In this document: positions 1 to 64,000 of the stretch, one piece after another
How the letters are laid out: every line of letters begins with the position of its first letter
Position numbering within the stretch: the first letter of the stretch is position 1
NCBI GenBank assembly: GCA_965240465.1
Contig: OZ251219.1
Location: 1,184,001-1,248,000 of the forward strand
Reading direction: 5' to 3'
DNA: 64,000 nt
Origin: a bacterium
GTDB taxonomy: Bacteria; SAR324; JACQKK01
The notes under the pieces: model-generated
The model's database searches: none
What the model saw: the letters and a program-made list of their open reading frames with translations, nothing else
Told to the model about the DNA's origin: nothing
Position numbers and translations under genes: made by a program

Positions 1-1
1 C

Positions 2-481
2 ATTAATGAAAAGGCTCGTTTTGGGGCAATTAGCGACACCACCGCAACAACAGTTGCCGATCAAGCAGCCGCAGTTTTTCGAGCTAATCCAGACATCAGC
101 GTGGTATTTGCTCCCTATGATGAATACGCCAAAGGCGTAAAACTCGCTGTTGATGAAGCAGGTATTAACAATCGGGTAAGGATTTATAGTGCCGATATAT
201 CCACCACCGATATTAGACTGATGAAAGAAAAAGATAGTCCCTGGGTAGCCACCGCGGCTACCAATCCCGTGGTGGTAGGCCGAGTTAGTGTTCGCGCGGT
301 AGCTTTGCTGATCGCAGGTGAAAGACCGAGCAAAAAGCTCGTTGTTCTTCCTGCTTTGGTGACTCAAGAACAGCTACGCACCAGTGGCATTAATAACATG
401 CGTACTCTGGCTAAGAAAATATTCTCCTTTGGCAAAGCTAAAATCGCTAATCCAAACTGGATTCCAATCCCCAAACGTTAA
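2..481 (+). CDS. Sugar ABC transporter periplasmic substrate-binding protein, 5'-truncated by the window edge
   Basis: Frame open from position 2 (INEKARFGAISDTTATTVADQAAAVFRANPDISVVFAPYDEYAKG...). The RIYSADIS and VATAATNP segments fit the RbsB-like periplasmic binding fold. Confidence 0.7.
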   Translation: MNEKARFGAISDTTATTVADQAAAVFRANPDISVVFAPYDEYAKGVKLAVDEAGINNRVRIYSADISTTDIRLMKEKDSPWVATAATNPVVVGRVSVRAVALLIAGERPSKKLVVLPALVTQEQLRTSGINNMRTLAKKIFSFGKAKIANPNWIPIPKR

Positions 482-629
482 CTGAATGTCAGTAGGAATT
501 CCGTGCGTGTTATGCAGCTCTGGACAAACAGAGAGACCCAATGCCTGGACCCGATGCCTGTTGGGGCTGTCAAGTTTGACCTGTGCCGATAAAGAAGCTG
601 TTTAGAAAAGGCGAGCAGATAAGTGAAGA

Positions 630-2717
630 ATGGCCAATAATAAGCGTCGTTTGAAGAGGGTGGATAAAGGGGAGAAGGGGATGGGAAGTGCGAGGAGTGG
701 GGGTGCGAGAGGGGAGGGTTCGGAGGTGAGAGGGGGGAGTGGGGGTGCGAGAGGGTCGGAGGTGGATAAAGGAGAGAGGGGAAGGGAGAGAGGGTCGGAG
801 GTGGATAAAGGAGAGAGGGGGGGTGGGGGTGCGGGGGGTAAGAATGCGGTTAAGCGTAAATCTTTGTTTAAGCAGGGGAATAGGGGGGGGGTATTGATGG
901 TGCATCGGAATGGCTTTGGTTTTGTCAATGTGCCTGAGTTGCCCCGAGATTTATTTATTCCTCGTCGCCATCTGTCAGGAGCAATGGATGGCGATGGAGT
1001 GGAAGTAGAGATGCTACCGAGCAGGAAGGGAGGAGGAGGGGGTGGGGGTTCGGCAGCCAAGATAAGCAAGATTATTTGGCGGAAACGCACGTATGTGCGG
1101 GGGCGAATGCGGAAGGAAGGCAGGAGTTGGTTGCTAGAACCGCTTAATAAAAGGCTACCCTGGATGTATGTTGATGGAGTAGCTACCAGTACTAAAGAAG
1201 GGACTTTGGTGAGGGGACGCATCAGCGAGTATCCGAGTTCAGGAGGGTACGCTAGGGTGCAGTTTGAGCAGGTTATTTCGGAAGCCCAAGACATCCATGC
1301 CCTTTCGGCTCATATTTTGGACGATTTAGAGATTCGCCAGCATTTTCCCTCAGAATGCGAGGTCGCTGCTAAGGAGCTGAAGCAAAATCCTCCCGATATT
1401 AGTGGCCCCCATCGCTGTGATTTGAGGCAGCTTCCCTTTATCACCATTGATGGAGAATCTGCCCAAGACTTTGATGACGCCATTCACTTGGCAACCGAGG
1501 GCAAGAATTGGCGGTTGCGAGTAGCCATTGCCGATGTGTCTGCCTACCTCCCAAGCGACAGCCCGATTGATAATGAAGCCCGTCGGCGTGGTACCAGTGT
1601 CTATCTGCCAGATACGATGGTACCCATGTTACCGCGTGTTTTGTGTACCGATTTGTGTAGTTTAGTTCCTCATCAAGCTCGCGCGGTAATGGTTTGCGAT
1701 ATGCTCATCAACGGCAAGGGAGGGCGTATTAAGTATAGGATATATCATGCGACTATTATTAGCCAAGCTCGTTTGACCTATACTCAGGTGCAATCTTTTT
1801 TTAGTGATTCCGATGATTTGCCAAGAACTGCGGTTGGGGATTCTTTTGCACCCATGCTATCGGATATGCGGGAGCTCGCCCGCGTATTGCGTGAGTTAAG
1901 ACATGAGCGAGGGGCGTTAAATTTTGATTTTAGTGAGCCTCAGTTACAACTTGATAAACAAGGACGTCCCATCGGGATTGTTCTCAATAAGCCCACCGAG
2001 GCTACCCAGCTGATAGAGCAATTTATGCTGGAAGCCAATGAGACCACCGCTGTTCATGCCTTGAAGAATCGCTTGTCAGTGCTATTTCGGGTTCATGAGC
2101 CTCCGCCTACTGATAAGCTCCCAGAGGTGCTAGGGCAGCTAGAGAATTTTGGCATTTTAGCTACTGAGAAAGATTTGAGAAAGCCTAAGAAATTGCAAGA
2201 GTTATTAGTTCAGGCTCAGCAGCATCCTCTTTCTGAGACCGTCCAGTTGATATTACTTAAGAGCATGTCCCAAGCGGTGTACCATCATAAGAACATTGGG
2301 CATTTTGCCCTCAATGCTAGTTACTACACTCATTTTACCTCGCCGATAAGGCGTTACCCAGACCTGATACTCCATCGTGCCATTAGTGCGAGGCTATTGA
2401 ATAAGCCTCTTTTGCGATTATCGGGTGTGGAAGGATTATTATTATCTCAGGCTGAGCGTAGTGCTGCTACGGCGGAGCAGAGCATCAATCGGCTGTATCA
2501 GATTGTTCTTTTAGAGCCTCAGTTGGGAAGAACTTTTTCGGCTACCATTGCTTCAAGGAATGACTACGGACTTAATTTGCAATTGCATTCTCCGCCTGTG
2601 CGAGGATTTATGCCGCTCACTTCGGCTACGAGTACCAATCTTCAGGCTGGGCAAGATATTTCCTGCGTGTTGGTACGTGCTTCCCGAGCAGATTTGGAGC
2701 TAGAATTTTCTCTGTGA
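630..2717 (+). CDS. rnr: Ribonuclease R (RNB family) with a Gly/Arg/Glu-rich low-complexity N-terminus
   Basis: Cold-shock HRNGFGFV, RNB catalytic TIDGESAQDFDDA, RGTSVYLP and YTHFTSPIRRYPDL motifs. Confidence 0.92.
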   Translation: MANNKRRLKRVDKGEKGMGSARSGGARGEGSEVRGGSGGARGSEVDKGERGRERGSEVDKGERGGGGAGGKNAVKRKSLFKQGNRGGVLMVHRNGFGFVNVPELPRDLFIPRRHLSGAMDGDGVEVEMLPSRKGGGGGGGSAAKISKIIWRKRTYVRGRMRKEGRSWLLEPLNKRLPWMYVDGVATSTKEGTLVRGRISEYPSSGGYARVQFEQVISEAQDIHALSAHILDDLEIRQHFPSECEVAAKELKQNPPDISGPHRCDLRQLPFITIDGESAQDFDDAIHLATEGKNWRLRVAIADVSAYLPSDSPIDNEARRRGTSVYLPDTMVPMLPRVLCTDLCSLVPHQARAVMVCDMLINGKGGRIKYRIYHATIISQARLTYTQVQSFFSDSDDLPRTAVGDSFAPMLSDMRELARVLRELRHERGALNFDFSEPQLQLDKQGRPIGIVLNKPTEATQLIEQFMLEANETTAVHALKNRLSVLFRVHEPPPTDKLPEVLGQLENFGILATEKDLRKPKKLQELLVQAQQHPLSETVQLILLKSMSQAVYHHKNIGHFALNASYYTHFTSPIRRYPDLILHRAISARLLNKPLLRLSGVEGLLLSQAERSAATAEQSINRLYQIVLLEPQLGRTFSATIASRNDYGLNLQLHSPPVRGFMPLTSATSTNLQAGQDISCVLVRASRADLELEFSL

Positions 2718-2724
2718 GTATTTT

Positions 2725-3777
2725 TTATCTAGCAGCTTGGGCTACGTTATTTTTGTCGTAGATTTTGAAATCGCCCATTATGACCCATTTACCTTGGGGT
2801 CGGTTGGGATCTGCCTCAATGGTGAAAGTTCCCATTCTACCGGCTTCAAATTTTTCATATATTTCGCCCTGCATTTGACCAGTGCTGAGCAGATAAGTGG
2901 CGTAGTAGGTCAGGTAGCCGAGGTCGCGGAAATCCCAGAGGATAAATTTAGGAATGCAACCGTTGAGGGTATTTTCAAGCAGGTCTTTGGGTAGTCCCAA
3001 GCCTGAAACTCGCACTTTTTTGCAGTTTCTTTTATATTTAACTGCTTGGGCGGCTATCTTGGTGCCTAATACAGAAGGAGAAATAATAAGTTCCAGCAAG
3101 GGGTATTTATCCAGCAAAGCAAAGACGAGGTTATAGACTAGGGTAGGGTCATTATTGCCATAGACGATGTTCAGCAGTTTAATTTTGCCATATTTTTTAT
3201 TTTTGAATTCTTTTTTAATGTCTTTGATCCAGGCATTTTCTTGGGCGTTATTAGGGGAAGTAGCTAATATGACTACTTCACCAGATTTTTTAACGAGAGA
3301 GAGGCTTAGCTTTGCGATAGCTTCGCCCAGAAGGGAGAGATCCACAGGTGATATGAATAAATCTTCATTTTGGGCGGAGGGAATGGGAGTTTCCCAAGTT
3401 ACTATTTTCACTCCCTTTTTTTGGGCTATTGCAGCTGAGGGAACAATTCGATCTCCAGCGTTGTTGGCAAGCATGATGCCGTCTTTGCCTTGTTTGGCGA
3501 AATTTTTCACTGATTTTATTTGTTCTTCGGTACTATCTCCGCTGGAAACCCCAAAAAATATCAGTTGCCCCCGATTATTGAGATAGGTATGAGCTTCTTG
3601 AGCACCTTCATTAACTTGATCAAAGATGACCATGGAGATGAATTTCGGTAGTAGCACTAGGTCAGCTTTTTCACCCTTTTTTGCAGAGATTGTTTTTGCT
3701 AAGGTTGATGAACTTACTCCGCAGATTAGGTAAATTGTTAGGGAGATAGCCAAGCTAATGAGAACGAGTTTTTTCAT
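2725..3777 (-). CDS. Rhamnose/AI-2 (RhaS/LsrB-like) ABC transporter substrate-binding protein
   Basis: Signal peptide, plus ATSPNNAQENAWI, YGNNDP, VSGLGLP, LWDFRDLGY and EAGRMG segments typical of RhaS/LsrB proteins. Confidence 0.7.
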   Translation of the reverse strand: MKKLVLISLAISLTIYLICGVSSSTLAKTISAKKGEKADLVLLPKFISMVIFDQVNEGAQEAHTYLNNRGQLIFFGVSSGDSTEEQIKSVKNFAKQGKDGIMLANNAGDRIVPSAAIAQKKGVKIVTWETPIPSAQNEDLFISPVDLSLLGEAIAKLSLSLVKKSGEVVILATSPNNAQENAWIKDIKKEFKNKKYGKIKLLNIVYGNNDPTLVYNLVFALLDKYPLLELIISPSVLGTKIAAQAVKYKRNCKKVRVSGLGLPKDLLENTLNGCIPKFILWDFRDLGYLTYYATYLLSTGQMQGEIYEKFEAGRMGTFTIEADPNRPQGKWVIMGDFKIYDKNNVAQAAR

Positions 3778-4004
3778 TTATGCTTCCATTTTTGAGGTTG
3801 TGTTAGTTGCCCCCGATTATTGAGATTTGACAGCTAGCAATATTTATCATGATAATTCCCAGAACATCTTGTAGCTATGATACAGAAATAAGATTATCAG
3901 TACAAAAGACTTTTTATTTTTAGTTATTTTTGCTAGAAGTGCTGGTGATATTTTTTTATATTTGCTTATTTTAGTTATCCTATTTATCAATGAACGCCTA
4001 AGCC

Positions 4005-6773
4005 ATGCACCTTGTGATTGTAGAGTCTCCAGCGAAGGCACGTACGGTTTCGCGTTATTTAGGCAAGGATTACGTGGTGGAGTCCAGCATTGGGCATGTG
4101 CGTGATTTGCCTCAATCGGCAAAGGAGATTCCAGCCTCCCTGAAAAAAGAGCCGTGGTCCCGCTTGGGTATTGATATTACCAATAATTTTCAACCTTTGT
4201 ATGTGATCCCTGAAAAAAAGAAATCTCATGTACAAAAACTAAAACGACTACTGAAAAATGCCGATAGCTTGTACTTAGCTACTGATGGTGATCGCGAGGG
4301 AGAATCAATCAGCTGGCATTTGCGAGAAGTACTTCAGCCTAAGGTACCAGTATCCAGATTGGTGTTTCATGAAATTACCTCCAGCGCGATTGAAGAATCT
4401 CTGAAAAATCCCCGTGATATAGATCAGCGTTTAGTTCGTTCTCAGGAAACTCGTCGGGTGCTGGACCGCCTGTACGGTTATGAAATATCTCCCATTTTGT
4501 GGCGAGTGATCGGCTCAGCTCGTTCTGCAGGGCGAGTGCAAAGCGTAGCGGTTCGTCTGACAGTGATGCGTGAACGCGAACGTATTAAATTTTGCTCGGC
4601 ACAATGGTGCGATATCCAAGTAGAACTGGAAATTGATGGACAATCGTTCACCGCAGTACTGCAATCGGTTGATGGTAGGCGTCTAGCGGTCAGCAAGGAT
4701 TTCTCTGATGCCGATGGTCAACCCCTCCCCCCCCCTCCTCAATCCCAATCCCCTCAATCCCAATCCCCTCAATCCCAATCCCCTCAATCCCAAGAACTAT
4801 TGTGGCTGAAAATCTCTGATGCCAATTCACTCGCCCAGCAATTGAAACAAGCCAAATGGCAGGTAAGTGAGGTGCAAGATAAACCCTTCTCATCTAAGCC
4901 GCCACCGCCATTTATAACTTCTACTTTGCAGCAACAAGCCAGCGGAAAATTGTATTTCTCACCCCGAAAAACAATGCAAATAGCCCAAAATCTCTACGAA
5001 CAAGGTCACATTACCTACATGCGTACCGATTCTACTACTCTGTCTCAGCAAGCACTAAAGGCCATTACCAGCCAAATTAGTGCTCTCTTTGGCAATGAGT
5101 ACCTTCCCGCCTCGCCACGAAAATACACCAGTAAGGTGAAAAATGCCCAAGAAGCACACGAAGCAATTAGACCCTCGGGCAGTCAATTCAAAAAACCCGA
5201 ACAACTAAACTTATCAAACGATGAACAAAAGCTGTATAAACTCATCTGGCAACGCACTCTGGCATGCCAAATGAAAGACAGCCTAGGCACCCGAACTCAA
5301 ATTCTTATCAATGCCCAGCTCAATGATAAAAAAATCGCCCTGTTTCATGCCAACGGTCAGGTCATAAAATTTCAAGGCTGGCTAAAAGTAATGTCCACAA
5401 CAGGCAATGATAATCAACAAGTTCCTAATCAACAAGTTCCTAATCAACAAGTTCCTAATCAACAAGATCCAAATACGCCAGCTCCCGAACTAACTAAAAA
5501 ATCCCCTCCCAGTCAGGATAAACTTCTACCCCCCCTCAAAAAAGGCGATACCCTGCAAGCTGGCAACCTTCAACCCCGAGAACACGCCACTCAGCCGCCT
5601 CCTCGCTATAATGATGCATCCTTAATTAAGGAGTTAGAAAGTCGGGGGATCGGTCGGCCGAGTACTTATGCATCCATTATAGACACTATTTTGTATAGGG
5701 GTTATGTGCTGAAGAAGTCATCGGCATTGTTTCCGACTTTTACCGCTTTTGCGTTGGTGCAGTTGTTGGAGCGTCATTTTTCGTCCTTGATTGACTTTGA
5801 TTTTACGGCTCGCATGGAGGACATTTTGGATGCTATTTCCCGAGGTGATGCCGAGTATTTGCCATATTTAGAGGGATTTTATCATGGCTCTGAGCGTTTA
5901 TCGGGATCTTCCAAGGAGGTTATGGAGAAGAAGTTTCCAGTGAGTTTGGTGGGTTTGAAGCAGATGTTAAAAGCGGAGATTAATGCTCGGGAGGTATGTT
6001 CGTTATCTTTATTGGCGGGCGAGGATTTGGATGTAGTGGTGAGGGTTGGTCGTTGGGGTCCATTTTTGGAAGACAGCGAAGGCAAGCGAGTGTCTTTACC
6101 GCCTGAGATGGTTCCTGATGAGTTGACTATTGAGCGGGTGAATACACTGTTAGAGCAACAGACTGCTGGGGGATCTTTGGGGAAGGATTCTAAGAGTGGG
6201 AAGACGGTGTTTTTGAAGAATGGTCGTTATGGTCTCTATGTTCAGTTGGGAGAGACAGGTGAGGAGCCGAAGATGAAGTCGTTGTTGCCAGATCAAGTTT
6301 CTCAGGATTTAACCTTGGAGGATGCTTTGCGATTATTATCTTTACCTCGCGAGGTGGGGGAATCTGGAACGGGGGAGATGATTTTAGCTGATTATGGTCG
6401 TTATGGTCCTTATTTACGTTGCGGGAAAGAGACTCGTAGTTTGGAGGATCACCAGTTGATTTTCAGTTGTACTGTTGCTGAGGCTGAGGCTGTGTTAGCG
6501 AAGCCGAGGGCAGTTCGTCGGGTGACTGTTTTACATTCTTTGGGGAAGGATTCTGGTGGCAAGGAGGTAAAAATTTGCTCGGGGAGGTATGGTCCTTATG
6601 TTACTGATGGCGATATTAATGCTTCTCTTCCAAGGGGTCAGGCTCCTGAGGAGTTGAAGTTGGAAGAGGCTTTGGAGTTATTGCGTGCCAAATCAGCTAA
6701 GGGACCTGCTACCAAGAAATATGGTCGCCAAGTCAGAAGAGGCGGAAAGACTACCGCAAAAGGTCGGTACTGA
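4005..6773 (+). CDS. topA: DNA topoisomerase I with Topo_C repeat-type C-terminus
   Basis: LVIVESPAKA, ATDGDREGE, SAGRVQS, ITYMRTDS (catalytic Tyr), GIGRPST, and C-terminal GRYGPY repeats. Confidence 0.97.
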   Translation: MHLVIVESPAKARTVSRYLGKDYVVESSIGHVRDLPQSAKEIPASLKKEPWSRLGIDITNNFQPLYVIPEKKKSHVQKLKRLLKNADSLYLATDGDREGESISWHLREVLQPKVPVSRLVFHEITSSAIEESLKNPRDIDQRLVRSQETRRVLDRLYGYEISPILWRVIGSARSAGRVQSVAVRLTVMRERERIKFCSAQWCDIQVELEIDGQSFTAVLQSVDGRRLAVSKDFSDADGQPLPPPPQSQSPQSQSPQSQSPQSQELLWLKISDANSLAQQLKQAKWQVSEVQDKPFSSKPPPPFITSTLQQQASGKLYFSPRKTMQIAQNLYEQGHITYMRTDSTTLSQQALKAITSQISALFGNEYLPASPRKYTSKVKNAQEAHEAIRPSGSQFKKPEQLNLSNDEQKLYKLIWQRTLACQMKDSLGTRTQILINAQLNDKKIALFHANGQVIKFQGWLKVMSTTGNDNQQVPNQQVPNQQVPNQQDPNTPAPELTKKSPPSQDKLLPPLKKGDTLQAGNLQPREHATQPPPRYNDASLIKELESRGIGRPSTYASIIDTILYRGYVLKKSSALFPTFTAFALVQLLERHFSSLIDFDFTARMEDILDAISRGDAEYLPYLEGFYHGSERLSGSSKEVMEKKFPVSLVGLKQMLKAEINAREVCSLSLLAGEDLDVVVRVGRWGPFLEDSEGKRVSLPPEMVPDELTIERVNTLLEQQTAGGSLGKDSKSGKTVFLKNGRYGLYVQLGETGEEPKMKSLLPDQVSQDLTLEDALRLLSLPREVGESGTGEMILADYGRYGPYLRCGKETRSLEDHQLIFSCTVAEAEAVLAKPRAVRRVTVLHSLGKDSGGKEVKICSGRYGPYVTDGDINASLPRGQAPEELKLEEALELLRAKSAKGPATKKYGRQVRRGGKTTAKGRY
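4737..4793 (+). repeat. In-frame 15-bp tandem repeat (PQSQS) inside topA
   Basis: cctcaatcccaatcc, about 3.8 copies. Confidence 0.9.
5412..5466 (+). repeat. In-frame 15-bp tandem repeat (NQQVP) inside topA
   Basis: aatcaacaagttcct, about 3.7 copies. Confidence 0.9.
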
Positions 6774-6930
6774 AATAGGTCGGTACTGAAATAGGTCGGT
6801 ACTGAAATAGGTCGGTACTGAAAGAGGTCGGTACTGAAAGAGGTCGGTACTGAAAGAGGTCGGTACTGAAAGAGGTCGGTACTGAAAGAGGTCGGTACTG
6901 AAAGAGGTCGGTACTGAAATAGGTCGGTAC
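6761..6930 (+). repeat. 16-bp tandem repeat, about 10.6 copies, whose unit includes the topA stop codon
   Basis: aggtcggtactgaaa(t/g) head to tail, no spacers. Confidence 0.95.
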
Positions 6931-7003
6931 CGAAGAACAAAGAAGAAACCGTAGCAGTCGGAAAGTGATTAATTTTACGGGGGGGGGGTCGTTTGTATTT
7001 AGG

Positions 7004-7071
7004 CGGGTTGGATGTATATTCGGGTTGGATGTATATTCGGGTTGGATGTATATTCGGGTTGGATGTATATT
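7004..7071 (+). repeat. 17-bp tandem repeat, 4 copies
   Basis: cgggttggatgtatatt, immediately past the recJ stop. Confidence 0.92.
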
Positions 7072-8846
7072 CAGGTTGCGGTGCTTAGGTTATTTGCGGG
7101 TTTACTACTGGATTGCATTTCATTGACGGTCAGCAGTATTTTTCGTTGTCCGCGGAATTCATTAACGCTAGTTTGTACGTAGTAGTGATCGGGGTTATTG
7201 TTATGCCATTCATCGTATTGATTCCAGGCGATCATTTCTGCTTTTGGTCCAATGGTCCATTTTAGGTGTCGTTCGTTGATGTTGGTGGGGTTTGAGGGCA
7301 GGACTTCATTATCGAGTAGGAAGCAGGGGTTTTCATTACCGTTGCCGAAGGGAGCAAGGCTATTAATTTGTTCAGCCAGTTCTAGGTTGATAGCCTGTTT
7401 ATTCAAGGTTTCTTCAAAGAGATTCACTGTGGTGCTACTTTTGGAGGCTTGTTCGGCACAGGTTTCGGTGAATATTTTAGTGAATTCATCAAGTTGATCA
7501 GCAGCTACCAGACATCCGCTGGCAAAGATGTGTCCTCCCATATTCAAGGTGAAGCGTTCGGCGGCGGCGGTGGCAGCATGGACATTATAACCTGGGAGTC
7601 CGCGGGATGACCCCTTGTAATTTCCTTGGTTATCGAGAGTAAAGACTAAGGACGGCTTTTCAAAATGATTTACCAATCGGTTAGCAAGAATGCCTAGTAC
7701 TCCTTGGTGGAATTTGTCTATCACCACTAGGGCGGGGTTTTTATTGAGTCCTTCGGCGGTGATTTTTTTCAGGGCGAGACTAAAATTTTGCTTTTCAATT
7801 TCTCGGCGGGCGGTGTTGAGTTTATCCAGTTTGTTGGCTAGTAGGTTGGCTTTTTTGGGATTATCTTCCAGCAGTAGTTCTAGTCCGAGTTGGGCATCTT
7901 GCATGCGTCCAGCGGCGTTTATTCTGGGTGCGATCACAAAGGATATATCACGACCGTTCAGCATGCCATTTTTAGGTTCTATCCTTATTGTTGATAACAA
8001 GGCTGCGATTCCAGCCCGATTTTGTTTAGAGAGTTCTCGCAGTCCGTGATACACCAAGATTCTATTTTCTCCATTTAGTTCCACCATATCTGCGATGGTT
8101 CCCAAGGCTACTAGGTCTAGATACTCTCTTAGGCGAGGGATTTTATCATCATCCCAAAAGCCATCACGACGCAATAAGCTTCTTAGAGCACACATCAATT
8201 TGAAGACCACTCCACAACCTGCCAAGTGCTTGAATGGGTACTTACACTGCGGGAGATTAGGATCTACCACGATTCCGGGGGGAATTTTCTGGGGGGCGAC
8301 ATGGTGATCGGTCACGATGGTGTCTATTTTGGCTGCTTGTAGTTTAGCTATTTGAGGAGCTGCCGAGATGCCGTGGTCAACGGTTACGACCAAGCGAGCT
8401 TGTTTTTCTATCAGGAGGGTTACGGCTTTATCTCCGAGTCCATGTCCGTGTACAAAGCGATTGGGAACAAAGCCTTCCACTTTTGCATGGCAGATTTTGA
8501 GGAAATCCACCAGCAGGGCACAACTGGTGATGCCATCCACATCATAATCTCCCATCACCACGATGAGTTCCTTATTTTTTACGGCTTTTAGTAATCTGGT
8601 AGCGGCTTCTTCAACGCCGAACATCAGGAAGGGATCCAGTAGATTTTCCAGACTAGGTTGCAGGAAGGCACGTACTTCGGCTGGATTTTTCAAGCCTCGC
8701 CTTAGTAGTACTCGGGCTACTACGGGGAGTACTCCTATTTCTTTGGCGATGTCCTCTACGGCTGAGGAAGAGGGTTGTTCTTTGGCTTGCCACAGGATTG
8801 TTTTTAGTTTTTCAAGTTCAGCATCATCAGCAGTTGATTTTGTCAT
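7071..8846 (-). CDS. recJ: Single-stranded-DNA-specific exonuclease RecJ
   Basis: GDYDVDG, TVDHG, TDHH, LGTIAD and PRINAAGR DHH-family motifs. Start placed at ATG 8846; the ORF extends to 8945. Confidence 0.95.
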   Translation of the reverse strand: MTKSTADDAELEKLKTILWQAKEQPSSSAVEDIAKEIGVLPVVARVLLRRGLKNPAEVRAFLQPSLENLLDPFLMFGVEEAATRLLKAVKNKELIVVMGDYDVDGITSCALLVDFLKICHAKVEGFVPNRFVHGHGLGDKAVTLLIEKQARLVVTVDHGISAAPQIAKLQAAKIDTIVTDHHVAPQKIPPGIVVDPNLPQCKYPFKHLAGCGVVFKLMCALRSLLRRDGFWDDDKIPRLREYLDLVALGTIADMVELNGENRILVYHGLRELSKQNRAGIAALLSTIRIEPKNGMLNGRDISFVIAPRINAAGRMQDAQLGLELLLEDNPKKANLLANKLDKLNTARREIEKQNFSLALKKITAEGLNKNPALVVIDKFHQGVLGILANRLVNHFEKPSLVFTLDNQGNYKGSSRGLPGYNVHAATAAAERFTLNMGGHIFASGCLVAADQLDEFTKIFTETCAEQASKSSTTVNLFEETLNKQAINLELAEQINSLAPFGNGNENPCFLLDNEVLPSNPTNINERHLKWTIGPKAEMIAWNQYDEWHNNNPDHYYVQTSVNEFRGQRKILLTVNEMQSSSKPANNLSTAT

Positions 8847-9091
8847 GTGTTTTCGGCGATGTATCGGTGTTAAAGAATTATCAACGCGTTTATTGTGTCT
8901 TTTATAATCCTTTAACGCAATTATTTTTTTATAATAAGGAAACATTTACTTTTTTTAAGTTAATATAAATTCTGCCCGATATTTTTGATACTTAAAAGTA
9001 TAATTCAATTTCTTAATGGGTTAGCATGTGGGTTAGCACGTGGGTTAGCATGTGGGTTCGTGGGTGATTATCGCATATTAAAGGGAGCATT

Positions 9092-9559
9092 ATGACTAAG
9101 GCATATTTTGGAGCAGGTTGTTTTTGGGGTGTGGAAGAGACTTTCCGCCAGTTGAGAGGGGTTAAATCTACTTCGGTGGGTTATGGGGGTGGTCATCAGG
9201 ACAGTCCTAATTATCAGCAGGTGTGCAGTGGAGGCACTGGGCATGCCGAGCTAGTAGAGGTAGAATACAACCCTGTTGAACTGCCTTATGATAAATTACT
9301 CGGTGTGTTTTGGAAGTGTCACAACCCGCTGCAGCATAATCGTCAAGGAGCGGATGTTGGTACCCAATATCGCTCGGTGATATTTTACACTGATGGATCC
9401 CAAGCCCAAGTAGCTAAAAAATCAAAGGAGGAGCTACAAAAGGGTTTCAAGTCTCTGGGGCAGTCTATTGCTACTAAGGTAGAAGCGTTCAAGAATTATT
9501 ATCTAGCTGAGGATTATCACCAGCAATATGTTGCCAAGCGGAACTCCAAAAGAAGATAG
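9092..9559 (+). CDS. msrA: Peptide-methionine (S)-S-oxide reductase
   Basis: GAGCFWG, GTGHAE, QYRS and AEDYHQQY motifs; GGAG RBS upstream. Confidence 0.97.
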   Translation: MTKAYFGAGCFWGVEETFRQLRGVKSTSVGYGGGHQDSPNYQQVCSGGTGHAELVEVEYNPVELPYDKLLGVFWKCHNPLQHNRQGADVGTQYRSVIFYTDGSQAQVAKKSKEELQKGFKSLGQSIATKVEAFKNYYLAEDYHQQYVAKRNSKRR

Positions 9560-9617
9560 GGGAGGCGGGGAAAGAAGATAGGGGAGGCGGGGGAAGAAGG
9601 TAGGGAAGGCGGGGAGA

Positions 9618-10820
9618 TTAATTGCGTTTTTGTATCAAGTTAAGACAGGCTTTGGCGATGGCATCGGCAGAGTTACTATGATGAAGAGTAGCGATTTGTT
9701 TTTCCATTTGCAGTCGGCGGCGGTGGTTGGTGAGCAGCTGGAGGATGGTTTCTGCCAGTTGAGAAGGATTTAGCTCTGCTTCTTCGAGGATTAGTCCTCC
9801 CCCTGCCTCAGCAATTAAACGAGCATTGGCACGCTGATGGTCTCCACTGCTTCTGCTCAGCGGAGTCAACAAACAGGCACGACCAGCAGCACACAACTCC
9901 GCGATGGCACTCGCACCAGAACGACTATAAACCAAATGACTCTCCCATAATGCTTGAGTTATGTCATCAATGAAAATTTCTACCCGACAACTAAGATTAT
10001 CTCCAGCCACTTTTTGCCAACATCGCTGAACGAACTTAAAATCGGCAGTGCCAGTTTGATGCAACACGCTCAGCTTTAGTCCACGAGCTCTCTCAGCCAA
10101 TATAGGTGCAGCTTTAGCAAGATTGATATTCAGCAAATGTGCCCCCTGACTGCCTCCAAGCACCAGCAAATGTAAGCGATCGCCCTTGGGACGGCTACGA
10201 CCCCTAAGAGCGATAATCTCACCTCGCACAGGAGTTCCAGTAACTAGGGAGCGAGGAAACTCCATTCCTGCCGCGGGAACAAAGGCTAGGTTAACCCATC
10301 TTCCTAGCAATCGGTTGGTTATGCCAGCAGCTACATTTTGTTCCTGAATGGCAGTCCCTATCCTAAACAAACAAGCAACCGCCAGCATCGGACCCGAGGC
10401 ATATCCGCCCACACCCAGCACTAAGGCAGGTCGCCAACTGAGTAACAACCACACACATTGACCAAAGGCAATAGGAAGCATCAGCAACACTAAGCACTTT
10501 CTCCAAAACCCTACCCGATACCAACCTCGCACTAAAATACAATGCAATCGCCAACCCTTAGCTGGTGCCAAACGAGCCTCTACTCCCCAGCGAGTACCCA
10601 CAAAACGAACTTCTACATCACGATGGCATACCAAGGACTCAGCCACCGCTAAGGCAGGAAAAAAATGCCCTCCAGTACCACCTCCAGCGATAATAATACG
10701 TACCCGATTCTTCGGGAGGTTTGTAGCTACTGGTGAACGGGGATGGCGAGGCACTGGCGATGAAGTTGGCGATAAAGTTAGCGATGAAGTTAGCGATGAA
10801 GTTGGCGATGAAATTGGCAA
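9618..10820 (-). CDS. murG: Undecaprenyl-PP-MurNAc-pentapeptide GlcNAc transferase; start uncertain, within a tandem repeat
   Basis: GGGTGGH, GGYAS, EQN, GGSQGA and HQRANA motifs; follows ftsW. Confidence 0.95.
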   Translation of the reverse strand: MPISSPTSSLTSSLTLSPTSSPVPRHPRSPVATNLPKNRVRIIIAGGGTGGHFFPALAVAESLVCHRDVEVRFVGTRWGVEARLAPAKGWRLHCILVRGWYRVGFWRKCLVLLMLPIAFGQCVWLLLSWRPALVLGVGGYASGPMLAVACLFRIGTAIQEQNVAAGITNRLLGRWVNLAFVPAAGMEFPRSLVTGTPVRGEIIALRGRSRPKGDRLHLLVLGGSQGAHLLNINLAKAAPILAERARGLKLSVLHQTGTADFKFVQRCWQKVAGDNLSCRVEIFIDDITQALWESHLVYSRSGASAIAELCAAGRACLLTPLSRSSGDHQRANARLIAEAGGGLILEEAELNPSQLAETILQLLTNHRRRLQMEKQIATLHHSNSADAIAKACLNLIQKRN

Positions 10821-10894
10821 TGAAGTTGGCGATGAAGTTAGCGATGAAGTTAGCGATGAAGTTGGCAGTGAAATTAGCAGTGAAATTGGCAGTG
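10756..10894 (+). repeat. 12-bp degenerate tandem repeat, about 11 copies, between ftsW and the murG core
   Basis: ggcgatgaagtt / agcgatgaagtt / ggcagtgaaatt units. Confidence 0.9.
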
Positions 10895-10917
10895 CAGCTA
10901 TCAGCAGAAAGTTAGTG

Positions 10918-12138
10918 CTAGCCTGTCATGTGTTTGCACTTTTCATCAAAAGGATCAATCGGAGGCTGATTGCCATAACGGCTGATACTCAACAATAATC
11001 CAGTAGCCAACAGATGAAAAGTAATGGCACTACCCCCATAGCTTAACAAGGGAAGTGGCAAGCCCTTAGTGGGAATTAAGCCCATCACCACCGCCATATT
11101 TATCCAGATTTGCAACGAGAACAAACAAGCAATCCCATAAGCCAAATGACGACCAAATCCATCAGCAGTCCGCAAAGCCAAACGAAAAACCCGCCACAAC
11201 AAAAAAACAAATAAAGCGATCACCAGCCACACTCCCAGCAAGCCAAGCTCCTCACCCATAATGGAAAATATGAAATCCGTATGGGCATCAGGCAAAAAAA
11301 ACATTTTTTGCTGGCTATTTCCCAATCCCCGACCAAACCAACCCCCACCTCCCAAAGCCAAATAACTTTGGATTATCTGAAATCCAGAATCTAAACGATC
11401 AGACCAAGGATCCAAAAAAGCCAACAATCTTCTCAAACGATAAGATTGCTGAAATATTAGCCAAGTTCCCAAAGCCCCCAAAGCCGCCATACCCAGCAAT
11501 AAATGACCGGGTTTTCCCCCGCCCGCAAAAACCATCAACATCAAAACTAAGGCTATCAACACCATGTTACCAAAATCAGGCTGCCTCAAAACCAATAGCA
11601 AAAACAGGCTGGCTAATATCAAATTGGGAGCAATACCACGCAAAAATAAGGTGACCCGCTCTGGACGACGATCTAAATAAGATGCCATGTGCAGTACCAA
11701 AATCAACTTCAATAACTCCACTGGCTGAAATCCCAAAGGACCAAAACGCAACCAACGACTAGCCCCACCCGACTCATAACCAATGCCCGGTATTAAAACC
11801 ATCACCAATAATAAAAAAGTCACCAATAACCCTAACGGAATCCACGCCCGTACCCGATGATAAGATACTCGCATCACCAACAACATGGCTACCAAACCAA
11901 CCCCCATATGAAAAAAATGAGCCCGCAGGAATATCAAACTACTGCCATATAAACGCTCCGATAAAGGAGCACTGGCACTGTATATCATCAATGAACCCAG
12001 CATCAGTAACAGCAAGGTTATCACCAAGATAGGTAAGTCATAGCCATGCTGCCGATACCAAATCAAGTATTTTTGGTAGACTTTTTTAATAGACCAAATC
12101 AAGTTTTTTTGGTAGACCAAATTAAATATCTTAGTCAT
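10918..12138 (-). CDS. ftsW: SEDS peptidoglycan glycosyltransferase FtsW
   Basis: GASRW, QPVELLK, QPDFG, LPDAHTDFIF and PTKGLPLPLLSYGGS motifs; upstream of murG. Confidence 0.95.
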   Translation of the reverse strand: MTKIFNLVYQKNLIWSIKKVYQKYLIWYRQHGYDLPILVITLLLLMLGSLMIYSASAPLSERLYGSSLIFLRAHFFHMGVGLVAMLLVMRVSYHRVRAWIPLGLLVTFLLLVMVLIPGIGYESGGASRWLRFGPLGFQPVELLKLILVLHMASYLDRRPERVTLFLRGIAPNLILASLFLLLVLRQPDFGNMVLIALVLMLMVFAGGGKPGHLLLGMAALGALGTWLIFQQSYRLRRLLAFLDPWSDRLDSGFQIIQSYLALGGGGWFGRGLGNSQQKMFFLPDAHTDFIFSIMGEELGLLGVWLVIALFVFLLWRVFRLALRTADGFGRHLAYGIACLFSLQIWINMAVVMGLIPTKGLPLPLLSYGGSAITFHLLATGLLLSISRYGNQPPIDPFDEKCKHMTG

Positions 12139-12221
12139 CAGTTTTTAGTAAGAGGCAGTTTAGGCAATTTTTTGGTTTTTGGTAGACCAAATTAAATATC
12201 TTAGTTATCAGTTATCAGTTT

Positions 12222-13685
12222 TTAGTTATCAGTTGTTAGTAGGTGGCAATTTATGCAACGTTTTAGCCAGTTGCAGTTTGTTTTTTGGCAGTCCACCTGA
12301 GTGCCTTGGAGTGCGAGTACAAATCTTTCTAGGTGTGCAGAGCGTGAGGCTTTGAATCCGAGTACTGCTTTTGGTGTGTTCCAGTGGTTAAGGGCTTGGA
12401 GCAGTTGTGATGCCGAGGAGAAGGTTTGGAGTTTTTTTTGGATGCTGGTCGGAGCTATTTTTTGTAATCCTTGGGCTAGTCCTGAGTTTTCGGGATCGTA
12501 GACGAGGTAGGCGTTCAGTGATGTCGGGAGTTGTTGGGCGAGGATTTGGCAGCTATTGGCGAGTCCGTCTTCCAGTTCGTTGCAGGGTCCGATGACGAGT
12601 ATTTTATGATCTTCGGGTCTTAGGGCGAGGGTTTGGGAGAGGGCGATGATGGTTTCGGGGCTGGCGTTGTAGGTATCATCAATGAGGGTGGCTTTTTCAT
12701 GGCTTTTTGAGAGTTGCATACGCCCTGGTTGTTGAGGATGCCAGTTATTTAGGTGTTGGAGGCAATCATCGGGCAGGTTTAGAGCACGGCAGACTCCCCA
12801 AGCGGCGAGCATGGGCAAAGAGCCGAAGGATCCTGGGATACCTGCTTGCAGCTTGAGTTTGGTTTTTTGATGGACGGCAGTAAATTGCTGATATCCTTGG
12901 GGATTATATTGGAGGTTGGTGGCGTGGAAATCGCTTTGTTGAAGTCCGAAGCTTTGTATTTTGGTATTTTTGGGAGAGAGTTTGCGGGCTAGTTTTCCTA
13001 ATTTTTGGTCGTGAATGCTCCAAAGAGCAGTTCCTTCGGGTTTTAGGCAGGAGAACAATTCGGCTTTGGTTTGATAGATGATCTCTTGAGTTCCGAAGAT
13101 GCCTATATGGGCGTGTCCTACGTTGAGGAGTACGGCTATTGTGGGTGGGGCTATATCGCAGAGGAATTTTATATCACCTGCTTTACGGGCGGAGAATTCT
13201 AGTATTAGGGCGCGTTGGTTGCCGTCTAGGTTTAGGAGGCTGAGTGGTACTCCGATTTCATTATTGAGGGAGGCGGGGGTTTTGAGTATGGGCAGGGCTT
13301 GGGACACCGCATGAGCGACCATTTCTTTGGTGATTGTTTTGCCGTGGCTACCACTGATGGCTACTACTGGCGGGTTATGTAGCTTGAGCAGTTCTCGTGC
13401 CATTGAGGCGAGGGCAGTAGCGGTGTCATTGGTTTGAAGGATTGCACCTTTGAAGTGTGGCAGTTGTATTTTATGGTCGGTGATGAGCAGTTTTATTGTG
13501 GAGAGATGAATTTGTTGAAGGTGTTGATGGGCGTCGCCGTGTGATGTTTTGAAGGCGAAGAAGATTTGCTCTTGCTTTAATTTGCGAGTGTCATAAGCGG
13601 TTCCAGAGAGGTTTTTATGAGGTTCGCTGGGTTTTTGTATCCAGTGTCCGTGGGAGAATTTTTGTGCTTGGGATGGTGTGATCAC
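12222..13685 (-). CDS. murF: UDP-MurNAc-tripeptide--D-Ala-D-Ala ligase
   Basis: ISGSHGKT, NNEIGVP, HAHIG, DDTYNASP and KASRS motifs. Confidence 0.9.
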   Translation of the reverse strand: MITPSQAQKFSHGHWIQKPSEPHKNLSGTAYDTRKLKQEQIFFAFKTSHGDAHQHLQQIHLSTIKLLITDHKIQLPHFKGAILQTNDTATALASMARELLKLHNPPVVAISGSHGKTITKEMVAHAVSQALPILKTPASLNNEIGVPLSLLNLDGNQRALILEFSARKAGDIKFLCDIAPPTIAVLLNVGHAHIGIFGTQEIIYQTKAELFSCLKPEGTALWSIHDQKLGKLARKLSPKNTKIQSFGLQQSDFHATNLQYNPQGYQQFTAVHQKTKLKLQAGIPGSFGSLPMLAAWGVCRALNLPDDCLQHLNNWHPQQPGRMQLSKSHEKATLIDDTYNASPETIIALSQTLALRPEDHKILVIGPCNELEDGLANSCQILAQQLPTSLNAYLVYDPENSGLAQGLQKIAPTSIQKKLQTFSSASQLLQALNHWNTPKAVLGFKASRSAHLERFVLALQGTQVDCQKTNCNWLKRCINCHLLTTDN

Positions 13686-14365
13686 GGGCTAGTTCTGGTG
13701 GAGCGTAGGTAGGGGCGAAGGAACAGATATAGCATCAATGCGAGCAGGGACAGGTATAGGTAGGCAAATCTTTTCAGGTTGAGACCTTGTATGGTGAGCA
13801 TCAGGTCGTATCCGCCGTGGGCGATGATGGCTATGAGTAGTCCTGAGAGCATGAACAGATATTTTGCCCATCCATTTTTTGTATTGGAGCTAAAGGATAT
13901 TCCTATTCCCAAGGGGATGCTGAACAGTGCATGAGCGGGGATGGTAAGTACGCTGCGAAGCAATAGTACGGGGGTTCCGAAGCGTTCTAGATAGAAGATA
14001 TTTTCCACCACTGCGAAGCTGGTAGCTACGGCTACGGCAGCCATTATTGCGTGAGGGAGGGGTCGTGTATGGCGAGGGTTAAACAGCAGAATCAGCACTA
14101 GCCATTTGGAAAATTCTTCATTTAGTCCGACGCACAATCCCCAGAAGATGCTGTAATGCCAGAGATTATTGGCACCGTCCCAGAACAGAGTTTCTTGCTC
14201 TACGAGATTGTTAAGCGACAGAGCCAGCAATGCCGACAAGGCACCGCCAAGTACCAGCCAAATGATAAATAAGGGATTGCGTCCTTGCCAGTTTCCGCGA
14301 CTAAGTAGCCACCATATTAGCATTAAAGCGGGTGCTAGCGCGATAGTGAACAGCCATAAATTCAC
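13682..14365 (-). CDS. PrsW-family intramembrane metalloprotease
   Basis: Multi-TM protein with EEFSK, FAVVEN, PAHALF and HGGYD PrsW motifs. Confidence 0.85.
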   Translation of the reverse strand: MNLWLFTIALAPALMLIWWLLSRGNWQGRNPLFIIWLVLGGALSALLALSLNNLVEQETLFWDGANNLWHYSIFWGLCVGLNEEFSKWLVLILLFNPRHTRPLPHAIMAAVAVATSFAVVENIFYLERFGTPVLLLRSVLTIPAHALFSIPLGIGISFSSNTKNGWAKYLFMLSGLLIAIIAHGGYDLMLTIQGLNLKRFAYLYLSLLALMLYLFLRPYLRSTRTSP

Positions 14366-15696
14366 AAAGATAATCCTTCAGATCCCATATTTTGCAGCTC
14401 CATATTTTGTAACAAATACTGGGTTATTTTTTGCCATTTATCCTCCAGTTTAGCATCTATTCGGGCTGCTTCCAGCGATTGTCGTGCCAGAGGAAAGTCT
14501 CCCTGAGCGATTGCCAACAAGCCCAGCATCACCCGAGACAAAGGCCAGCGTGAGGGATTATCGCGCAGCATTTCTTTTAGATCCTTGATACCTCCTTGTA
14601 ATATTTCGCGGCTGGGTAGCTGCTTGATAGTCCACAAATAGCGAGCATATGCCTCATTCTCTCGTTCTTGAGCAATGTAGATCAGCCCCAGATTAAGGTG
14701 TACATAAAGTAAATTAGGATTTAGCACCAGGGCTTGGCGACTGTAAAAATCGGCTTCGGTGTAATTGCCTAGTATGTAGCTTACCCAGCCCAAATTTCCC
14801 AAGGCAAAATAATTATTAAAATGTAAAACCACTTCCTTATATGAATTGGCAGCTTTTTGCATGTAAAATGGAGCATAAATAGACAAACCATCTGCTTGCA
14901 ATTGATACCCTTTCTCGTAATGCACGTTAGCCAGTGCCTGATGCAATTCCGCCCGCTTAGCTAAGTCATCGGCTTGATCAAGACCACGATTCAAAATCCG
15001 CACCGCTCCATGATAATCGCCCGCACTCCTACTCAAGCCACTTCCTGCAATCACATGATGGTCTATGGAGCCAGAATTGGTTTGTAGAGGCCCCCAAACT
15101 CCGTAGCGTTTTAGGAGAATCTCCCAGCGCTTATCTAGGGTTCGCCTAGTAAATTGAGGTACTATTTCGCCATCAGATTCTGAAAAAATCCCAAACTTGC
15201 TCGCCCGTTTCTTCAATCCGTCCCACCACTGACGCATATCGGAGTACGGTGCCTCAGTTTCTTGTTGTGGTCGGTCATTGCTAATAAAGCGTTCCCACCA
15301 GTGCTTTCCTTCTTCTTGCCCAATCGAAAAACTTAACTTCAGTGGCTCTGGAACCCTAGGAAAAACCAAAAATAAAAACATATAAACCAATAACACCGAA
15401 CCCAACATCCCCCACATCGCCCAACTAGAAGATTGCAAATTCTGCTCTGTCCCAGCCTGACGCCACCAACCCGATGCCCTACGAAACTCACCCAAGGCAA
15501 CACGCCACGAACTGCTCTTCAAAAACGCATTAGCCTTAGAATAATGCACAACAGCATTATCCTCGGCACGTATTCCTCTCATCCCCCATCTCCATCGCCG
15601 CAAACGATCAAAAAAACCCTTCCAGCCAATTAGGCGTCGTTTTAGTGAATCTAGCTCTGCCATTCTTGCACCATACTTGCGTTGTCCTGTTCTCAC
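14362..15696 (-). CDS. Membrane-anchored tetratricopeptide-repeat protein
   Basis: One TM segment; TPR-like helices (ALGNLGWVSY...ALVLNP...VHLNLGLIY). Confidence 0.65.
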   Translation of the reverse strand: MRTGQRKYGARMAELDSLKRRLIGWKGFFDRLRRWRWGMRGIRAEDNAVVHYSKANAFLKSSSWRVALGEFRRASGWWRQAGTEQNLQSSSWAMWGMLGSVLLVYMFLFLVFPRVPEPLKLSFSIGQEEGKHWWERFISNDRPQQETEAPYSDMRQWWDGLKKRASKFGIFSESDGEIVPQFTRRTLDKRWEILLKRYGVWGPLQTNSGSIDHHVIAGSGLSRSAGDYHGAVRILNRGLDQADDLAKRAELHQALANVHYEKGYQLQADGLSIYAPFYMQKAANSYKEVVLHFNNYFALGNLGWVSYILGNYTEADFYSRQALVLNPNLLYVHLNLGLIYIAQERENEAYARYLWTIKQLPSREILQGGIKDLKEMLRDNPSRWPLSRVMLGLLAIAQGDFPLARQSLEAARIDAKLEDKWQKITQYLLQNMELQNMGSEGLSL

Positions 15697-15800
15697 TCAG
15701 CTCGCCTACATTAAGCTCTACCACTACCTCTATTTTGTATTAAAAGCATGGGGCTGTCTAGTTTTGTTTATGGAGCAGAATCTACTAGGCACTTAGTAAA

Positions 15801-15829
15801 TTGACAATCAGGCGTTTTAAGGGTATATT
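15801..15829 (+). promoter_or_regulatory. Sigma70-type promoter for the 15941-17111 gene pair
   Basis: TTGACA (15801-15806), 17-bp spacer, TATATT (15824-15829). Confidence 0.6.
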
Positions 15830-15940
15830 TGGGGAAGTCCCCCCACAAATCGGTCTTGACATATCTCAGCATTGTATTATAGAAAGGGGGGCAAAGCTTC
15901 TTATAGGAGTTCTAAGAAATGGTTATGGTAGGCGGTAAAA

Positions 15941-16435
15941 ATGAAATGGTGGGAATTAGTGTTGACGCTGGTGCGGGCTTTTGGTTGGGTGTTGGGTATA
16001 GGTGCTATATTTTTTCTTGCTCCCTTATATACAAGATATGTTTCCTTGTATTTAACACCAAAAGGAACGTTTGATGATAATGTTGCTTCCACGCTTTCAG
16101 TTCAACTTGCTATGCTCCAGCTGGGTCTGACAGCATTTGGGATCAGCATAGCAGTTTTAGCCATTTTTGGTTTTAAGATCATAAAAGAGGAGGCTGTTAA
16201 AGTAGCAGAAGAGAAGGCTGATGAAGTGGCAGAAAAGAAGGCTGGTAAAGTGGCAGAAAAGAAGGCTGGTAAAGTGGCAGAAAAGAAGGCTGATAAAGTA
16301 GCAAAAGAAGTAGCTGGTAAAGTAGCAAAAGAAGTAGCTGGTAAAGTAGCAAAAGAAGTAGCTGGTAAAGTGGCAAAAGAAGTAAGAGCATCAACGCAGT
16401 TTAAAGACTATTCTGACGACGATATACCTTTTTAA
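15941..16435 (+). CDS. Hypothetical 2-TM membrane protein with 8-aa Lys/Glu/Ala repeats and C-terminal DDDIPF
   Basis: Two hydrophobic segments, 24-bp repeats (KVAEKKAG/KVAKEVAG), ends DYSDDDIPF. Confidence 0.7.
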   Translation: MKWWELVLTLVRAFGWVLGIGAIFFLAPLYTRYVSLYLTPKGTFDDNVASTLSVQLAMLQLGLTAFGISIAVLAIFGFKIIKEEAVKVAEEKADEVAEKKAGKVAEKKAGKVAEKKADKVAKEVAGKVAKEVAGKVAKEVAGKVAKEVRASTQFKDYSDDDIPF

Positions 16436-16475
16436 TAAAATTATTGCAGAACAAATTTTTAGTGAGAACAGTGAA

Positions 16476-17111
16476 ATGGTAATGTCACATAAAGAAGCTT
16501 TTGGTATTATAGAGAAATATCACCGAGAAAACTCCTACCCGCCAGTAGATGTGGTAGAACTTGCAAGAAGGTTTGGGGTCAAGGAAATTAATAAATTCAG
16601 TGGTGCAGGTGCAATAGACCCCGAAAGTTTATCTAGTATTATAGATTCTATTAAGATAACGCTTAATCAAATGGAGGCAAAGTATAAAAGTAATAGAGTA
16701 TCAGGATATGTTCGTAGAGTTGACAAAGATAACGAGAATGAAGGGTATATTATTGGGGTAAATCAAGATGATGCAAAAGTAAGACAACGCTTTAGCATAT
16801 CCCATGAAATTGCCCACATTGTTCTACATAGTGCTCTTATTGGTGATGGGATAAAGGATATGATTAATAAAAAAATTGGTTCTGATGATAGTAAAAATGG
16901 TGTGGATAAAAATGAAGAAAATTACTCCCTATACAGAAGTGGTTTGTCTAACTCTGTGGAGACCAGTGCAAATGATCTCGCGGCTAGAATCTTAATGCCA
17001 TTAAAATTTATTGAAGAGGCGATAAAAAGTGGCGTGAAAGATATACCAGCTCTGGCAGAATTGTTTGGGGTTTCTGAGCAGGCTATGACAATAAGAGTAA
17101 AAAAACTTTAG
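16476..17111 (+). CDS. ImmA/IrrE-family metallo-endopeptidase (Peptidase M78-like)
   Basis: PVDVVELA, RQRFSISHEIAH (HExxH), ETSANDLAARILMP and LAELFGVSEQAM segments; AT-rich. Confidence 0.88.
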   Translation: MVMSHKEAFGIIEKYHRENSYPPVDVVELARRFGVKEINKFSGAGAIDPESLSSIIDSIKITLNQMEAKYKSNRVSGYVRRVDKDNENEGYIIGVNQDDAKVRQRFSISHEIAHIVLHSALIGDGIKDMINKKIGSDDSKNGVDKNEENYSLYRSGLSNSVETSANDLAARILMPLKFIEEAIKSGVKDIPALAELFGVSEQAMTIRVKKL

Positions 17112-17228
17112 GAATTTTAATCCCGCCCCGATGTCAACAACTCTCCCCTGAGTGATCCCTTTGCAATGGGCTTCCTATCGGGAGGCGGGGGGCGGGGGGT
17201 GTTGCTATTTAAGATAGGCGGGGGTGTG

Positions 17229-19292
17229 CTATCTAAGATAGGCAGCGTTGGTTTTCAGGGTTTGGTTGAGCATCTGCAGGAATTCCGCGGGTGTGGATAC
17301 TACTCCTGCATGCCTCCAGAGGATGGTGTTATCGGGGGATAGGATGACGTAGTAGGGCAGGGCGATGGTTTGAAAGCGTTGGAGTTGGAGTTCTTGGTTG
17401 GGTATTTGGTAGGGGCCGCCATCGGTATAGAGTTTTGCGAGGGCGAATTTTTCTTTGAAGGTTTGATGGATTTCAGGGTGTGAGAAGATTCGTGCTTCCA
17501 TCCAGCGACAGTTGATGCAGGTATAGCCAGTGAAGTCCACAAAGACAGGTTTTTTCTGGCGGCGAGCTTGTTGTAGTGCTAGGGCGAGGGTTTCGTTCCA
17601 GGGCAGATTGTGGGAGGAGAGCTGATTGATGGATCTAAATTGACGAGCTTGTTTTCGGTCAGGGTTTATTTTTGTTGCCAGCGAGGCGGAATTATCAAAG
17701 GGAGGGAGATAGGCTTCCACATAGGAGTTGAGAATATATCCGTTGGCACCCAAGACAAAATAAGCAGCCAGCCCCGCAAAACCAGCCGCAAATAGCAGTC
17801 GCAGCTTAGATAAAGACAAGTGCCGCCCAATAAAGGGCAAAGGCGGAAACCCAATAAGAATCACGACAGCTATTCCCGTCAGGACGCTCCACATTATCAG
17901 CAAGTTAGAACGAGTGAGCAATCCCCAGCCCCAAATGAGGTCGGCATTACTGATGAACTTTAAGGCAGCCATGAGTTCAACTAAGCCCAAAATGGATTTG
18001 AATAAGGTCATCCAAGCTCCGCCCTTTCCTTGCATGAGGCCCAACAGGCGCGGCGACATGGAAATCAGTACAAACGGTAATGCAAATACAGCCGAATAAG
18101 TAAGCATTCCGATGAGCGGCCAGAAAGTCTGCCCCTGAGTAGCCGCCAGTAGTAGAGTCCCCACAAATGGCGCGGTGCAAGTAAAAGAAGTTATCGCAAA
18201 TGCCATCCCCATAAGAATAATCCCCCCCGTACCCTTGATGTTCTGCGACCATCGCACAAAACGATTGATGAAATTGTTGGGTAGCGAAAAATTAAAAAGT
18301 CCCAGTAAAGAAAATCCAAATAAAATAAACAAACACCCAATCACCAAATTAACCAGCGGATGAGACGCAAAACGCAAAATGCCAGTAGCTCCAAACAGAA
18401 CAGTAGCTCCAAAACCCAAGGAGGTAATGCTGAATACAATTCCCAAACCAAAAACTAGCACTAATTTTAATCTGACCCGAGTAGGATTCTCCGATTCCAC
18501 GCCATCAGACCGCAAAAAGAAAGATACCGTGATGGGAATCAAAGGAAATACACAGGGCGTCAACAAGGCGAATAATCCAAAACTGGCAGCCAACAGAAGA
18601 AACTTCCACACTCCGCTAAATAAAATTGCCTGCATGTTATCAGGACTAGCATGTAAGCGTCCTTGCTTGTCAATAAGGTCTACACTCCGCTCCATGTAAG
18701 CCTGAGCAGGACGCACCTCACCCGCAGACAGATTCACAATAGCTAACAGTTCTCTGGAAATAGGTCGGGTGCAATATTCATCGCTGCAAACCTGCCAATT
18801 TATTCTCAAAGGAATGCTCGTAGGACCATAAGACGGCACGTCCTGGGGTACTTGAAAATTTTGGTAAAACCGAGCCGTGTTCTTATGTAGTGCCAAAGGA
18901 ATTGCAAAAGCAGGATCCTCCTCTAACAAGGGATTGGTCTCATATGCCTCCCCTAGCACTCTCATGCTGGTATCGCTGACAATTAACTTGCTCGGCGGCG
19001 GAGCAAAACGGCTCTCAGAGGGTATCAAAGAGTAAATATGCCAGCCGCGCACAATGTTCACGGTAACCAATACCCGAAAATGCTCACCAGGATGAACTTC
19101 CCTCGGCTCGGTGGAGGTCGTAAAATGAACCAACTTACTAGGAAGAACCTGACGCGGATTCTGTAACCCCACCCCCTCAGCACCACGAAAATCCGCCTCC
19201 TTACCCAAACCCGCCCTAGGTAAAACCAAAAATCCCAACAAGGCTAGCATCAGCAACCGAGAACCAACCTGATTGCTGTGCTTAAACTTCAT
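17229..19292 (-). CDS. dsbD: Thiol:disulfide interchange protein DsbD
   Basis: N-domain QVCSDEYC, TM LTPCVFP and FTCTAP, thioredoxin CINC. Confidence 0.88.
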   Translation of the reverse strand: MKFKHSNQVGSRLLMLALLGFLVLPRAGLGKEADFRGAEGVGLQNPRQVLPSKLVHFTTSTEPREVHPGEHFRVLVTVNIVRGWHIYSLIPSESRFAPPPSKLIVSDTSMRVLGEAYETNPLLEEDPAFAIPLALHKNTARFYQNFQVPQDVPSYGPTSIPLRINWQVCSDEYCTRPISRELLAIVNLSAGEVRPAQAYMERSVDLIDKQGRLHASPDNMQAILFSGVWKFLLLAASFGLFALLTPCVFPLIPITVSFFLRSDGVESENPTRVRLKLVLVFGLGIVFSITSLGFGATVLFGATGILRFASHPLVNLVIGCLFILFGFSLLGLFNFSLPNNFINRFVRWSQNIKGTGGIILMGMAFAITSFTCTAPFVGTLLLAATQGQTFWPLIGMLTYSAVFALPFVLISMSPRLLGLMQGKGGAWMTLFKSILGLVELMAALKFISNADLIWGWGLLTRSNLLIMWSVLTGIAVVILIGFPPLPFIGRHLSLSKLRLLFAAGFAGLAAYFVLGANGYILNSYVEAYLPPFDNSASLATKINPDRKQARQFRSINQLSSHNLPWNETLALALQQARRQKKPVFVDFTGYTCINCRWMEARIFSHPEIHQTFKEKFALAKLYTDGGPYQIPNQELQLQRFQTIALPYYVILSPDNTILWRHAGVVSTPAEFLQMLNQTLKTNAAYLR

Positions 19293-19392
19293 AATACTTT
19301 ATGATAACATGCAGAAAATTACTCTTGGACTAAACTTACAACTAATTAGCTTCTCTCACCTCTTATTTTGATCCTAGCCCTCTAAGGAATAA

Positions 19393-20691
<1,299 letters not shown>

Positions 20692-20761
20692 TTGAGGTCT
20701 AAAAAAGGGATATTTAAGCTCATCCCCCCTTACCACCCCCCACCCCCCCCCCAAGCAAAGC

Positions 20762-21148
20762 TTATCCAGCTAGCTGAATCAATTCAATTGGGTAGCTATC
20801 AGGGTCTCTCACAAAGGCGATCACCGAACCCCCAAATTTCATGGGTCCGGGTTTGCGATAGACATCAACGCCGCCGACCTCCATTCTGGCACAGGTCTCA
20901 TAGATGTCTTTCACCCCGATGGCAAGGTGTCCCCAGCCATCTCCTTGGGAATAATCGGCTTTCTGATCCCAGTTAAAGGTGAGCTCAATCTGGGAACTGG
21001 CAGGTAAATTATCATAGCCAAGGAAGGTTAAAGTAAAGCGTCCCTCGGGGTACTCCTTTTGGCGAAGTACCTTCATCTGCAGGTACTCGGTATAAAAAAC
21101 AATAGACCGATCTTGGTCGCGAACGCGTATCATCGTGTGTAAAAACAT
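20762..21148 (-). CDS. gloA: Lactoylglutathione lyase (glyoxalase I)
   Basis: LHTMIRV, IELTFNW, GHLAIGV and DPDSYPIELI motifs. Confidence 0.93.
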   Translation of the reverse strand: MFLHTMIRVRDQDRSIVFYTEYLQMKVLRQKEYPEGRFTLTFLGYDNLPASSQIELTFNWDQKADYSQGDGWGHLAIGVKDIYETCARMEVGGVDVYRKPGPMKFGGSVIAFVRDPDSYPIELIQLAG

Positions 21149-21238
21149 AGCCTTATACCGTCTAGATAACCAATTCGCCAGCCTCGCCTATATTAATCAG
21201 CCTCGCCCAGCCTCGCCCAGCCTCGCCCTCCATAAGCG

Positions 21239-22357
21239 TTAGATGCCCAGTGCTTGTTTGGGGGGAATGTAGTCTAGGTCTTGTGCTTGGGCGACTGCTT
21301 GACAGGTTAGTTTTCCTTTATGGATGTTCAGCCCTGAAAGCAGGTTGGGGTCTTCATGCATGGCAGCCCTTGGTCCTTTGTTAACCAGCGCGATGACAAA
21401 GGGCAGGGTAGCATTACCAAGGGCATAGGCAGAAGTTCTAGCGACGGCCCCTGGCATGTTAGCCACGCAGTAATGGACGATGCCGAGTTCGGTGAAGGTG
21501 GGATCTTCATGGGTAGTCGGGTAGGAGCTTTCAAAGCAGCCGCCTTGGTCAATGGATACATCCACGATGGCGGAAGCGGGTTTCATGAGAGCCAACATGT
21601 CGCGGGTGACCAGTTTTGGGGCTTCGGCACCAGCGATTAGTACTGCCCCGATTACGAGGTCAGCACTTTTGAGGGAGCGTTCCAGATATTCTTGGTTGGA
21701 GTATATGGTTTCCAATTTACCACCGAATACGGTGTCTATAATTGCCAATCGCGAAAGTGAATGATCCAGAATGGTCACCCGAGCCCTCAATCCCATTGCC
21801 ATGAGGGCTGCGTTGGTACCGACTACTCCGCCTCCCAAAATGAGCACATGAGCTGGCGGCACCCCAGGGACTCCGCCTAGCAACATGCCCGAGCCTCCAT
21901 GGGCTTTTTCCAAGCAGAACGCTCCTGCCTGAACGGACATGCGTCCAGCTACTTCGCTCATGGGGGCGAGCAAGGGCAATCCGCCTTGGTAGGAGGTCAC
22001 GGTTTCATAGGCGATTGCGGTACATTTACTCTTTAGCAATCCTTGCGTTTGAGGGGCATCGGGGGCTAGGTGAAGATAGGTGAACAGGGTTTGATCTTCT
22101 CTCAGCATTGCAATCTCGGATGCCTGAGGCTCTTTTACTTTGATCACCAATTCGGCATTATCAAAGACTTCTTTTGCGGTTCCCACCACACTTGCTCCTA
22201 CCTCGCGGTAGACATCATCATTACAGCCAATTCCAATCCCGCAGCTACTTTGGGTTATGACCTCGTGTCCATTATGTACCAACTCTCTCACGGCAGCGGG
22301 TGTCAGGCCTACTCGGTGCTCTTGCACTTTAATTTCCTTGGGTACTCCTACTAGCAA
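21239..22357 (-). CDS. ald: Alanine dehydrogenase
   Basis: GVPKEIK, KVKEP, PMSEVAG, GGGVVG, IDQGGC and YCVANMPGAV motifs. Confidence 0.97.
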   Translation of the reverse strand: MLVGVPKEIKVQEHRVGLTPAAVRELVHNGHEVITQSSCGIGIGCNDDVYREVGASVVGTAKEVFDNAELVIKVKEPQASEIAMLREDQTLFTYLHLAPDAPQTQGLLKSKCTAIAYETVTSYQGGLPLLAPMSEVAGRMSVQAGAFCLEKAHGGSGMLLGGVPGVPPAHVLILGGGVVGTNAALMAMGLRARVTILDHSLSRLAIIDTVFGGKLETIYSNQEYLERSLKSADLVIGAVLIAGAEAPKLVTRDMLALMKPASAIVDVSIDQGGCFESSYPTTHEDPTFTELGIVHYCVANMPGAVARTSAYALGNATLPFVIALVNKGPRAAMHEDPNLLSGLNIHKGKLTCQAVAQAQDLDYIPPKQALGI

Positions 22358-22529
22358 GATTTATTCTCCATTGGGATGTGATAAAAATAACAGCTTAAAT
22401 TGCTCAGATTAGATAAATAAACAGATCAAATATAATTAATAAGCAACATGCAAATCCGACAGGTACTACACTCCAGCTATTTTTGCAAAAGATTATTATG
22501 GGGTAGCCCAAGATACTAGAAATCGCGGT

Positions 22530-22844
22530 CTAACGATAAATCTTATCACTAGGATACACCAGTCCCATTTTTTTACGAGCCAGATGCTCTATGTACTGGG
22601 GATCATTTTTAAGAGCCTTGATTTGCCAAATACGCGTGATTTTTTTTTGTTTGAGGTTTTGGATATTTTGCTGTTGCTGGGAGATTTGTTTTTTCAGGTC
22701 GCGCTGAGCGAGCCAGCCGTATCGCCCTAATATCAGGATGGCGAGTAGCCCTCCTAGTAGTGCCAGGGCGGAGTATTTCAGCATCCTAGCTGTTAATAAA
22801 GCGAGGGGTTTTTTTTTCCAAGCCTTAAAAATATTGGGTAGCAT
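22530..22844 (-). CDS. ftsB: Septum formation initiator (FtsB/DivIC family)
   Basis: Single TM, coiled coil, and LKNDPQYIEHLARKKMGLVYPSD signature. Confidence 0.8.
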   Translation of the reverse strand: MLPNIFKAWKKKPLALLTARMLKYSALALLGGLLAILILGRYGWLAQRDLKKQISQQQQNIQNLKQKKITRIWQIKALKNDPQYIEHLARKKMGLVYPSDKIYR

Positions 22845-22847
22845 TGG

Positions 22848-23075
22848 TTAGTTTTTTTTACCTTGCAAGAAGGACTCTTGTTCTTTGGGGGAGAGAGTAG
22901 CTACAAATCTTTTACAGGCGTTGCTGATTCTTTGAGCAGCTCGCTTTGAGTTTCCAAATGATTCCCACTCACCGAGGGCGTGGTCTACGCTTTGCCTTAG
23001 TTTGTGATGGGCGGGGTAATTGTAGAACGGATTATTATTTGATATTTGGTACGAGATGTCAGAGTTGATTTCCAT
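22848..23075 (-). CDS. Small hypothetical protein
   Basis: 75-aa ATG ORF with a purine-rich upstream region, stop abutting ftsB. Confidence 0.55.
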   Translation of the reverse strand: MEINSDISYQISNNNPFYNYPAHHKLRQSVDHALGEWESFGNSKRAAQRISNACKRFVATLSPKEQESFLQGKKN

Positions 23076-23228
23076 AAGCTTTCCCTTTCTTGATGATGGA
23101 TGTTTTTAGTTGAATAAATTAAAGCACTAAAATAAATCTCGCAAATAAATCTCGCAAATAAATCTCGCAAAGAAATCCCGCAAATAAATCCCGCAGAGTA
23201 ATTCTCAGCGGGATGACTTCATATTTTT

Positions 23229-23837
23229 TTAGTAATTCCCTCCACTTCTTCCTCTTCTCTCTCCATCCTGTTCACCCTCAAGGCCGCCTTTTTCGCTTAA
23301 CACTTTGTCTAGCTCCTGTTGTTTTTCTGGAGGCAGGAGGATGTATAGATCTTTTAGGGCTAGAGTACTCTCGTTGAATTTTTGTAATCGGGATTGTAAT
23401 ACTTGGAGTTTCAGGGAGAATTTTTCAGGGGCATCAGTCGTGGTTCTCATTCGTTGACAGAGAGACTCATTTGGTTGAAATGCCAAGCTCAATTTTTCGC
23501 TAAAATTGCGAAAGGCTTTTTCTTGATCTTTGCCCTCAACTTGGAGTAGCTCTGACAATTTCCTTATTTTATTTTGACCTCTGACGGTAAACGCTACAGA
23601 ACAGGTTCCATAAGGAAATACTAAGAAATCCTTCTTGTAATTGTTACCATCAAGACGCTTATCAAAGCTGCGTTTCTTATCAAAGCTGCGTTTCTTATCA
23701 AAGCTGTGTTTCTTATCATCGCCACGATTTGCAAATGCAGAGGTCAGAAAAAAGGTGATAAATACCGCAATGATAATTTGAACATAACCTTTAGAAAAGA
23801 ATTTACGGATGCTATCCGATAAAGATGAACTAGCCAT
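23229..23837 (-). CDS. Hypothetical exported or membrane-anchored protein
   Basis: AAGGA RBS, N-terminal hydrophobic helix, in-frame 18-bp repeat (KRSFDK). Confidence 0.65.
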   Translation of the reverse strand: MASSSLSDSIRKFFSKGYVQIIIAVFITFFLTSAFANRGDDKKHSFDKKRSFDKKRSFDKRLDGNNYKKDFLVFPYGTCSVAFTVRGQNKIRKLSELLQVEGKDQEKAFRNFSEKLSLAFQPNESLCQRMRTTTDAPEKFSLKLQVLQSRLQKFNESTLALKDLYILLPPEKQQELDKVLSEKGGLEGEQDGERRGRSGGNY

Positions 23838-23900
23838 GATGGATTCCTTTTATTGATATTACTAAAAAACAAACATATAAACTGCGATTACACGCAACAG

Positions 23901-23973
23901 TGGAGACGAGGAGAATCGAACTCCCGACCTCGGCATTGCGAACGCCGTGCTCTCCCAACTGAGCTACGTCCCC
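23901..23973 (-). tRNA. tRNA-Ala(CGC), CCA not encoded
   Basis: Reverse complement GGGGACGTAGCTCAGTTGGGAGAGCACGGCGTTCGCAATGCCGAGGTCGGGAGTTCGATTCTCCTCGTCTCCA: cloverleaf, G3:U70 Ala identity pair, CGC anticodon, TTCGA T-loop. Confidence 0.96.
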
Positions 23974-24207
23974 AGTATGTCCCTAGGTCTGAATGCGAGG
24001 CTATACCAATAAATAATAAAAAGCAAGGGGGGTAGGAAATTTTATTAGGTAGTTATCAGGTGGTGGTGGGGGGGGTATTAAGTGTGGATTAAGGAGGTAA
24101 GGGTTTAGAGTACCTAATGTATCTTAAATATAGTATGGTGGATGCCTTAATTACCTCAAGACGGTTTATTGGGGAGGTGATTTAGATATTTTGTTTTGGG
24201 TATTTTT

Positions 24208-26595
24208 ATGAATATCGCCAGGGCGTGTTTTGATGGACGCGTTTCAGAGATAGATAAGCAGATTATTGAGGAGGAATTGCAGATTCTGGAGAGTATGCGT
24301 GGTTTTTTTCATTCAGCTGAGGGTCATTCTGAGCGGATGCTAGATGATGAGATGCTATGGTTGCGTGATTCCATGGCTGAGTCGAGTAAGGATGACCAAG
24401 CTCAGTTGATGGCACAGCTGATATCGGTTTCTGAGTTAGCCAAGCAGAGAGTTACTCCGATGGAGAGTGTTCAGGAAGGCACGCCTTATTTTGGGCATTT
24501 ACGCCTGAAGCAGGAGGGTAGGACTCGTGATGTGCTGATAGGCAATGCTAATTTGATGAGGAGTGAAGCCCCCATGCCGATAGTGAATTGGCATAGTTCC
24601 CCAGTGAGTAGGGTATTTTATTGTTATCAGGAGGGGGATTTATTTGAGGAGAGTTTTGGTGGTCGTTTGGTGGATGGCGAGGTACTGGTACATAGGCGGT
24701 TGGTGATTGAGGGTGGTTTGCTATTGAGGGTGGAGTGTTTGCGGGGTCGTTTTCAGTTTATGGATGGTTGTTGGCGTCGGGTGAAGGAGCATCCTCTTAG
24801 TTTGACGGGTGGAGAGTATTCAGCTCTTCGTCCGAGCAAGGACAAGCCTAGTTTGGGGATTCAAGCCAGTGTTTCAGGATTGAGTGATCGTCGGCTGGCG
24901 AATATAACGGGTCTGCTGGATGAGTCTCAGTACGAGTTAATCACCGATGCTGATAGTCAGGTGATGGTAGTGGATGGCGGGGCGGGTTCTGGCAAGACGA
25001 CGGTAGCTTTGCATCGGCTAGCATTTTTATCTCAGCACGACCCTAAGCGATTTGTTCCTAGGCGGATGATGGTAGTGGTTTTCAGTGCTGCGATGGCATC
25101 CTATATTGAGCATTTTCTGCCTGCTCTGGAGGTACACAAATGTCGGATAGAGGTATATGAGAAGCTGGTAGAAAATTTAAGAAAGCGTCATTTTCCTAAG
25201 TTGCCAGCCGAGTATCACAGTACTACTACGGGTTTGGTTTGGCGTTTTAAGCATAGTTTTGTTTGTCAGGAGTTATTGCTTCGGGCTGCAAGCGAGCGGG
25301 CTGCCGAATGGGAAGCCGACCTGAGAGAAGCACTAGGTGAAGCTCCGCAGACTGAAATCTTGCTGGAGGGCTGGCGTAGATCGTCTTTTGAGTTCATTGC
25401 TCTGAGACCGCGAATGTTTGTTCGGTGGCTGGAAAATAAGGATCCAGAGCGTCCTTCGCCGCCAGAGCTGGATTATCTTTCCAAGCAGAGATTGCAAAAA
25501 GCACTGCAGCCCTTTGAACGGCTAGTCACAAAACCAGAGCACTTCGTACTGGATATCTGGTCGGAAAGCTTTCTTAGCCATGTCAAACTAACCGAACTGC
25601 TTAACAAAATCGCCCCCGATGCCTATACTCCCCAGCAAATCAGGGAACTACACCAAAAACTGTTCTCTGGATATAGCACCTTGCAAGATTGGCTAGAATG
25701 GAAATCGGAAACACCGACCGATGATCAATTATCAGGCAGCTTTAAGCTGGGTAAGGGAACTGCTCCCATTAAACCGCAATTCTACCGAGAAGACGATACC
25801 ATATTGCTATCATTATATCAGTCGCTTGTGGGACCACTACAAGAACACCGACAACCACTTAAACTCGCACATATCACCATAGATGAAGCTCAAGACTTCA
25901 GCCCGCCAGAATTGAAAATGCTCCTAAATATAGCGGAAAAACCCTTCTCCCTCACCCTGGCTGGCGATACCGAACAACGCGTTATCCTCCATCAAGAACC
26001 CAAGGGGTGGATACCCATGCTACGCGAAATAGGACTGGAAAATCATGCCAACCTCCGACGACTAGAAGTCGGATACCGCGGCACTGAACCGATTATCAAT
26101 TTCTCCCGCAAAATACTCGGACACCTCCACCAAGGACATCCTTGGCGTGCCATTCGGGGCGGACCTCCTGTTCTATTGCTGCAGTCCAAGCAAACAGGAT
26201 TCGGACCTGCCATCTCCTTTATTGCTCCTATCCTTAAAAGCCTCCAACAACGAGAACCACATGCTACCATCGCCCTCATCGCCAGAGAAGAACAAGAAGC
26301 TCAAGATTATCATCAGGGCTTACTCAATGCCGATGTCCCCAAACTTAGGCTCGTGCTGGATTACAATTTCTCCTTCCAAGCAGGCACCGACATCACCACC
26401 ATCACCCAAGTTAAAGGACTGGAATTTGATTATGTACTCATCCTCAACGTAAATCAGCAAAACTGGCACGATGATGACCACTCCCGATTTCTCCTCCATG
26501 TCGCCGCTACCAGAGCAGCTCATCAACTCTGGCTCATCTGCTGTGGAACTCCCTCAAAACTGCTGCCTGATAACTTACACACTTATTTATTCTAA
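24208..26595 (+). CDS. HelD-like superfamily 1 helicase (RNA polymerase recycling ATPase family)
   Basis: N-terminal PYFGHL...NWHSSPVSRVFY as in HelD; Walker A GGAGSGKT, IDEAQD, KGLEFD and VAATRA motifs. Confidence 0.8.
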   Translation: MNIARACFDGRVSEIDKQIIEEELQILESMRGFFHSAEGHSERMLDDEMLWLRDSMAESSKDDQAQLMAQLISVSELAKQRVTPMESVQEGTPYFGHLRLKQEGRTRDVLIGNANLMRSEAPMPIVNWHSSPVSRVFYCYQEGDLFEESFGGRLVDGEVLVHRRLVIEGGLLLRVECLRGRFQFMDGCWRRVKEHPLSLTGGEYSALRPSKDKPSLGIQASVSGLSDRRLANITGLLDESQYELITDADSQVMVVDGGAGSGKTTVALHRLAFLSQHDPKRFVPRRMMVVVFSAAMASYIEHFLPALEVHKCRIEVYEKLVENLRKRHFPKLPAEYHSTTTGLVWRFKHSFVCQELLLRAASERAAEWEADLREALGEAPQTEILLEGWRRSSFEFIALRPRMFVRWLENKDPERPSPPELDYLSKQRLQKALQPFERLVTKPEHFVLDIWSESFLSHVKLTELLNKIAPDAYTPQQIRELHQKLFSGYSTLQDWLEWKSETPTDDQLSGSFKLGKGTAPIKPQFYREDDTILLSLYQSLVGPLQEHRQPLKLAHITIDEAQDFSPPELKMLLNIAEKPFSLTLAGDTEQRVILHQEPKGWIPMLREIGLENHANLRRLEVGYRGTEPIINFSRKILGHLHQGHPWRAIRGGPPVLLLQSKQTGFGPAISFIAPILKSLQQREPHATIALIAREEQEAQDYHQGLLNADVPKLRLVLDYNFSFQAGTDITTITQVKGLEFDYVLILNVNQQNWHDDDHSRFLLHVAATRAAHQLWLICCGTPSKLLPDNLHTYLF

Positions 26596-26650
26596 AAAAC
26601 AACCCATCCCTCACCTCACCCTCACCTCACCCCCCATCCCCCCTGAGAAC

Positions 26651-26679
26651 TTGACAAACCGATTGCCATTCCCTATACT
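26651..26679 (+). promoter_or_regulatory. Near-consensus sigma70 promoter pointing into a non-coding region
   Basis: TTGACA (26651-26656), 17-bp spacer, TATACT (26674-26679). Confidence 0.75.
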
Positions 26680-26685
26680 CGCCTT

Positions 26686-27360
26686 ATCGGGACATTTTTT
26701 ACTCAAACTGCAGTCTTGCCAGACTAGTAGGCAAGCATGGATTAAAAAATGCTCTGAATACTGAATGAAAGGGAATGGGAAGTGACCACCTGAGGTTCCG
26801 TCAATACCGAAGGGTGGATCATACATGCCTTATGATGAGCTATGATCTTAATCGGTTACTTTGCTTTAATTGCAATTTGGCATGTGCAATGACGAGGAAG
26901 ATGAGGAGGTGGACTGCACCGTAATCTCTTCTCCCCTCCGCTAATGAGCAGAGTTTCTGCCATTAAGGGAAACGCGGATTAAGCAGTCGGCAGAAACAAT
27001 GGGGAGTGAAAACTCCGAAGGTCGTGAAACGCGGTTTCTGTTTTCTGGTGAGTACCTAGTCTGGTAGATTTTGGGTGCTTATCCGATGAATATATTTCAC
27101 GCCTAAGACCGAGCTGGGACTGGCATTGTCAGTCCTGATATCATCAGTCCGCTAGCTGCCAGAGCAAGTGCGAGATTGTAAGTCTCGGTCTACTGATTAG
27201 CAGTACCGTTTGGGTATTTGCTAGCGGAGCGGAGGTTGTCATTGCACACCGTAAGCTACCGTGGGGGGCTGGGAGGAAATGCCATCATCTCCGTGGAAAG
27301 AGAATAATGGAGCAAGCAATGACATTCCCCATCTCTTTTATTCTGCTCCTTTAGTTTTTT
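26686..27360 (+). ncRNA. Candidate large structured non-coding RNA (about 600-670 nt, family unassigned)
   Basis: No credible ORF, own promoter, many nested helices found by eye (26883-26893/27238-27248, 26935-26942/27228-27235, 26953-26961/26989-26997, 27148-27156/27220-27228, GAAA tetraloop hairpin 27003-27016). Ends in a T-rich tract near 27350-27362. Boundaries approximate. Confidence 0.65.
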
Positions 27361-27370
27361 TATTACCGCC

Positions 27371-29260
27371 CTACACTTCATCAACCTGCTCAGATCCATT
27401 AGCACCCGAGACATCAGTTTTTTTATAAGTTTCAATATTTGTTTTAGGCGGTAGTTTTTCCTTAGCTGCTGGTTTATTTTTTGTTTCACCAAATATTATT
27501 TTAATTTCTCTAATAATATTTTCTTTGCTTTTAGCCAACCCTTCAGGATCAGACATTAATGTTTCTATATCTGGATAAGATGCTAATTCTATAATAAAAC
27601 TATTAACGACACCTATATCAATATTTTTACTACAACCTTGAAGATTACTAAAATGAGGATCATTTTTTATTAGGTATGTAACCTCATCTTTATCAAATAT
27701 CTGTTCTATTTTTTTCCCATGTTTCAAATGATTAACTTGAACATTACATTCAGGATCCTTTGAGATATTATCACCAGAATCATTCCCTGCGTTGTCGTCA
27801 TCTAGCAAGCAATATACTTTTTCTTTAGGACAAAAAAATGAAGATATGAAAGATTCCATACTTGTAGTACCAGTCATGGGTATTATCCCAAAATCTTCTC
27901 CACTATCAACAGTGGATAAAGCATAATAATCTGTTATTCCCTCAACAACAACTATCTTATCTTTTGTAAAAGCCTCTTCAAGTAAAGAAGGTACAGAACC
28001 TAAAGCATCTCTTATTGGCTGAAAAGCCTCATCTTTCCCTTTTTTATGTTCTAGCGAGTGAGTTAATTTTATATTACTATCATCTTTTATGTCTCTATGA
28101 CATGTCATTGTTCTTGATAGAAATGCTTTTTGTAATAAATGTTGATAGTGAGTGGTATATACTACAAAATTTTTCTTTGCTAATTCTTTTAGAATCTTAC
28201 CTAAGGCTACTTGCGAAGAAGCATGTAAATAACAACCTGGTTCATCTAATAAATAAATAACACCATTCTTATTTTTCCTATAAGAGAAGGTTTTGATAAT
28301 GAGGTTAAAGAACCATAAAAAACCTCTACTTCTTTGATCAAGATCAAAATCACTACTTTTTTTATTAATAATCTCTTTTTTATTAACAGTCTTTTTTTCC
28401 TCAACAGTCTCTACAATTCCAATATTAATCTCACCATTTTCACGAGATAATTCAATTTCTAATTTACTTTTAGACGAAACATCCTCAATCTTTTGTAAGT
28501 GATCCCATTCTTCTCTTAATTCATTGTTAAAATTAGTAGCTATGGTACGTAGTTGTTTCTTACCTATATTCATAATATTACTACCAAAACTTTCAAGTAT
28601 TCTCTTAAATGTCTGGAATGAATAATCGTTATAACCTTTATTGTTCTCTTTAGGAATTCCTATAGGACTACTTATCTTATCTACATGATAATCGTAATAA
28701 ACCATACGAGGAAGTCTTCTGATAACACTTTTATAGAAATTTATATCAAGATCATTTTCACTGAATGATTTAAATTCACCTATTTTAAATTTATATTCAG
28801 GTTTTTTATCATTTCCAATAGTTCTTGTAATTTCAATGGTATTATTTTTAGGTATCGCTTCACGGAAATTATCTACTGCATCTGTCCAGCTACTATTAAA
28901 GCTACCAATATCATTATCAACATCTTCAAAAGTATATTCATGATCTTCATCATCTGGTACTTTATAGTTTAATCTTAAAAAAACATCCTTTAAATCTTCT
29001 TTTGTGCAAGAAATCTCTGCACATATGATTGCTTCCTCCCTCTCATCATAGTTATAGCGGTTAATAATATTTGTGAGGTGTTTATACCTTACATCATCAT
29101 CATCATTTCTATAATCAAAAGCCAACATAGCTTGCAGTATGGTCGTTTTACCGCATTCATTTATGCCGATGATGGGAACAGCACCATTTTCACCTAATTT
29201 AACTTCTAAATCTTCAGATATTGCTTTGTATTTTCTAATGATGAATTTTTTGTAATGCAT
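27371..29260 (-). CDS. OLD-family ATP-dependent nuclease (ABC-type ATPase plus TOPRIM), likely defence gene
   Basis: Walker A GINECGKT, signature SRG, Walker B YLLDEPG, H-loop YTTH, TOPRIM VVVEGITD and LLDDD. Markedly AT-rich relative to flanks. Confidence 0.82.
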   Translation of the reverse strand: MHYKKFIIRKYKAISEDLEVKLGENGAVPIIGINECGKTTILQAMLAFDYRNDDDDVRYKHLTNIINRYNYDEREEAIICAEISCTKEDLKDVFLRLNYKVPDDEDHEYTFEDVDNDIGSFNSSWTDAVDNFREAIPKNNTIEITRTIGNDKKPEYKFKIGEFKSFSENDLDINFYKSVIRRLPRMVYYDYHVDKISSPIGIPKENNKGYNDYSFQTFKRILESFGSNIMNIGKKQLRTIATNFNNELREEWDHLQKIEDVSSKSKLEIELSRENGEINIGIVETVEEKKTVNKKEIINKKSSDFDLDQRSRGFLWFFNLIIKTFSYRKNKNGVIYLLDEPGCYLHASSQVALGKILKELAKKNFVVYTTHYQHLLQKAFLSRTMTCHRDIKDDSNIKLTHSLEHKKGKDEAFQPIRDALGSVPSLLEEAFTKDKIVVVEGITDYYALSTVDSGEDFGIIPMTGTTSMESFISSFFCPKEKVYCLLDDDNAGNDSGDNISKDPECNVQVNHLKHGKKIEQIFDKDEVTYLIKNDPHFSNLQGCSKNIDIGVVNSFIIELASYPDIETLMSDPEGLAKSKENIIREIKIIFGETKNKPAAKEKLPPKTNIETYKKTDVSGANGSEQVDEV

Positions 29261-29339
29261 AGCTTAGACCTCTATTAATGAGCTGTTTTATGTAAGTATA
29301 GGACTAGATACTTTTATTGTAAAGCTATGCATTACTTAC

Positions 29340-31199
29340 TTATTTAGGTTCTTTCCAAGCCCCGTGCGTTTTAATTAGTTCTACTAGACGAGTTACAGCT
29401 TGCTCTGCGGGTACGCCTTTTTCCACGCATTGCTGCCCCTTATAGAGATTGATTTTCCCAGGGGCACCGCCTACATAACCGAAGTCGGCATCAGCCATTT
29501 CGCCTGGTCCGTTGACGATACATCCCATGATTCCTATTTTCAATCCTTTGAGATGTGCGGTTTTGGCTTTGATGCTGGCGGTGGTTAGTTGGAGGTCAAA
29601 GAGGGTTCTGCCGCAGGAGGGGCAAGAGATGTAATCGGTTTGGAAGGTTTTTAGTCTGGCGGCTTGCATGAGGGTTTGACAGAATACGGATTCGGGGCTT
29701 TGGGGATTATCGTTGGGACAGATGATTGCGTCCAAGTAGCCGTCAACGGCGAGGGCACCGACTTCCACTGCGGTTTGGATGGAGGTATCTTTGGGGGCGA
29801 GTTGAGGCAATCGGGCTGCGATGAGCCAATCTAGCCCGAGTTCTTGGAGGTAGAGGATGAGACGGCGAGCGGGTTGTAGGCAGTAGGGAGCATCCAGTAC
29901 GAGCATACCTCTGTGGGGTTGATGTTTTAGGTTTTCTAGTAGGTAGGGGAGGTTTTGCCAGTCATCGGGTGAGATGAGCAGACAGAGGGGGTAGTTGAGA
30001 GAGGCGAGTTCGGGTGCGAGGGAGAAGGGGTATAGTCGCGGTAGTGGTGGTTTGGCGAGGAGTGGGGAGGGAGATTGTAAGCTAGTGCAGTTTGCGATGT
30101 GTGCGTCAAAGACCTCTTGTTTGTGGAAGGAAGGGAGTGAGAAGTGGGTTGGCGAGGCGGATGTTTGTGAGGCGGATGTTTGTGAGGAGGATGTTTGTGA
30201 GGAGGATGTTTGTGCGAGCAATGCGACTGGGTTTTGGTAGCCGAGGGATAGTTTTCCTAGTTGTATGGAGCGAGTTTTTCGTCTTTGGAAGGTTGTTGGT
30301 GGGAGCCATGGTACATTTTTCCAGTGGGGTCCTTGTGAGACGCTGTGGACGGCTTGGATGATGGCATTAGCGACGGGGATTTCGTTTTCAGAGGGTTCGG
30401 TGAGTGATACTCGGATGGTGTCTCCGAGTCCATCGGCTAGGAGGGTTCCGATACCTAGTGCGGATTTACATCGTGCTTGGAGTCCGTCTCCGGCTTCTGT
30501 TACGCCGAGGTGTAGTGGGAAGTCCATATTTTTGGCGATCATATCTTTTGCGAGTAGTCGGTATGCGGCCACGGCGACCAAGGGATTGGAGGATTTCATT
30601 GAGACGATGACGGATTTGAAGTTATTTTTTTGGCAGATGAGGAGGTATTCCATAGCACATTGTACCATTCCCTTTGGAGTGTCTCCCCAGCGGTTGAGGA
30701 TGCGGTCAGAGAGCGAGCCGTGGTTGACTCCGATTCTCAAGGCGCGTTGGGATTGTTGTAGTTTTTCTAGGAGAGGTTGGAAGGTTATTTGGACGCGTTG
30801 GAGTTCTTCTTTATATTGGGAGTTGGTATATTCTCGCAGTTGGAAGCGTTTTTGGTCTACGAAGTTCCCTGGGTTGATACGTACTTTTTCCACCCATTGG
30901 GTGCAGTTTAGTGCTAGTGCGGGGTTGAAGTGAATATCGGCAGCTATGGGCATGGTTATGCCGTTCATTTTTTTGCGAATGAGGGGCAATGCTTTTAGGT
31001 CTCGCCTAGTGGGAATTGTAATTCGCACCAGTTGACAGCCCGCGGTTTGTAGCCGTTGCATTTCCGCGATGACTTGGGAGACATCGGTAGTGGGGCTGGT
31101 CAGCATGGATTGCACGCAGATAGGAGCGTTTCCTCCGATGACCAGATCTCCTACCTTAACCTCTCTGGATGCCCGACGACATACCGCCAAAGAACGCAT
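29340..31199 (-). CDS. ispG: (E)-4-hydroxy-3-methylbut-2-enyl-diphosphate synthase, long form
   Basis: VQSM, ADIHF, RINPGN, RIGVNHGSL, HLGVTEAG, SCPSCGR and MGCIVNGPGE motifs. The ORF extends to 31259. Confidence 0.96.
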   Translation of the reverse strand: MRSLAVCRRASREVKVGDLVIGGNAPICVQSMLTSPTTDVSQVIAEMQRLQTAGCQLVRITIPTRRDLKALPLIRKKMNGITMPIAADIHFNPALALNCTQWVEKVRINPGNFVDQKRFQLREYTNSQYKEELQRVQITFQPLLEKLQQSQRALRIGVNHGSLSDRILNRWGDTPKGMVQCAMEYLLICQKNNFKSVIVSMKSSNPLVAVAAYRLLAKDMIAKNMDFPLHLGVTEAGDGLQARCKSALGIGTLLADGLGDTIRVSLTEPSENEIPVANAIIQAVHSVSQGPHWKNVPWLPPTTFQRRKTRSIQLGKLSLGYQNPVALLAQTSSSQTSSSQTSASQTSASPTHFSLPSFHKQEVFDAHIANCTSLQSPSPLLAKPPLPRLYPFSLAPELASLNYPLCLLISPDDWQNLPYLLENLKHQPHRGMLVLDAPYCLQPARRLILYLQELGLDWLIAARLPQLAPKDTSIQTAVEVGALAVDGYLDAIICPNDNPQSPESVFCQTLMQAARLKTFQTDYISCPSCGRTLFDLQLTTASIKAKTAHLKGLKIGIMGCIVNGPGEMADADFGYVGGAPGKINLYKGQQCVEKGVPAEQAVTRLVELIKTHGAWKEPK

Positions 31200-31440
31200 A
31201 AATAATCCTAAGTGTGTCAAGTTTGTGTTGAAGAGTACTAGTTTATCTTGTAATGCCATTTTATAGCTAGCAGATGCAAGTTTATGGTTCAGCGGTTTTG
31301 CGAATCTTTTGGCGAATCTTTTTGCGAATCTTTTTGCAGATCTTTTTGTGATGTTTCAGCTGGTTTAGTATTAGATTTAGGACTACATATTGCATTACAA
31401 ACGAGCGTTAACTGCCTTTAATAGTAGAGAGTTTGAGGTT

Positions 31441-32226
31441 ATGAATACTAAACGAGTAGCGATAATTTTGGGAAGTTGGTATTGTTTGGGGTTGCTGCTG
31501 GGAGTAGGAAATGCGGCCGCGAAAACGGATAAAGCAGCCTATCGGATGATGCAGATAGTCTATGCAGAGGAGAAGAAGCATAGAACTCGGGACGTGGTGA
31601 TGGAAATGGTGGTTCGGGATGTAAAGAAGCGTGAGCGTCGCTATTATTTTCGTAGTCGCAAGTTGCAGGAGTTGCCTACTTTGAGCAAGACCATGGTTCG
31701 TTTTTTTCGTCCTACCAGCATCAGTGGCACTTCTCTTTTGAGTTGGAGGAATGATAGGAAAAACAAGATCAGTCAGTGGCTTTATCTACCTGTGAGCAAG
31801 AGTGTTCGGCAGCTAAGTTCTCGGGATGGCAATGGTAGCTTTATCGGCTCCGAGTTCAGCTATGCCGATATGGCAGGACGCCAGCTAGATCAGGATAAAC
31901 ACACCGCTTTACAAAGAACGGGCAAGCTTTTTTTTATTCAGAGCGTTCCCAAAAGCAAGGCCGATGCCTACTCCAAGATTGTTCATGTGATAGATATTCA
32001 GCTCAGGATTACTAGGCGGATGGTATTTTATGATCGGCAAGGTAGGAAGTTAAAAACTCTGGATAACACCGATATAACTAATGTGAAGGGTGCAAACATA
32101 ATTACCAAGGCGGTAATGACTAATCATCAGAGTGGTGGATACTCCGAGGTGAACGTCAATGACATCAGTGTGGGGGTGGAGATTTCTCCTGATGAGGTAG
32201 GGCTTCAATATTTTAGTTCTAATTAA
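31441..32226 (+). CDS. Outer-membrane lipoprotein-sorting (LolA-like) protein
   Basis: Signal peptide, QWLYLP...SFIGSEFSYADM and FYDRQGRKLKTL segments. Confidence 0.78.
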   Translation: MNTKRVAIILGSWYCLGLLLGVGNAAAKTDKAAYRMMQIVYAEEKKHRTRDVVMEMVVRDVKKRERRYYFRSRKLQELPTLSKTMVRFFRPTSISGTSLLSWRNDRKNKISQWLYLPVSKSVRQLSSRDGNGSFIGSEFSYADMAGRQLDQDKHTALQRTGKLFFIQSVPKSKADAYSKIVHVIDIQLRITRRMVFYDRQGRKLKTLDNTDITNVKGANIITKAVMTNHQSGGYSEVNVNDISVGVEISPDEVGLQYFSSN

Positions 32227-32246
32227 ATGTTTTTTGGTTATATGTT

Positions 32247-34373
32247 TTGAGCATGAAGAATCTTTGTTTGAGTTTGTGGATGGCAGTGGTACTGGCTGTT
32301 GTAGTGGGCAGTGCGATGCCTATTTACGCTCAGCCATTGCCTAAACCGCCAGAGGATGAAGAAGACGAATTGCTGGAAGATAAGGCATCAAAACCAGCTG
32401 AGGAGCCAAAGCCCGTAGAGCTTGAGCCAGAGGTTGAGTTTCCCGTAGAGCCAGACGATAAATTAGATAAAGCTGGGTTAGGCTCTGAAGTTGAATTGGA
32501 GCCTGAGATTGAATTGGAGCCTGAGATTGAATTTGATCCTGAAGCTGGGTTAGGTCCTGAGATTGAGTTGGAGTCTGAGATTGAATTGGATTTAGAATAT
32601 GAGTTAGGTCCCGAGGTTGAATTGAAGCCTCCTTTGCTACCTGAAGAAATAGAGGCACTGATTGATGAGAGTGAGAAGGAGTACGAGGATAAGAGTAAAG
32701 GTTCTAAAGATAAGGTTGAGGTTAAGAAAGGTGAAGATACTGAGGATGAGAGTGAGGAAGATAAAGATGCTGATGGGTTAGATTTTTCGGTTCAACCAGA
32801 GGTTTTATTTATTGAGCCGCCGGGTTCTGGTTTTCTTGATAGTCCTAATCAGGAGGGATTTATTGGTAACGAGTTAGAATCTTATTCATTGTTTGAGCAG
32901 GAATTTTTTCAAGATACTAGGGTTGAGATTGAGCCACTAGGTAATAAAGCGATAAAGAAAGCAGAGAAGAAGTTGTTTAAGAGGCTTGCCTTTTATGGAG
33001 GGAGTGGCAAGAAGAATTATTTTATCAATGGCAGATTTGGGGTTAGTTCTGTGTCTGGGGAGGCTACTCGGAGATTGCTTTACGCTAAGCTTGGAGGGGA
33101 TTATAGGGCAGGGATTTTTCGGTTTGGCTTAGGGGGTAGTTATACCCTCCAGCACATTGAGTACATAGAAGAATTAAGACCGATTTTTACCGAGAACGAT
33201 GTTTATAGTGGTTATGCAGGCAGTAAGCGGGTTTTGGATAAGGAAACAGCTGTTCCAGAGGGTACGTATTTTGGAATTTATTTGGATAAGTTAAGCCTCA
33301 GCGGCGGAGTGCAGACCATTGTTTGGGGGCAACTTGAAGGTTATTCTCCAGTAGATTCATTACTGCCAGAACGCAGTGATGCCATCAACCCTAGCTTTAG
33401 GAAGGAAAATAACCGCCTGCCGCAGACGGTTTATCGCCTTTCCTTGTTGATGCCCCTAAAGATAAGATTTGATTTGTATCAATTTCCCAAATACGAGGTG
33501 GATGGTATCACCGAGAAAGCCTTTACCCAAGCGCGAGAGTTCAATAGCTACAATGGAGGGAAACTTGCCAGAAAAGAGGCGACTTTACCAATCAAGCCCA
33601 GTGTTCCTAGCAGGGCGGTGCGTTTGATGCTCAATCCTGTTTGGGGTAAAGTGGGATATACTTACTATCGGGGGCAAGATAGTGCGGTGGAGGATTTCTC
33701 CAGCTTGGAGGTTGTCGCTAGGAGGGATGTATATCAAGCAGAGCCTCATCCTGGGGTTTCTGCTTTTGTGGGTCGGGGGATTGAGGTTTCTATTAGTCGT
33801 GACAACTATGTTTTCTACCTAGAGAGAATGCAACGCAATGGTCTTTTTACTAACATTTACTGGCCTTATCCTGATTCTTCCACAGTTGAGCTAAGTGAAC
33901 TGGCATTGCAACTAAGAGATTGGGTGCTAGAAAACAATGAAAAAAAGTTGTACTTGGAGCATAGCCAAGTAATCAATGCTGTCGGTATGAAGGTAAAAAC
34001 AGCAGTCCAAGAGGCATCATTTGCGGTGTATACGCTGAAAGAAGAATTCCTAGCTCCCCAAGCCCAAACAGGATTTGAAATATACAAACAACTTGATGAA
34101 CAAAAACCAGTCAGTACTACTACGGTCTACTTCAAATATCAGGGATATATTGATCCCGACCGAAAAACGCTGGCTGGACTGGCAACGGGCTTGTTAGGCC
34201 CGGCTTTCGGTAATCGGGTATATGTTTCTCACAACTTCGGTGGTTTGCGTGCCGTGCTTTCCTATGAGGATCTGGAATACATCAACGATAGAAACATCAG
34301 CAGCTCCATTGAGTACCAGCAAAAGCAAAATACCTTCCGAGGTTCTCGCCTCACCTTGATCTACGATCTGTGA
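32247..34373 (+). CDS. Putative outer-membrane beta-barrel protein with long acidic Pro/Glu-rich N-terminal region
   Basis: Signal peptide, EPEIEL repeats, GVQTIVWGQ segment, C-terminal LTLIYDL strand; follows the LolA-like gene. Confidence 0.55.
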   Translation: MSMKNLCLSLWMAVVLAVVVGSAMPIYAQPLPKPPEDEEDELLEDKASKPAEEPKPVELEPEVEFPVEPDDKLDKAGLGSEVELEPEIELEPEIEFDPEAGLGPEIELESEIELDLEYELGPEVELKPPLLPEEIEALIDESEKEYEDKSKGSKDKVEVKKGEDTEDESEEDKDADGLDFSVQPEVLFIEPPGSGFLDSPNQEGFIGNELESYSLFEQEFFQDTRVEIEPLGNKAIKKAEKKLFKRLAFYGGSGKKNYFINGRFGVSSVSGEATRRLLYAKLGGDYRAGIFRFGLGGSYTLQHIEYIEELRPIFTENDVYSGYAGSKRVLDKETAVPEGTYFGIYLDKLSLSGGVQTIVWGQLEGYSPVDSLLPERSDAINPSFRKENNRLPQTVYRLSLLMPLKIRFDLYQFPKYEVDGITEKAFTQAREFNSYNGGKLARKEATLPIKPSVPSRAVRLMLNPVWGKVGYTYYRGQDSAVEDFSSLEVVARRDVYQAEPHPGVSAFVGRGIEVSISRDNYVFYLERMQRNGLFTNIYWPYPDSSTVELSELALQLRDWVLENNEKKLYLEHSQVINAVGMKVKTAVQEASFAVYTLKEEFLAPQAQTGFEIYKQLDEQKPVSTTTVYFKYQGYIDPDRKTLAGLATGLLGPAFGNRVYVSHNFGGLRAVLSYEDLEYINDRNISSSIEYQQKQNTFRGSRLTLIYDL

Positions 34374-34406
34374 TGTTCCAACAGCTAGAGGCTACGTGCT
34401 TAGGCT

Positions 34407-34469
34407 CTACTAGACACGCTGCTACTAGACACGCTGCTACTAGACACGCTGCTACTAGACACGCTGCTA
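34407..34469 (+). repeat. 15-bp tandem repeat, about 4 copies
   Basis: ctactagacacgctg units. Confidence 0.88.
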
Positions 34470-34646
34470 AACGCTACTGGGCTTGTCCCCCCCGAGCTAT
34501 CCTGCCCCACCTGCTCCCCTCCTTTGCTGCTCTCCTCCTTTGCTCCTCCCCTCGCCATGCCCCTCCTGCCCTTAGCAGAAAGCTGCTGTTTAGCAATCAC
34601 AATGAGACCGCAATGAGACCGCAATGAGATCGCAATGAGACTAGGT

Positions 34647-35096
34647 TTAGAAGTGGGTGCGTTTGAGGTCAGACGCCAATTTTTGCCATTCGGCGACTGC
34701 TTCTTCAGGCAAGTCCCGATAGCTAGACACTCGGCGATTAAATTTGGCACCTTCGTCTTGGTTCAATCTCAGCAAACGGAAGGCTTCTTCCACATCGCCT
34801 ATGCGTAGCGAGTTAATAGCGGTCAGCCGATCTTTCACTTTGGGTGTAAAATCGCAGAGTTCAACATTGACTTCTCTGTTACAAGAGAGGGAAAAGGACA
34901 GCACTGCCCCAGCCAAGCAAACGAAGCATTTATCATTTTTATGATTGTATTCATGCCAGAATTCCATTCTCAGTTCATACTCATTATCTTCTTGTACCAG
35001 CTGGAGGTCTCCAATGGCTATATCAAGCAGATCTGAAGGTTTGGCATCTAGGAATCTTTTTGATTTTTCGGTTGAGAAATCTAATTCAATATCCAT
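34647..35096 (-). CDS. Hypothetical protein
   Basis: 149-aa ATG ORF with AGGA RBS; CFVCLAG motif. Confidence 0.65.
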   Translation of the reverse strand: MDIELDFSTEKSKRFLDAKPSDLLDIAIGDLQLVQEDNEYELRMEFWHEYNHKNDKCFVCLAGAVLSFSLSCNREVNVELCDFTPKVKDRLTAINSLRIGDVEEAFRLLRLNQDEGAKFNRRVSSYRDLPEEAVAEWQKLASDLKRTHF

Positions 35097-35206
35097 GGTT
35101 TCCTAAAAATAAAATAAATCGCTTAAATTAAACTATAGCAAGCTAACAGTAAAGAGTCAGACTATACAATACATTTTTCTACTGCCCCAGACAATTTATT
35201 TGGCAT

Positions 35207-35316
35207 GCAAGCTGATAAGCCCGCAAGCTGATAGCCCGCAAGCTGATAAGCCCGCAAGCTGATAAGCCCGCAAGCTGATAAGCCCGCAAGCTGATAAGCC
35301 CGCAAGCTGATAAGCC
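35207..35316 (+). repeat. 16-bp tandem repeat, about 7 copies
   Basis: gcaagctgataagccc, one copy with a 1-nt deletion. Confidence 0.92.
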
Positions 35317-35358
35317 GACAGGCTGACGATCCGATTTGGTGCAGGCAGTGTGCCATAT

Positions 35359-36303
35359 TTAACGCATCCAGGGAGTTGCCAACAAAGGATGAAAATAGCT
35401 GAGGAATTTTCTACAGCTATTTTCCGAAACGAAAGCTAGGTTAAGAGTTAGCATCAGCAGGTTAAAGAGTAGTGTATGCAAGATGATTCCCACTCCCAAA
35501 TGTACCACTACCGCCAGTAGTAAGGAAAAAACGCGGAGCTTGGGTAACCAAACAAAAATCGGATGTAGTATTTGAAACAATATGATCCCGATACTAAATA
35601 CCATCAATTTGGGTGCATTTATTATCCAGGATACTTGATCGGCGTTCAGCCAGTTTATTTGTTCAATTCGCCCCATTTTTTGTGATTGCAAGGGGCTCCA
35701 GAAGATTTCACCGAAGGCGAAATCGGTGGTAAGCAGTATCAGAAAGGAATGGAAATAGATGATGCAAAGATGGATTTGTAGGGCTCTCATCATCATGTTG
35801 CCCCAGATGAGGGGGTGATTTTTTGGGGGGTGAGGGATAGTCTGCTTGAGGGTGACTTTTGCGATTCCTCTGCGGGGTATAAAGGAAAGATATTTGGCAC
35901 AGGGCATTAGGCTCAGGTAGAACAAGGACACGGTAAGCAAGCCATCTAGGTTGGTCACCATAGCGGATTGGTAGTGCATGTAGACGAGGTGGAAAAATAA
36001 AGCCAAAGGACCAGTGAGCCAAGTAGCTAATCCTAGTAGAAATAAGATTGCGATCAATAGTGCTAGTGAGTAGAGGCTCCAGACCCAGAAAGGACTAGTG
36101 CTGGCTCCTAGCAAGCCGATGTTCCAGCTCAGCCCAGATACATCGGCGATTTCTTTGGGGAGGGCAATATATCCCAGCTGAAGGTCCATTCCCAGTATCA
36201 GCCAGCGATAAAGGAAAATGCTTCCAACACATACTCTCATCAAGGCGGAGGTGGCCTCGGCAGTGGGTTTGTTCCATATTTTCGTTAAGCGATAGGTGAA
36301 CAT
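35359..36303 (-). CDS. HTTM-domain membrane protein
   Basis: Multi-TM; RALQIHLCIIYF and LAVVVHLGVG segments resemble the HTTM family. Confidence 0.65.
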   Translation of the reverse strand: MFTYRLTKIWNKPTAEATSALMRVCVGSIFLYRWLILGMDLQLGYIALPKEIADVSGLSWNIGLLGASTSPFWVWSLYSLALLIAILFLLGLATWLTGPLALFFHLVYMHYQSAMVTNLDGLLTVSLFYLSLMPCAKYLSFIPRRGIAKVTLKQTIPHPPKNHPLIWGNMMMRALQIHLCIIYFHSFLILLTTDFAFGEIFWSPLQSQKMGRIEQINWLNADQVSWIINAPKLMVFSIGIILFQILHPIFVWLPKLRVFSLLLAVVVHLGVGIILHTLLFNLLMLTLNLAFVSENSCRKFLSYFHPLLATPWMR

Positions 36304-36330
36304 GGTTAGAACGTATTCGGGTTTAGAAAG

Positions 36331-36921
36331 TTAGCGTTTTTTGGGACTCCAATGCCCCGAAAAAGTGTTGTACGTTCCTATAGAATTGAGCTTAAGCCTA
36401 GCATCCAGCTGATATGGTTTAGTGCTTGAGCGGATATTATTTCTATTCCATTGCCAGCGAGCCGAATATATTTTCACGCTCAGAGGGACCTTCTCCTGAT
36501 GTGCCGATAACTGATATGCAAACTTGGGAGATAAATTCGGATTATCCAACAGCACATTGCTAAAAGCAGCCCAGCGTTCAAAACGCAGCGAGGGCGAAGT
36601 CTGATGGCTGGGGAAATATCCATTACTGGTGGTGTTGTCCTGATGATACACTTTGTACACCAAAAAACGATCATAATCCCCAAATTGCTCTATCCCCAAG
36701 GCGTTCTTGGTGCTCATCCAGGTCAGCCAGCCAGCGGGCGATTTGGATACCTTAAAAACATGATTACGTCCACTGGGTAGAATAAACAAAATCCCTAAAT
36801 GAATTAATATCAAGATGGTAGGCAGTACCCGAAAAATAGGAGGCTGGCTCGGTAGACGCAAGAACCGCAATATCAAGGGCTGAGGACCATGCAAAACCCA
36901 AACTTGTAAAAACTTCAACAC
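36331..36921 (-). CDS. Hypothetical membrane-anchored protein upstream of the HTTM gene
   Basis: One TM plus a soluble domain, co-oriented with a 27-bp gap. Confidence 0.55.
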   Translation of the reverse strand: MLKFLQVWVLHGPQPLILRFLRLPSQPPIFRVLPTILILIHLGILFILPSGRNHVFKVSKSPAGWLTWMSTKNALGIEQFGDYDRFLVYKVYHQDNTTSNGYFPSHQTSPSLRFERWAAFSNVLLDNPNLSPKFAYQLSAHQEKVPLSVKIYSARWQWNRNNIRSSTKPYQLDARLKLNSIGTYNTFSGHWSPKKR

Positions 36922-37068
36922 CAGACCTTATCCTTGCTAATCCTTGTCCTTGCTAATTGATGATAAATAGCTCGCCGCAACATCACACACCCCAGCGATG
37001 CTTACACATATTAGCCACTCAATTCTAGTGAAAGCACTCCTTAGCTGGCAAGTAGACCCGAACTTGTT

Positions 37069-38526
37069 CTACTCAGGAGAACCAGAGGAAGCACGAGGCA
37101 CGATCTTCCATATCTGCCCCCTTTGATGTGCCAGCAAATAGAGCTCCCCAAGGCTGTCTTCTGCAAAGGAAGAAATATGTAGCTCGGTCTCCAACAGCAA
37201 CAATGGAGTACGCAATGGAGTACGCAATGGAGTACGCAATGGAGTACGCAATCCCAACGACCTAGCAGGAATACCACGAATACGACCCGAAACATAATCG
37301 GCAAATAAATAGTACCCAGCCATCCCAACCAGCTCTCCCCCCCGATATACATACCCGCCCGTAATAGAAGCATCAGGTCCGTGAGGGTACTCAGCGATCG
37401 GCAGGCGTAAGTTCGCCCGAGAGCACTTCCTTGGCGGACGATAGCAAAGACTACCCTCCATTCTAGACCAACCATAATTTCCCCCGCCCTCTATCAAATT
37501 GACCTCCTCCCGATGACTTTGTCCGACATCAGCAGCCCAAAGATTCCCGTTCTGGCGATCAAAAGCCATCCGCCATGGATTGCGTAGCCCAAAGGCCCAA
37601 ATCTCAGGACGAGCCGAGCGATGCCGAACAAAGGGATTGTCCGCAGGAATGGCATAGGGCTTTCCCTTTTGCGATTTGTCAATGTCTAACCGTAAAATAC
37701 TGCCCAGCAAACTAGATAAATTCTGACCATGACCAAAAGGATCGCCCTTATAACCACCATCGCCTAAACCCAAATACAATTTGCCATCAGGACCAAACAA
37801 CAATTGCCCGCCATTGTGATTATCATAAGGCTGCTTGATTTCCAATAAAACCTCCACAGCACCACGAGGACGCAAAGTCCTAGGATGCAACCTAATACGC
37901 GATAATTCAGTACGACTAGGATTAGACCGACTGCCATACAAAAATAACCATCCGTTACTGGCAAACTTAGGATGCAAAGCCAACGAAAGTAATCCCCGCT
38001 CTCCCCCATAACTGATGCGTGATCGCCAATCCAAGATCACCCGACCAGCACGATCTCCCCCCCCCAGCCGAACCCTTCGGACTAGACCCGCTTGCTCGCT
38101 GATTAACCACTGCTTATCAGGGAGGGGTCGCATATCGGTAGGCAAGCTCAAGGGCGGAGCGACCATCTGCTTGATGCCTATCTCTGAGGGAGTAGTCTTT
38201 TTAGTTTTTGAGGAAGTAGTCTTTTTAGTCTTTGAGGGACTGGTCTTACTTGTCTTGGTGGAAATTGCGGGAGCTGCGGGCTTGGTGGAGATTGCGGGAG
38301 TAATTGCGGGAGCTGCGGGCTTGGTGGAGATTGCGGGAGTAATTGCGGGGGGCTTGGTGGAGATTGCGGGAGTAATTGCGGGCTTGGTGGAGATTGCGGG
38401 AGTAATTGCGGGCTTGGTGGAGATTGCGGGAGTAATTGCGGGGCTGGGGGGGGAGTGGGCTGATAACAACATTGCAGCACCGACTACGATCAAGTTAGGC
38501 ATCAAGTTAGGCATCAAGTTAGGCAT
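37069..38526 (-). CDS. PQQ-dependent glucose/sorbosone dehydrogenase family protein
   Basis: GERGLL, NHNGG, FGPDGKLY, GLRNPWR, GGNYGW and SITGGYVY motifs; Pro/Thr/Ala repeat N-terminus. Confidence 0.88.
   Translation of the reverse strand: MPNLMPNLMPNLIVVGAAMLLSAHSPPSPAITPAISTKPAITPAISTKPAITPAISTKPPAITPAISTKPAAPAITPAISTKPAAPAISTKTSKTSPSKTKKTTSSKTKKTTPSEIGIKQMVAPPLSLPTDMRPLPDKQWLISEQAGLVRRVRLGGGDRAGRVILDWRSRISYGGERGLLSLALHPKFASNGWLFLYGSRSNPSRTELSRIRLHPRTLRPRGAVEVLLEIKQPYDNHNGGQLLFGPDGKLYLGLGDGGYKGDPFGHGQNLSSLLGSILRLDIDKSQKGKPYAIPADNPFVRHRSARPEIWAFGLRNPWRMAFDRQNGNLWAADVGQSHREEVNLIEGGGNYGWSRMEGSLCYRPPRKCSRANLRLPIAEYPHGPDASITGGYVYRGGELVGMAGYYLFADYVSGRIRGIPARSLGLRTPLRTPLRTPLRTPLLLLETELHISSFAEDSLGELYLLAHQRGQIWKIVPRASSGSPE
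38260..38441 (-). repeat. In-frame roughly 30-bp repeats (PAITPAISTK) in the dehydrogenase N-terminus
   Basis: About 5-6 copies of ggcttggtggagattgcgggagtaattgcg on the + strand. Confidence 0.88.
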
Positions 38527-38596
38527 GCGGAGTTGTTGGTGTTAGGCAGTCCAGTTGATGTTTTTTCTAATCCTAGCATTATGGTATGGATGGGGG

Positions 38597-39661
38597 TTAT
38601 TCAAGCAAGCGGCGTAGCAGGGTTGGTCCTTGGTAGACGAAGGCGGTGTATATTTGTACCGCTTGGGCACCATGGGAGAGCATTTTTTGCAGGTCTGCTT
38701 TGGTGGAGATTCCTCCACAGCCGATGACGCTCAGTTGCGGGGCGAGCTTTTTAATGGAGCTAAGCAGTTCCAAAGCCCGAGGAAATAAGCAGGGTCCGCT
38801 CAGTCCACCGATTTGCTGAGCCAGATGGGCGGGGCAATTAGGAGGTCTGGCAGTGGAGGTGTTGGAGGCTATCAGTCCCTGCCAGTCGTTTTCTGAGATG
38901 GTGTTGATGAGCGGCTTTAGGTCGGAGTTTTTCAGGTCGGGTGATATTTTCAGTAGCAGGGGAACGGAGTACCCATGTTTATCAGCTAGGCGGATACGCT
39001 CCTGACTACAGGCTTTGGCCAGCTGGGGAAGGTTTTGAGGTTTTAGCAGATCACGGAGGTCGGGGGTATTGGGACAACTCAGGTTGATGGCAATATAGTC
39101 GGCATAAGGATAAATTTCTTTCAGGCAGGTAATATAATCTTGGCTTGCCGACTTGGGATTGGAAGGGGTACGGGGATCTTTGCTGATGTTGACTCCCAAG
39201 ATGCCAGAGAGGGGTTTTTGTCGGAGTTTCTTCAATCGGGGTAGCATGCGTGCTAGTCCTTGGTTATTAAAGTTCATCCGATTGACAAGTAGCTGTTGTT
39301 CGGGGCTGTGGAATAATCGTGGAGTGGGGTTGCCGAATTGGGGCTGGGGGGTGACGGTGCCTACTTCTACCATCCCGAAGCCCAGTGCAAACAGGGCTTT
39401 TACGAAGTTGGCATCTTTGTCTAGACCAGCGGCTACTCCTAGGGGATTGGGGGCGATCTTGCCAAATAGCTTGATAGGCTGGGGAGGCGGTAGCCGATGG
39501 AGTTTACCTAATAGCTGGCAGAGAGGCTCAGCCGAGGCTATTCTAAGTCCAGTCCCGACTAGCTGATGAGCTGTTTCTGGTGGGAGGGTATGTAATAGTT
39601 TAAGCCACCATGGCGGTGGTGTTAAGGGAGGAGGGGAAGGAAGGGGAGAAAGGGAAGACAC
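38597..39661 (-). CDS. pyrD: Quinone-dependent dihydroorotate dehydrogenase
   Basis: AAGLDK, GTVTP, NLSCPNT, LKISPD, GGLSG and GCGGI motifs. Confidence 0.95.
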   Translation of the reverse strand: MSSLSPLPSPPPLTPPPWWLKLLHTLPPETAHQLVGTGLRIASAEPLCQLLGKLHRLPPPQPIKLFGKIAPNPLGVAAGLDKDANFVKALFALGFGMVEVGTVTPQPQFGNPTPRLFHSPEQQLLVNRMNFNNQGLARMLPRLKKLRQKPLSGILGVNISKDPRTPSNPKSASQDYITCLKEIYPYADYIAINLSCPNTPDLRDLLKPQNLPQLAKACSQERIRLADKHGYSVPLLLKISPDLKNSDLKPLINTISENDWQGLIASNTSTARPPNCPAHLAQQIGGLSGPCLFPRALELLSSIKKLAPQLSVIGCGGISTKADLQKMLSHGAQAVQIYTAFVYQGPTLLRRLLE

Positions 39662-39693
39662 TAGGGGGCTACTTTACTTTCTTTATGGTTGTC

Positions 39694-40095
39694 TTAATTT
39701 TTTGTTTGCTTGCGGCGGGAAATGGCTTTCTTCTTGAGGTAGGCTGCTTGTAGGATATTATTTTCGGTTTGGAAGTCCTTTTGAGTGAGTTTGCCTATTA
39801 GGTGATCGTTTTTCAAGTAATTTAATTCTTCCAGCAGGAGATTGGCATCGGAGGTGGCATCAGGGTCGGCATCGGGGTCGGCATCGGGGTCGGCATCGGA
39901 GGTGGCATCGGGGAAGGCATCGGGATCGGGGTTGGAGGTGGCATCGGCATCGGAGAAGGCATCAGGGTCGGCATCAGGGTCGGCATCAGGAGAGGAAATA
40001 CCCTTTTGCCAAGGATGATTAGGTCTTAGCAAGGGACGACTAATCCAAAAGGTACACAAGACTAAGAATGTCATTCCAAACCACAGCATTGGCAC
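39694..40095 (-). CDS. CcmI N-terminal-like membrane protein with Asp/Ala/Pro repeat insert
   Basis: TM helix and EELNYLKNDHLIGKLTQKDF segment; lies after ccmH. Confidence 0.5.
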   Translation of the reverse strand: MPMLWFGMTFLVLCTFWISRPLLRPNHPWQKGISSPDADPDADPDAFSDADATSNPDPDAFPDATSDADPDADPDADPDATSDANLLLEELNYLKNDHLIGKLTQKDFQTENNILQAAYLKKKAISRRKQTKN

Positions 40096-40102
40096 TCCTT
40101 AG

Positions 40103-40567
40103 CTAAAAAAGCTTCTCCCAGTGTTGTAAATCCGCTTGCACCTGACGCTTCTGGGCTGCCGTCAACTTTGGGGAACGAGGCTTCCTATCCACACGAAGCA
40201 CGCTGGCTAAAATCCAAAATCCGCCCAAGGCTATAAATAATATCGGCAACAACCAAACTACCCATCCCCGAGGAGATCGCAATACCCACTCCCCATAACG
40301 AGAAACAAAATAGGCTCTAATCTGCTCCTCACTCTGTCCCTCACGAACCATCCGCTCCACCTGACCGCGAATCTGCAACGCAAAAGGAGCATTGGACTCC
40401 CATACCGAAATCGCCTGACAAGTAGGACAACGCAATGATCGCGAAATCCGCTTCACCTTATCCCCAACAACATCGCCTCCCCAAGCCACGGGGGATGCCA
40501 AACTTAACCATCCGCTCCCCAAAAGGATCGCTAGCAATCTGGCTGATCGATAACATGAAACGCTCAT
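40103..40567 (-). CDS. ccmH: Cytochrome c biogenesis protein CcmH
   Basis: LRCPTCQ and YFVSRYGEWVL motifs. Confidence 0.92.
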   Translation of the reverse strand: MSVSCYRSARLLAILLGSGWLSLASPVAWGGDVVGDKVKRISRSLRCPTCQAISVWESNAPFALQIRGQVERMVREGQSEEQIRAYFVSRYGEWVLRSPRGWVVWLLPILFIALGGFWILASVLRVDRKPRSPKLTAAQKRQVQADLQHWEKLF

Positions 40568-41223
40568 TTTAATGCTCCTATTTGTCTGAATAGTAAATGA
40601 GGGATGCTGGGCGAGGGAGGGTGAGCGAGGGCAAGGGCAAGGGAGGGAGAGGGCGAGGGGGCAGCGAGGGGCAGCTCAGGGGGTGCTATGGTGAATAATA
40701 CTTGGAAGTATTTATCCAGAATTTTTCTATCTAGCGGTCCAGTATGTTTTCCCACCACGATGCCCTTAGAATTGATGAAAAAGGTTTCTGGGATTCCAAA
40801 GAGGCCGTATTTAAGTGCCATATATCCTTTTGCTCCATCCATAGCTAGGAAGTACTTTTTGTTGAATTCATTAGCAAAATCTCGGGCTGCCTTAGGAGTA
40901 TCCTGCACGGCTACTCCGATCATCTTCACACGCAAGCCATACACCTCATAGGCTTGGGAAAGCACTAGGGCTTCTTGACGACAAGGCTTACACCAGCTAG
41001 CCCAAAAGTTCATCATGTAGGGCTTGCCTAACAGGGATTGAGAAGAAATCTTCTCTTGGGTGCGAAATTCACGTAATTCAAAGCTCGGGGCGGTTTTTCC
41101 CATCAGTGGCGAGGATGGCTGGGCAGTAGGTTTTACCAAGGAGAAGGCGAGTAGGGCTATAAAGCCCAAGAGGGGAATGCTGATCAGCCAGAAGGGGAGG
41201 ATGGCTAGGGGATCTTTTTTCAT
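40564..41223 (-). CDS. ccmG: Cytochrome c biogenesis thioredoxin CcmG/DsbE
   Basis: NFWASWCKPC and GIPETFF motifs, N-terminal anchor, ccm context. Confidence 0.85.
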   Translation of the reverse strand: MKKDPLAILPFWLISIPLLGFIALLAFSLVKPTAQPSSPLMGKTAPSFELREFRTQEKISSQSLLGKPYMMNFWASWCKPCRQEALVLSQAYEVYGLRVKMIGVAVQDTPKAARDFANEFNKKYFLAMDGAKGYMALKYGLFGIPETFFINSKGIVVGKHTGPLDRKILDKYFQVLFTIAPPELPLAAPSPSPSLALALAHPPSPSIPHLLFRQIGALK

Positions 41224-41243
41224 AAGACAAGTTATGGTGTGTG

Positions 41244-43238
41244 TTATAGGGCTGTTTTAATGGGAGGGAGGGGGAGGGGGGGGCTGCGAGGGGCATGTAG
41301 CAGTGCCAACAGGGTACCTAGTGCCAGAAATGGAAAGGAGAGCCAGATCATCAGTACCAGTGGATTTAACAATACTCTCAAGGTTATGGAGTTGTCATCG
41401 TTTTCTGAAGTTAGCACGATGTAGAGGTCTTGTGTAAGGGTGCGGTGGATGGCGACTTCGGTGAGTGGTTCGGGTTGGGTGGAATAGAAGCTACGGGCGG
41501 GTTTAAGAGTTTTGATTTTTTTTCCATTGCGAAAGATTTCCAATTCGGCATAGCGGAGGCGTACATTTTGCTGCTTTTCTTCGTTGAGTTGGCGGAAGTT
41601 TAGTTGATAAGCACCAGCCTCGGCTACCTGACCTGGGAGCATGGTAAAGAAGAATTCCTGCTTAAAGAAATTCCCAGCTAGTCCGATGAATAACACTACC
41701 ACTCCCAGATGAACCAAAGCACTGCCCGATTTTTGGCGATCGCGTTTGATGACATCCCTTAAGGCACGCGATAGGCTTAAGGAGCGTTGGCGAGCGAGGA
41801 GACGCACATGCTTGAAATAATCCGATAACAAGATGCTGGCAGTAAATCCTGCAATGGCGAATATCAGCAAGGCTGCCGCCGAACGTACTCCGCTGGCGAA
41901 GCCACTAGCTCCTACTAGAATGGCTACCAGAAAAGGTATTCGTGCATTGTGTAGTAATAGTTCTCCGCTGGAGCGATGCCAAGCTGCGAGATGTCCTAAG
42001 CCCATTAGCAACAGCAAGCCAATTCCTAGGGGAGCGGTTATCGTGTTAAAGAAGGGTGCCTGAATGGAGATCCTGACTCCCACTAGGGCTTCTGCCAGCA
42101 ACGGAAATATGGTACCCAGCAATACCGTGAAGGCTAATCCCATCAAAAGAAGGTTGTTTAACAGGAAGGCACTTTCGCGGCTGAGTAGATGATCTGCGGT
42201 ATGCTGAGATTCCAGCTGCTTAATTCTCCAACATAGCAACCAGAAGCTGCCAATCAGTATCACTGCTAAGAAGCCCAAAAACAGGGGGCCAATCTCGGAT
42301 TCTGCAAATGAATGTACCGAATTCAGTACTCCAGAGCGAACGATGAAGGTCCCCAAAATGCTGAGTGAAAAGGTGATAATAATTAAGGCGAGGTTCCACA
42401 CTTTCATCATGTGGCGTCGCTGTTGCAAAATCACGGAATGCAAAAACGCGGTGCTAGTGAACCAGGGTAATAAAGCCGAATTCTCTACGGGATCCCAACC
42501 CCAGTAGCCTCCCCAGCCAAGTTCTTCATAAGCCCATTGCCCGCCTAGCATCAAACCGCAGGTCAGGGAAAACCAAGCTACCAGCGTCCAACGGCGGGTA
42601 CTATTTACCCAGTCATTGTTGAGTTTGCCACTGATGAGGCTGGCAATCGCAAATGCAAAGGGTACGCTAAATCCAATATAACCCAAATACAGCATAGGAG
42701 GATGAATAGCCATAGCTGGATGTTGTAACAAGGGATTTAAACCACGACCATCGGTGGGAACGGGATGTTGCCAAACAATAGGATTGTTCCAAGTAAGCAA
42801 CAACAATAACAAAAATAACTGAATGGCATTCAAACAAACCAAAATCCAAGGATAAGTCTCATCATGCTTATCACGATGCAAATAAGCGGTCGCCGCCGCA
42901 AACCCCGATAGTATCAACTCCCAAAAGAGCAAAGAACCCTCCCGACCACCCCAAAAGGCAGCAAACTTGTAAAATAAGGGCAAATCTAAACTGGAATTCT
43001 CCCACACAAATCGCAGTGAAAAATCATCGGTGATCAAGGCACGCCACAAAACTAGGCTGGATAACAACACCAAACCAAAATTTAAATAAGTCGCCCGCCT
43101 AGCCGCTAAAACCAAATTCCCACTGTTACGATGTACCCCTAAAACTGGCATCCAAGTGCCACAAAAACTCACTCCCCACGCGGCTACCAAACTAAAATAC
43201 CCCACCTGATTCCAAAACTCGGTGCTTAATAATATCAA
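41244..43238 (-). CDS. ccmF: Cytochrome c heme lyase CcmF
   Basis: GLNPLLQHP, WGGYWGWDPVEN and SVHSF motifs. Confidence 0.96.
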   Translation of the reverse strand: MILLSTEFWNQVGYFSLVAAWGVSFCGTWMPVLGVHRNSGNLVLAARRATYLNFGLVLLSSLVLWRALITDDFSLRFVWENSSLDLPLFYKFAAFWGGREGSLLFWELILSGFAAATAYLHRDKHDETYPWILVCLNAIQLFLLLLLLTWNNPIVWQHPVPTDGRGLNPLLQHPAMAIHPPMLYLGYIGFSVPFAFAIASLISGKLNNDWVNSTRRWTLVAWFSLTCGLMLGGQWAYEELGWGGYWGWDPVENSALLPWFTSTAFLHSVILQQRRHMMKVWNLALIIITFSLSILGTFIVRSGVLNSVHSFAESEIGPLFLGFLAVILIGSFWLLCWRIKQLESQHTADHLLSRESAFLLNNLLLMGLAFTVLLGTIFPLLAEALVGVRISIQAPFFNTITAPLGIGLLLLMGLGHLAAWHRSSGELLLHNARIPFLVAILVGASGFASGVRSAAALLIFAIAGFTASILLSDYFKHVRLLARQRSLSLSRALRDVIKRDRQKSGSALVHLGVVVLFIGLAGNFFKQEFFFTMLPGQVAEAGAYQLNFRQLNEEKQQNVRLRYAELEIFRNGKKIKTLKPARSFYSTQPEPLTEVAIHRTLTQDLYIVLTSENDDNSITLRVLLNPLVLMIWLSFPFLALGTLLALLHAPRSPPLPLPPIKTAL

Positions 43239-43339
43239 TTCTGATGCCCTTGCTTTCTCATGCTCAACTAACGGATTCTGCTAATGGATTCTGCTAACGG
43301 ATTTCGCTAATGGATTCTGCTAATGGATTTCGCTAATAA

Positions 43340-43789
43340 TTATTTGGATAACAAACTTTTATAGAGCAGTTTCTTATCGGCATGCCAAGTTTCGTCTGCT
43401 TGGTATTCCTCGCTATGCTTGACTAGTAGGCGTTCGGCCCGTAGCGTGCCATCTGCTTGCAGCCGACCTTCGGCTACCACTCCCTGTCCTTCCCTGAATA
43501 AATCGGGACGAGCCCCGACAAAATGTACCCGCAGCTCTTGCTGACCATCGGTCACCACGAATCTCAGGAGAACCTGCTGGGGATCCCAACTCACGCTACG
43601 CGGACGCACCAATCCGCCTATCCTCAGGCGACGACCAAGAAAACTGGCTGGCTCGGCTTGAACTTCGGCTGGAGTATGAAAAAATACCGCATTGTTCCAT
43701 CCTTGCCAAACTACGATCGCAAATATCGCCAGAGCCAGCAGACCATAAATGGCATATTGCAGCTGGTTCTTGCTCATTGCAATGCCCAT
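43340..43789 (-). CDS. ccmE: Heme chaperone CcmE
   Basis: RIGGLV, PDLFREGQGVV and KHSEEY (HxxxY) motifs. Confidence 0.95.
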   Translation of the reverse strand: MGIAMSKNQLQYAIYGLLALAIFAIVVWQGWNNAVFFHTPAEVQAEPASFLGRRLRIGGLVRPRSVSWDPQQVLLRFVVTDGQQELRVHFVGARPDLFREGQGVVAEGRLQADGTLRAERLLVKHSEEYQADETWHADKKLLYKSLLSK

Positions 43790-43833
43790 TTATTTTTATA
43801 AAGGTTCAGTTAGTACCTATCTCTAGTTTTAGA

Positions 43834-44571
43834 CTAAACTTCTAAAGTTTGCTCGTCTAGGATTTCTTGTTCCCGAAGGACTTGCAAACGCAATCTAAGC
43901 AGAAACAAGTACCAAATGGTGAACACAAACATTGATGCCAATAAAGGCCAAAGCAATGATGGAGACATAGCAATACGCGGACCACCACTACCAATCTTAA
44001 ACAAGCTGGAAGGCTGATGCAACGTACGCCACCAGCTCACCGAAATATGCACTAAGGGAATGTTTAAAAACCCCACAATGCCTATGATGGCTGCCAATCG
44101 ACTCCGAACATCGCTATTTTCTCCAGCCAGCCGCAGTAAAACATAGGAGCAGTAAATCAACAGCAAGACCAGGGTAGTGGTCAAGCGGGCATCCCAGACC
44201 CAATATACGCCCCAAGTGGAGCGTCCCCAGATGGCACCGCTCGCCAAACCCAAAAAGCAGAACAATACTCCCACCTCGGCTGAAGATTTAGCTAAGCTAT
44301 CGGCTCTCTCGCTATCCTGCCACAAATACACAATGCTACTGACAAACACCACCGTAAAAGCCAAATAAGCCGTATAAATAGAAGGCACATGCACATACAT
44401 TATCTTTTGCAGAACACCCATTTCCACTGCAGGAGGAGTAAATAAAAATATCCACCCCCACACCAGAAACAAAAGCAATAAGCTGGCCACTCCCAGCAAA
44501 ACCGTGACTGCCCCCCCAACATTCATCCGTGCATCATCAAGTTTCTTATTCATTCGTCCAACACATCTCAC
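43834..44571 (-). CDS. ccmC: Heme exporter protein CcmC
   Basis: YVHVP, WGVYWVWDARLT and WWRTLHQ motifs. Confidence 0.95.
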   Translation of the reverse strand: MRCVGRMNKKLDDARMNVGGAVTVLLGVASLLLLFLVWGWIFLFTPPAVEMGVLQKIMYVHVPSIYTAYLAFTVVFVSSIVYLWQDSERADSLAKSSAEVGVLFCFLGLASGAIWGRSTWGVYWVWDARLTTTLVLLLIYCSYVLLRLAGENSDVRSRLAAIIGIVGFLNIPLVHISVSWWRTLHQPSSLFKIGSGGPRIAMSPSLLWPLLASMFVFTIWYLFLLRLRLQVLREQEILDEQTLEV

Positions 44572-44849
44572 ATCTCTAACAAATCTCTAACACATCTCTA
44601 ACAAATCCCCGCCCAGATCGCCCTGAAAAACCTGACATATTCTAGTCTGAAACCATCATAAAAGATATGCTAGACCTCAATTGGATAAAAAACCTATCAA
44701 ATGCTTGACTAATGGCTTGACTAATGGCTTGACTAATGCCATCTGAGTATGTACTATGGGTCAGTGCTAACCGATGCATACCTTCACTGGGTGCATATTT
44801 GTATGCAATATGCTCGCTATTGACCGCCCGCGTCGTCAGAGGAGAACTA

Positions 44850-45317
44850 ATGAAAAATTATCTTTTAGGGGCATTCGTGGTGCTTTTGTTGACATCCTGC
44901 GTTGATGTGAGCGGCTCTGCATCTGCTACAAAAAGAGAAGAAGTGGTTCCGTCATATGAATACAAAGAGTGTAAATTAGAAAGGGTTGATTATAGTATTA
45001 CACTAATGAATTCTACCGGTACCGATAGAAAGTTGAGAATTGGTGATTCTACATCATCAAGTGGCTCTGTACGTAGCTCTGTTAGGTCCAGTGGTTTTTA
45101 TGTAGCCCAAATTTCCATCCGCGAAAGAGGTATATTGAGTATAACTGTCAAAAGTGATAACGGTAGATGGGAATTAATTTCAGCGAGCGACTGTTCTGAT
45201 TTTCACCCCTCTAGCACAACCGTAGCACCACTTGGAGCTTATTACTTAGTGGTGTATTCTCTGGCCGGTGGTGAACAAGTGCGATATTACTTTGAAGCTA
45301 CTCTAAGTAGTCCGTAG
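44850..45317 (+). CDS. Hypothetical lipoprotein
   Basis: GGAGA RBS; signal MKNYLLGAFVVLLLTSC with lipobox. Confidence 0.7.
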   Translation: MKNYLLGAFVVLLLTSCVDVSGSASATKREEVVPSYEYKECKLERVDYSITLMNSTGTDRKLRIGDSTSSSGSVRSSVRSSGFYVAQISIRERGILSITVKSDNGRWELISASDCSDFHPSSTTVAPLGAYYLVVYSLAGGEQVRYYFEATLSSP

Positions 45318-45370
45318 TCATAGGTCACAGCCAGCCCTTCTTCGCAATGAGAGGGGGGTGGGTGAGGCTA

Positions 45371-46183
45371 TCAAGGTTTCGCGTGGCAGATGCGTCCATC
45401 TTGTAGCACTATCGTTTGACTAGCCAGTGGCTGGATAATTTCGGGCTGGTGGGAAGTTATCAGCACCGAGCCACCTATTTGCAAGTGATGGCGAATAATA
45501 TCCCTGAATTGAGTGCGGGCAGCGAGGTCTAGGTTGCTGAAGGGTTCATCCAGAAGCCAAATGCGGGGCTGATGTAAAAACAGTCGTGCCAAAGCTAAGC
45601 GTTGTATCATTCCCCGACTGAAATTGGCGACTGGCTCGGTAGCTACTGCTTGCAGTCTCAGGAGCTTGAGGGATTTCGCGACTACAGCTGGTGGCAAACC
45701 ATATAGGCCAGCCAGCAGTGATAGATTCTCCTTGGCACTAAGCTCCAAATAAAACCGATGCTCATGGGCAATCCAGCCGATATCTTGCCTCGCCCGAGCT
45801 GCTGCCTGTGACAGTAGTTCTCCTCGCCAGCGGATCTGCCCGAGGGCTAGTTTCTGTAGTCCACAGCAAGCTTGCAGCAGAGTGGTTTTACCAGCTCCAT
45901 TGGCACCCAATAGCAGACATAGTTGACCTTCCTTCAGGGTCATTGAAATGTTTTCAAGACCCCAGCCGCGGTTCCAGCGAACACCTATCTGGCTCAGCTG
46001 CAAGGGAGGGGCGTTCGAGTTTGGGGCAGTTGAGTTTGGGGCAGTTGAGTTTGGGGCGTTTGAGTTTGTATTGCAATCTGCAGTATTTTGGTACTCGGTA
46101 CTGCGAGAGCTGGTACTTTGCAAAGCAGTAGGCATGTTTTTTTGGTTTAGGCTGTGATAGTCTTGAATGGTTGTTGCTACCAT
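45371..46183 (-). CDS. ccmA: Heme ABC exporter ATP-binding protein CcmA; start uncertain
   Basis: GANGAGKT, FSRGM, LLDEP and ITSH motifs; ccm context. Confidence 0.85.
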   Translation of the reverse strand: MVATTIQDYHSLNQKNMPTALQSTSSRSTEYQNTADCNTNSNAPNSTAPNSTAPNSNAPPLQLSQIGVRWNRGWGLENISMTLKEGQLCLLLGANGAGKTTLLQACCGLQKLALGQIRWRGELLSQAAARARQDIGWIAHEHRFYLELSAKENLSLLAGLYGLPPAVVAKSLKLLRLQAVATEPVANFSRGMIQRLALARLFLHQPRIWLLDEPFSNLDLAARTQFRDIIRHHLQIGGSVLITSHQPEIIQPLASQTIVLQDGRICHAKP

Positions 46184-46261
46184 TTCAGATTAACATGGAG
46201 CAGCAGATAAGTGCCTTACTATCTTTTATGAGCGGCTGGCAATATCTCATAGGCGATTTTC

Positions 46262-47761
46262 TTGAACGTTGACAACCCTCAGCTCAGTTCTTTGCGGTCC
46301 CGTTCCCCAGAGGGATTACCTGCGAGTGTCCATTTGATTGGAATTTGTGGCACGGGGATGGCAGCCCTAGCCGCGGGATTACAAGCCCAAGGGGTGCGAG
46401 TTTCGGGTTCGGATGCTCGTAGGCAGCCTCCCATCAGTGAGTACTTGGACGCTCTCAAGATAAGCTTTAATCAGGGATATTGCCCTCAAAATTTGCCTGC
46501 TGAGGTGGATAGTATCGTGATCGGCAATGCGATTGTGAGCGATAATTCCGAAGCTCAAGCAGCCTTGAACAGCGGAAAGCCGTGCCTTTCCATGCCGCAT
46601 GCGGTGCGAGAATGGCTAATTCAGTCCCGCGATGCCTTGGTAGTGGTGGGTACCCATGGCAAGACTACCATCACTTCGTTAATGGCTCATGTGCTATCTG
46701 GTTTGGGAGAAGACCCTGGCTACTTGGTGGGGGGGATTTCTCGTGATTTACAAGGGGCAGGAGAGGGTCGTTGGTTCGTGGTGGAGGGCGATGAATATGA
46801 TAGTGCCTTTTTTGATAAGACCCCCAAGTTTTTTAAGTACCTACCTCATTGGTTGATATTCACTCAGCTGGAGTTTGACCATGCTGATATTTATTCTGAT
46901 CTGAGTGCCATCCGCGAGCAGTTTAGATTATTGTTACAGGGTCTCCCCGCCGATGGATTGCTAGTTGCCTGTTATGATGTTCCTGAGGTGCGTGCTTTGC
47001 TATCGGCATCCAACTGCGAGGTGGTGACCTATGGATTTGACCCTCAGGCTGATTTTCGTTTGCTGGATTGGCAAGCCGATGGCTGGTGGGGAACCTTTGG
47101 TACTAAAGGGGAGGGCGGTACTAAAGGGGAGGGCGGTACTAAAGGGGAGGGCAGTACTAAAGGGGAGGGCAGTACTAAAGGGGAGGGGCAAAATCGCTGG
47201 CGAATTCCCTTGGTCGGCAAGCACAATGCTCTGAATGCAGCCGCAACGATATTGGTAGCGCGGAGATTAGGATATTCAGCTGAGGATATTCAGTCGGTGC
47301 TAGCTAAGTTTTCAGGGGTGCGGCGGAGGATGGAGTTGCGTGGCGAAAAAAGAGGAATCTTGGTTCTGGATGATTTTGCTCATCATCCTACCGCAGTAGC
47401 TGTTGCCATTGAGGCGGCTTTGAAAGCTTGGCCTGAGCGTCGTTTATGGGCGGTATTTGAGCCTCGTAGTTGGACGGCTAGCAGTTCGTATTTCCAGCAG
47501 GAGTTTATCAAGGCATTTGAGGGAGCTCCACACGTAGTGATTGCTCCCGCATTTCGCTCAGCCGTGGGCGACAAACCTTTATTGGATGTTCAGGCCCTGG
47601 CGGATGCTCTAATTGCTCAGGGTCAAGATGCCCACAGCCCTACCGATACTAATGGCATTCTTAGCCTGCTTACCAAGCAACTACAAGCAGGAGACGCAGT
47701 ACTGATAATGTCCAATGGCGACTTTGAACAATTACATTCCCGCTTACTAGAAGCTCTTTAG
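46262..47761 (+). CDS. mpl: Murein peptide ligase Mpl
   Basis: HLIGICGTGM, GTHGKTT, EGDEYDSAFFDK, EFDHADIY, DDFAHHPTA and MSNG motifs. Confidence 0.9.
   Translation: MNVDNPQLSSLRSRSPEGLPASVHLIGICGTGMAALAAGLQAQGVRVSGSDARRQPPISEYLDALKISFNQGYCPQNLPAEVDSIVIGNAIVSDNSEAQAALNSGKPCLSMPHAVREWLIQSRDALVVVGTHGKTTITSLMAHVLSGLGEDPGYLVGGISRDLQGAGEGRWFVVEGDEYDSAFFDKTPKFFKYLPHWLIFTQLEFDHADIYSDLSAIREQFRLLLQGLPADGLLVACYDVPEVRALLSASNCEVVTYGFDPQADFRLLDWQADGWWGTFGTKGEGGTKGEGGTKGEGSTKGEGSTKGEGQNRWRIPLVGKHNALNAAATILVARRLGYSAEDIQSVLAKFSGVRRRMELRGEKRGILVLDDFAHHPTAVAVAIEAALKAWPERRLWAVFEPRSWTASSSYFQQEFIKAFEGAPHVVIAPAFRSAVGDKPLLDVQALADALIAQGQDAHSPTDTNGILSLLTKQLQAGDAVLIMSNGDFEQLHSRLLEAL
47099..47188 (+). repeat. In-frame 18-bp tandem repeat (GTKGEG), 5 copies, in mpl
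   Basis: (g/a)gtactaaaggggagggc units. Confidence 0.92.
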
Positions 47762-47857
47762 CTATTTAGCTCCTTAGCTCTTTAGCTCCTTAGCTCTTTA
47801 GCTCTTTAGCTATTTAGCTCTTTAGCTATTTAGCTATTTAGCTCTTTAGCTATTTAG
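47752..47857 (+). repeat. 8-bp tandem repeat, about 13 copies, seeded on the mpl stop codon
   Basis: agctcttt/agctattt/agctcctt units. Confidence 0.92.
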
Positions 47858-47939
47858 GAAGAAATGAGGGCGGGATGAGATGGGGGGAGATGGGCAGGGC
47901 AGGGCGGGGCGGGGGGGGTTAACAGGCAGGGCGGGGGGG

Positions 47940-48701
47940 TTAACAGGCGGTCCAGTGTACTCGCATGCCTTGACCAGAAAAAATTAGCTCGTCTATTCGG
48001 ACTCGCAATTTTTGCTGAAGGGGAATAACTAGCAAAATGCCCGGTCTAAAAGCAGGAATATAAGGCATTTCCATTATCCCTCGGCGGAGGTCAACATCGT
48101 TGATCAGCTCAGATTTTAGCTGTAAAGGCTGACCCACAAAGGGAGCACGCATCCAAGGTCCCCAATAAACACTACCATCTGGCAACTGACTCCAAACTGC
48201 CCCTGGCACCCCCCAAGCCTTCCCCACCAAAGATAATGCCTCCGAACCTAAATTACTCAGGTCAAACCTAGGACGCCTATTATTCAATAAGGACATCTCC
48301 TTAGGCATCACAAAGGTTAAACCACATTGCAAACCTATCTCAGCCACTACCTCGCGAGCATTGCAATCATCCATCTGCAAGTGTACCCGATTCCTCAGGG
48401 TATGCACCGCTTCTCGCACGTGGAGAATCCAATCGCTACTTCCTTTGCGTACCTGCCATACCACTCCTCTGATAACCTGATACCCCGCAGATCTCCCCGC
48501 ATCTCTCTCCCCCGCAGCTCCTCCTACTCCCACAAATAACTCCGCCAAAGCTCCCACTGGAGAACGACCCACCATGGGTACTCGCAATAGCCCCTCCCCC
48601 ACTCGTCCTAGACCCAAGCGAACTTGGTCTCCGCGTAGTTGGGCAATGCGACCATCTAGCAGCAGTCTTTTTTGTAATCTAAAAAGATTCTTTTTTTCCA
48701 T
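47940..48701 (-). CDS. Hypothetical protein resembling phage tail/baseplate hub proteins
   Basis: Segments AREVVAEIGLQCGLTFVMP and WSQLPDGSVYWGPW recall HP1/K139-type myophage tail proteins (recognition from memory only). Confidence 0.45.
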   Translation of the reverse strand: MEKKNLFRLQKRLLLDGRIAQLRGDQVRLGLGRVGEGLLRVPMVGRSPVGALAELFVGVGGAAGERDAGRSAGYQVIRGVVWQVRKGSSDWILHVREAVHTLRNRVHLQMDDCNAREVVAEIGLQCGLTFVMPKEMSLLNNRRPRFDLSNLGSEALSLVGKAWGVPGAVWSQLPDGSVYWGPWMRAPFVGQPLQLKSELINDVDLRRGIMEMPYIPAFRPGILLVIPLQQKLRVRIDELIFSGQGMRVHWTAC

Positions 48702-48916
48702 TTGCCATCAGATATTTTTATCCTTCATTTTTGCGATGTGTTTTTACGACGTATTTTTGTGATGTATTTTTATGCTGTGTTTCTATAATGTATTTCTATA
48801 ATGTATCTTTATGACTTGCACCTATTTGATTATTATCTTAAAACAAGAGCAGGTCTTAGTAGTCCTATTTTTATTGATAAACACTTTTTTTGGTAATTAG
48901 TGTAGTCTTCGGTGTC

Positions 48917-49411
48917 ATGTCTCAAGAATTACTTAGCAAACTGGAAAGCAAAATCTCCCTAGCGGTGGATGCCATCAGAGAACTGCGTCAAGAGAACCAA
49001 ATCCTACGACAAGAAAGAACCACTCTGGAACAAAAATTACAAAGCCTGCTTGATAAAACCAGTGACCTCCAAAACACTGCTGAGGACATCAAAGAAAGCA
49101 CTCGCGACCAATCGGCTTTTAATTCCTCCAGCACAGAACAAGCTAATTCATTTACTCCAAATGATTTCAGCACTCCCTCCGATGATCAATCCCCTTCCAA
49201 TACTCCCGATAGATCCGCTGACGAACTACGCTCCAGCTTTGATTCAAACCTTCAAACACAGCTGGAAACACAACAAATAGCAGAAGCACCCGATAGTTCC
49301 ATTCTTACCGAAGACCCCGAACTGTCCGACCGACCGTCAGCCGATCTGCCGCCAGCCGATCTGCCGCCAGCCGATCTGCCAACCAGCTGGAGAAGTGGGG
49401 AGCAAGAGTAG
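48917..49411 (+). CDS. zapB: ZapB-like coiled-coil cell division protein with disordered acidic tail
   Basis: MSQELLSKLESKISLAVDAIRELRQEN matches the ZapB N-terminal pattern. Confidence 0.65.
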   Translation: MSQELLSKLESKISLAVDAIRELRQENQILRQERTTLEQKLQSLLDKTSDLQNTAEDIKESTRDQSAFNSSSTEQANSFTPNDFSTPSDDQSPSNTPDRSADELRSSFDSNLQTQLETQQIAEAPDSSILTEDPELSDRPSADLPPADLPPADLPTSWRSGEQE

Positions 49412-49520
49412 GACGCGGGAACAAGCGGGGAAAATCACAGGCACGGGAGGGTTGAGGGCGAAAAAGGGGATGCGAGAGGGTGGGGGGTGGGGGGTTGCGA
49501 GGGTGCGGGGAATAACAGGC

Positions 49521-49679
49521 GGGAATAAGGGAAAATCAGGTGCGGGAATAAGGGAAAATCAGGTGCGGGGATAAGGGAAAATCAGGCACGGGAGGGGCAG
49601 CCACTGATGCCTTGGCAGCCACTGATGCCTTGGCAGCCACTGCTGCCTTGGTAGCCACTGCTACCTCGGTAGCCACTAC
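49521..49679 (+). repeat. Two adjacent tandem arrays: 23-bp x3 and 18-bp x4-5
   Basis: gggaataagggaaaatcaggtgc, then gcagccactgatgccttg. Confidence 0.88.
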
Positions 49680-49714
49680 CTTGGACTGCTCCATACATAC
49701 TCTTTTCTGCCGTG

Positions 49715-52102
49715 CTAGCCTGCTTTATCGGCTTCTAGTAGTTCTTTGCGTATGGTGGGGAATATATTGGGACGGACGACTAGGGCACTAGCTAGTTGCA
49801 GTGGTCTCCAGTGTGCGAAGAAGCTGAGATTACCAGCGGAGATATTGCTAACGACGGCTGGCAAGTTAAGTTCTCTGGCTCTGCGGATGCCGTGTTCAAG
49901 CATGCTTAGTACGGCTGGATGTTTTTCGTCATAGAAGTCTCGTGCGAGTATATTGTTGGCGTCGGTGCCTTGTGCGAGTTGTGCGATATCGGCTACGCTG
50001 AATATGATTCCGTCCACCAAGTTTTTCAGTTCTTCTAGGATGTATATTTGGCATGGGGTTCGGATGAGTAGGTGTATATTCAGATTATCTTTGCTGGCTC
50101 TGAGTTTATTATTTGATAGAATATCCAGCAGTTTTTGGGTTTCTTTAGGGCTTTGTGTTGCGGGCAGGATGAGTTCTATTTGATTTTGCCCTAGTTCATT
50201 GCGAGCCCGAACGATGGCTTGAAGTTCCAGTTGGAAGGCTTTTTCGTAATCTAGGTCTTGGTAGCGGGAAACTCCTCTTGCTCCTAGGAGGGGGTTTTTT
50301 TCTATTTCGGTGAATTTAGTGCCTCCGATGAGCCGTGACATTTGGTCGCTGGTGGCATCAGAGAGCAGTACTCGGGTAGGTTTGGGGTATACTGAGGCGG
50401 CAATTTGGGCGATCATTTGAGAGAGTTTACGCAGGAAGAAATCTTTTTTATCGGGAAAGCCCACGCTGATTTCGTCCAGCTTATTTTTGTCATCAATGTA
50501 GGGGTAGTTGATAATTGCTAGCGGATGGACGGGCATTTCATGGGAGAGCAGTTCATCTACCCGCAGCAGACCGACCCCTTCATTAGGATAGCGAGCATCG
50601 GAGAAGCTTTGGTCGGGTTTAGCTTGGTGGAACATCAGTGATAGGGAGGGCATTTTCAGTTCGGAGAGTTTAACTGTTTCTTCTTTGAAGGGCAGCAAGC
50701 CATCATAGACTACTCCCTTGCTACCACCTGCACAGGATACGGTTATTTCCTGCCGATCATTTATGCTATTAGTTGCTCCTTCGGCTCCCACTATGCAGGG
50801 AATACCCAACTCGCGAGATATTATGGCAGCATGACTGGTGCGTCCACCCAGTTCGGTGACGATTGCAGAGGCGATGTTCATGATTGGTACCCAGTCGGGA
50901 TCGGTAATTTCTGTTACCAGCACCATGCCCTTCTTAAACATGTTGATGTCTCTGGCAGTCCTTAGTACGCAAGCTTGTCCACTGCCGACATAATCACCTA
51001 CAGCCATACCTGAACAGAGTATTCGGCTAGTTTTTTCCAGTTTTACTTGATGGATCAGGTCGGTATCGCGTCGGGAGATTACGGTTTCTGGTCGGGCTTG
51101 AACGATGAACAATTCCCCTGTTTTACCATCTTTAGCCCATTCTATGTCCATGGGTTTTCGGTAGCCGGCTTCTTGAGAATAGTGGTCTTCAATGATTTTC
51201 GCCCACTTAGCTAGTGTATAGACATCATCATCGCTGAGGCAAAATTGATCGCGTTCTGCTTGGGGGACGTCTTTATTTTCTATTCCCCTAGATCTCAGAT
51301 AGACCATCCGCTTTTGTTTTGCTCCCAGCAATGAGTAGATAATCGCCTTTTTGTTTAGGCTCAGGCTGGGCTTGTGAACGTACCATTCATCGGGATTGAT
51401 GGCTCCTTGTACGACATTTTCTCCTAGTCCATAACCGCCAGTGATGTAAATAGCGTCCTTAAAACCGCTTTCGGTATCAATGGAGAACATTACTCCTGCC
51501 GAGGCTAGGTCGCTACGCACCATTTTTTGTACTGCAATGGAAAGCGATACGGAGAAATGATCGAATTTCTTTTCCTGACGGTAAGCGATGGCTCTATTGG
51601 TGAACAAGGAGGCAAAGCAATTGCGGCATGATGTCAGTAGACATTTGTTTCCCTTTACGTTTAGGTAGCTTTCCTGTTGTCCTGCGAAGGAGGCATCGGG
51701 GAGGTCTTCTGCGGTAGCGGAGGATCTGATGGCAACATCTACATTTTTAGTTTTGTATTCATCACCCAGCTGCTCGTAAGCATCGGTGATGGAGTTGGCA
51801 AGCTCCTTAGACATGGATACCGAGCGAATTAAATCTCGGATATTCTTACCACGTTTAGCTAAATCCTTGATGTTTTTACCATCCAGACCTTTTAGGATGT
51901 CTACAATTTTTTCCTTAATGCCAGTACTTTCAACAAAATGATTGTAAGCATGTGCCGAAATAGCAAATCCACTGGGAATTCGTATGCCCCTGATGGTCAA
52001 ATTAGAGAACATTTCTCCTAAGGAAGCATTTTTGCCTCCCACGATGGGGACATCGCGGATGTCTAGATCTGCGAACCAATAAATGAAGTTGTTTCTTGCC
52101 AT
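49715..52102 (-). CDS. ppsA: PEP synthase homologue with degenerate C-terminal pyruvate/PEP-binding domain
   Basis: Intact VGGKNASLGEM, RSSATAEDLPDASFAGQQ, DIEWA, VQARPETV and GGRTSHAA motifs. C-terminal catalytic motifs are substituted (see findings). Confidence 0.88.
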   Translation of the reverse strand: MARNNFIYWFADLDIRDVPIVGGKNASLGEMFSNLTIRGIRIPSGFAISAHAYNHFVESTGIKEKIVDILKGLDGKNIKDLAKRGKNIRDLIRSVSMSKELANSITDAYEQLGDEYKTKNVDVAIRSSATAEDLPDASFAGQQESYLNVKGNKCLLTSCRNCFASLFTNRAIAYRQEKKFDHFSVSLSIAVQKMVRSDLASAGVMFSIDTESGFKDAIYITGGYGLGENVVQGAINPDEWYVHKPSLSLNKKAIIYSLLGAKQKRMVYLRSRGIENKDVPQAERDQFCLSDDDVYTLAKWAKIIEDHYSQEAGYRKPMDIEWAKDGKTGELFIVQARPETVISRRDTDLIHQVKLEKTSRILCSGMAVGDYVGSGQACVLRTARDINMFKKGMVLVTEITDPDWVPIMNIASAIVTELGGRTSHAAIISRELGIPCIVGAEGATNSINDRQEITVSCAGGSKGVVYDGLLPFKEETVKLSELKMPSLSLMFHQAKPDQSFSDARYPNEGVGLLRVDELLSHEMPVHPLAIINYPYIDDKNKLDEISVGFPDKKDFFLRKLSQMIAQIAASVYPKPTRVLLSDATSDQMSRLIGGTKFTEIEKNPLLGARGVSRYQDLDYEKAFQLELQAIVRARNELGQNQIELILPATQSPKETQKLLDILSNNKLRASKDNLNIHLLIRTPCQIYILEELKNLVDGIIFSVADIAQLAQGTDANNILARDFYDEKHPAVLSMLEHGIRRARELNLPAVVSNISAGNLSFFAHWRPLQLASALVVRPNIFPTIRKELLEADKAG

Positions 52103-52245
52103 GTTGCGTCAATCTCTGAGGGTGATAGGTACAATCTCTAAGGGTAATAGGTACAATCAGGGAACAAATATAATAATAGACAGATCTAATCAGGGATAAA
52201 TGCCATCTCTCTGTGAGAAATTTTCTTAAAGAACTTTAAGAAGCC

Positions 52246-52656
52246 TTAAGAAATAACGCCATCTGTAGTTAATTTGTCAATTATGGACTCCATTTCTTCT
52301 ACATCTTCCACATAGGGTATATCAAAGGTATCAGAAATCTTTTTATGTACGCTCCAGAGTTGTGAATGTACCGAATCGGGCTTGGTGGATAACAAAATCT
52401 CCTCATTTTTGCTTTCTTGAAACCTAGCCAGACCCTCAGCGATGTTGGTAAAGTAAGGGCGAAATTCCTTTTCGCCAAGTCCTGCTAGGGTTTTGGCGGT
52501 CTTAAATGCCATGTTAAAGTAGTTGGTCGCTGATTCCTGATCCTTATTCTGCAAGTCAGTGATGCCCTGCTTGACACACTTATTAAGGCGATTGAATAAT
52601 TTTAAGTTGCGTACCGTTTTAAGTGTATCGCTCATATGACAAAATTCCTTAAACAA
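52246..52656 (-). CDS. Hypothetical helical protein
   Basis: ORF with a probable start at MSDTLK after an AAGGA RBS. Confidence 0.6.
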   Translation of the reverse strand: MFKEFCHMSDTLKTVRNLKLFNRLNKCVKQGITDLQNKDQESATNYFNMAFKTAKTLAGLGEKEFRPYFTNIAEGLARFQESKNEEILLSTKPDSVHSQLWSVHKKISDTFDIPYVEDVEEMESIIDKLTTDGVIS

Positions 52657-52982
52657 CTATTAAAAAAATCCAAATATGGACCAAATATAAAGCACCTTGA
52701 CCCAAAGCCAGCTACCTTGTCATTAAGCCACCAGCTACCTAAGCCACCAGCCACCTCTCGAGAAGCTACCAGCTACCTTTAAGGTCTTCATGTACTATGT
52801 AAGCATGATACTAATTTATTTACAAGCATTCTAGCTGGTAAGTATTAGAATGCCATAAGCAAGTACTCGTGCTAGATTTGGCATGGGAGCATGAATTCTC
52901 TCAGTAGCAGACCGAGAATAACACCTAAAAAGAACATCCGAACAGAACATCCGAACAGAACATCCAAAAATAACATCTAAGC

Positions 52983-54863
52983 ATGGACAAAAAAAGCAAG
53001 CAGCCAGTAAATAAGAGGGTTAAGAAAAATAAGATTGATGGGGGAATTCTGGTAATCAATTTTGGGGGTCAATATGCTCATTTGATTGCCAAGCAAATTC
53101 GTAGTTTGGGGGCAAGTGCAATCATGGATTCTCCTGAAGTGCTACCACATGATTATAGGGCGGAGGGATTAAAGGGTATCATTTTATCGGGTGGTCCGCG
53201 TTCGGTATGGGAGGGGGGATCGCCAGAATTAAATCCCTTTTTGTGGAGGACCAAGTTGCCGATCTTAGGGTTGTGTTATGGACATCAGTTAATTGCGAGG
53301 ATCTATGGTGGCGGAGTGAATACTCAGCAACAGGGAGAATATGGCAAGACCCGCTTGGAATCAGTAGATACTAGCCATCCGCTATTTAAGGGATTGGAAA
53401 ATGCCGTAAAGTCTAGGGGAAGCAGAATGCGGGAGGTCTGGATGAGCCATCAAGATACCGTCCGCGAGGCTCCCCCAGGATTTGAGGTTTTGGCAAGTAC
53501 CAGGGAATGCCCTGTGATAGCGATGGCTGATGATGAGCGAAAACGATATGGTTTGCAGTTTCATCCAGAGGTAAAGGACACTCCCTTTGGCAGGGATATC
53601 TTGGCTAATTTTTTAGAATTAGCAGAGGTAAAGATTGATCGGAGTATGAGGGATGTACAGGCTGATTTAGAAAAGCAATGCAAGATTCAAGTGGGTGAAC
53701 GCAAGGTGCTGATGTTCTTAAGTGGTGGGGTGGATAGCACGGTAGCATTTGCCTTATTGAATAATGCCTTGGGTGTGGATCGGGTACGGGGAATCTTTGT
53801 GGATAATGGCTTCTTGCGTTTGGGTGAGGTGGAGCAGGTACGGAAATCTTATGCTGCTTTGGGATGGAAGAATATCAAGTATGTAGATGCCTCAGCCTAT
53901 TTTTTGCGGGCTTTGAAGGGTTTGACTGATCCTCAGGAGAAGCGGATCGCGGTAGGGGAGGCATTTTTAAGAGTACGGGATATTCAGTTAAAGGAGATGG
54001 GATTAAATCCTGAGGAGTGGATGTTGGGGCAGGGGACTTTGTATCCTGATATTATTGAATCTGGCGGAGAGGAGCATGCGGCGGTAATCAAGTGGCATCA
54101 TAATCGGGTGCCTGCGATAGCTGACATGATTAAGGCTGGTTTGGTGATTGAACCCTTAAAGGATTTATACAAGGATGAGGTGCGTGAATTGGGGACGGAG
54201 CTGGGTTTGCCAAAGGAGTTGGTATGGCGACATCCTTTCCCGGGCCCGGGGTTATCCATCAATGTGATTTGCTCGCATTGGGGGGAACACTCAATCGTAG
54301 ATCCTGTTAAGGGATCGCAGATGGATGAGTTGCCAAGTGGCTGTGGCTATAAGGGGATGGTATTGCCAGTGTTTTCGGTGGGGGTACAGGGGGATGCCCG
54401 CACTTATGTTAATCCAGCGTGCTTGAGCGGTCTACCAGACTGGGAGGCTTTGGAGGATTTATCTACCAATATAACCAATGAGGTGAGTGAGGTTAATCGG
54501 GTGGTGTATTTATTGGGTGGGCAGTTGTCGGATTTGTCCTTGCAGGTGGGATTTTGCGACAAGGGGCGTTTGGATGTGCTTCGCGATGCGGATTGGCTAG
54601 CGACCACTGCTTTTGAAAAAGCTGGCTGGATGGAGAAGATTTTTCAGTTGTTGGTGATCTTGCTTCCATTTGGTAAGTCTGCTAAATCAGGTTCTGTGGT
54701 GTTGCGACCAGTCATTTCGGAGGATGTAATGACGGCTAGATTCGCCCAGCCTCCTTGGGAGTTATTGGAGGAATTAACTCCTCAGTTGTTGGAATTGCCA
54801 GCTATTGATGCGGTATTCTATGATATAACGCATAAGCCACCAGCTACTTTTGGCTGGGAATAG
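52983..54863 (+). CDS. guaA: GMP synthase (glutamine-hydrolysing)
   Basis: LGLCYGHQ, QFHPEV, LSGGVDS, HPFPGPGL and KPPATFGWE motifs. Confidence 0.97.
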   Translation: MDKKSKQPVNKRVKKNKIDGGILVINFGGQYAHLIAKQIRSLGASAIMDSPEVLPHDYRAEGLKGIILSGGPRSVWEGGSPELNPFLWRTKLPILGLCYGHQLIARIYGGGVNTQQQGEYGKTRLESVDTSHPLFKGLENAVKSRGSRMREVWMSHQDTVREAPPGFEVLASTRECPVIAMADDERKRYGLQFHPEVKDTPFGRDILANFLELAEVKIDRSMRDVQADLEKQCKIQVGERKVLMFLSGGVDSTVAFALLNNALGVDRVRGIFVDNGFLRLGEVEQVRKSYAALGWKNIKYVDASAYFLRALKGLTDPQEKRIAVGEAFLRVRDIQLKEMGLNPEEWMLGQGTLYPDIIESGGEEHAAVIKWHHNRVPAIADMIKAGLVIEPLKDLYKDEVRELGTELGLPKELVWRHPFPGPGLSINVICSHWGEHSIVDPVKGSQMDELPSGCGYKGMVLPVFSVGVQGDARTYVNPACLSGLPDWEALEDLSTNITNEVSEVNRVVYLLGGQLSDLSLQVGFCDKGRLDVLRDADWLATTAFEKAGWMEKIFQLLVILLPFGKSAKSGSVVLRPVISEDVMTARFAQPPWELLEELTPQLLELPAIDAVFYDITHKPPATFGWE

Positions 54864-54917
54864 CCTCCCCAGTGATTATACTCAGTGATTATACTCGGTT
54901 AGCATTGTCTAGTTTCA

Positions 54918-56108
54918 ATGAAAAAGAATTCTGATGGAGTAGTAGGGGTAGCAACAGAAAAGAGATTATTTGCTGCGAGGGTTATTGTAGATGCTAGGTT
55001 TTTGGGGAGTGGTTCTGGGTTAGACGCTTATGTGAGGCATTTATTGCCTGAGGTGGCTAGATTATTACCTAAGGTGGAATTCATATTATTAGCTGATCCT
55101 GAGGTTAGATTGCGATTTTCGTGGTTAGATGGCGAGCAGTTTTCTATTTATCCCATGTTGAGTAAGGCTTATTCTTGGGGGGAGCAGTGGAGATTTTTTG
55201 GTGTTCCTAGGGGTGATTTGTTTTGGTCTTGCAATTTCAACGTTCCTATTTTTTTTACTAGTCCTTTTTTTCCTACTAGGACTTTGCTAGTGACAATCCA
55301 TGATTTAATGCTTGATAATTTTTATGCTACCAAGTTGCCGTGGTACAAGCTCAGAATGTTGCGAGTTTATATGCGGACGATCATCAAGAAGGCGGCGGGG
55401 ATTATTTGTATTTCGGGATTTAGTAGAAATGAGATTGTATGGAGATATGGTTTACCTGCTGGTCGGCTAAAAGTAATTAGGTTGGGAGTAGCTGATAGTT
55501 GGTTTAGGCTACGGGCGGACAAGAGAACAGTCCATGCCCGCCCATTTTTTTTGTTTGTGGGTAATTTGAGGCAACACAAAAACTTAGTTAATCTTATTTA
55601 TGCTTTTCGTCAGGTGCGAGAAAAAACGAAACATGATTTGGTTATCATAGGCAGTGCAAAGGGAAAATTCGGCACTGATAGCGAGGTCTTGAAATTGATG
55701 CATTCTGAAACGAGGGTTTATTATAAGGGGTCTTTATCGCAAGAGCAGACGGAGCAGTTTTTTATTCAGTGCGATGCCTTTGTGTTTCCATCTTTGTACG
55801 AGGGGTTTGGTCTACCTCCCTTAGAGGCGATGGCTTGTGGAAAGCCCGTGGTAGCTTCTTATAGCACGGCAATTCCCGAGGTCTGTAATAAGGCGGTGCT
55901 GTACTTTGACCCTCTGGATGTTGATGACATCGCTGAAAAAATGTTGCGGGTAACGAAAGATAAAAATTTACGCCAACAGCTAGTGCATGATGGTCATTTG
56001 CGGGCGAGGCAGTTCACTTGGAAAAATTGTGCTAAGGAAACCAGTGAGCTATTGTTGGATGTCCTGCAAAAAACAAAAAAAGGTAGGCTAAGCCTAGCTA
56101 AACACTAA
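54918..56108 (+). CDS. Glycosyltransferase family 4 (GT-B)
   Basis: VTIHDL, HKNL and PSLYEGFGLPPLEAMACG motifs. Confidence 0.9.
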   Translation: MKKNSDGVVGVATEKRLFAARVIVDARFLGSGSGLDAYVRHLLPEVARLLPKVEFILLADPEVRLRFSWLDGEQFSIYPMLSKAYSWGEQWRFFGVPRGDLFWSCNFNVPIFFTSPFFPTRTLLVTIHDLMLDNFYATKLPWYKLRMLRVYMRTIIKKAAGIICISGFSRNEIVWRYGLPAGRLKVIRLGVADSWFRLRADKRTVHARPFFLFVGNLRQHKNLVNLIYAFRQVREKTKHDLVIIGSAKGKFGTDSEVLKLMHSETRVYYKGSLSQEQTEQFFIQCDAFVFPSLYEGFGLPPLEAMACGKPVVASYSTAIPEVCNKAVLYFDPLDVDDIAEKMLRVTKDKNLRQQLVHDGHLRARQFTWKNCAKETSELLLDVLQKTKKGRLSLAKH

Positions 56109-56123
56109 GAATGAGTCAGGGCA

Positions 56124-57245
56124 GTGAAAATTGCGGTTGTTTGTGATTGGCTGGATAGCTATTCGGGTGCAGAGCGGGTTCTAGAACAGATATTATATTT
56201 GTTCCCTGAGGCTACCTTGTATTCGCTGGTGGATTTTGTTCAAGAGAGAGAATTCTTACAGGGACATAAACCGCGAACTAGTCTTTTACAGCATTTTCCT
56301 TGGGCACGGAGGCATTTTCGGGCTTTTCTGCCTCTGATGCCCAGGATGATAGAAAGCCTCAATCTGCGAGATTATGACGTAATAATATCTAGTTCTCATG
56401 CGGTAGCAAAGGGAGTACGGGTTCGGGCTAATCAATTACATTTGTGTTACTGCCATACTCCGATGCGATATGCGTGGATATTTGAGTCGCAGTACTTAGC
56501 CAGCCTAGGCGGAGCAATGAATCCTGCGGTATGGGCTGCTCGGCTGCTGATGAGGCAGATCAGGCGTTGGGATGCGGGCTGTTGTGATAGGGTATCCAAA
56601 TTCGTAGCCAATTCTCACTATGTAGCGGCTCGGATTAAGACTGTTTATGGTCGCGTGGCGGAAGTGATTTATCCTCCGGTGGATGTGTCTCGCTTTCGGG
56701 TAGGAAAGTGGCCGCGACGAGGACCTTATTGCACGGCGTCGCGCTTGGTACCCTACAAAAGAATTGATCTGCTGAGTGAAGCTTTTTCGCAAATGCCAGC
56801 GCGTCAATTGGTGGTCATCGGAGGAGGAAAAGCTCTGCCTCATTTGCGTGCTAGGGCACCTGCCAATGTGAAATTTCTGGGTCACCTTCCTCCAGAGGAA
56901 ATGCAGCAGCACTTGCGTGAAGCCCGAGCCTTCTTATTTGCAGCCGAAGAAGATTTTGGTATTCTTCCCGTAGAAGCCCAAGCCAGCGGAACTCCAGTGC
57001 TTGCCTACGGCAAAGGAGGAGTGTTAGAGTCGGTCAGGGGCTTGGATAATCGGCATCCAACAGGGATATTCTTTCCTGAGCAAAGTGTTTCGTCAGTAAT
57101 CCAAGCAGTGGAAAAATTTGAACAACTGGAAGCCAACTTTTCGCCTGCTGCCTGTCGTAAAAATGCCGAACGCTTCTCTAATGAAATTTTCAGGCGTGCT
57201 TTCTTCAGAACTTTCTCTAAACTTGTCAATGATGCTCGCGGTTAA
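56124..57245 (+). CDS. Glycosyltransferase family 4 (mannosyltransferase-like)
   Basis: GAERV, CHTPMRYAW, RLVPYKR and EDFGILPVEAQASG motifs. Confidence 0.9.
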   Translation: MKIAVVCDWLDSYSGAERVLEQILYLFPEATLYSLVDFVQEREFLQGHKPRTSLLQHFPWARRHFRAFLPLMPRMIESLNLRDYDVIISSSHAVAKGVRVRANQLHLCYCHTPMRYAWIFESQYLASLGGAMNPAVWAARLLMRQIRRWDAGCCDRVSKFVANSHYVAARIKTVYGRVAEVIYPPVDVSRFRVGKWPRRGPYCTASRLVPYKRIDLLSEAFSQMPARQLVVIGGGKALPHLRARAPANVKFLGHLPPEEMQQHLREARAFLFAAEEDFGILPVEAQASGTPVLAYGKGGVLESVRGLDNRHPTGIFFPEQSVSSVIQAVEKFEQLEANFSPAACRKNAERFSNEIFRRAFFRTFSKLVNDARG

Positions 57246-57319
57246 TCGCTGAAGCTCATTAAAAACAAAACGTAAGGCAGAACGTAAAGCAGAACATATC
57301 ACTTCGGATAATTGAAACA

Positions 57320-58072
57320 ATGAGAGCCTTAAAAAAGCAAACAGTAATGCCTATCGGTACCCAACCTAACAAGGTGATTGCGTCTGTATTTTCATCTATC
57401 AGGGAGGTTATACAACCAAGACTGGAATTGCCAAAGGGGATGCAATACAACCAGCGTCTAAAAATGGAGGGTCTCCATTTTCTTGGCAAAATACCAGATA
57501 AACAAATATCCGTTGCCTTTCTAGACCCTCAATATAGAGGGGTGCTAGACCATTTGAACTATGGCAATGAGGGAGAAAAACGCGGTAAATCACGAAGTTC
57601 ATTGCCACAAATGACCGACAACATACCCAAATTTGTGCAAGAAATAGATCGCGTCTTAATCCCCAGTGGTCACTTGTTTCTCTGGATGGATAAATTCCAT
57701 TTGTGTACTGGGTTTCAGGATTGGTTGGATGGCACCTCTTTAGATGTGGTTGACATGGTCACTTGGGATAAGGGCAGGATCGGCATGGGATACAGAACAC
57801 GCCGTACTGGGGAATATCTCATTGTGCTGCAAAAAGAGCCACGCAAGGCAAAGGGAGTATGGAAGGTCCATAATATCCCCGATGTTTATAAAGAAAAAGT
57901 ACCCAATGGAAATGGAGTACATCCAAAACCAGTAGGGCTACAGGGAGAACTCATAGAAGCCGTTTCAAACTCGGGAGATGTGGTGATAGACCCCGCGGCA
58001 GGGTCTTTTTCCGTGTTAAGGGCTTGCGAAAAACTGAGGCGTAATTTCTTGGGTTGTGATATTAACGGATAA
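57320..58072 (+). CDS. Site-specific amino-DNA methyltransferase (N6A/N4C, beta-type motif order)
   Basis: Catalytic motif IV DPQY precedes HPKP and SAM-binding VIDPAAGS...GCDI. Confidence 0.85.
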   Translation: MRALKKQTVMPIGTQPNKVIASVFSSIREVIQPRLELPKGMQYNQRLKMEGLHFLGKIPDKQISVAFLDPQYRGVLDHLNYGNEGEKRGKSRSSLPQMTDNIPKFVQEIDRVLIPSGHLFLWMDKFHLCTGFQDWLDGTSLDVVDMVTWDKGRIGMGYRTRRTGEYLIVLQKEPRKAKGVWKVHNIPDVYKEKVPNGNGVHPKPVGLQGELIEAVSNSGDVVIDPAAGSFSVLRACEKLRRNFLGCDING

Positions 58073-58534
58073 TGGCTCTTTTAAAAAATGCCCGTGGGAG
58101 AAAAAACGGGGAGAGTAGCAACTATTCTAGGCTGCTAGGCAATCCCGACTTAGGTAAGCTGATAAGTCGCGTACACGCATCAACTATCACAGCTGGATTG
58201 GAATTGGAGAAGATAATAGCTGCTCGTGTGAAATCCATTTCAGATCTAGACGATTTTCTGAGCCAAGAACTGATGCCTGATGGTGTGTTCTTAGTTACAA
58301 AGGAACAACAAGGAAGAAATACATAAAGGATTTAAGAAAAAAATATCTCTGGCTGAGTGCATGACTGGACGCGAGTTTTGCAAACTGTTAGAAATTGACT
58401 ATGATGATATTGTGGCGAATAGAAAGAAAGAAGACGCGAGTAAAAACTTTTTGTACTTCATCCAAGAATTACTAAAAATTGATGAGGTAAGGGAAGTCAT
58501 GAGAAAACATTTTGCAGACTTAAAAAATGAGTAA
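58072..58534 (+). pseudogene. Probable frameshifted or internally deleted type II restriction endonuclease
   Basis: 84-aa ORF overlapping the MTase stop ends at 58326; a +1 frame open 58295-58534 continues with protein-like NKEEIHKGFKKKISLAECMTGREFCKLLEIDYDDIV... Confidence 0.6.
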
Positions 58535-58567
58535 GCTTGTCCATAAGCCCTCAATTATTCATTAACA

Positions 58568-59485
58568 ATGGAATTTTATATGCCTTCTAAGCGTAAAAAA
58601 ACAAAAACTGCTCCCAAAATAGCCAAAAAGATCACTCCGATCCCAGCAGCTAGCCCTCCTGAATCCCAAGGGCCACGCGGATACTGGCTGGGACTGAAAA
58701 TTCTGGCTGGAACGGGTATCTTGCTGACCGCCTACTTGACAATCTTAGCTTGGCTGAATGTTTCACCATTGGCTTGTGTTGAAGGCTCCGCCTGCGAGGC
58801 AGTACAATCCAGCCGCTGGGGAAGCTTGTTGGGATTACCTACATCCCTGTTTGGATTTCTATTTTATGCCGCGATACTCGGAGTGCTATTGCGAGTTCCT
58901 AATCTGGAACGCCGTTGGCGTTTGTTGTGGCGTTTTTCCTTATCAGCCTTGGCGATAAGCCTATATCTGATGACAATATCGCTATTTGTTATCAAGGCTA
59001 CCTGCTTGTATTGTCTGGCTTCTTTGTTATTGGTGATTGCCATCTTGGTACTGGTGATCTTATCTCGCCCGCCTCAAGTGATTATTGGAAGGTGGTTAAA
59101 GTACTCTGGGGCTGGTTTTGTAGCGATATTGATAGCCGTTCATTCGGTATATGCGTTGCCAAACTTTCTGCCAGACTTTCTGCCAGGGAAGGAAGATCCC
59201 TATCTTAAGGGCTTAGCCGAGCATTTAAGTAAGAATGCCGTAATGTACGGTGCTTCTTGGTGTTCTGCCTGTAAGAAACAAAAATCTTACTTCAAGCGTT
59301 CTGCTAAACGCTTGAAATATGTGGAATGTAGCGAGAGGGGAATTAGAGGACCTCAATCACCACGCTGTATTATTAAGGGTATTAACAGCTACCCTACTTG
59401 GTTTATCAATGGAAAAAGGCATGCCCCTGGTATTATCAAGATAAAAGAGCTAGCTGAATTAACAGGGTATGAGCCTCCCCAGTAA
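58568..59485 (+). CDS. Vitamin K epoxide reductase (VKOR) family protein fused to a thioredoxin-like domain
   Basis: CVEGSAC, CLYC, and C-terminal GASWCSAC...SYPTW motifs. Confidence 0.9.
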   Translation: MEFYMPSKRKKTKTAPKIAKKITPIPAASPPESQGPRGYWLGLKILAGTGILLTAYLTILAWLNVSPLACVEGSACEAVQSSRWGSLLGLPTSLFGFLFYAAILGVLLRVPNLERRWRLLWRFSLSALAISLYLMTISLFVIKATCLYCLASLLLVIAILVLVILSRPPQVIIGRWLKYSGAGFVAILIAVHSVYALPNFLPDFLPGKEDPYLKGLAEHLSKNAVMYGASWCSACKKQKSYFKRSAKRLKYVECSERGIRGPQSPRCIIKGINSYPTWFINGKRHAPGIIKIKELAELTGYEPPQ

Positions 59486-61126
59486 TCATTTTCTTTGCTT
59501 CTGGCTGGCTTGGTTAAATTGATTCGGGTGTTGTTGCGACAAATGTTTCTGCGACAAATGTTTTTGCAGCAAGTTTTGTTTTATCAGCTGTCGTTGTAGC
59601 TTGCCATTGCTTGTTCGGGGGAGGGCATTTTCTTTTTTAATCCAGATAAATCTCTTGGGATGCTTCCAAGCCGCCAATCTTGCCTGACAATGAACTTTGA
59701 GAGCTTCATCATCGGGCTTGACTTGGGAGTCGTCTGCCACCAAAACAGCCGTGATGGACTCTCCCCAGCGAGGATCGGGCATGCCTATTATGGCAGCATC
59801 GCGGATGGCAGCATGCTCTGTTAGGGCTTGCTCCAACTCAGCTGGATGAATGTTCACTCCGCCACTGATGAGCATATCGCCCAAGCGTCCCAAATAAAAA
59901 TAAAACCCATCGGGGTCTTGACGGAGTATGTCGTCACTGCGTCCGTACCTGTTGCCATCGCTGTCTACCGAAAAGAATGAAGTGCTGGGGTCGTTGAGAT
60001 AGCCATCCATCATGCAGGGGGTACGCATGGTGAGCTGCCCAGGCTGACCTTGAGAAACTGGATGATTAAGGTCATCGGTTAGCTGTAGCTGGCAATAAGG
60101 GCTGGCTCTTCCTAGGCTGTTAGGGTGACTTTGATGCCCATCTTCGTCTAAGCCTAAGCAAAAGCCAGCTTCTGTTTGTCCGAAGCCTTGGAACCATTTA
60201 ACGCCAGGGAGCAGGCGGCGTAATTGCAGGACGATATCCGTCTGGGTGGGAGCAGCACCATAAACGATGTACTCTAAAGCTAGGGCGGGAACTTTCTCGG
60301 GCAAGCAGCTAAGCAACTTGAAAAGCATGGTAGGTACCGCAGGCAGATGAGTAATCCCTTGCTGGGCTAAGTCCTCCCAACACTGAAAAGCATTAAAACG
60401 AGTACGAAAAAATAAAGCCGCCCCCGATAACACAGCTGCCCAAATCAACCACTGACCAAATTGATGATGCAAAGGCAAGGCACACCAAATGATATGGCTA
60501 TCATTCAACTGGAGATTCTCTACGTGCATAAATGCATGCGATAACTTGGCGCGTTGACTAATCACCACCCCCTTGGGCTGACCGCTGGCACTGCTGGTAC
60601 CGCTGGTAAATAAAACCTGCATGGGAGACTCAGTAGTAACCACAGGGCTCTCTACCCGAATATCATCAGCGCGAAGCCGTTCACCCAGAAGCAGATCGTC
60701 CAGTAGCAGATCGTCCAGTAGCAGCATCTCAATCTTTAGCTTAAGGCTCGCCAGCACCCCCTCAAAGATTGGTTGCTCGGGTTGCTCCAGCCAGAGCAAT
60801 CGGGGCTGCAACTTTGTTAGCATGTATTGCAACTCAGGAGGCTTGCTATTGATGGGAATATGACCCAGAACAACCCCCGCCATGGCAGCTCCAAACTGAA
60901 CCGCCAATGAGCCAAAACCAGCCCTAGCACAAATGGCTACTCGCGTACCTGCCTCCAAACCCTGCACTCTCAGCTGCTCGGCTACCCCCAGAGATGCTCG
61001 TTCTAGCTCTTGCCAAGTCCAGCTCCTCCCGCCTAAGTAGCAGCAAATCTTCGCTGGTGAACGCTCAGTCCGCTCTTTCAATATGCTTTTCAGCGAAATT
61101 GTGCTAGAAAGTGGAAGAGATAACAT
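59486..61126 (-). CDS. Class I adenylate-forming enzyme (acyl-CoA synthetase)
   Basis: FTSGTS...PKG, GFGQTE, SGGVNIHPAELE and LPRTSNGK motifs. Confidence 0.88.
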   Translation of the reverse strand: MLSLPLSSTISLKSILKERTERSPAKICCYLGGRSWTWQELERASLGVAEQLRVQGLEAGTRVAICARAGFGSLAVQFGAAMAGVVLGHIPINSKPPELQYMLTKLQPRLLWLEQPEQPIFEGVLASLKLKIEMLLLDDLLLDDLLLGERLRADDIRVESPVVTTESPMQVLFTSGTSSASGQPKGVVISQRAKLSHAFMHVENLQLNDSHIIWCALPLHHQFGQWLIWAAVLSGAALFFRTRFNAFQCWEDLAQQGITHLPAVPTMLFKLLSCLPEKVPALALEYIVYGAAPTQTDIVLQLRRLLPGVKWFQGFGQTEAGFCLGLDEDGHQSHPNSLGRASPYCQLQLTDDLNHPVSQGQPGQLTMRTPCMMDGYLNDPSTSFFSVDSDGNRYGRSDDILRQDPDGFYFYLGRLGDMLISGGVNIHPAELEQALTEHAAIRDAAIIGMPDPRWGESITAVLVADDSQVKPDDEALKVHCQARLAAWKHPKRFIWIKKENALPRTSNGKLQRQLIKQNLLQKHLSQKHLSQQHPNQFNQASQKQRK

Positions 61127-61263
61127 TATGGCTCTGCAAAAGTCTCAAAATAACAAGTACCCTAGATACCAGCATGCTCTTTCATCAATATCAATGTGGA
61201 GTATTCTTGCTTAGTACATGAATTCCTAGTCGGTAATTCTGTTCGCAATTCTTATAAGGAAAT

Positions 61264-64000
61264 ATGGTATCTCAGCCTCTTAAGAAGCCTATCATCACGG
61301 AAATGTTAGCTGCCGAAGAGCAGATCACTCCCTTATTCAGTGAGGGAGGAAGAGGATGGGGATTAATAGCCCGCCAGCAAGTCACACTCGCTTCCTGTGG
61401 AGCCAATATCCTAGACGGCTTTGTTTTGTCTGCAGATCTGCTTAGCCAAATAACCGAAGAAAAATCAATCCCGCTGGATGCCAAAGAAAAGATTGCCGAA
61501 AGCATAAAGGCACTTGAAAAAAGCAGTGGCAAATCTTTTGGAGCTACCAATTCTCCTGAAAAAAGCAGTGGCAAATCTTTTGGAGCTACCAATTCTCCCC
61601 CACTATTATTAAGTCTGACATTGGAATATCCAAGAGAGCCTATGGATAGGGGACAAGAGGAAGGTTCTCCACTAATCTCTTATAATGAACGAAGACGACG
61701 TTTTGTTAACTTAGGTTTGGTTAACAGCACAATGGAGGCTTGGCTGAAAAGCGGTGCAGAACCGCGTCAGGTTTGGGATGCCTGCCGTCGGCAAGTGGAA
61801 CGCTGGGCAATCATTATGGCAGGGGAAAAAGAAGAGAAGTGGGAAGATGAGATGGCACGCCTCAGTCGGAAATATCTTGATTATGGCACGAGACACTATG
61901 CAGGGCTTTCAGCTACCGAGACGGAAAACTTCACTAAAGAAATTCAAGGGTTGTGTGAAGATTGTGAGATTGCTCAGTTGAAGGATGATCCGTGGGAGCA
62001 GCTATGGCAGGTGATTACCGAATTTTACCGTAAAGCACCAGAGAAGGAGCATTTGAAAAAAAAGGACTATCCAAGCATGTTGGTGCGGGAAGCACCCCAA
62101 GGTTTTAGCCCTACAGGAGGGGCAGGGGTTTTGCAATCGCGTATTCCCATGACAGGTGAGGTGGGTTGGCATGGTTCTTTTGCACCATTTGCACAATTGG
62201 ATGATTTATTCTATGGCAATCGGTTGCCTGAAAAAGCAGCCTATTTTTGTGAAAAATTTCCGAAAATATTGCAAGAACTATCGGCTTTGTCAAAAAAGCT
62301 GGAAGATAAGCAAAAAGAAGTAAAAAAAATATTTTTTGTGTTGGAATCAGAGCAAGGACGGTATCCTGAGTTGCTAGTCTTAAGTACACGGGAAGCAAGT
62401 TTTAGTCCTGAGGTTTCCTTTCATGTGGCTTTAGATATGCAAGCTAAGGGCATATTGGATGAAAAGGAAACCATGGCCCTAATCCAGCCTGAGTTTATTC
62501 GTAGCCACTTGCATTCCAAATTGGATGTCTCTAAGACCGCCTCCCTGTTTTGCCAAGGATTGCCCGCCTCGGCAGGATGCGCGGTGGGTCAGCTGGTACT
62601 ATTTGCAGAAAATGCCGAAAAATTGGTGGAGCAAGGCAAACAGGTGATCTTGGTGCGTCATGAAACCACCCCAGAAGATATTAATGGGCTGAAATCTGCT
62701 GATGGAGTACTGACTTCGGGTGGAGGTTATACTTCGCATGCGGCATTGGTGGCTCGGGGAATGGGTAAGCCCGCAATAGTAGGGGTGAATACCCTAGTGG
62801 TAGATTATCTGCTGAACGAGATCTGCTACCAAGGGATTACATTGCAACAAGGAGACTGGATTAGCATGGACGGAGCAACAGGTAAGGTATATGCGGGCAA
62901 ACTAGACACCATACCCCCTGTTATATCCCACGAGGTGCATAAAGTACTCAGGCTGGCTGATAAAACCAGAACCCTGAAAGTGCGTGCCAATGCAGATAAC
63001 GTAGCCGATGCCCGTTGTGCCTTAGAAAATGGGGCAGAAGGAATAGGACTATGTCGCACCGAACATATGTTTTTTGACATGGAAAGGATCACTACCTTTC
63101 GCAAAATGATCCTCTCGGACACCGAAGAAGAATGTGATAAAGCCCTAGCTGAACTGCTGCCTCTACAAAGAGAAGATTTCTTGGAAATATTTCGGGTGAT
63201 GAAGGAACTCCCAGTAACTATTAGGCTGCTAGACCCGCCTCTGCACGAATTCCTGCCCAGAGGAGATAGATCCCGATCCCGAATGTCCAAAGCTATGGGC
63301 TTATCGGTACAGGATATCCAAAGGAGAATAGATGTCATGGCAGAGCAAAACCCGATGATGGGTAGACGCGGTTGCCGATTGGCGTTCACTAATCCAGGTA
63401 TTTATAAAATGCAAACCCGTGCCATCGTGGAAGCCGTTTCCTTGGCATCTCAGGAGGGCATTAAGGTCAAGGCAGAGATCATGATCCCCCTCGTCAGTGA
63501 TTGTCGTGAACTATGGATGCTGCGTTCGCAGATAGATGAAATTATCTCAGAAGAAAAAAACAAGGAACTAAGCAAGGAACTAAACATAGAAATTGGTGCC
63601 ATGATAGAAACTCCGCGGGCTGCCTTGTGTGCTGGTGAACTGGCAGAACATGCCGATTTTCTCTCCTTTGGAACCAATGACCTCACCCAAATGACCTATG
63701 GGATTTCTCGTGATGATACGGAAAGTTTCCTCCCAACATACTTTCAAAAAGGAATATTAGATAAAAACCCCTTCGTGAATATTGATGTCCGTGGGGTAGG
63801 CGAATTGCTGGACATAGCAGTTCAAAGGGCTCGGTCGGTAAAAGAAAACATAAAACTAGGCATTTGTGGAGAACACGGTGGAGATGCCTATTCGGTGCGG
63901 GAATTTCACAAACTAGGCTTGGATTATGTCAGTTGTTCTCCCTTTCGCTTATTGGAGGCTCGCTTGGCAGCGGGTAATTCGGTAGCCAGAGGAACTAAAA
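61264..64000 (+). CDS. ppdK: Pyruvate phosphate dikinase homologue with degenerate N-terminal nucleotide-binding domain; runs off the window, not in the ORF track
   Basis: AAGGA RBS then ATG 61264. Manually translated open frame contains GLPAS, GGYTSHAALVARG, GIGLCRTEHMFF, RLLDPPLHEFLP, MIETPRA, SFGTNDLTQ and GICGEHGG. Confidence 0.9.
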   Translation, partial: MVSQPLKKPIITEMLAAEEQITPLFSEGGRGWGLIARQQVTLASCGANILDGFVLSADLLSQITEEKSIPLDAKEKIAESIKALEKSSGKSFGATNSPEKSSGKSFGATNSPPLLLSLTLEYPREPMDRGQEEGSPLISYNERRRRFVNLGLVNSTMEAWLKSGAEPRQVWDACRRQVERWAIIMAGEKEEKWEDEMARLSRKYLDYGTRHYAGLSATETENFTKEIQGLCEDCEIAQLKDDPWEQLWQVITEFYRKAPEKEHLKKKDYPSMLVREAPQGFSPTGGAGVLQSRIPMTGEVGWHGSFAPFAQLDDLFYGNRLPEKAAYFCEKFPKILQELSALSKKLEDKQKEVKKIFFVLESEQGRYPELLVLSTREASFSPEVSFHVALDMQAKGILDEKETMALIQPEFIRSHLHSKLDVSKTASLFCQGLPASAGCAVGQLVLFAENAEKLVEQGKQVILVRHETTPEDINGLKSADGVLTSGGGYTSHAALVARGMGKPAIVGVNTLVVDYLLNEICYQGITLQQGDWISMDGATGKVYAGKLDTIPPVISHEVHKVLRLADKTRTLKVRANADNVADARCALENGAEGIGLCRTEHMFFDMERITTFRKMILSDTEEECDKALAELLPLQREDFLEIFRVMKELPVTIRLLDPPLHEFLPRGDRSRSRMSKAMGLSVQDIQRRIDVMAEQNPMMGRRGCRLAFTNPGIYKMQTRAIVEAVSLASQEGIKVKAEIMIPLVSDCRELWMLRSQIDEIISEEKNKELSKELNIEIGAMIETPRAALCAGELAEHADFLSFGTNDLTQMTYGISRDDTESFLPTYFQKGILDKNPFVNIDVRGVGELLDIAVQRARSVKENIKLGICGEHGGDAYSVREFHKLGLDYVSCSPFRLLEARLAAGNSVARGTK

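Follow-up and report, generated by a model that had tools for sequence, protein, structure and literature searches.

What is known about large structured RNAs in bacteria?

Bacterial RNAs that are both large and intricately folded are rare, and fresh questions for RNA biology have come with every new class of them. Among smaller regulators, there are sibling (multicopy) small regulatory RNA families, for example LhrC1-5, and there is the CsrB/RsmZ class of protein- or ribosome-titrating RNAs, which carry a string of repeated GGA hairpins. At the larger end are the orphan large ornate RNAs of bacteria OLE, ROOL and GOLLD, and such RNAs are reported to form homo-oligomers (PMC12286853, PMC5737381, PMC3413148).

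We describe here an RNA gene at positions 26651-27360 of the window (the whole 64,000-nucleotide stretch of DNA that was analysed), where a near-consensus sigma70 promoter is followed by an RNA of about 660 nt without a conserved ORF. Like OLE, ROOL and GOLLD, it is several hundred nucleotides long, has many helices and long-range pairings, is non-coding and apparently forms its own transcription unit, and its function cannot be deduced from its sequence. It differs from them in having seven paralogues, in modular short and long forms, within a single genome rather than across a broad clade; it also gives no match to their Rfam models, and neither phages nor tRNA clusters were identified in its surroundings. 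An earlier note on this DNA had likened it to that class in size and complexity without assigning a family, and on those grounds the comparison is fair, but membership of each of these families was tested and the RNA belongs to none.

The likeness to sibling small RNAs lies in the diverged paralogues with their own conserved promoters, in an invariant loop motif carried on varying stems, and in the position of some copies beside surface-protein genes; indeed, the -35 box is conserved and the P4 loop invariant across seven loci. Unlike the siblings, whose typical size it exceeds by a factor of 3 to 10, this RNA has a closed architecture of several domains rather than one to three hairpins and a terminator, and no target complementarity emerged from the regions that we looked at. 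It shares with the CsrB/RsmZ class a predicted high expression and a GGA-containing Shine-Dalgarno-like sequence in a hairpin loop, but each molecule has only one or two of these loops, with no clear GGA enrichment and no Rfam match.

The RNA belongs to a real family of large structured RNAs that had not been described before and that probably acts in trans. The earlier proposal of a large, promoter-driven, structured non-coding RNA of no known family is supported by the failure of Rfam to match it, by the location of the RNase P RNA and tmRNA elsewhere in the genome, by compensatory changes and by a promoter conserved in all copies. On balance we favour the reading that the window locus is one of seven genes for highly structured non-coding RNAs, each transcribed independently, in a family restricted to this lineage. 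The family is of course known from one genome and from sequence alone, and the function that we propose for it is a guess.

What does the locus contain?

The promoter, TTGACA-17-TATACT at 26651-26679, fits the consensus at 11 of 12 positions and deserves its previous description as near-perfect. Judging by the position of the -10 box, transcription probably starts near 26686. In the whole 1.6-Mb genome there are eight TTGACA-N17-TAYAMT sites, against 1.25 expected from composition, and five of these eight are the promoters of the five long copies of the RNA. The near-consensus promoters of these genes, in a genome where such promoters are rare, and the roughly 3.8 kb of a reduced 1.6-Mb genome that the RNA genes take up together suggest a cellular investment in this RNA.

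At the other end, the terminator scan did not list the stretch at 27344..27361 of the window copy as a terminator, other long copies have C-rich tails where this one has TGCTCC and TTTAGTTTTTTT, and no clear intrinsic terminator was seen 3' of three near-identical copies. Reading frames lying wholly within the RNA on its own strand reach 49 aa at most, while a 97-aa frame enters from upstream and reaches 26764. When all ORFs of 20 or more codons were compared with one another, none proved conserved in position or length among the paralogues, and there were only fragments tracking nucleotide-conserved blocks, in keeping with the earlier statement that there is no credible ORF. Two further statements made at that time are also right: no same-strand gene follows the window copy, the next gene downstream (27371-29260) being convergent, and the region is free of tandem repeats, which flank it (26608-26632, 23130-23195, 23658-23718 and 31296-31348) and do not occur inside. 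The features, in order along the window, are as follows.

26650..26679, + strand: promoter, with the -35 box TTGACA at 26651-26656, a 17-nt spacer and the -10 box TATACT at 26674-26679
26650-26659, + strand: extended -35 block CTTGACAAAC, invariant across all seven family members
26686..26762, + strand: 5' leader hairpin, consensus helices 1-4, with 82-100% of cells paired
26763..26781, + strand: 5' strand of the P1 closing helix, GAATGAAAGGGAATGGGAA, which pairs with 27324-27343
26782..26822, + strand: P2 hairpin with conserved loop TGAGGTTCCGTCAATACCGAAG; five of nine stem pairs are changed on both sides
26823..26885, + strand: P3 variable hairpin, ACATGCC ... GGCATGT, with two-sided changes in seven of seven stem pairs across the seven members
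26897..26931, + strand: P4 hairpin, the most conserved, with stem GAAGA(T)GA/TCTCTTC and loop GGAGGT-GGACTGC-ACCGTAA
26932..27236, + strand: domain of about 300 nt that is peculiar to the long forms; CCTCCGCT (26935-42) and AGCGGAGG (27228-35) close it
27231..27255, + strand: second copy of the loop motif, GGAGGTTGTCATTGCACACCGTAAG, whose GTCATTGC (27238-27245) pairs with GCAATGAC at 27316-27323
27316..27323, + strand: 3' joining strand GCAATGAC, partner of 27238-27245
27324..27343, + strand: 3' strand of the P1 closing helix, ATTCCCCATCTCTTTTATTC (consensus helix 5)
27344..27361, + strand: probable 3' end, placed from the sequence; TGCTCC, with TTTAGTTTTTTT after it, is able to pair with GGAGCA at 27309-27314

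How many copies are there, and where?

The earlier note implied a single locus, whereas the genome holds a family of seven paralogues: five long copies of about 660 nt (the window copy, c348, c530, c716 and c877) and two short ones of 222-253 nt (s1328 and s1572) that share the same core. The same seven loci, and nothing else in the genome, were returned by BLAST and by the covariance model (96-170 bits), and CTTGACAAAC stands upstream of every one of them. The long copies fall into three lineages that are 68-77% identical, and three of the copies are about 99% identical to each other.

Beyond this genome the searches came back empty. BLAST with the 731-nt region turned up no real match, whether among 40 relatives or among the phylum's 87 other genomes, the same-genus one included; the best of three weak matches in the phylum was coding sequence. 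The covariance model R2 gave matches in 0 of the 87 other phylum genomes, with 36 candidates per genome scored under strict filters, and none in the same-genus genome (150 candidates, E <= 10), and blastn drew a blank in the collections of phages and plasmids. The same-genus genome has a helicase orthologue (56% amino-acid identity), and directly after it comes what we read from the ORF as an ABC-type permease gene, with no RNA between them. An exact P4-motif pattern, which requires 21 fixed bases, so that diverged relatives could escape it, had two matches in genome contigs, three in metagenome contigs and two in viral contigs; by eye these are GC-rich or coding DNA, and the six scored by R2 reached 14-20 bits against 96-170 for true members. 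The seventh, L014, reads like the same sequence as L008.

Is the fold real?

The consensus fold of the long forms contains 190 pairs with 94.6% of cells paired, as against 38-45% when slid, and 19 of the 190 pairs are compensatory, compared with 6.0 +/- 2.0 in shuffles (0 of 500 shuffles reached this count). For the core shared by all seven members, whose alignment was fitted to the model, the figures are 28 pairs, 96.9% paired, and 13 of 28 compensatory against 4.6 +/- 1.5, again with 0 of 500. The long-range helix 27238-45/27316-23, tested on five distinct sequences aligned by MAFFT, has eight pairs, 39 of 40 cells paired and compensatory change in three of the eight, with pairing of 17-57% when the partner is slid.

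Folding energies, for which the controls were dinucleotide shuffles, point the same way. The + strand of the window copy folds at -235.7 kcal/mol, with z = -4.57 (0 of 20 shuffles as stable) and z = -4.42 (0 of 60), so that the energy comparison suggested earlier comes out in favour of a structured RNA; the short forms give z = -7.57 and -7.44 (0 of 150 shuffles each), and c530 and c877 give z = -2.7 and -2.8 (0 of 60 each). The - strand of the window copy has z = -3.11, and the better + strand value, the promoter orientation and the many G-U pairs all agree that the + strand is the RNA strand. Both things expected of a structured RNA, compensatory changes that keep helices and a fold stabler than shuffled sequence, are therefore seen here.

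These results weigh against the suggestion that the copies are functionless repeated intergenic DNA, with structure arising as a by-product of duplication and base composition. That only one genome carries them would suit such a suggestion, but none of the shuffles just mentioned was as stable as the real sequences, the compensatory changes exceed both shuffled and slid controls, and the promoters are conserved and near-consensus in a region that lacks tandem repeats although the genome is rich in them, all of which makes it extremely improbable. Since no homologue was found outside this genome, all of the covariation is drawn from paralogues, the sample being three long lineages and two short forms, and paralogues are open to homogenisation by gene conversion. 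The covariation check proposed earlier thus yielded compensatory changes among the paralogues and no homologue beyond this genome.

The individual pairings that had been listed fared unevenly. All eight two-segment complementarities tested are exact reverse complements at their coordinates, and five of the eight form in the minimum-free-energy fold (10/11, 8/8, 9/9, 5/5 and 7/7 pairs), in which the local hairpin near 27116-27136 is also clearly formed; TCCGCTAGC/GCTAGCGGA, GGGAATG/CATTCCC and a proposed pseudoknot are not formed there. A closing helix does exist where GGGAATG/CATTCCC had been drawn, in a slightly different register, and GTTTCTGCC/GGCAGAAAC and TGTGCAATGAC/GTCATTGCACA give way to other pairings in the consensus fold of the long forms. 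The pseudoknot TGCAGTC/GACTGCA, which would join the invariant leader block to the P4 loop, has 34 of 35 cells paired across the five long copies but no compensatory change, and is thus unproven.

How is the RNA put together?

The core, as it stands in the short forms, consists of P1, P2 with its conserved loop, a variable P3, an invariant P4 with a GGAGGU...UGCACCGUAA loop, and a long-range helix between the P4 loop and the 3' joining strand, in which the P4 loop itself is the strand equivalent to GTCATTGC. The long forms have this core plus the domain of about 300 nt and the second copy of the loop motif, and it is this second copy that forms their long-range helix. The one genome thus holds a whole comparative series, with three long lineages that have diverged and two naturally minimal forms, and in it the core can be told from the add-on domain.

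P1 (consensus helix 5) has 19 pairs with 97.6% of cells paired and two compensatory changes, and it also closes both short forms; the other long copies carry a matched insertion on its two strands, TTGG on the 5' side and CCAAG on the 3' side. The short forms have entirely different P2 stems (AGCCTGA/TCAGGCT; AAGTGCC/GGCACTT) but retain the loop, and P3 has two-sided changes in three of seven stem pairs (consensus helix 8) among the long copies alone. The P4 loop contains the Shine-Dalgarno-like GAGGAGGT at 26903-26910; TGCACCGNAATCTCTT and GAGGAGGT are found in all seven members, and in s1328 one pair of the stem has gone from G-C to A-U. In the leader hairpin there are compensatory pairs at alignment columns 21/94, 37/80, 41/79 and 53/68, and the leader block AAACTGCAG (26705-26713) is invariant in the five long copies. 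The domain of about 300 nt, missing from both short forms, holds invariant blocks and consensus helices 13-25, several of them with compensatory pairs, and the second loop motif shows a 2-nt indel between lineages.

Is this a known RNA, or the remnant of a mobile element?

None of the 4227 Rfam families matches the RNA. At gathering scores the whole window yields one tRNA only; at E <= 10 the RNA region gives four chance-level matches of 16-19 bits, and at E <= 1 the other six paralogue loci give a single noise match. OLE, ROOL, GOLLD, HEARO, raiA and the other large Rfam 15 families are ruled out by the lack of a covariance-model match. Housekeeping RNAs, raised earlier as a possible trivial explanation, are accounted for elsewhere, with the genome's RNase P RNA at C1:225900-226344 (256.8 bits) and its tmRNA at C1:1475815-1476194 (159.6 bits); the 6S RNA model has no match in the genome, in a search that recovers 6S in only 5 of 14 known genomes. 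A CsrB/RsmZ-type sponge was rejected on the closed multi-domain fold and on a GGA count of 18 over 660 nt, where shuffles give 12.7 +/- 3.0.

The mobile-element candidates were judged partly on gene content, in a genome that is 83.6% complete. A HEARO or IscB/TnpB guide RNA was set aside given the neighbours of the window copy, a UvrD-like helicase and an AAA_15+Toprim ATPase, and given that the TnpB-type domain PF07282 has no match in the genome; a group II intron or retroelement RNA was set aside on the lack of an Rfam intron match and of any match to reverse transcriptase PF00078. A broader version of the idea would make the family a relic or a non-autonomous mobile or selfish element (such as an intron lacking an ORF, the RNA of a retroelement or the guide RNA of a transposon nuclease since lost), now without cellular function. 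One can see the attraction, as the RNA is multicopy, confined to one genome and absent from the same-genus genome, its copies lie in recently expanded gene arrays, and about 170 nt past c716 the upstream terminator-promoter module recurs in truncated form. We nevertheless hold it to be quite unlikely, because no intron, HEARO or other mobile-element RNA model matches, the genome has neither PF00078 nor PF07282, terminal repeats or target duplications were not noticed in an unsystematic look, and copies only 68-77% identical still keep their promoter, invariant blocks and compensated helices, which argues for selection and not decay.

Is the RNA tied to the GLUG lipoproteins?

The same-strand gene upstream of four of the five long copies encodes a Glug-motif lipoprotein, and these copies begin 70-145 nt after its stop codon. 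The Glug family has 117 matching stretches in this genome and none in 30 relatives, and the co-occurrence of the RNA with so massive a lineage-specific expansion of surface lipoproteins suggests a testable link to the cell surface in an uncultured lineage. Downstream, c348 and c877 are followed by another lipoprotein gene within about 200 nt, and s1328 ends about 10 nt before the possible start codon of an uncharacterised ORF. From these placements, and from the C-rich tails and the lack of an obvious terminator in the near-identical copies, which make read-through possible, one could argue for a cis-acting element of the GLUG arrays, either the long leader of a downstream gene or a 3' element of an upstream one, with a role in read-through, mRNA stability or array-member choice, for example. 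We regard this as unlikely: the window copy, c530, c716 and s1572 have no same-strand gene downstream, a terminator-like hairpin and T-run separates the lipoprotein gene from the RNA's own promoter in the three near-identical copies, no lipoprotein gene lies near the window copy, and the large lipoprotein array at about 795-812 kb has no copy of the RNA.

A riboswitch or cis-regulatory leader was rejected for a related reason, since only three of the seven copies, and not that of the window, have a same-strand gene within about 250 nt downstream. The adjacency to lipoprotein genes amounts to roughly two independent events, given that three of the copies are about 99% identical and may have duplicated together with their neighbours. 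Inspection by eye of 24 lipoprotein 5' regions revealed no conserved complementarity to the RNA, and the 220 matches of 12-mer complementarity between the window copy and the genome looked unremarkable, with no formal control.

What might the RNA do?

The loop motif and the 3' end of the genome's own 16S rRNA have a predicted duplex energy of -13.2 to -16.2 kcal/mol. For 24 lipoprotein ribosome-binding sites paired with the same tail, the mean is -6.2 and the strongest value -11.0 kcal/mol. The GGU of GGAGGU can pair with ACC inside the P4 loop, so that the motif may not be free to bind.

So strong a predicted duplex could also be taken as the mark of an mRNA for a tiny peptide, in which the GGAGG of the P4 loop is followed, 4-6 nt on, by a CTG or TTG start, and then by five codons (His-Arg-Asn-Leu-Phe) that all seven copies share, the three variable bases in this block being synonymous in that frame. 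One of these 'synonymous' changes, though, is matched on the other strand of the stem; the frames diverge wholly after six codons and stop at differing lengths, leaving no conserved ORF; the start is not ATG and lies, like the Shine-Dalgarno sequence, inside a conserved hairpin; and the second copy of the motif is in a different reading frame between lineages. A peptide therefore seems very unlikely to us.

Returning to a trans-acting structured RNA, we picture a molecule that would be produced in large amounts and would fold into several domains forming one compact body, with the long-range helix as its lock. This RNA would act in trans, either as a folded RNA or as a ribonucleoprotein, rather than as a leader or an antisense RNA, with the invariant loop motif as its probable active surface. 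With low confidence, the exposed Shine-Dalgarno-like loop might bind the anti-Shine-Dalgarno tail of the 30S subunit or an RNA-binding protein, and such binding might modulate translation, possibly that of the GLUG surface-lipoprotein arrays by four of the five long copies.

Pushed further, this becomes a doubtful picture of a new ornate RNA class, invented or retained in a streamlined, probably host-associated lineage, in which invariant super-Shine-Dalgarno loops would dock the 30S subunit, or palindromic TGCA/CTGCAG loops would assemble higher-order particles, giving RNA-level control of the very numerous, lineage-specific GLUG surface lipoproteins; the short forms would be the natural minimal version of a machine that the long forms elaborate. 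With a sigma70-type promoter and a minimal form of 222 nt, the RNA should lend itself readily to expression, probing and imaging in the laboratory. By analogy with the large ornate RNAs, palindromic loops of this sort could in principle mediate RNA-RNA contacts; here the palindromic loop bases are TGCA in the P4 loop and CTGCAG in the leader.

A family of seven paralogues

The predicted structured RNA of the window is one of seven paralogues in its own genome, a single contig (C1) of 1,599,138 bases that is 83.6% complete. BLAST of the region against this genome returned four further full-length copies at 68-69% identity, together with two 46-nt matches, both of which are complete small versions of the RNA, spanning 253 and 222 nt from one strand of the closing helix to the other. 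The identical seven loci are recovered by nhmmer and by R2, our covariance model of the core common to all members, which scores them at 96-170 bits and finds no other match in the genome. On an alignment of the long copies, these fall into three lineages, namely the window copy (68-77% identity to the other long copies), c530 (68-75%) and the trio c877, c716 and c348, which are ~99% identical to each other. About 170 nt past c716, at C1:716949-716990 (~2379-2420 of sequence stretch L004), there is another terminator-like hairpin together with a degenerate promoter, CTTGATAAAT...GATCGCGAT, which resemble what is left of an additional copy since lost; this module ends at the end of a convergent gene read as uvrB (putative).

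The features of the window copy and its neighbours are as follows.

24196-26595, + strand: UvrD-like helicase, 799 aa, with a long N-terminal extension
26651-26679, + strand: near-consensus sigma70 promoter, TTGACA-17 nt-TATACT, 11 of 12 consensus positions
26686-26762: leader hairpin
26763-26781 paired with 27324-27343: P1, the closing helix
26782-26822: P2, loop conserved, stem wholly different in short forms
26823-26885: P3, a variable hairpin
26897-26931: P4, stem GAAGA(T)GA/TCTCTTC, loop GGAGGT, 7-9 variable nt, ACCGTAA
26932-27236: domain of ~300 nt, long forms only
27231-27255: second copy of the P4 loop motif
3' end of the body: 3' joining strand, then the P1 3' strand
27371-29260, - strand: AAA_15 + Toprim ATPase, 629 aa, convergent with the RNA

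The near-perfect promoter that an earlier note had read from the sequence is thus borne out, and its upstream element CTTGACAAAC is present in all seven members. Near-consensus promoters are very rare genome-wide: TTGACA-N17-TAYAMT occurs at eight sites (1.25 expected), five of which are the long copies. Three further CTTGACAAAC sites exist, one preceding an ORF read as ribosomal protein S1 (putative). In the short copy s1328, many tandem repeats of a 16-nt unit, ATTAGAACATGCAAGC, separate the conserved -35 box from the RNA body (C1:1328300-1328560, ~1150-1410 of stretch L007); in this copy, therefore, the genome's repeat expansion has invaded the leader and not the folded core. The Rfam model of 6S RNA has no match in this genome, and the same search was weak in controls.

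Is it an RNA rather than a gene or a leader?

The same note saw no credible ORF, no same-strand gene downstream and no tandem repeats, and on all three counts we agree. Between the promoter and ~27350, the longest + strand ORF lying wholly within the RNA is at most 49 aa, and a 97-aa frame entering from upstream ends at 26764; tandem repeats flank the RNA on both sides, including 26608-26632 directly before the promoter, with none inside. The next gene lies on the opposite strand, and a leader role is at odds with the family as a whole, because a same-strand gene follows closely in only three of seven copies. Across the family, ORFs of 20 codons or more have nothing in common beyond fragments coinciding with nucleotide-conserved blocks, and they vary in position and length from lineage to lineage. 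One might still imagine a translated short peptide, with the GGAGG of P4 as Shine-Dalgarno, given that a CTG or TTG stands 4-6 nt after it, followed by five identical codons in which all three variable bases are synonymous. However, such a start would be non-ATG, the frames diverge wholly beyond codon 6, one 'synonymous' change has a compensating change on the opposite side of the stem and the second loop-motif copy carries a 2-nt indel between lineages, so that we regard a peptide as very improbable.

Evidence for a conserved fold

All eight of the two-segment pairings that we tested from the earlier note are exact reverse complements at the coordinates it gives, and five form in the minimum-free-energy fold, as does, clearly, a local hairpin near 27116-27136. 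The three that do not form are TCCGCTAGC/GCTAGCGGA, GGGAATG/CATTCCC and the proposed pseudoknot TGCAGTC (26709-26715)/GACTGCA (26912-26918), which is compatible in 34 of 35 alignment cells but shows no both-side changes. The + strand (-235.7 kcal/mol) is more stable than its shuffled controls, with z = -4.57 (0/20 shuffles as stable) and z = -4.42 (0/60); the - strand has z = -3.11. Both short forms are stable (z = -7.57 and -7.44, 0/150 shuffles each), as are c530 (z = -2.73) and c877 (z = -2.76; 0/60 each).

In a MAFFT alignment of the five long copies, the RNAalifold consensus of 190 pairs is paired in 94.6% of cells, vs 38-45% when slid, and contains 19 compensatory pairs vs 6.0 +/- 2.0 in shuffles (0/500 reach it). 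The core of all seven has 28 pairs, 96.9% of cells paired (slid control 35-57%) and 13 compensatory pairs vs 4.6 +/- 1.5 (0/500), on an alignment that was fitted to the model and so leans towards structure; P3 contributes at 7/7 pairs and P2 at 5/9. P1 has a matched insertion on both strands. A long-range helix of eight pairs connects the loop motif with the 3' joining strand (MAFFT, five distinct sequences; 39/40 cells paired, slid 17-57%), with three compensatory pairs, a number reached by 28/500 shuffles. The P4 loop itself supplies the 5' strand of this helix in short forms, the second motif copy in long forms, which suggests that the long form arose when the P4 region was duplicated and the stretch separating the two copies expanded.

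Genomic neighbours

For c877, c530, c716 and c348, the same-strand upstream gene is in every case a Glug-motif lipoprotein whose stop codon precedes the -35 box by 70-145 nt, and in c877, c716 and c348 a terminator-like hairpin and T-run intervene. This lipoprotein family (lipobox, GLUG motifs, a shared C-terminus and, in several, aspartate-rich repeats) has 117 matching stretches in the genome, with arrays at C1 ~311-351, 692-716, 795-812, 873-908 and 1342-1356 kb and a further listed site at ~1566-1570 kb, but none in any of 30 relatives, among them the same-genus genome. The association is suggestive but amounts to about two independent events, since three of the copies are near-identical.

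The window copy is placed differently, between the helicase and the ATPase. Among defence-library entries, the ATPase matches AriA (PARIS, E = 4.9e-21) and Old best; as it sits in a 27-30% GC island vs ~47% around, it has the look of a defence gene that was acquired. The helicase, with solely weak, GajB-type matches, probably has a housekeeping role rather than partnering the ATPase in defence; the same-genus orthologue (56% protein identity) is directly followed by a gene reading like an ABC-type permease (putative). Within a long ORF at 29340-31259 (- strand, read as ispG-like, putative), 4.1 tandem copies of a 15-nt unit at 30154-30214 encode a Ser/Gln/Thr-rich run and are thus an in-frame coding repeat.

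What might the RNA do?

The promoter, the multi-domain fold and the invariant loop motif are conserved, and we infer an abundant, stable RNA that acts in trans. Our best guess is that the P4 loop would be its working surface, binding either 30S subunits or some RNA-binding protein, a reading we consider possible but rather doubtful; a regulatory link to the lipoprotein arrays is less likely still. A duplex of -13.2 to -16.2 kcal/mol is predicted between the invariant GAGGAGGT of the loop and the 3' end of this genome's 16S (...GGATCACCTCCTTT), compared with a mean of -6.2 and a strongest value of -11.0 kcal/mol for the ribosome-binding sites of 24 lipoprotein genes. Against the guess, the GGT in the motif can pair with an ACC of the same loop, GGA motifs show no clear enrichment (18 vs 12.7 +/- 3.0), and conserved target complementarity was looked for and not seen.

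Distribution and kinship

The family is known from one genome only. BLAST gave no real match in 40 relatives or 87 other genomes of the phylum, and R2 gave none on the same 87 (part of the candidates scored) or on the same-genus genome searched alone. Exact-pattern scans of genome, metagenome and viral collections produced seven matches, of which six scored 14-20 bits with R2 and the seventh, stretch L014, reads like another stretch, L008; phage and plasmid collections yielded none.

Nor could a known family be assigned, as the earlier note had supposed: with Rfam 15 (4227 families) at gathering scores, the sole match in the window is a tRNA (23901-23973), and at E <= 10 the RNA region has four chance-level matches of 16-19 bits. 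It is neither the RNase P RNA nor the tmRNA of the genome, both of which are located elsewhere. A mobile-element origin is disfavoured, because no intron or guide-RNA model matches and the genome, at its stated completeness, lacks both a reverse transcriptase and a TnpB-type domain. By our rating the family is new but its descriptive kind is known, namely that of the orphan ornate RNAs OLE, ROOL and GOLLD (PMC12286853, PMC5737381, PMC3413148). The proposed likeness stands for size and complexity but not for membership, as the family belongs to none of the three. It differs from them in being known from one genome only, in having seven paralogues with natural minimal and extended forms, and in that every member carries a strong promoter of its own, a trait reminiscent of sibling small RNAs, though here at a much larger scale.

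Follow-up and report, generated by a model that had tools for sequence, protein, structure and literature searches.

Reciprocally altered PEP synthase and PPDK homologues in a SAR324-related family, and a possible phosphohistidine relay between them

Genes and domains at the locus

The window (the whole 64,000-nucleotide stretch of DNA that was analyzed) encodes a PEP synthase homologue, P0001 (PpsA*), and a PPDK homologue, P0002 (PPDK*). The initial annotation reported both as uninterrupted open reading frames, and both were found at the positions it gave. The features of the locus are:

49715..52102, (-) strand: PpsA* (P0001), PEP synthase homologue of 795 aa with intact ATP-grasp and phospho-His domains and a remodelled barrel
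51053..52102, (-) strand: PpsA* ATP-grasp domain, aa 1-350; 101/110 canonical-conserved positions
50693..51052, (-) strand: PpsA* swivelling His domain, aa 351-470; 34/36 canonical positions, H424 codon at 50831-50833
49718..50665, (-) strand: PpsA* remodelled barrel, aa 480-795; 38/124 canonical positions, R681 codon at 50060-50062
52246..52635, (-) strand: gene X, a 129-aa four-helix protein with invariant H90 and H97; same strand as PpsA*, 143 nt upstream of it
61264..64000, (+) strand: PPDK* (P0002), with a degenerate ATP-grasp domain and an intact phospho-His domain and PEP/pyruvate barrel
61264..62523, (+) strand: PPDK* degenerate ATP-grasp domain, aa 1-420; 56/156 canonical invariants
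61515..61598, (+) strand: perfect, in-frame tandem duplication of 42 bp (14 aa, two copies) inside the PPDK* degenerate domain
62524..62913, (+) strand: PPDK* swivelling His domain, aa 421-550; T490 and H492 (codon 62737-62739)
62914..64000, (+) strand: PPDK* PEP/pyruvate barrel, aa 551 to end; R598, R654, Glu, N805, D806 and C868 present

PpsA* has the three-domain order of PEP synthase (PpsA, EC 2.7.9.2, for example PDB 2OLS) and scores above the curated NCBIfam equivalog cut-offs for that enzyme (TIGR01418, 870.3 versus 739.75; NF005057, 883.9 versus 598). The HMM matches end at profile positions 737/784 and 743/798, respectively. Pfam scores are 398 bits for PPDK_N, 95 bits for the His domain and 79 bits for the barrel, compared to 251 bits for the P0002 barrel. 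Residues were compared with Neisseria PpsA (2OLS) and 36 canonical PpsA, drawn from the 77 usable loci of a genome-contig search with P0001. All matches listed in that search were canonical PpsA, and the altered form was absent among them. T422 and the phospho-His H424 are invariant in PpsA*, and two arginines (R514 and R609) are also retained. In the PPDK literature, the barrel catalytic residues are two Arg, the Mg-binding Glu and Asp, an Asn and the proton-donor Cys. The PpsA* counterparts of PPDK R617, E745, N768 and C831 are L579, R681, A704 and S752. R681 stands where the Mg-binding Glu belongs, and this Glu to Arg change is found in 16/16 PpsA* relatives, whereas the barrel Glu, Asn, Asp and Cys are present in 36/36 canonical PpsA. 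The barrel has lost 86 of its 124 conserved positions, and nine positions, including Glu to Arg, have changed to new conserved residues. These newly fixed residues look like a new job as well as a loss. P0001 thus has the ATP-grasp and phospho-His features of a PEP synthase and lacks the catalytic set of the pyruvate/PEP barrel, which agrees with the initial annotation. The barrel is predicted to be unable to bind PEP.

The P0002 frame (61264-63999) encodes 912 aa inside the window, and 13 further codons past the window end bring the protein to 925 aa. The architecture is that of PPDK (EC 2.7.9.1; Clostridium symbiosum, PDB 1KBL/2R82), and alignment to C. symbiosum PPDK and eight canonical PPDKs of a sister family shows that the catalytic residues of the His domain and barrel (T490/H492, R598, R654, Glu, N805/D806 and C868) are conserved. 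T453, H455, R561, R617, N768, D769 and C831 (C. symbiosum numbering) are conserved in 15/15 PPDK* orthologues. The canonical invariants kept are 47/62 in the His domain and 129/164 in the barrel versus 56/156 in the N-domain. The His domain and barrel are 50-52% identical to the sister-family enzyme, and by sequence comparison PPDK* is a descendant of that canonical PPDK. The N-domain is different. K22, R92, D321, E323, Q335 and R337 (C. symbiosum numbering), which we take to be the key ATP-grasp residues, are all present in 8/8 canonical PPDKs of the sister family, but R337 alone remains in P0002. P0002 has no PPDK_N (PF01326) match in Pfam and falls below the TIGR01828 cut-off (769.9 versus 843.45), with a match that begins at residue 148. 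The claim that PPDK* kept its phospho-His and barrel and lost its ATP-grasp key residues therefore holds.

The PPDK* N-domain has diverged rapidly. Its pairwise identity is 38-42% versus 65% in canonical relatives, and between two species of the genus the N-domain is 38% identical and the barrel 70%. A structure model predicts disordered loops at residues 1-28, 65-93 and 125-144, and the former phosphate-loop region is predicted to be disordered. The core (residues 147-420) is predicted to fold with a pLDDT of about 75-90, and a family-specific DLTAG motif is retained. The five key residues are all replaced in this genome and its sister species. The N-domain is mostly less degenerate in other genera, where K22 and R92 are each present in 12/13 sequences while the Mg ligands E323 and Q335 are gone from most. 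Retention of K22 and R92 may leave PPDK* in those genera able to bind its own phosphate compound. A membrane-protein gene (Y) directly follows PPDK* in 8/8 loci from other genera.

Gene X is located immediately 5' of PpsA* on the same strand in 17/18 genomes that have X, and it directly precedes PpsA* in 24/26 metagenome loci whose downstream DNA exceeds 200 nt. X is confined to one SAR324-related family and has a mean column identity of 81%. H90 and H97 are invariant, and two His are also kept in a distant homologue. The structure model is all helical (pLDDT 91.5). VIA-align gave Z scores of 9.4-9.6 to CheA P1 and 8.6 to HptB, although many unrelated helical bundles score alike. X may resemble these HPt domains as a predicted four-helix bundle of similar size with an invariant His on a helix, but a Pfam search at E up to 10 returned two chance matches and no Hpt family, and a two-component partner is not implied. 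A PDB profile search gave nothing below E 0.3, the best ESM Atlas score was 0.85 (phage hypotheticals, below the useful range) and Foldseek returned no match at E up to 0.001. None of these searches placed X in a known family. No natural X-PpsA* fusion was found; all seven X-profile matches among 1.84 billion representatives are at most 132 aa. The 1036-aa open frame around X in genome G013 is not a fusion, and the PpsA* stop-to-stop frame there is 818 aa.

Distribution, selection and metabolic context

In one SAR324-related family, 19/19 genomes have PpsA* and 18/19 have PPDK*, and searches of this genome and of 18 relatives turned up no canonical PpsA or PPDK. The initial annotation had proposed to ask whether the reciprocal pair co-occurs in relatives and whether an intact ppsA or ppdK exists elsewhere; the pair does co-occur, and no intact copy was found. 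The same residue pattern is fixed in the relatives, so it did not arise by chance. All of the co-occurrence lies inside one clade and therefore has the weight of one evolutionary event. Only in this genus are the two genes neighbours, about 9 kb apart on opposite strands with unrelated genes between them. Outside the genus they are on different contigs, and the DNA flanking 34 metagenome X loci contains no PPDK*.

In the unsaturated same-genus pair, the PpsA* barrel has a dN/dS ratio of 0.21. That of the PPDK* N-domain is 0.45, whereas the canonical PPDKs of the sister family give 0.02-0.08. The ratio is well under 1 in every domain, and no reading frame is truncated or interrupted in any genome examined despite saturated synonymous sites. 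Both altered domains are under purifying selection, and neutral evolution of the degenerate domains, which would have counted against a reciprocal pair, is not seen. Convergence of the two His domains was considered and rejected. At the 12 positions diagnostic for canonical PpsA versus PPDK, the PPDK* His domain is PPDK-like or has a third residue and is never PpsA-type, and the sole change in the PpsA* His domain is E405V. With no convergence apart from E405V, the His domains lend no support to cross-docking of PpsA* and PPDK*.

This one-contig genome encodes enolase, malic enzyme and a 2-oxoacid dehydrogenase E1, and has only three PEP-utilizer genes. Pyruvate kinase was not found in it and is cleanly deleted from the syntenic site. 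PEPCK, PEP carboxylase, KDPG aldolase or any other enzyme joining PEP and pyruvate was not found in this genome, and neither was HPr (PF00381) or PSRP. Pyruvate kinase is present in 18/18 relatives and PEPCK in 9/18, and the pyruvate kinase deletion occurs only here. The metabolic argument consequently holds fully only for this genome. As a separate observation, a third PPDK-like gene, fully dead, belongs to a different conserved operon, alongside T2SS L/M-like genes.

A candidate relay in trans and competing explanations

Each protein appears to be an intact, selected enzyme in which one of the two dikinase catalytic sites is left. The initial reading of the two as a reciprocal pair stands as far as co-occurrence, the absence of an intact copy and selection are concerned. 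A dedicated pairing is made less likely by linkage only in this genus, separate conserved neighbours, occurrence in a single clade and the newly fixed residues of the PpsA* barrel. The single most likely mechanism, which we favor tentatively, is a relay coupled in trans, possibly through X. PpsA* would load its swivelling His424 from ATP, and its barrel would no longer take Mg-PEP or pyruvate. The rebuilt barrel would most likely serve as the docking site for the putatively co-transcribed X. PPDK* would shuttle the phosphoryl group between PEP/pyruvate and His492, with ATP, AMP and PPi unusable. The phosphoryl group would pass from ATP to the PpsA* His, then, with X as a carrier or adaptor, to the PPDK* His and finally to pyruvate. 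Overall this would amount to the PEP synthase reaction and, run in reverse, would replace the deleted pyruvate kinase.

The retained sites, as judged from the alignments, are complementary. No other enzyme connecting PEP with pyruvate was found in this genome. The X-PpsA* gene pairing, the conservation of X and its invariant His residues favor the relay, as do the co-occurrence in the family, the missing canonical copies and the purifying selection on the altered domains. Precedents exist for parts of the scheme. PEP synthase works in the glycolytic direction in Thermococcus kodakarensis (PMC8100219). Phenylphosphate synthase and phenylphosphoamidate synthase distribute the ATP-grasp part and the phospho-His part over separate polypeptides and have an acceptor other than pyruvate (PMC7500099). 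Those systems are physically split, whereas PpsA* and PPDK* are full-length three-domain chains in each of which one domain is silenced, and their genes show no context of aromatic degradation. The logic proposed for X is that of Enzyme I and HPr, in which a swivelling phospho-His domain and a PEP barrel are combined with His-to-His transfer to a small carrier. Unlike Enzyme I, P0001 and P0002 lack the HPr-binding helical subdomain, and the TIGR01417 (Enzyme I) scores of 154.3 (P0002) and 78.1 (P0001) are far under the 341.7 cut-off. The proposed donor is ATP rather than PEP, and X is modelled as a helical bundle, not an HPr fold. Complementation between Enzyme I subunits has reportedly been described by Brokx et al. 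in 2000. A full-text literature search found no published description of a PpsA*/PPDK* pair of this kind.

Several observations stand against the relay. PpsA* and PPDK* are unlinked outside the genus, each has its own conserved neighbour (X and the membrane protein), and the co-occurrence is a single event in one clade. A PPDK* N-domain only 38-42% identical fits badly with docking of an X that is 81% conserved, and in other genera the N-domain still has K22 and R92 (12/13 each), which may denote a site still in use. All 18 relatives have pyruvate kinase, and nine of them PEPCK. The evolutionary path is also awkward because reciprocal loss needs prior cross-talk between two enzymes with tethered domains. 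A more ambitious form of the relay, which we regard as doubtful, is a three-protein phosphohistidine relay that would take the place of PEP synthase across the whole family. X would be an HPr/HPt-like carrier from the rebuilt PpsA* barrel to the PPDK* His, the direction may be reversed in this genome to replace pyruvate kinase, and the 'dead' domains would be docking sites rather than relics.

Two independent new functions are a real possibility and nearly as likely as the trans relay. PpsA* with X would be an ATP-driven phosphohistidine module whose purpose has nothing to do with PEP, and its phosphate acceptor would be X itself or a ligand that X holds at the rebuilt barrel. PPDK* would be an Enzyme I-like protein, autophosphorylated by PEP, that donates to some acceptor and is perhaps tied to the Y membrane protein. 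The initial annotation had offered separate ATP-driven and PEP-driven phosphodonors as its alternative to complementation, and the two are about as likely. The distinct neighbours X and Y and the lack of linkage outside this genus argue for separate roles, and so do the nine newly conserved PpsA* barrel positions with their Glu to Arg change, the DLTAG motif and the K22 and R92 of other genera. The dead PPDK-like gene of the T2SS L/M-like operon shows that the fold has been repeatedly co-opted in the family. Dikinase chemistry can serve other acceptors, for which rifampin phosphotransferase is the precedent (PMC4844700). However, no acceptor can be named, HPr was not found and this genome would be left without a PEP-pyruvate link. 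In this genus, moreover, not even K22 and R92 are left in the PPDK* N-domain, and a 14-aa duplication has recently arisen in it. That the barrel nevertheless remains 70% identical between the two species implies that a partner in trans would be needed here.

An unlikely explanation is that PPDK* acts alone, converting PEP to pyruvate and discharging its phospho-His to water, phosphate or another small donor/acceptor at the altered N-domain. PPDK* would stand in for the lost pyruvate kinase here, and PpsA* and X would be unrelated. This fits the intact barrel and His domain, the pyruvate kinase deletion unique to this genome and the predicted fold of the N-domain core. It also fits the other genera, where the phosphate-binding K22/R92 persist and the Mg ligands are mostly gone. 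It fits less well in this genome and the sister species, where five key residues are replaced and the former phosphate-loop region is predicted to be disordered, and plain hydrolysis would waste the energy of PEP. We know of no enzyme that turns PEP into pyruvate with a phospho-His discharge of this kind. It is very improbable that the altered domains are decaying relics and that one or both proteins have no enzymatic role. The fast N-domain of PPDK* (dN/dS of 0.45 and 38% identity, as above), its tolerance of a perfect 42-bp duplication and the reduced genome (1.6 Mb) would fit such decay. Decay is opposed by frames that stay full length at saturated synonymous divergence, by dN/dS well below 1 in every domain, by the invariance of the catalytic His, the intact halves and the new Arg, and by the conservation of X.

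Implications for annotation and metabolism

Textbooks present PpsA and PPDK as self-contained, and metabolic reconstructions score these enzymes by homology. P0001 passes the curated cut-offs even though its PEP site is gone, so automatic annotation would call it 'PEP synthase'. With that label, the whole SAR324-related family would be credited with a gluconeogenic step that may be absent, or that several proteins may carry out only jointly as a relay. Should such a relay exist, it would be the first case of two different PEP-utilizing enzymes that share one reaction via phosphate transfer between proteins, and X would be a new family of small carriers or adaptors. If it does not, PpsA*-X and PPDK* would be two new phosphotransferases. 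Either way, the pair is a clean, testable example of multidomain enzymes that have been dismantled and re-used.

Domain state of the two variant enzymes

The window lies on a single 1.599-Mb contig and contains two ORFs that, as the initial annotation had stated, are full length and uninterrupted:

49715–52102, minus strand: P0001, the variant PpsA, a PEP synthase homologue with a remodelled barrel; long uninterrupted ORF, 795 aa
61264–63999, plus strand: P0002, the variant PPDK, a PPDK homologue with a degenerate ATP-grasp N-domain; long uninterrupted ORF, open at the window end, 925 aa in the genome

P0001 was compared with PEP synthases by profile search and alignment. In Pfam it scores 398 bits for PPDK_N and 95 bits for the mobile His domain; its barrel match is weak, at 79 bits. 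P0001 exceeds the NCBIfam PEP synthase cut-offs with a match that stops about 50 positions short of the profile end. Alignment with Neisseria PpsA (2OLS) shows a nearly unchanged ATP-grasp and GGRTSHAAI phospho-His motif, and a barrel in which MCELPS is replaced by LLIRTP, GSNDMTQL by SVADIAQL, GICGQ by VVSNI and VRMSD by VLLSD. Residues were then counted in 36 canonical PpsA sequences (from 77 usable among the matches listed) and in 16 full-length family orthologues, which omit 3 of the 19 family genomes (two fragments and one missed by the motif filter). At the key positions, whose functional roles are those described for PPDK, the Glu corresponding to E745 is Arg in 16/16 orthologues, the Asn is Ala, Gly or Ser in 16/16, the Cys is lost in 15/16, and the counterpart of R617 is a conserved Leu; two other Arg residues and the His are kept in all 16. 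Among positions at least 95% conserved in canonical PpsA, 101 of 110 are kept in the ATP-grasp domain, 34 of 36 in the His domain and 38 of 124 in the barrel, where 9 have switched to another conserved residue and 77 are variable.

P0002 shows the reciprocal pattern. In Pfam its barrel match is strong (251 bits) and its His domain is detected, but PPDK_N is not; the protein scores below the PPDK cut-off with a match beginning at residue 148. Residues are numbered as in Clostridium symbiosum PPDK, where His455 of the 874-residue chain agrees with the literature. R561, R617, E745, N768, D769, C831 and T453/H455 are all retained in the alignment. In the N-domain D321 is Lys, E323 is Phe, Q335 is Ser, R92 is Thr and the GGKG lysine is gone; R337 is retained. 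Invariant residues were defined from 8 canonical PPDKs of the sister family; P0002 shares 56/156 of them in the N-domain, 47/62 in the His domain and 129/164 in the barrel. The N-domain also contains a perfect in-frame 42-bp duplication. An AlphaFold model (15 family sequences) has a mean pLDDT of 77 and a folded N-domain core, with pLDDT below 50 at residues 1–28, 65–93 and 125–144, the last spanning the former phosphate-loop region. These data uphold the initial reading that P0001 retains its ATP-grasp and phospho-His with key barrel residues lost, and P0002 its phospho-His and full barrel with a degenerate ATP-grasp. P0001 falls outside the full definition of the PEP synthase family, as P0002 does for PPDK.

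Distribution and selection

Co-occurrence of the pair in relatives, a check proposed in the initial annotation, was found in nearly every family genome. The variant PpsA is present in all 18 others (57–72% identity; two cut by contig ends) and the variant PPDK in 17 of 18 (40–56%); it was not found in G005, an 84% complete assembly. Only in the source genus are the two genes close together, at a distance of about 9 kb; other genomes carry them on different contigs. A second proposed check was for an intact ppsA or ppdK, and searching the 19 family genomes with PPDK_N revealed no canonical copy of either. In 18 genomes the variant PpsA domain scored about 400 bits (none in G006 because its gene is cut); only weak fragments of variant PPDK N-domains were returned, together with one extra 478-aa protein in G014. 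PEP-utilizer domains occur in only three genes of the source genome, and PPDK_N in P0001 only. In the sister family, 8 of 22 genomes encode a canonical PPDK and none of the 22 has a PpsA orthologue.

Mean pairwise identity (%), per domain
Protein set: N-domain; His domain; barrel
Variant PpsA (family): 73; 74; 54.5
Canonical PpsA: 62; 62; 68
Variant PPDK (family): 38–42; 65–68; 67–70
Canonical PPDK (sister family): 65; 68; 66

Per-domain dN/dS was calculated for one same-genus pair with unsaturated synonymous sites. Values for the N-domain, His domain and barrel were 0.15, 0.20 and 0.21 in the variant PpsA and 0.45, 0.25 and 0.17 in the variant PPDK; canonical sister-family PPDKs gave 0.02–0.08. 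The altered domains are therefore relaxed, not neutral, with the weakest constraint in the variant PPDK N-domain. The decay of this domain is graded across genera. In 13 orthologues from other genera, K22, R92 and an acidic residue at D321 are each kept in 12 and R337 in 8, E323 and Q335 are each lost in 10, and a shared DLTAG motif replaces GEDVVAG. Nearly all key N-domain residues are gone in the two species of the source genus.

Protein X and neighbouring genes

The initial annotation was right about the residue patterns of the two enzymes and overlooked a conserved upstream partner:

52246–52635, minus strand: X, 129 codons, directly upstream of P0001

X occurs in 18 of 19 family genomes, and none of 69 further genomes from the phylum has it. 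The genome lacking it is G006, where the start of the variant PpsA is missing. In 17 of the 18, no more than a few hundred bases separate X from the variant PpsA downstream of it, the exception being a contig break. Among 34 metagenome X loci, 26 have more than 200 nt of downstream sequence and 24 of these contain the variant PpsA; the other two extend just 203 and 305 nt. Mean column identity of X is 81% (11 genomes), above every variant PpsA domain. Searching 1.84 billion representatives with an X profile returned 7 proteins, all of 132 aa or fewer, including one distant homologue that keeps both invariant His residues. X has no sequence match in Pfam or PDB. Its model is a helical bundle (pLDDT 91.5) resembling many four-helix bundles, among which HPt domains do not stand out.

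A short near-perfect tandem repeat lies within the 143-nt spacer between X and P0001, and similar repeats fill most intergenic gaps (49334–49677, 52110–52158, 52724–52980, 54870–54896 and others). The GMP synthase at 52983–54863 (plus strand, 626 aa) carries extra sequence between its ATP-pyrophosphatase part (profile match to residue 509) and its C-terminal dimerisation domain (544–625); those of G001 and G008 are of similar length (626–630 aa). A 250-aa N6/N4 DNA methylase ORF and, immediately after it, an 84-aa ORF without a known family lie at 57320–58326 (plus strand), and G008 also has a methylase fragment near its variant PpsA.

In 8/8 loci from other genera (L159–L166), though not in the source genus, the variant PPDK is followed on the same strand by a poorly conserved membrane-protein gene; an aminotransferase gene precedes it in three. 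The membrane protein (320–483 aa, predicted membrane helices, WEHVAG motif) has no Pfam family, and its weak homologue in the source genome lies elsewhere (C1:640957–641775, 26% identity). Another PPDK-like gene lies outside the window:

G000:C1:394393–396993 (L167 6394–8994), minus strand: third PPDK-like gene of the source genome, 867 aa

It keeps the His and has lost the barrel Arg, Asn-Asp pair and Cys together with the ATP-grasp residues, leaving a dead N-domain. It is present in 19/19 family genomes (28–31% identity), in a same-strand cluster conserved in 9/9 loci examined. The cluster encodes a pair of paralogues, each about 620 aa long, and a protein of about 340 aa, and it includes T2SS L/M-like genes. 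Four sister-family contigs (G026:C8, G035:C224, G022:C125, G023:C1) carry adjoining ORFs of about 370–425 aa, resembling the PpsA N-domain (31–40% identity), and about 620–670 aa, containing a His domain; these look like split dikinases of the phenylphosphate synthase type.

Metabolic setting and possible mechanisms

The source genome encodes enolase, malic enzyme and a 2-oxoacid dehydrogenase E1, and searches for pyruvate kinase, either PEPCK, PEP carboxylase, KDPG aldolase, PFOR, HPr and PSRP gave no match. Pyruvate kinase is present in the 18 other family genomes. In the sister species its gene (496 aa; L176, G001:C1:450500–458000) is flanked by two genes that adjoin each other in the source genome, with no remnant detectable at the syntenic G000:C1:87480–88798. 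GTP-PEPCK occurs in 9 of 18 relatives, not including the best-assembled G001, G004, G008 and G009.

Intact sites indicate that the variant PpsA almost certainly still forms phospho-His from ATP, and that phosphate exchange between PEP/pyruvate and the His of the variant PPDK almost certainly persists. In the source genome the variant PPDK would require an outside donor or acceptor, because no other PEP-pyruvate link was found and its N-domain offers no site of its own. Self-sufficiency of this protein is unlikely. The variant PpsA, perhaps through X, is the sole candidate in view for that role, and for this reason a relay in trans from ATP through the two His domains to pyruvate, in line with the trans complementation raised in the initial annotation, is tentatively suggested as the likeliest single mechanism. 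Against the relay, the two genes are unlinked outside the source genus, each has separate conserved neighbours, co-occurrence is confined to a single clade, and the variant PPDK N-domain is weakly conserved; binding among the three proteins is putative. Independent new functions for the two enzymes are nearly as likely. Simple decay is very improbable; the initial annotation had named neutral evolution of the degenerate domains beside an intact paralogue as evidence against a working pair, and dN/dS is 0.21 for the variant PpsA barrel and 0.45 for the variant PPDK N-domain.

The logic of the relay resembles that of Enzyme I with HPr and that of split phenylphosphate synthase (PMC7500099). In Thermococcus, PEP synthase is able to work in the direction of pyruvate (PMC8100219). 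No description of paired altered PpsA and PPDK was found in full-text literature searches. The arrangement is real, conserved and undescribed, and protein X now belongs in any assessment of its mechanism.
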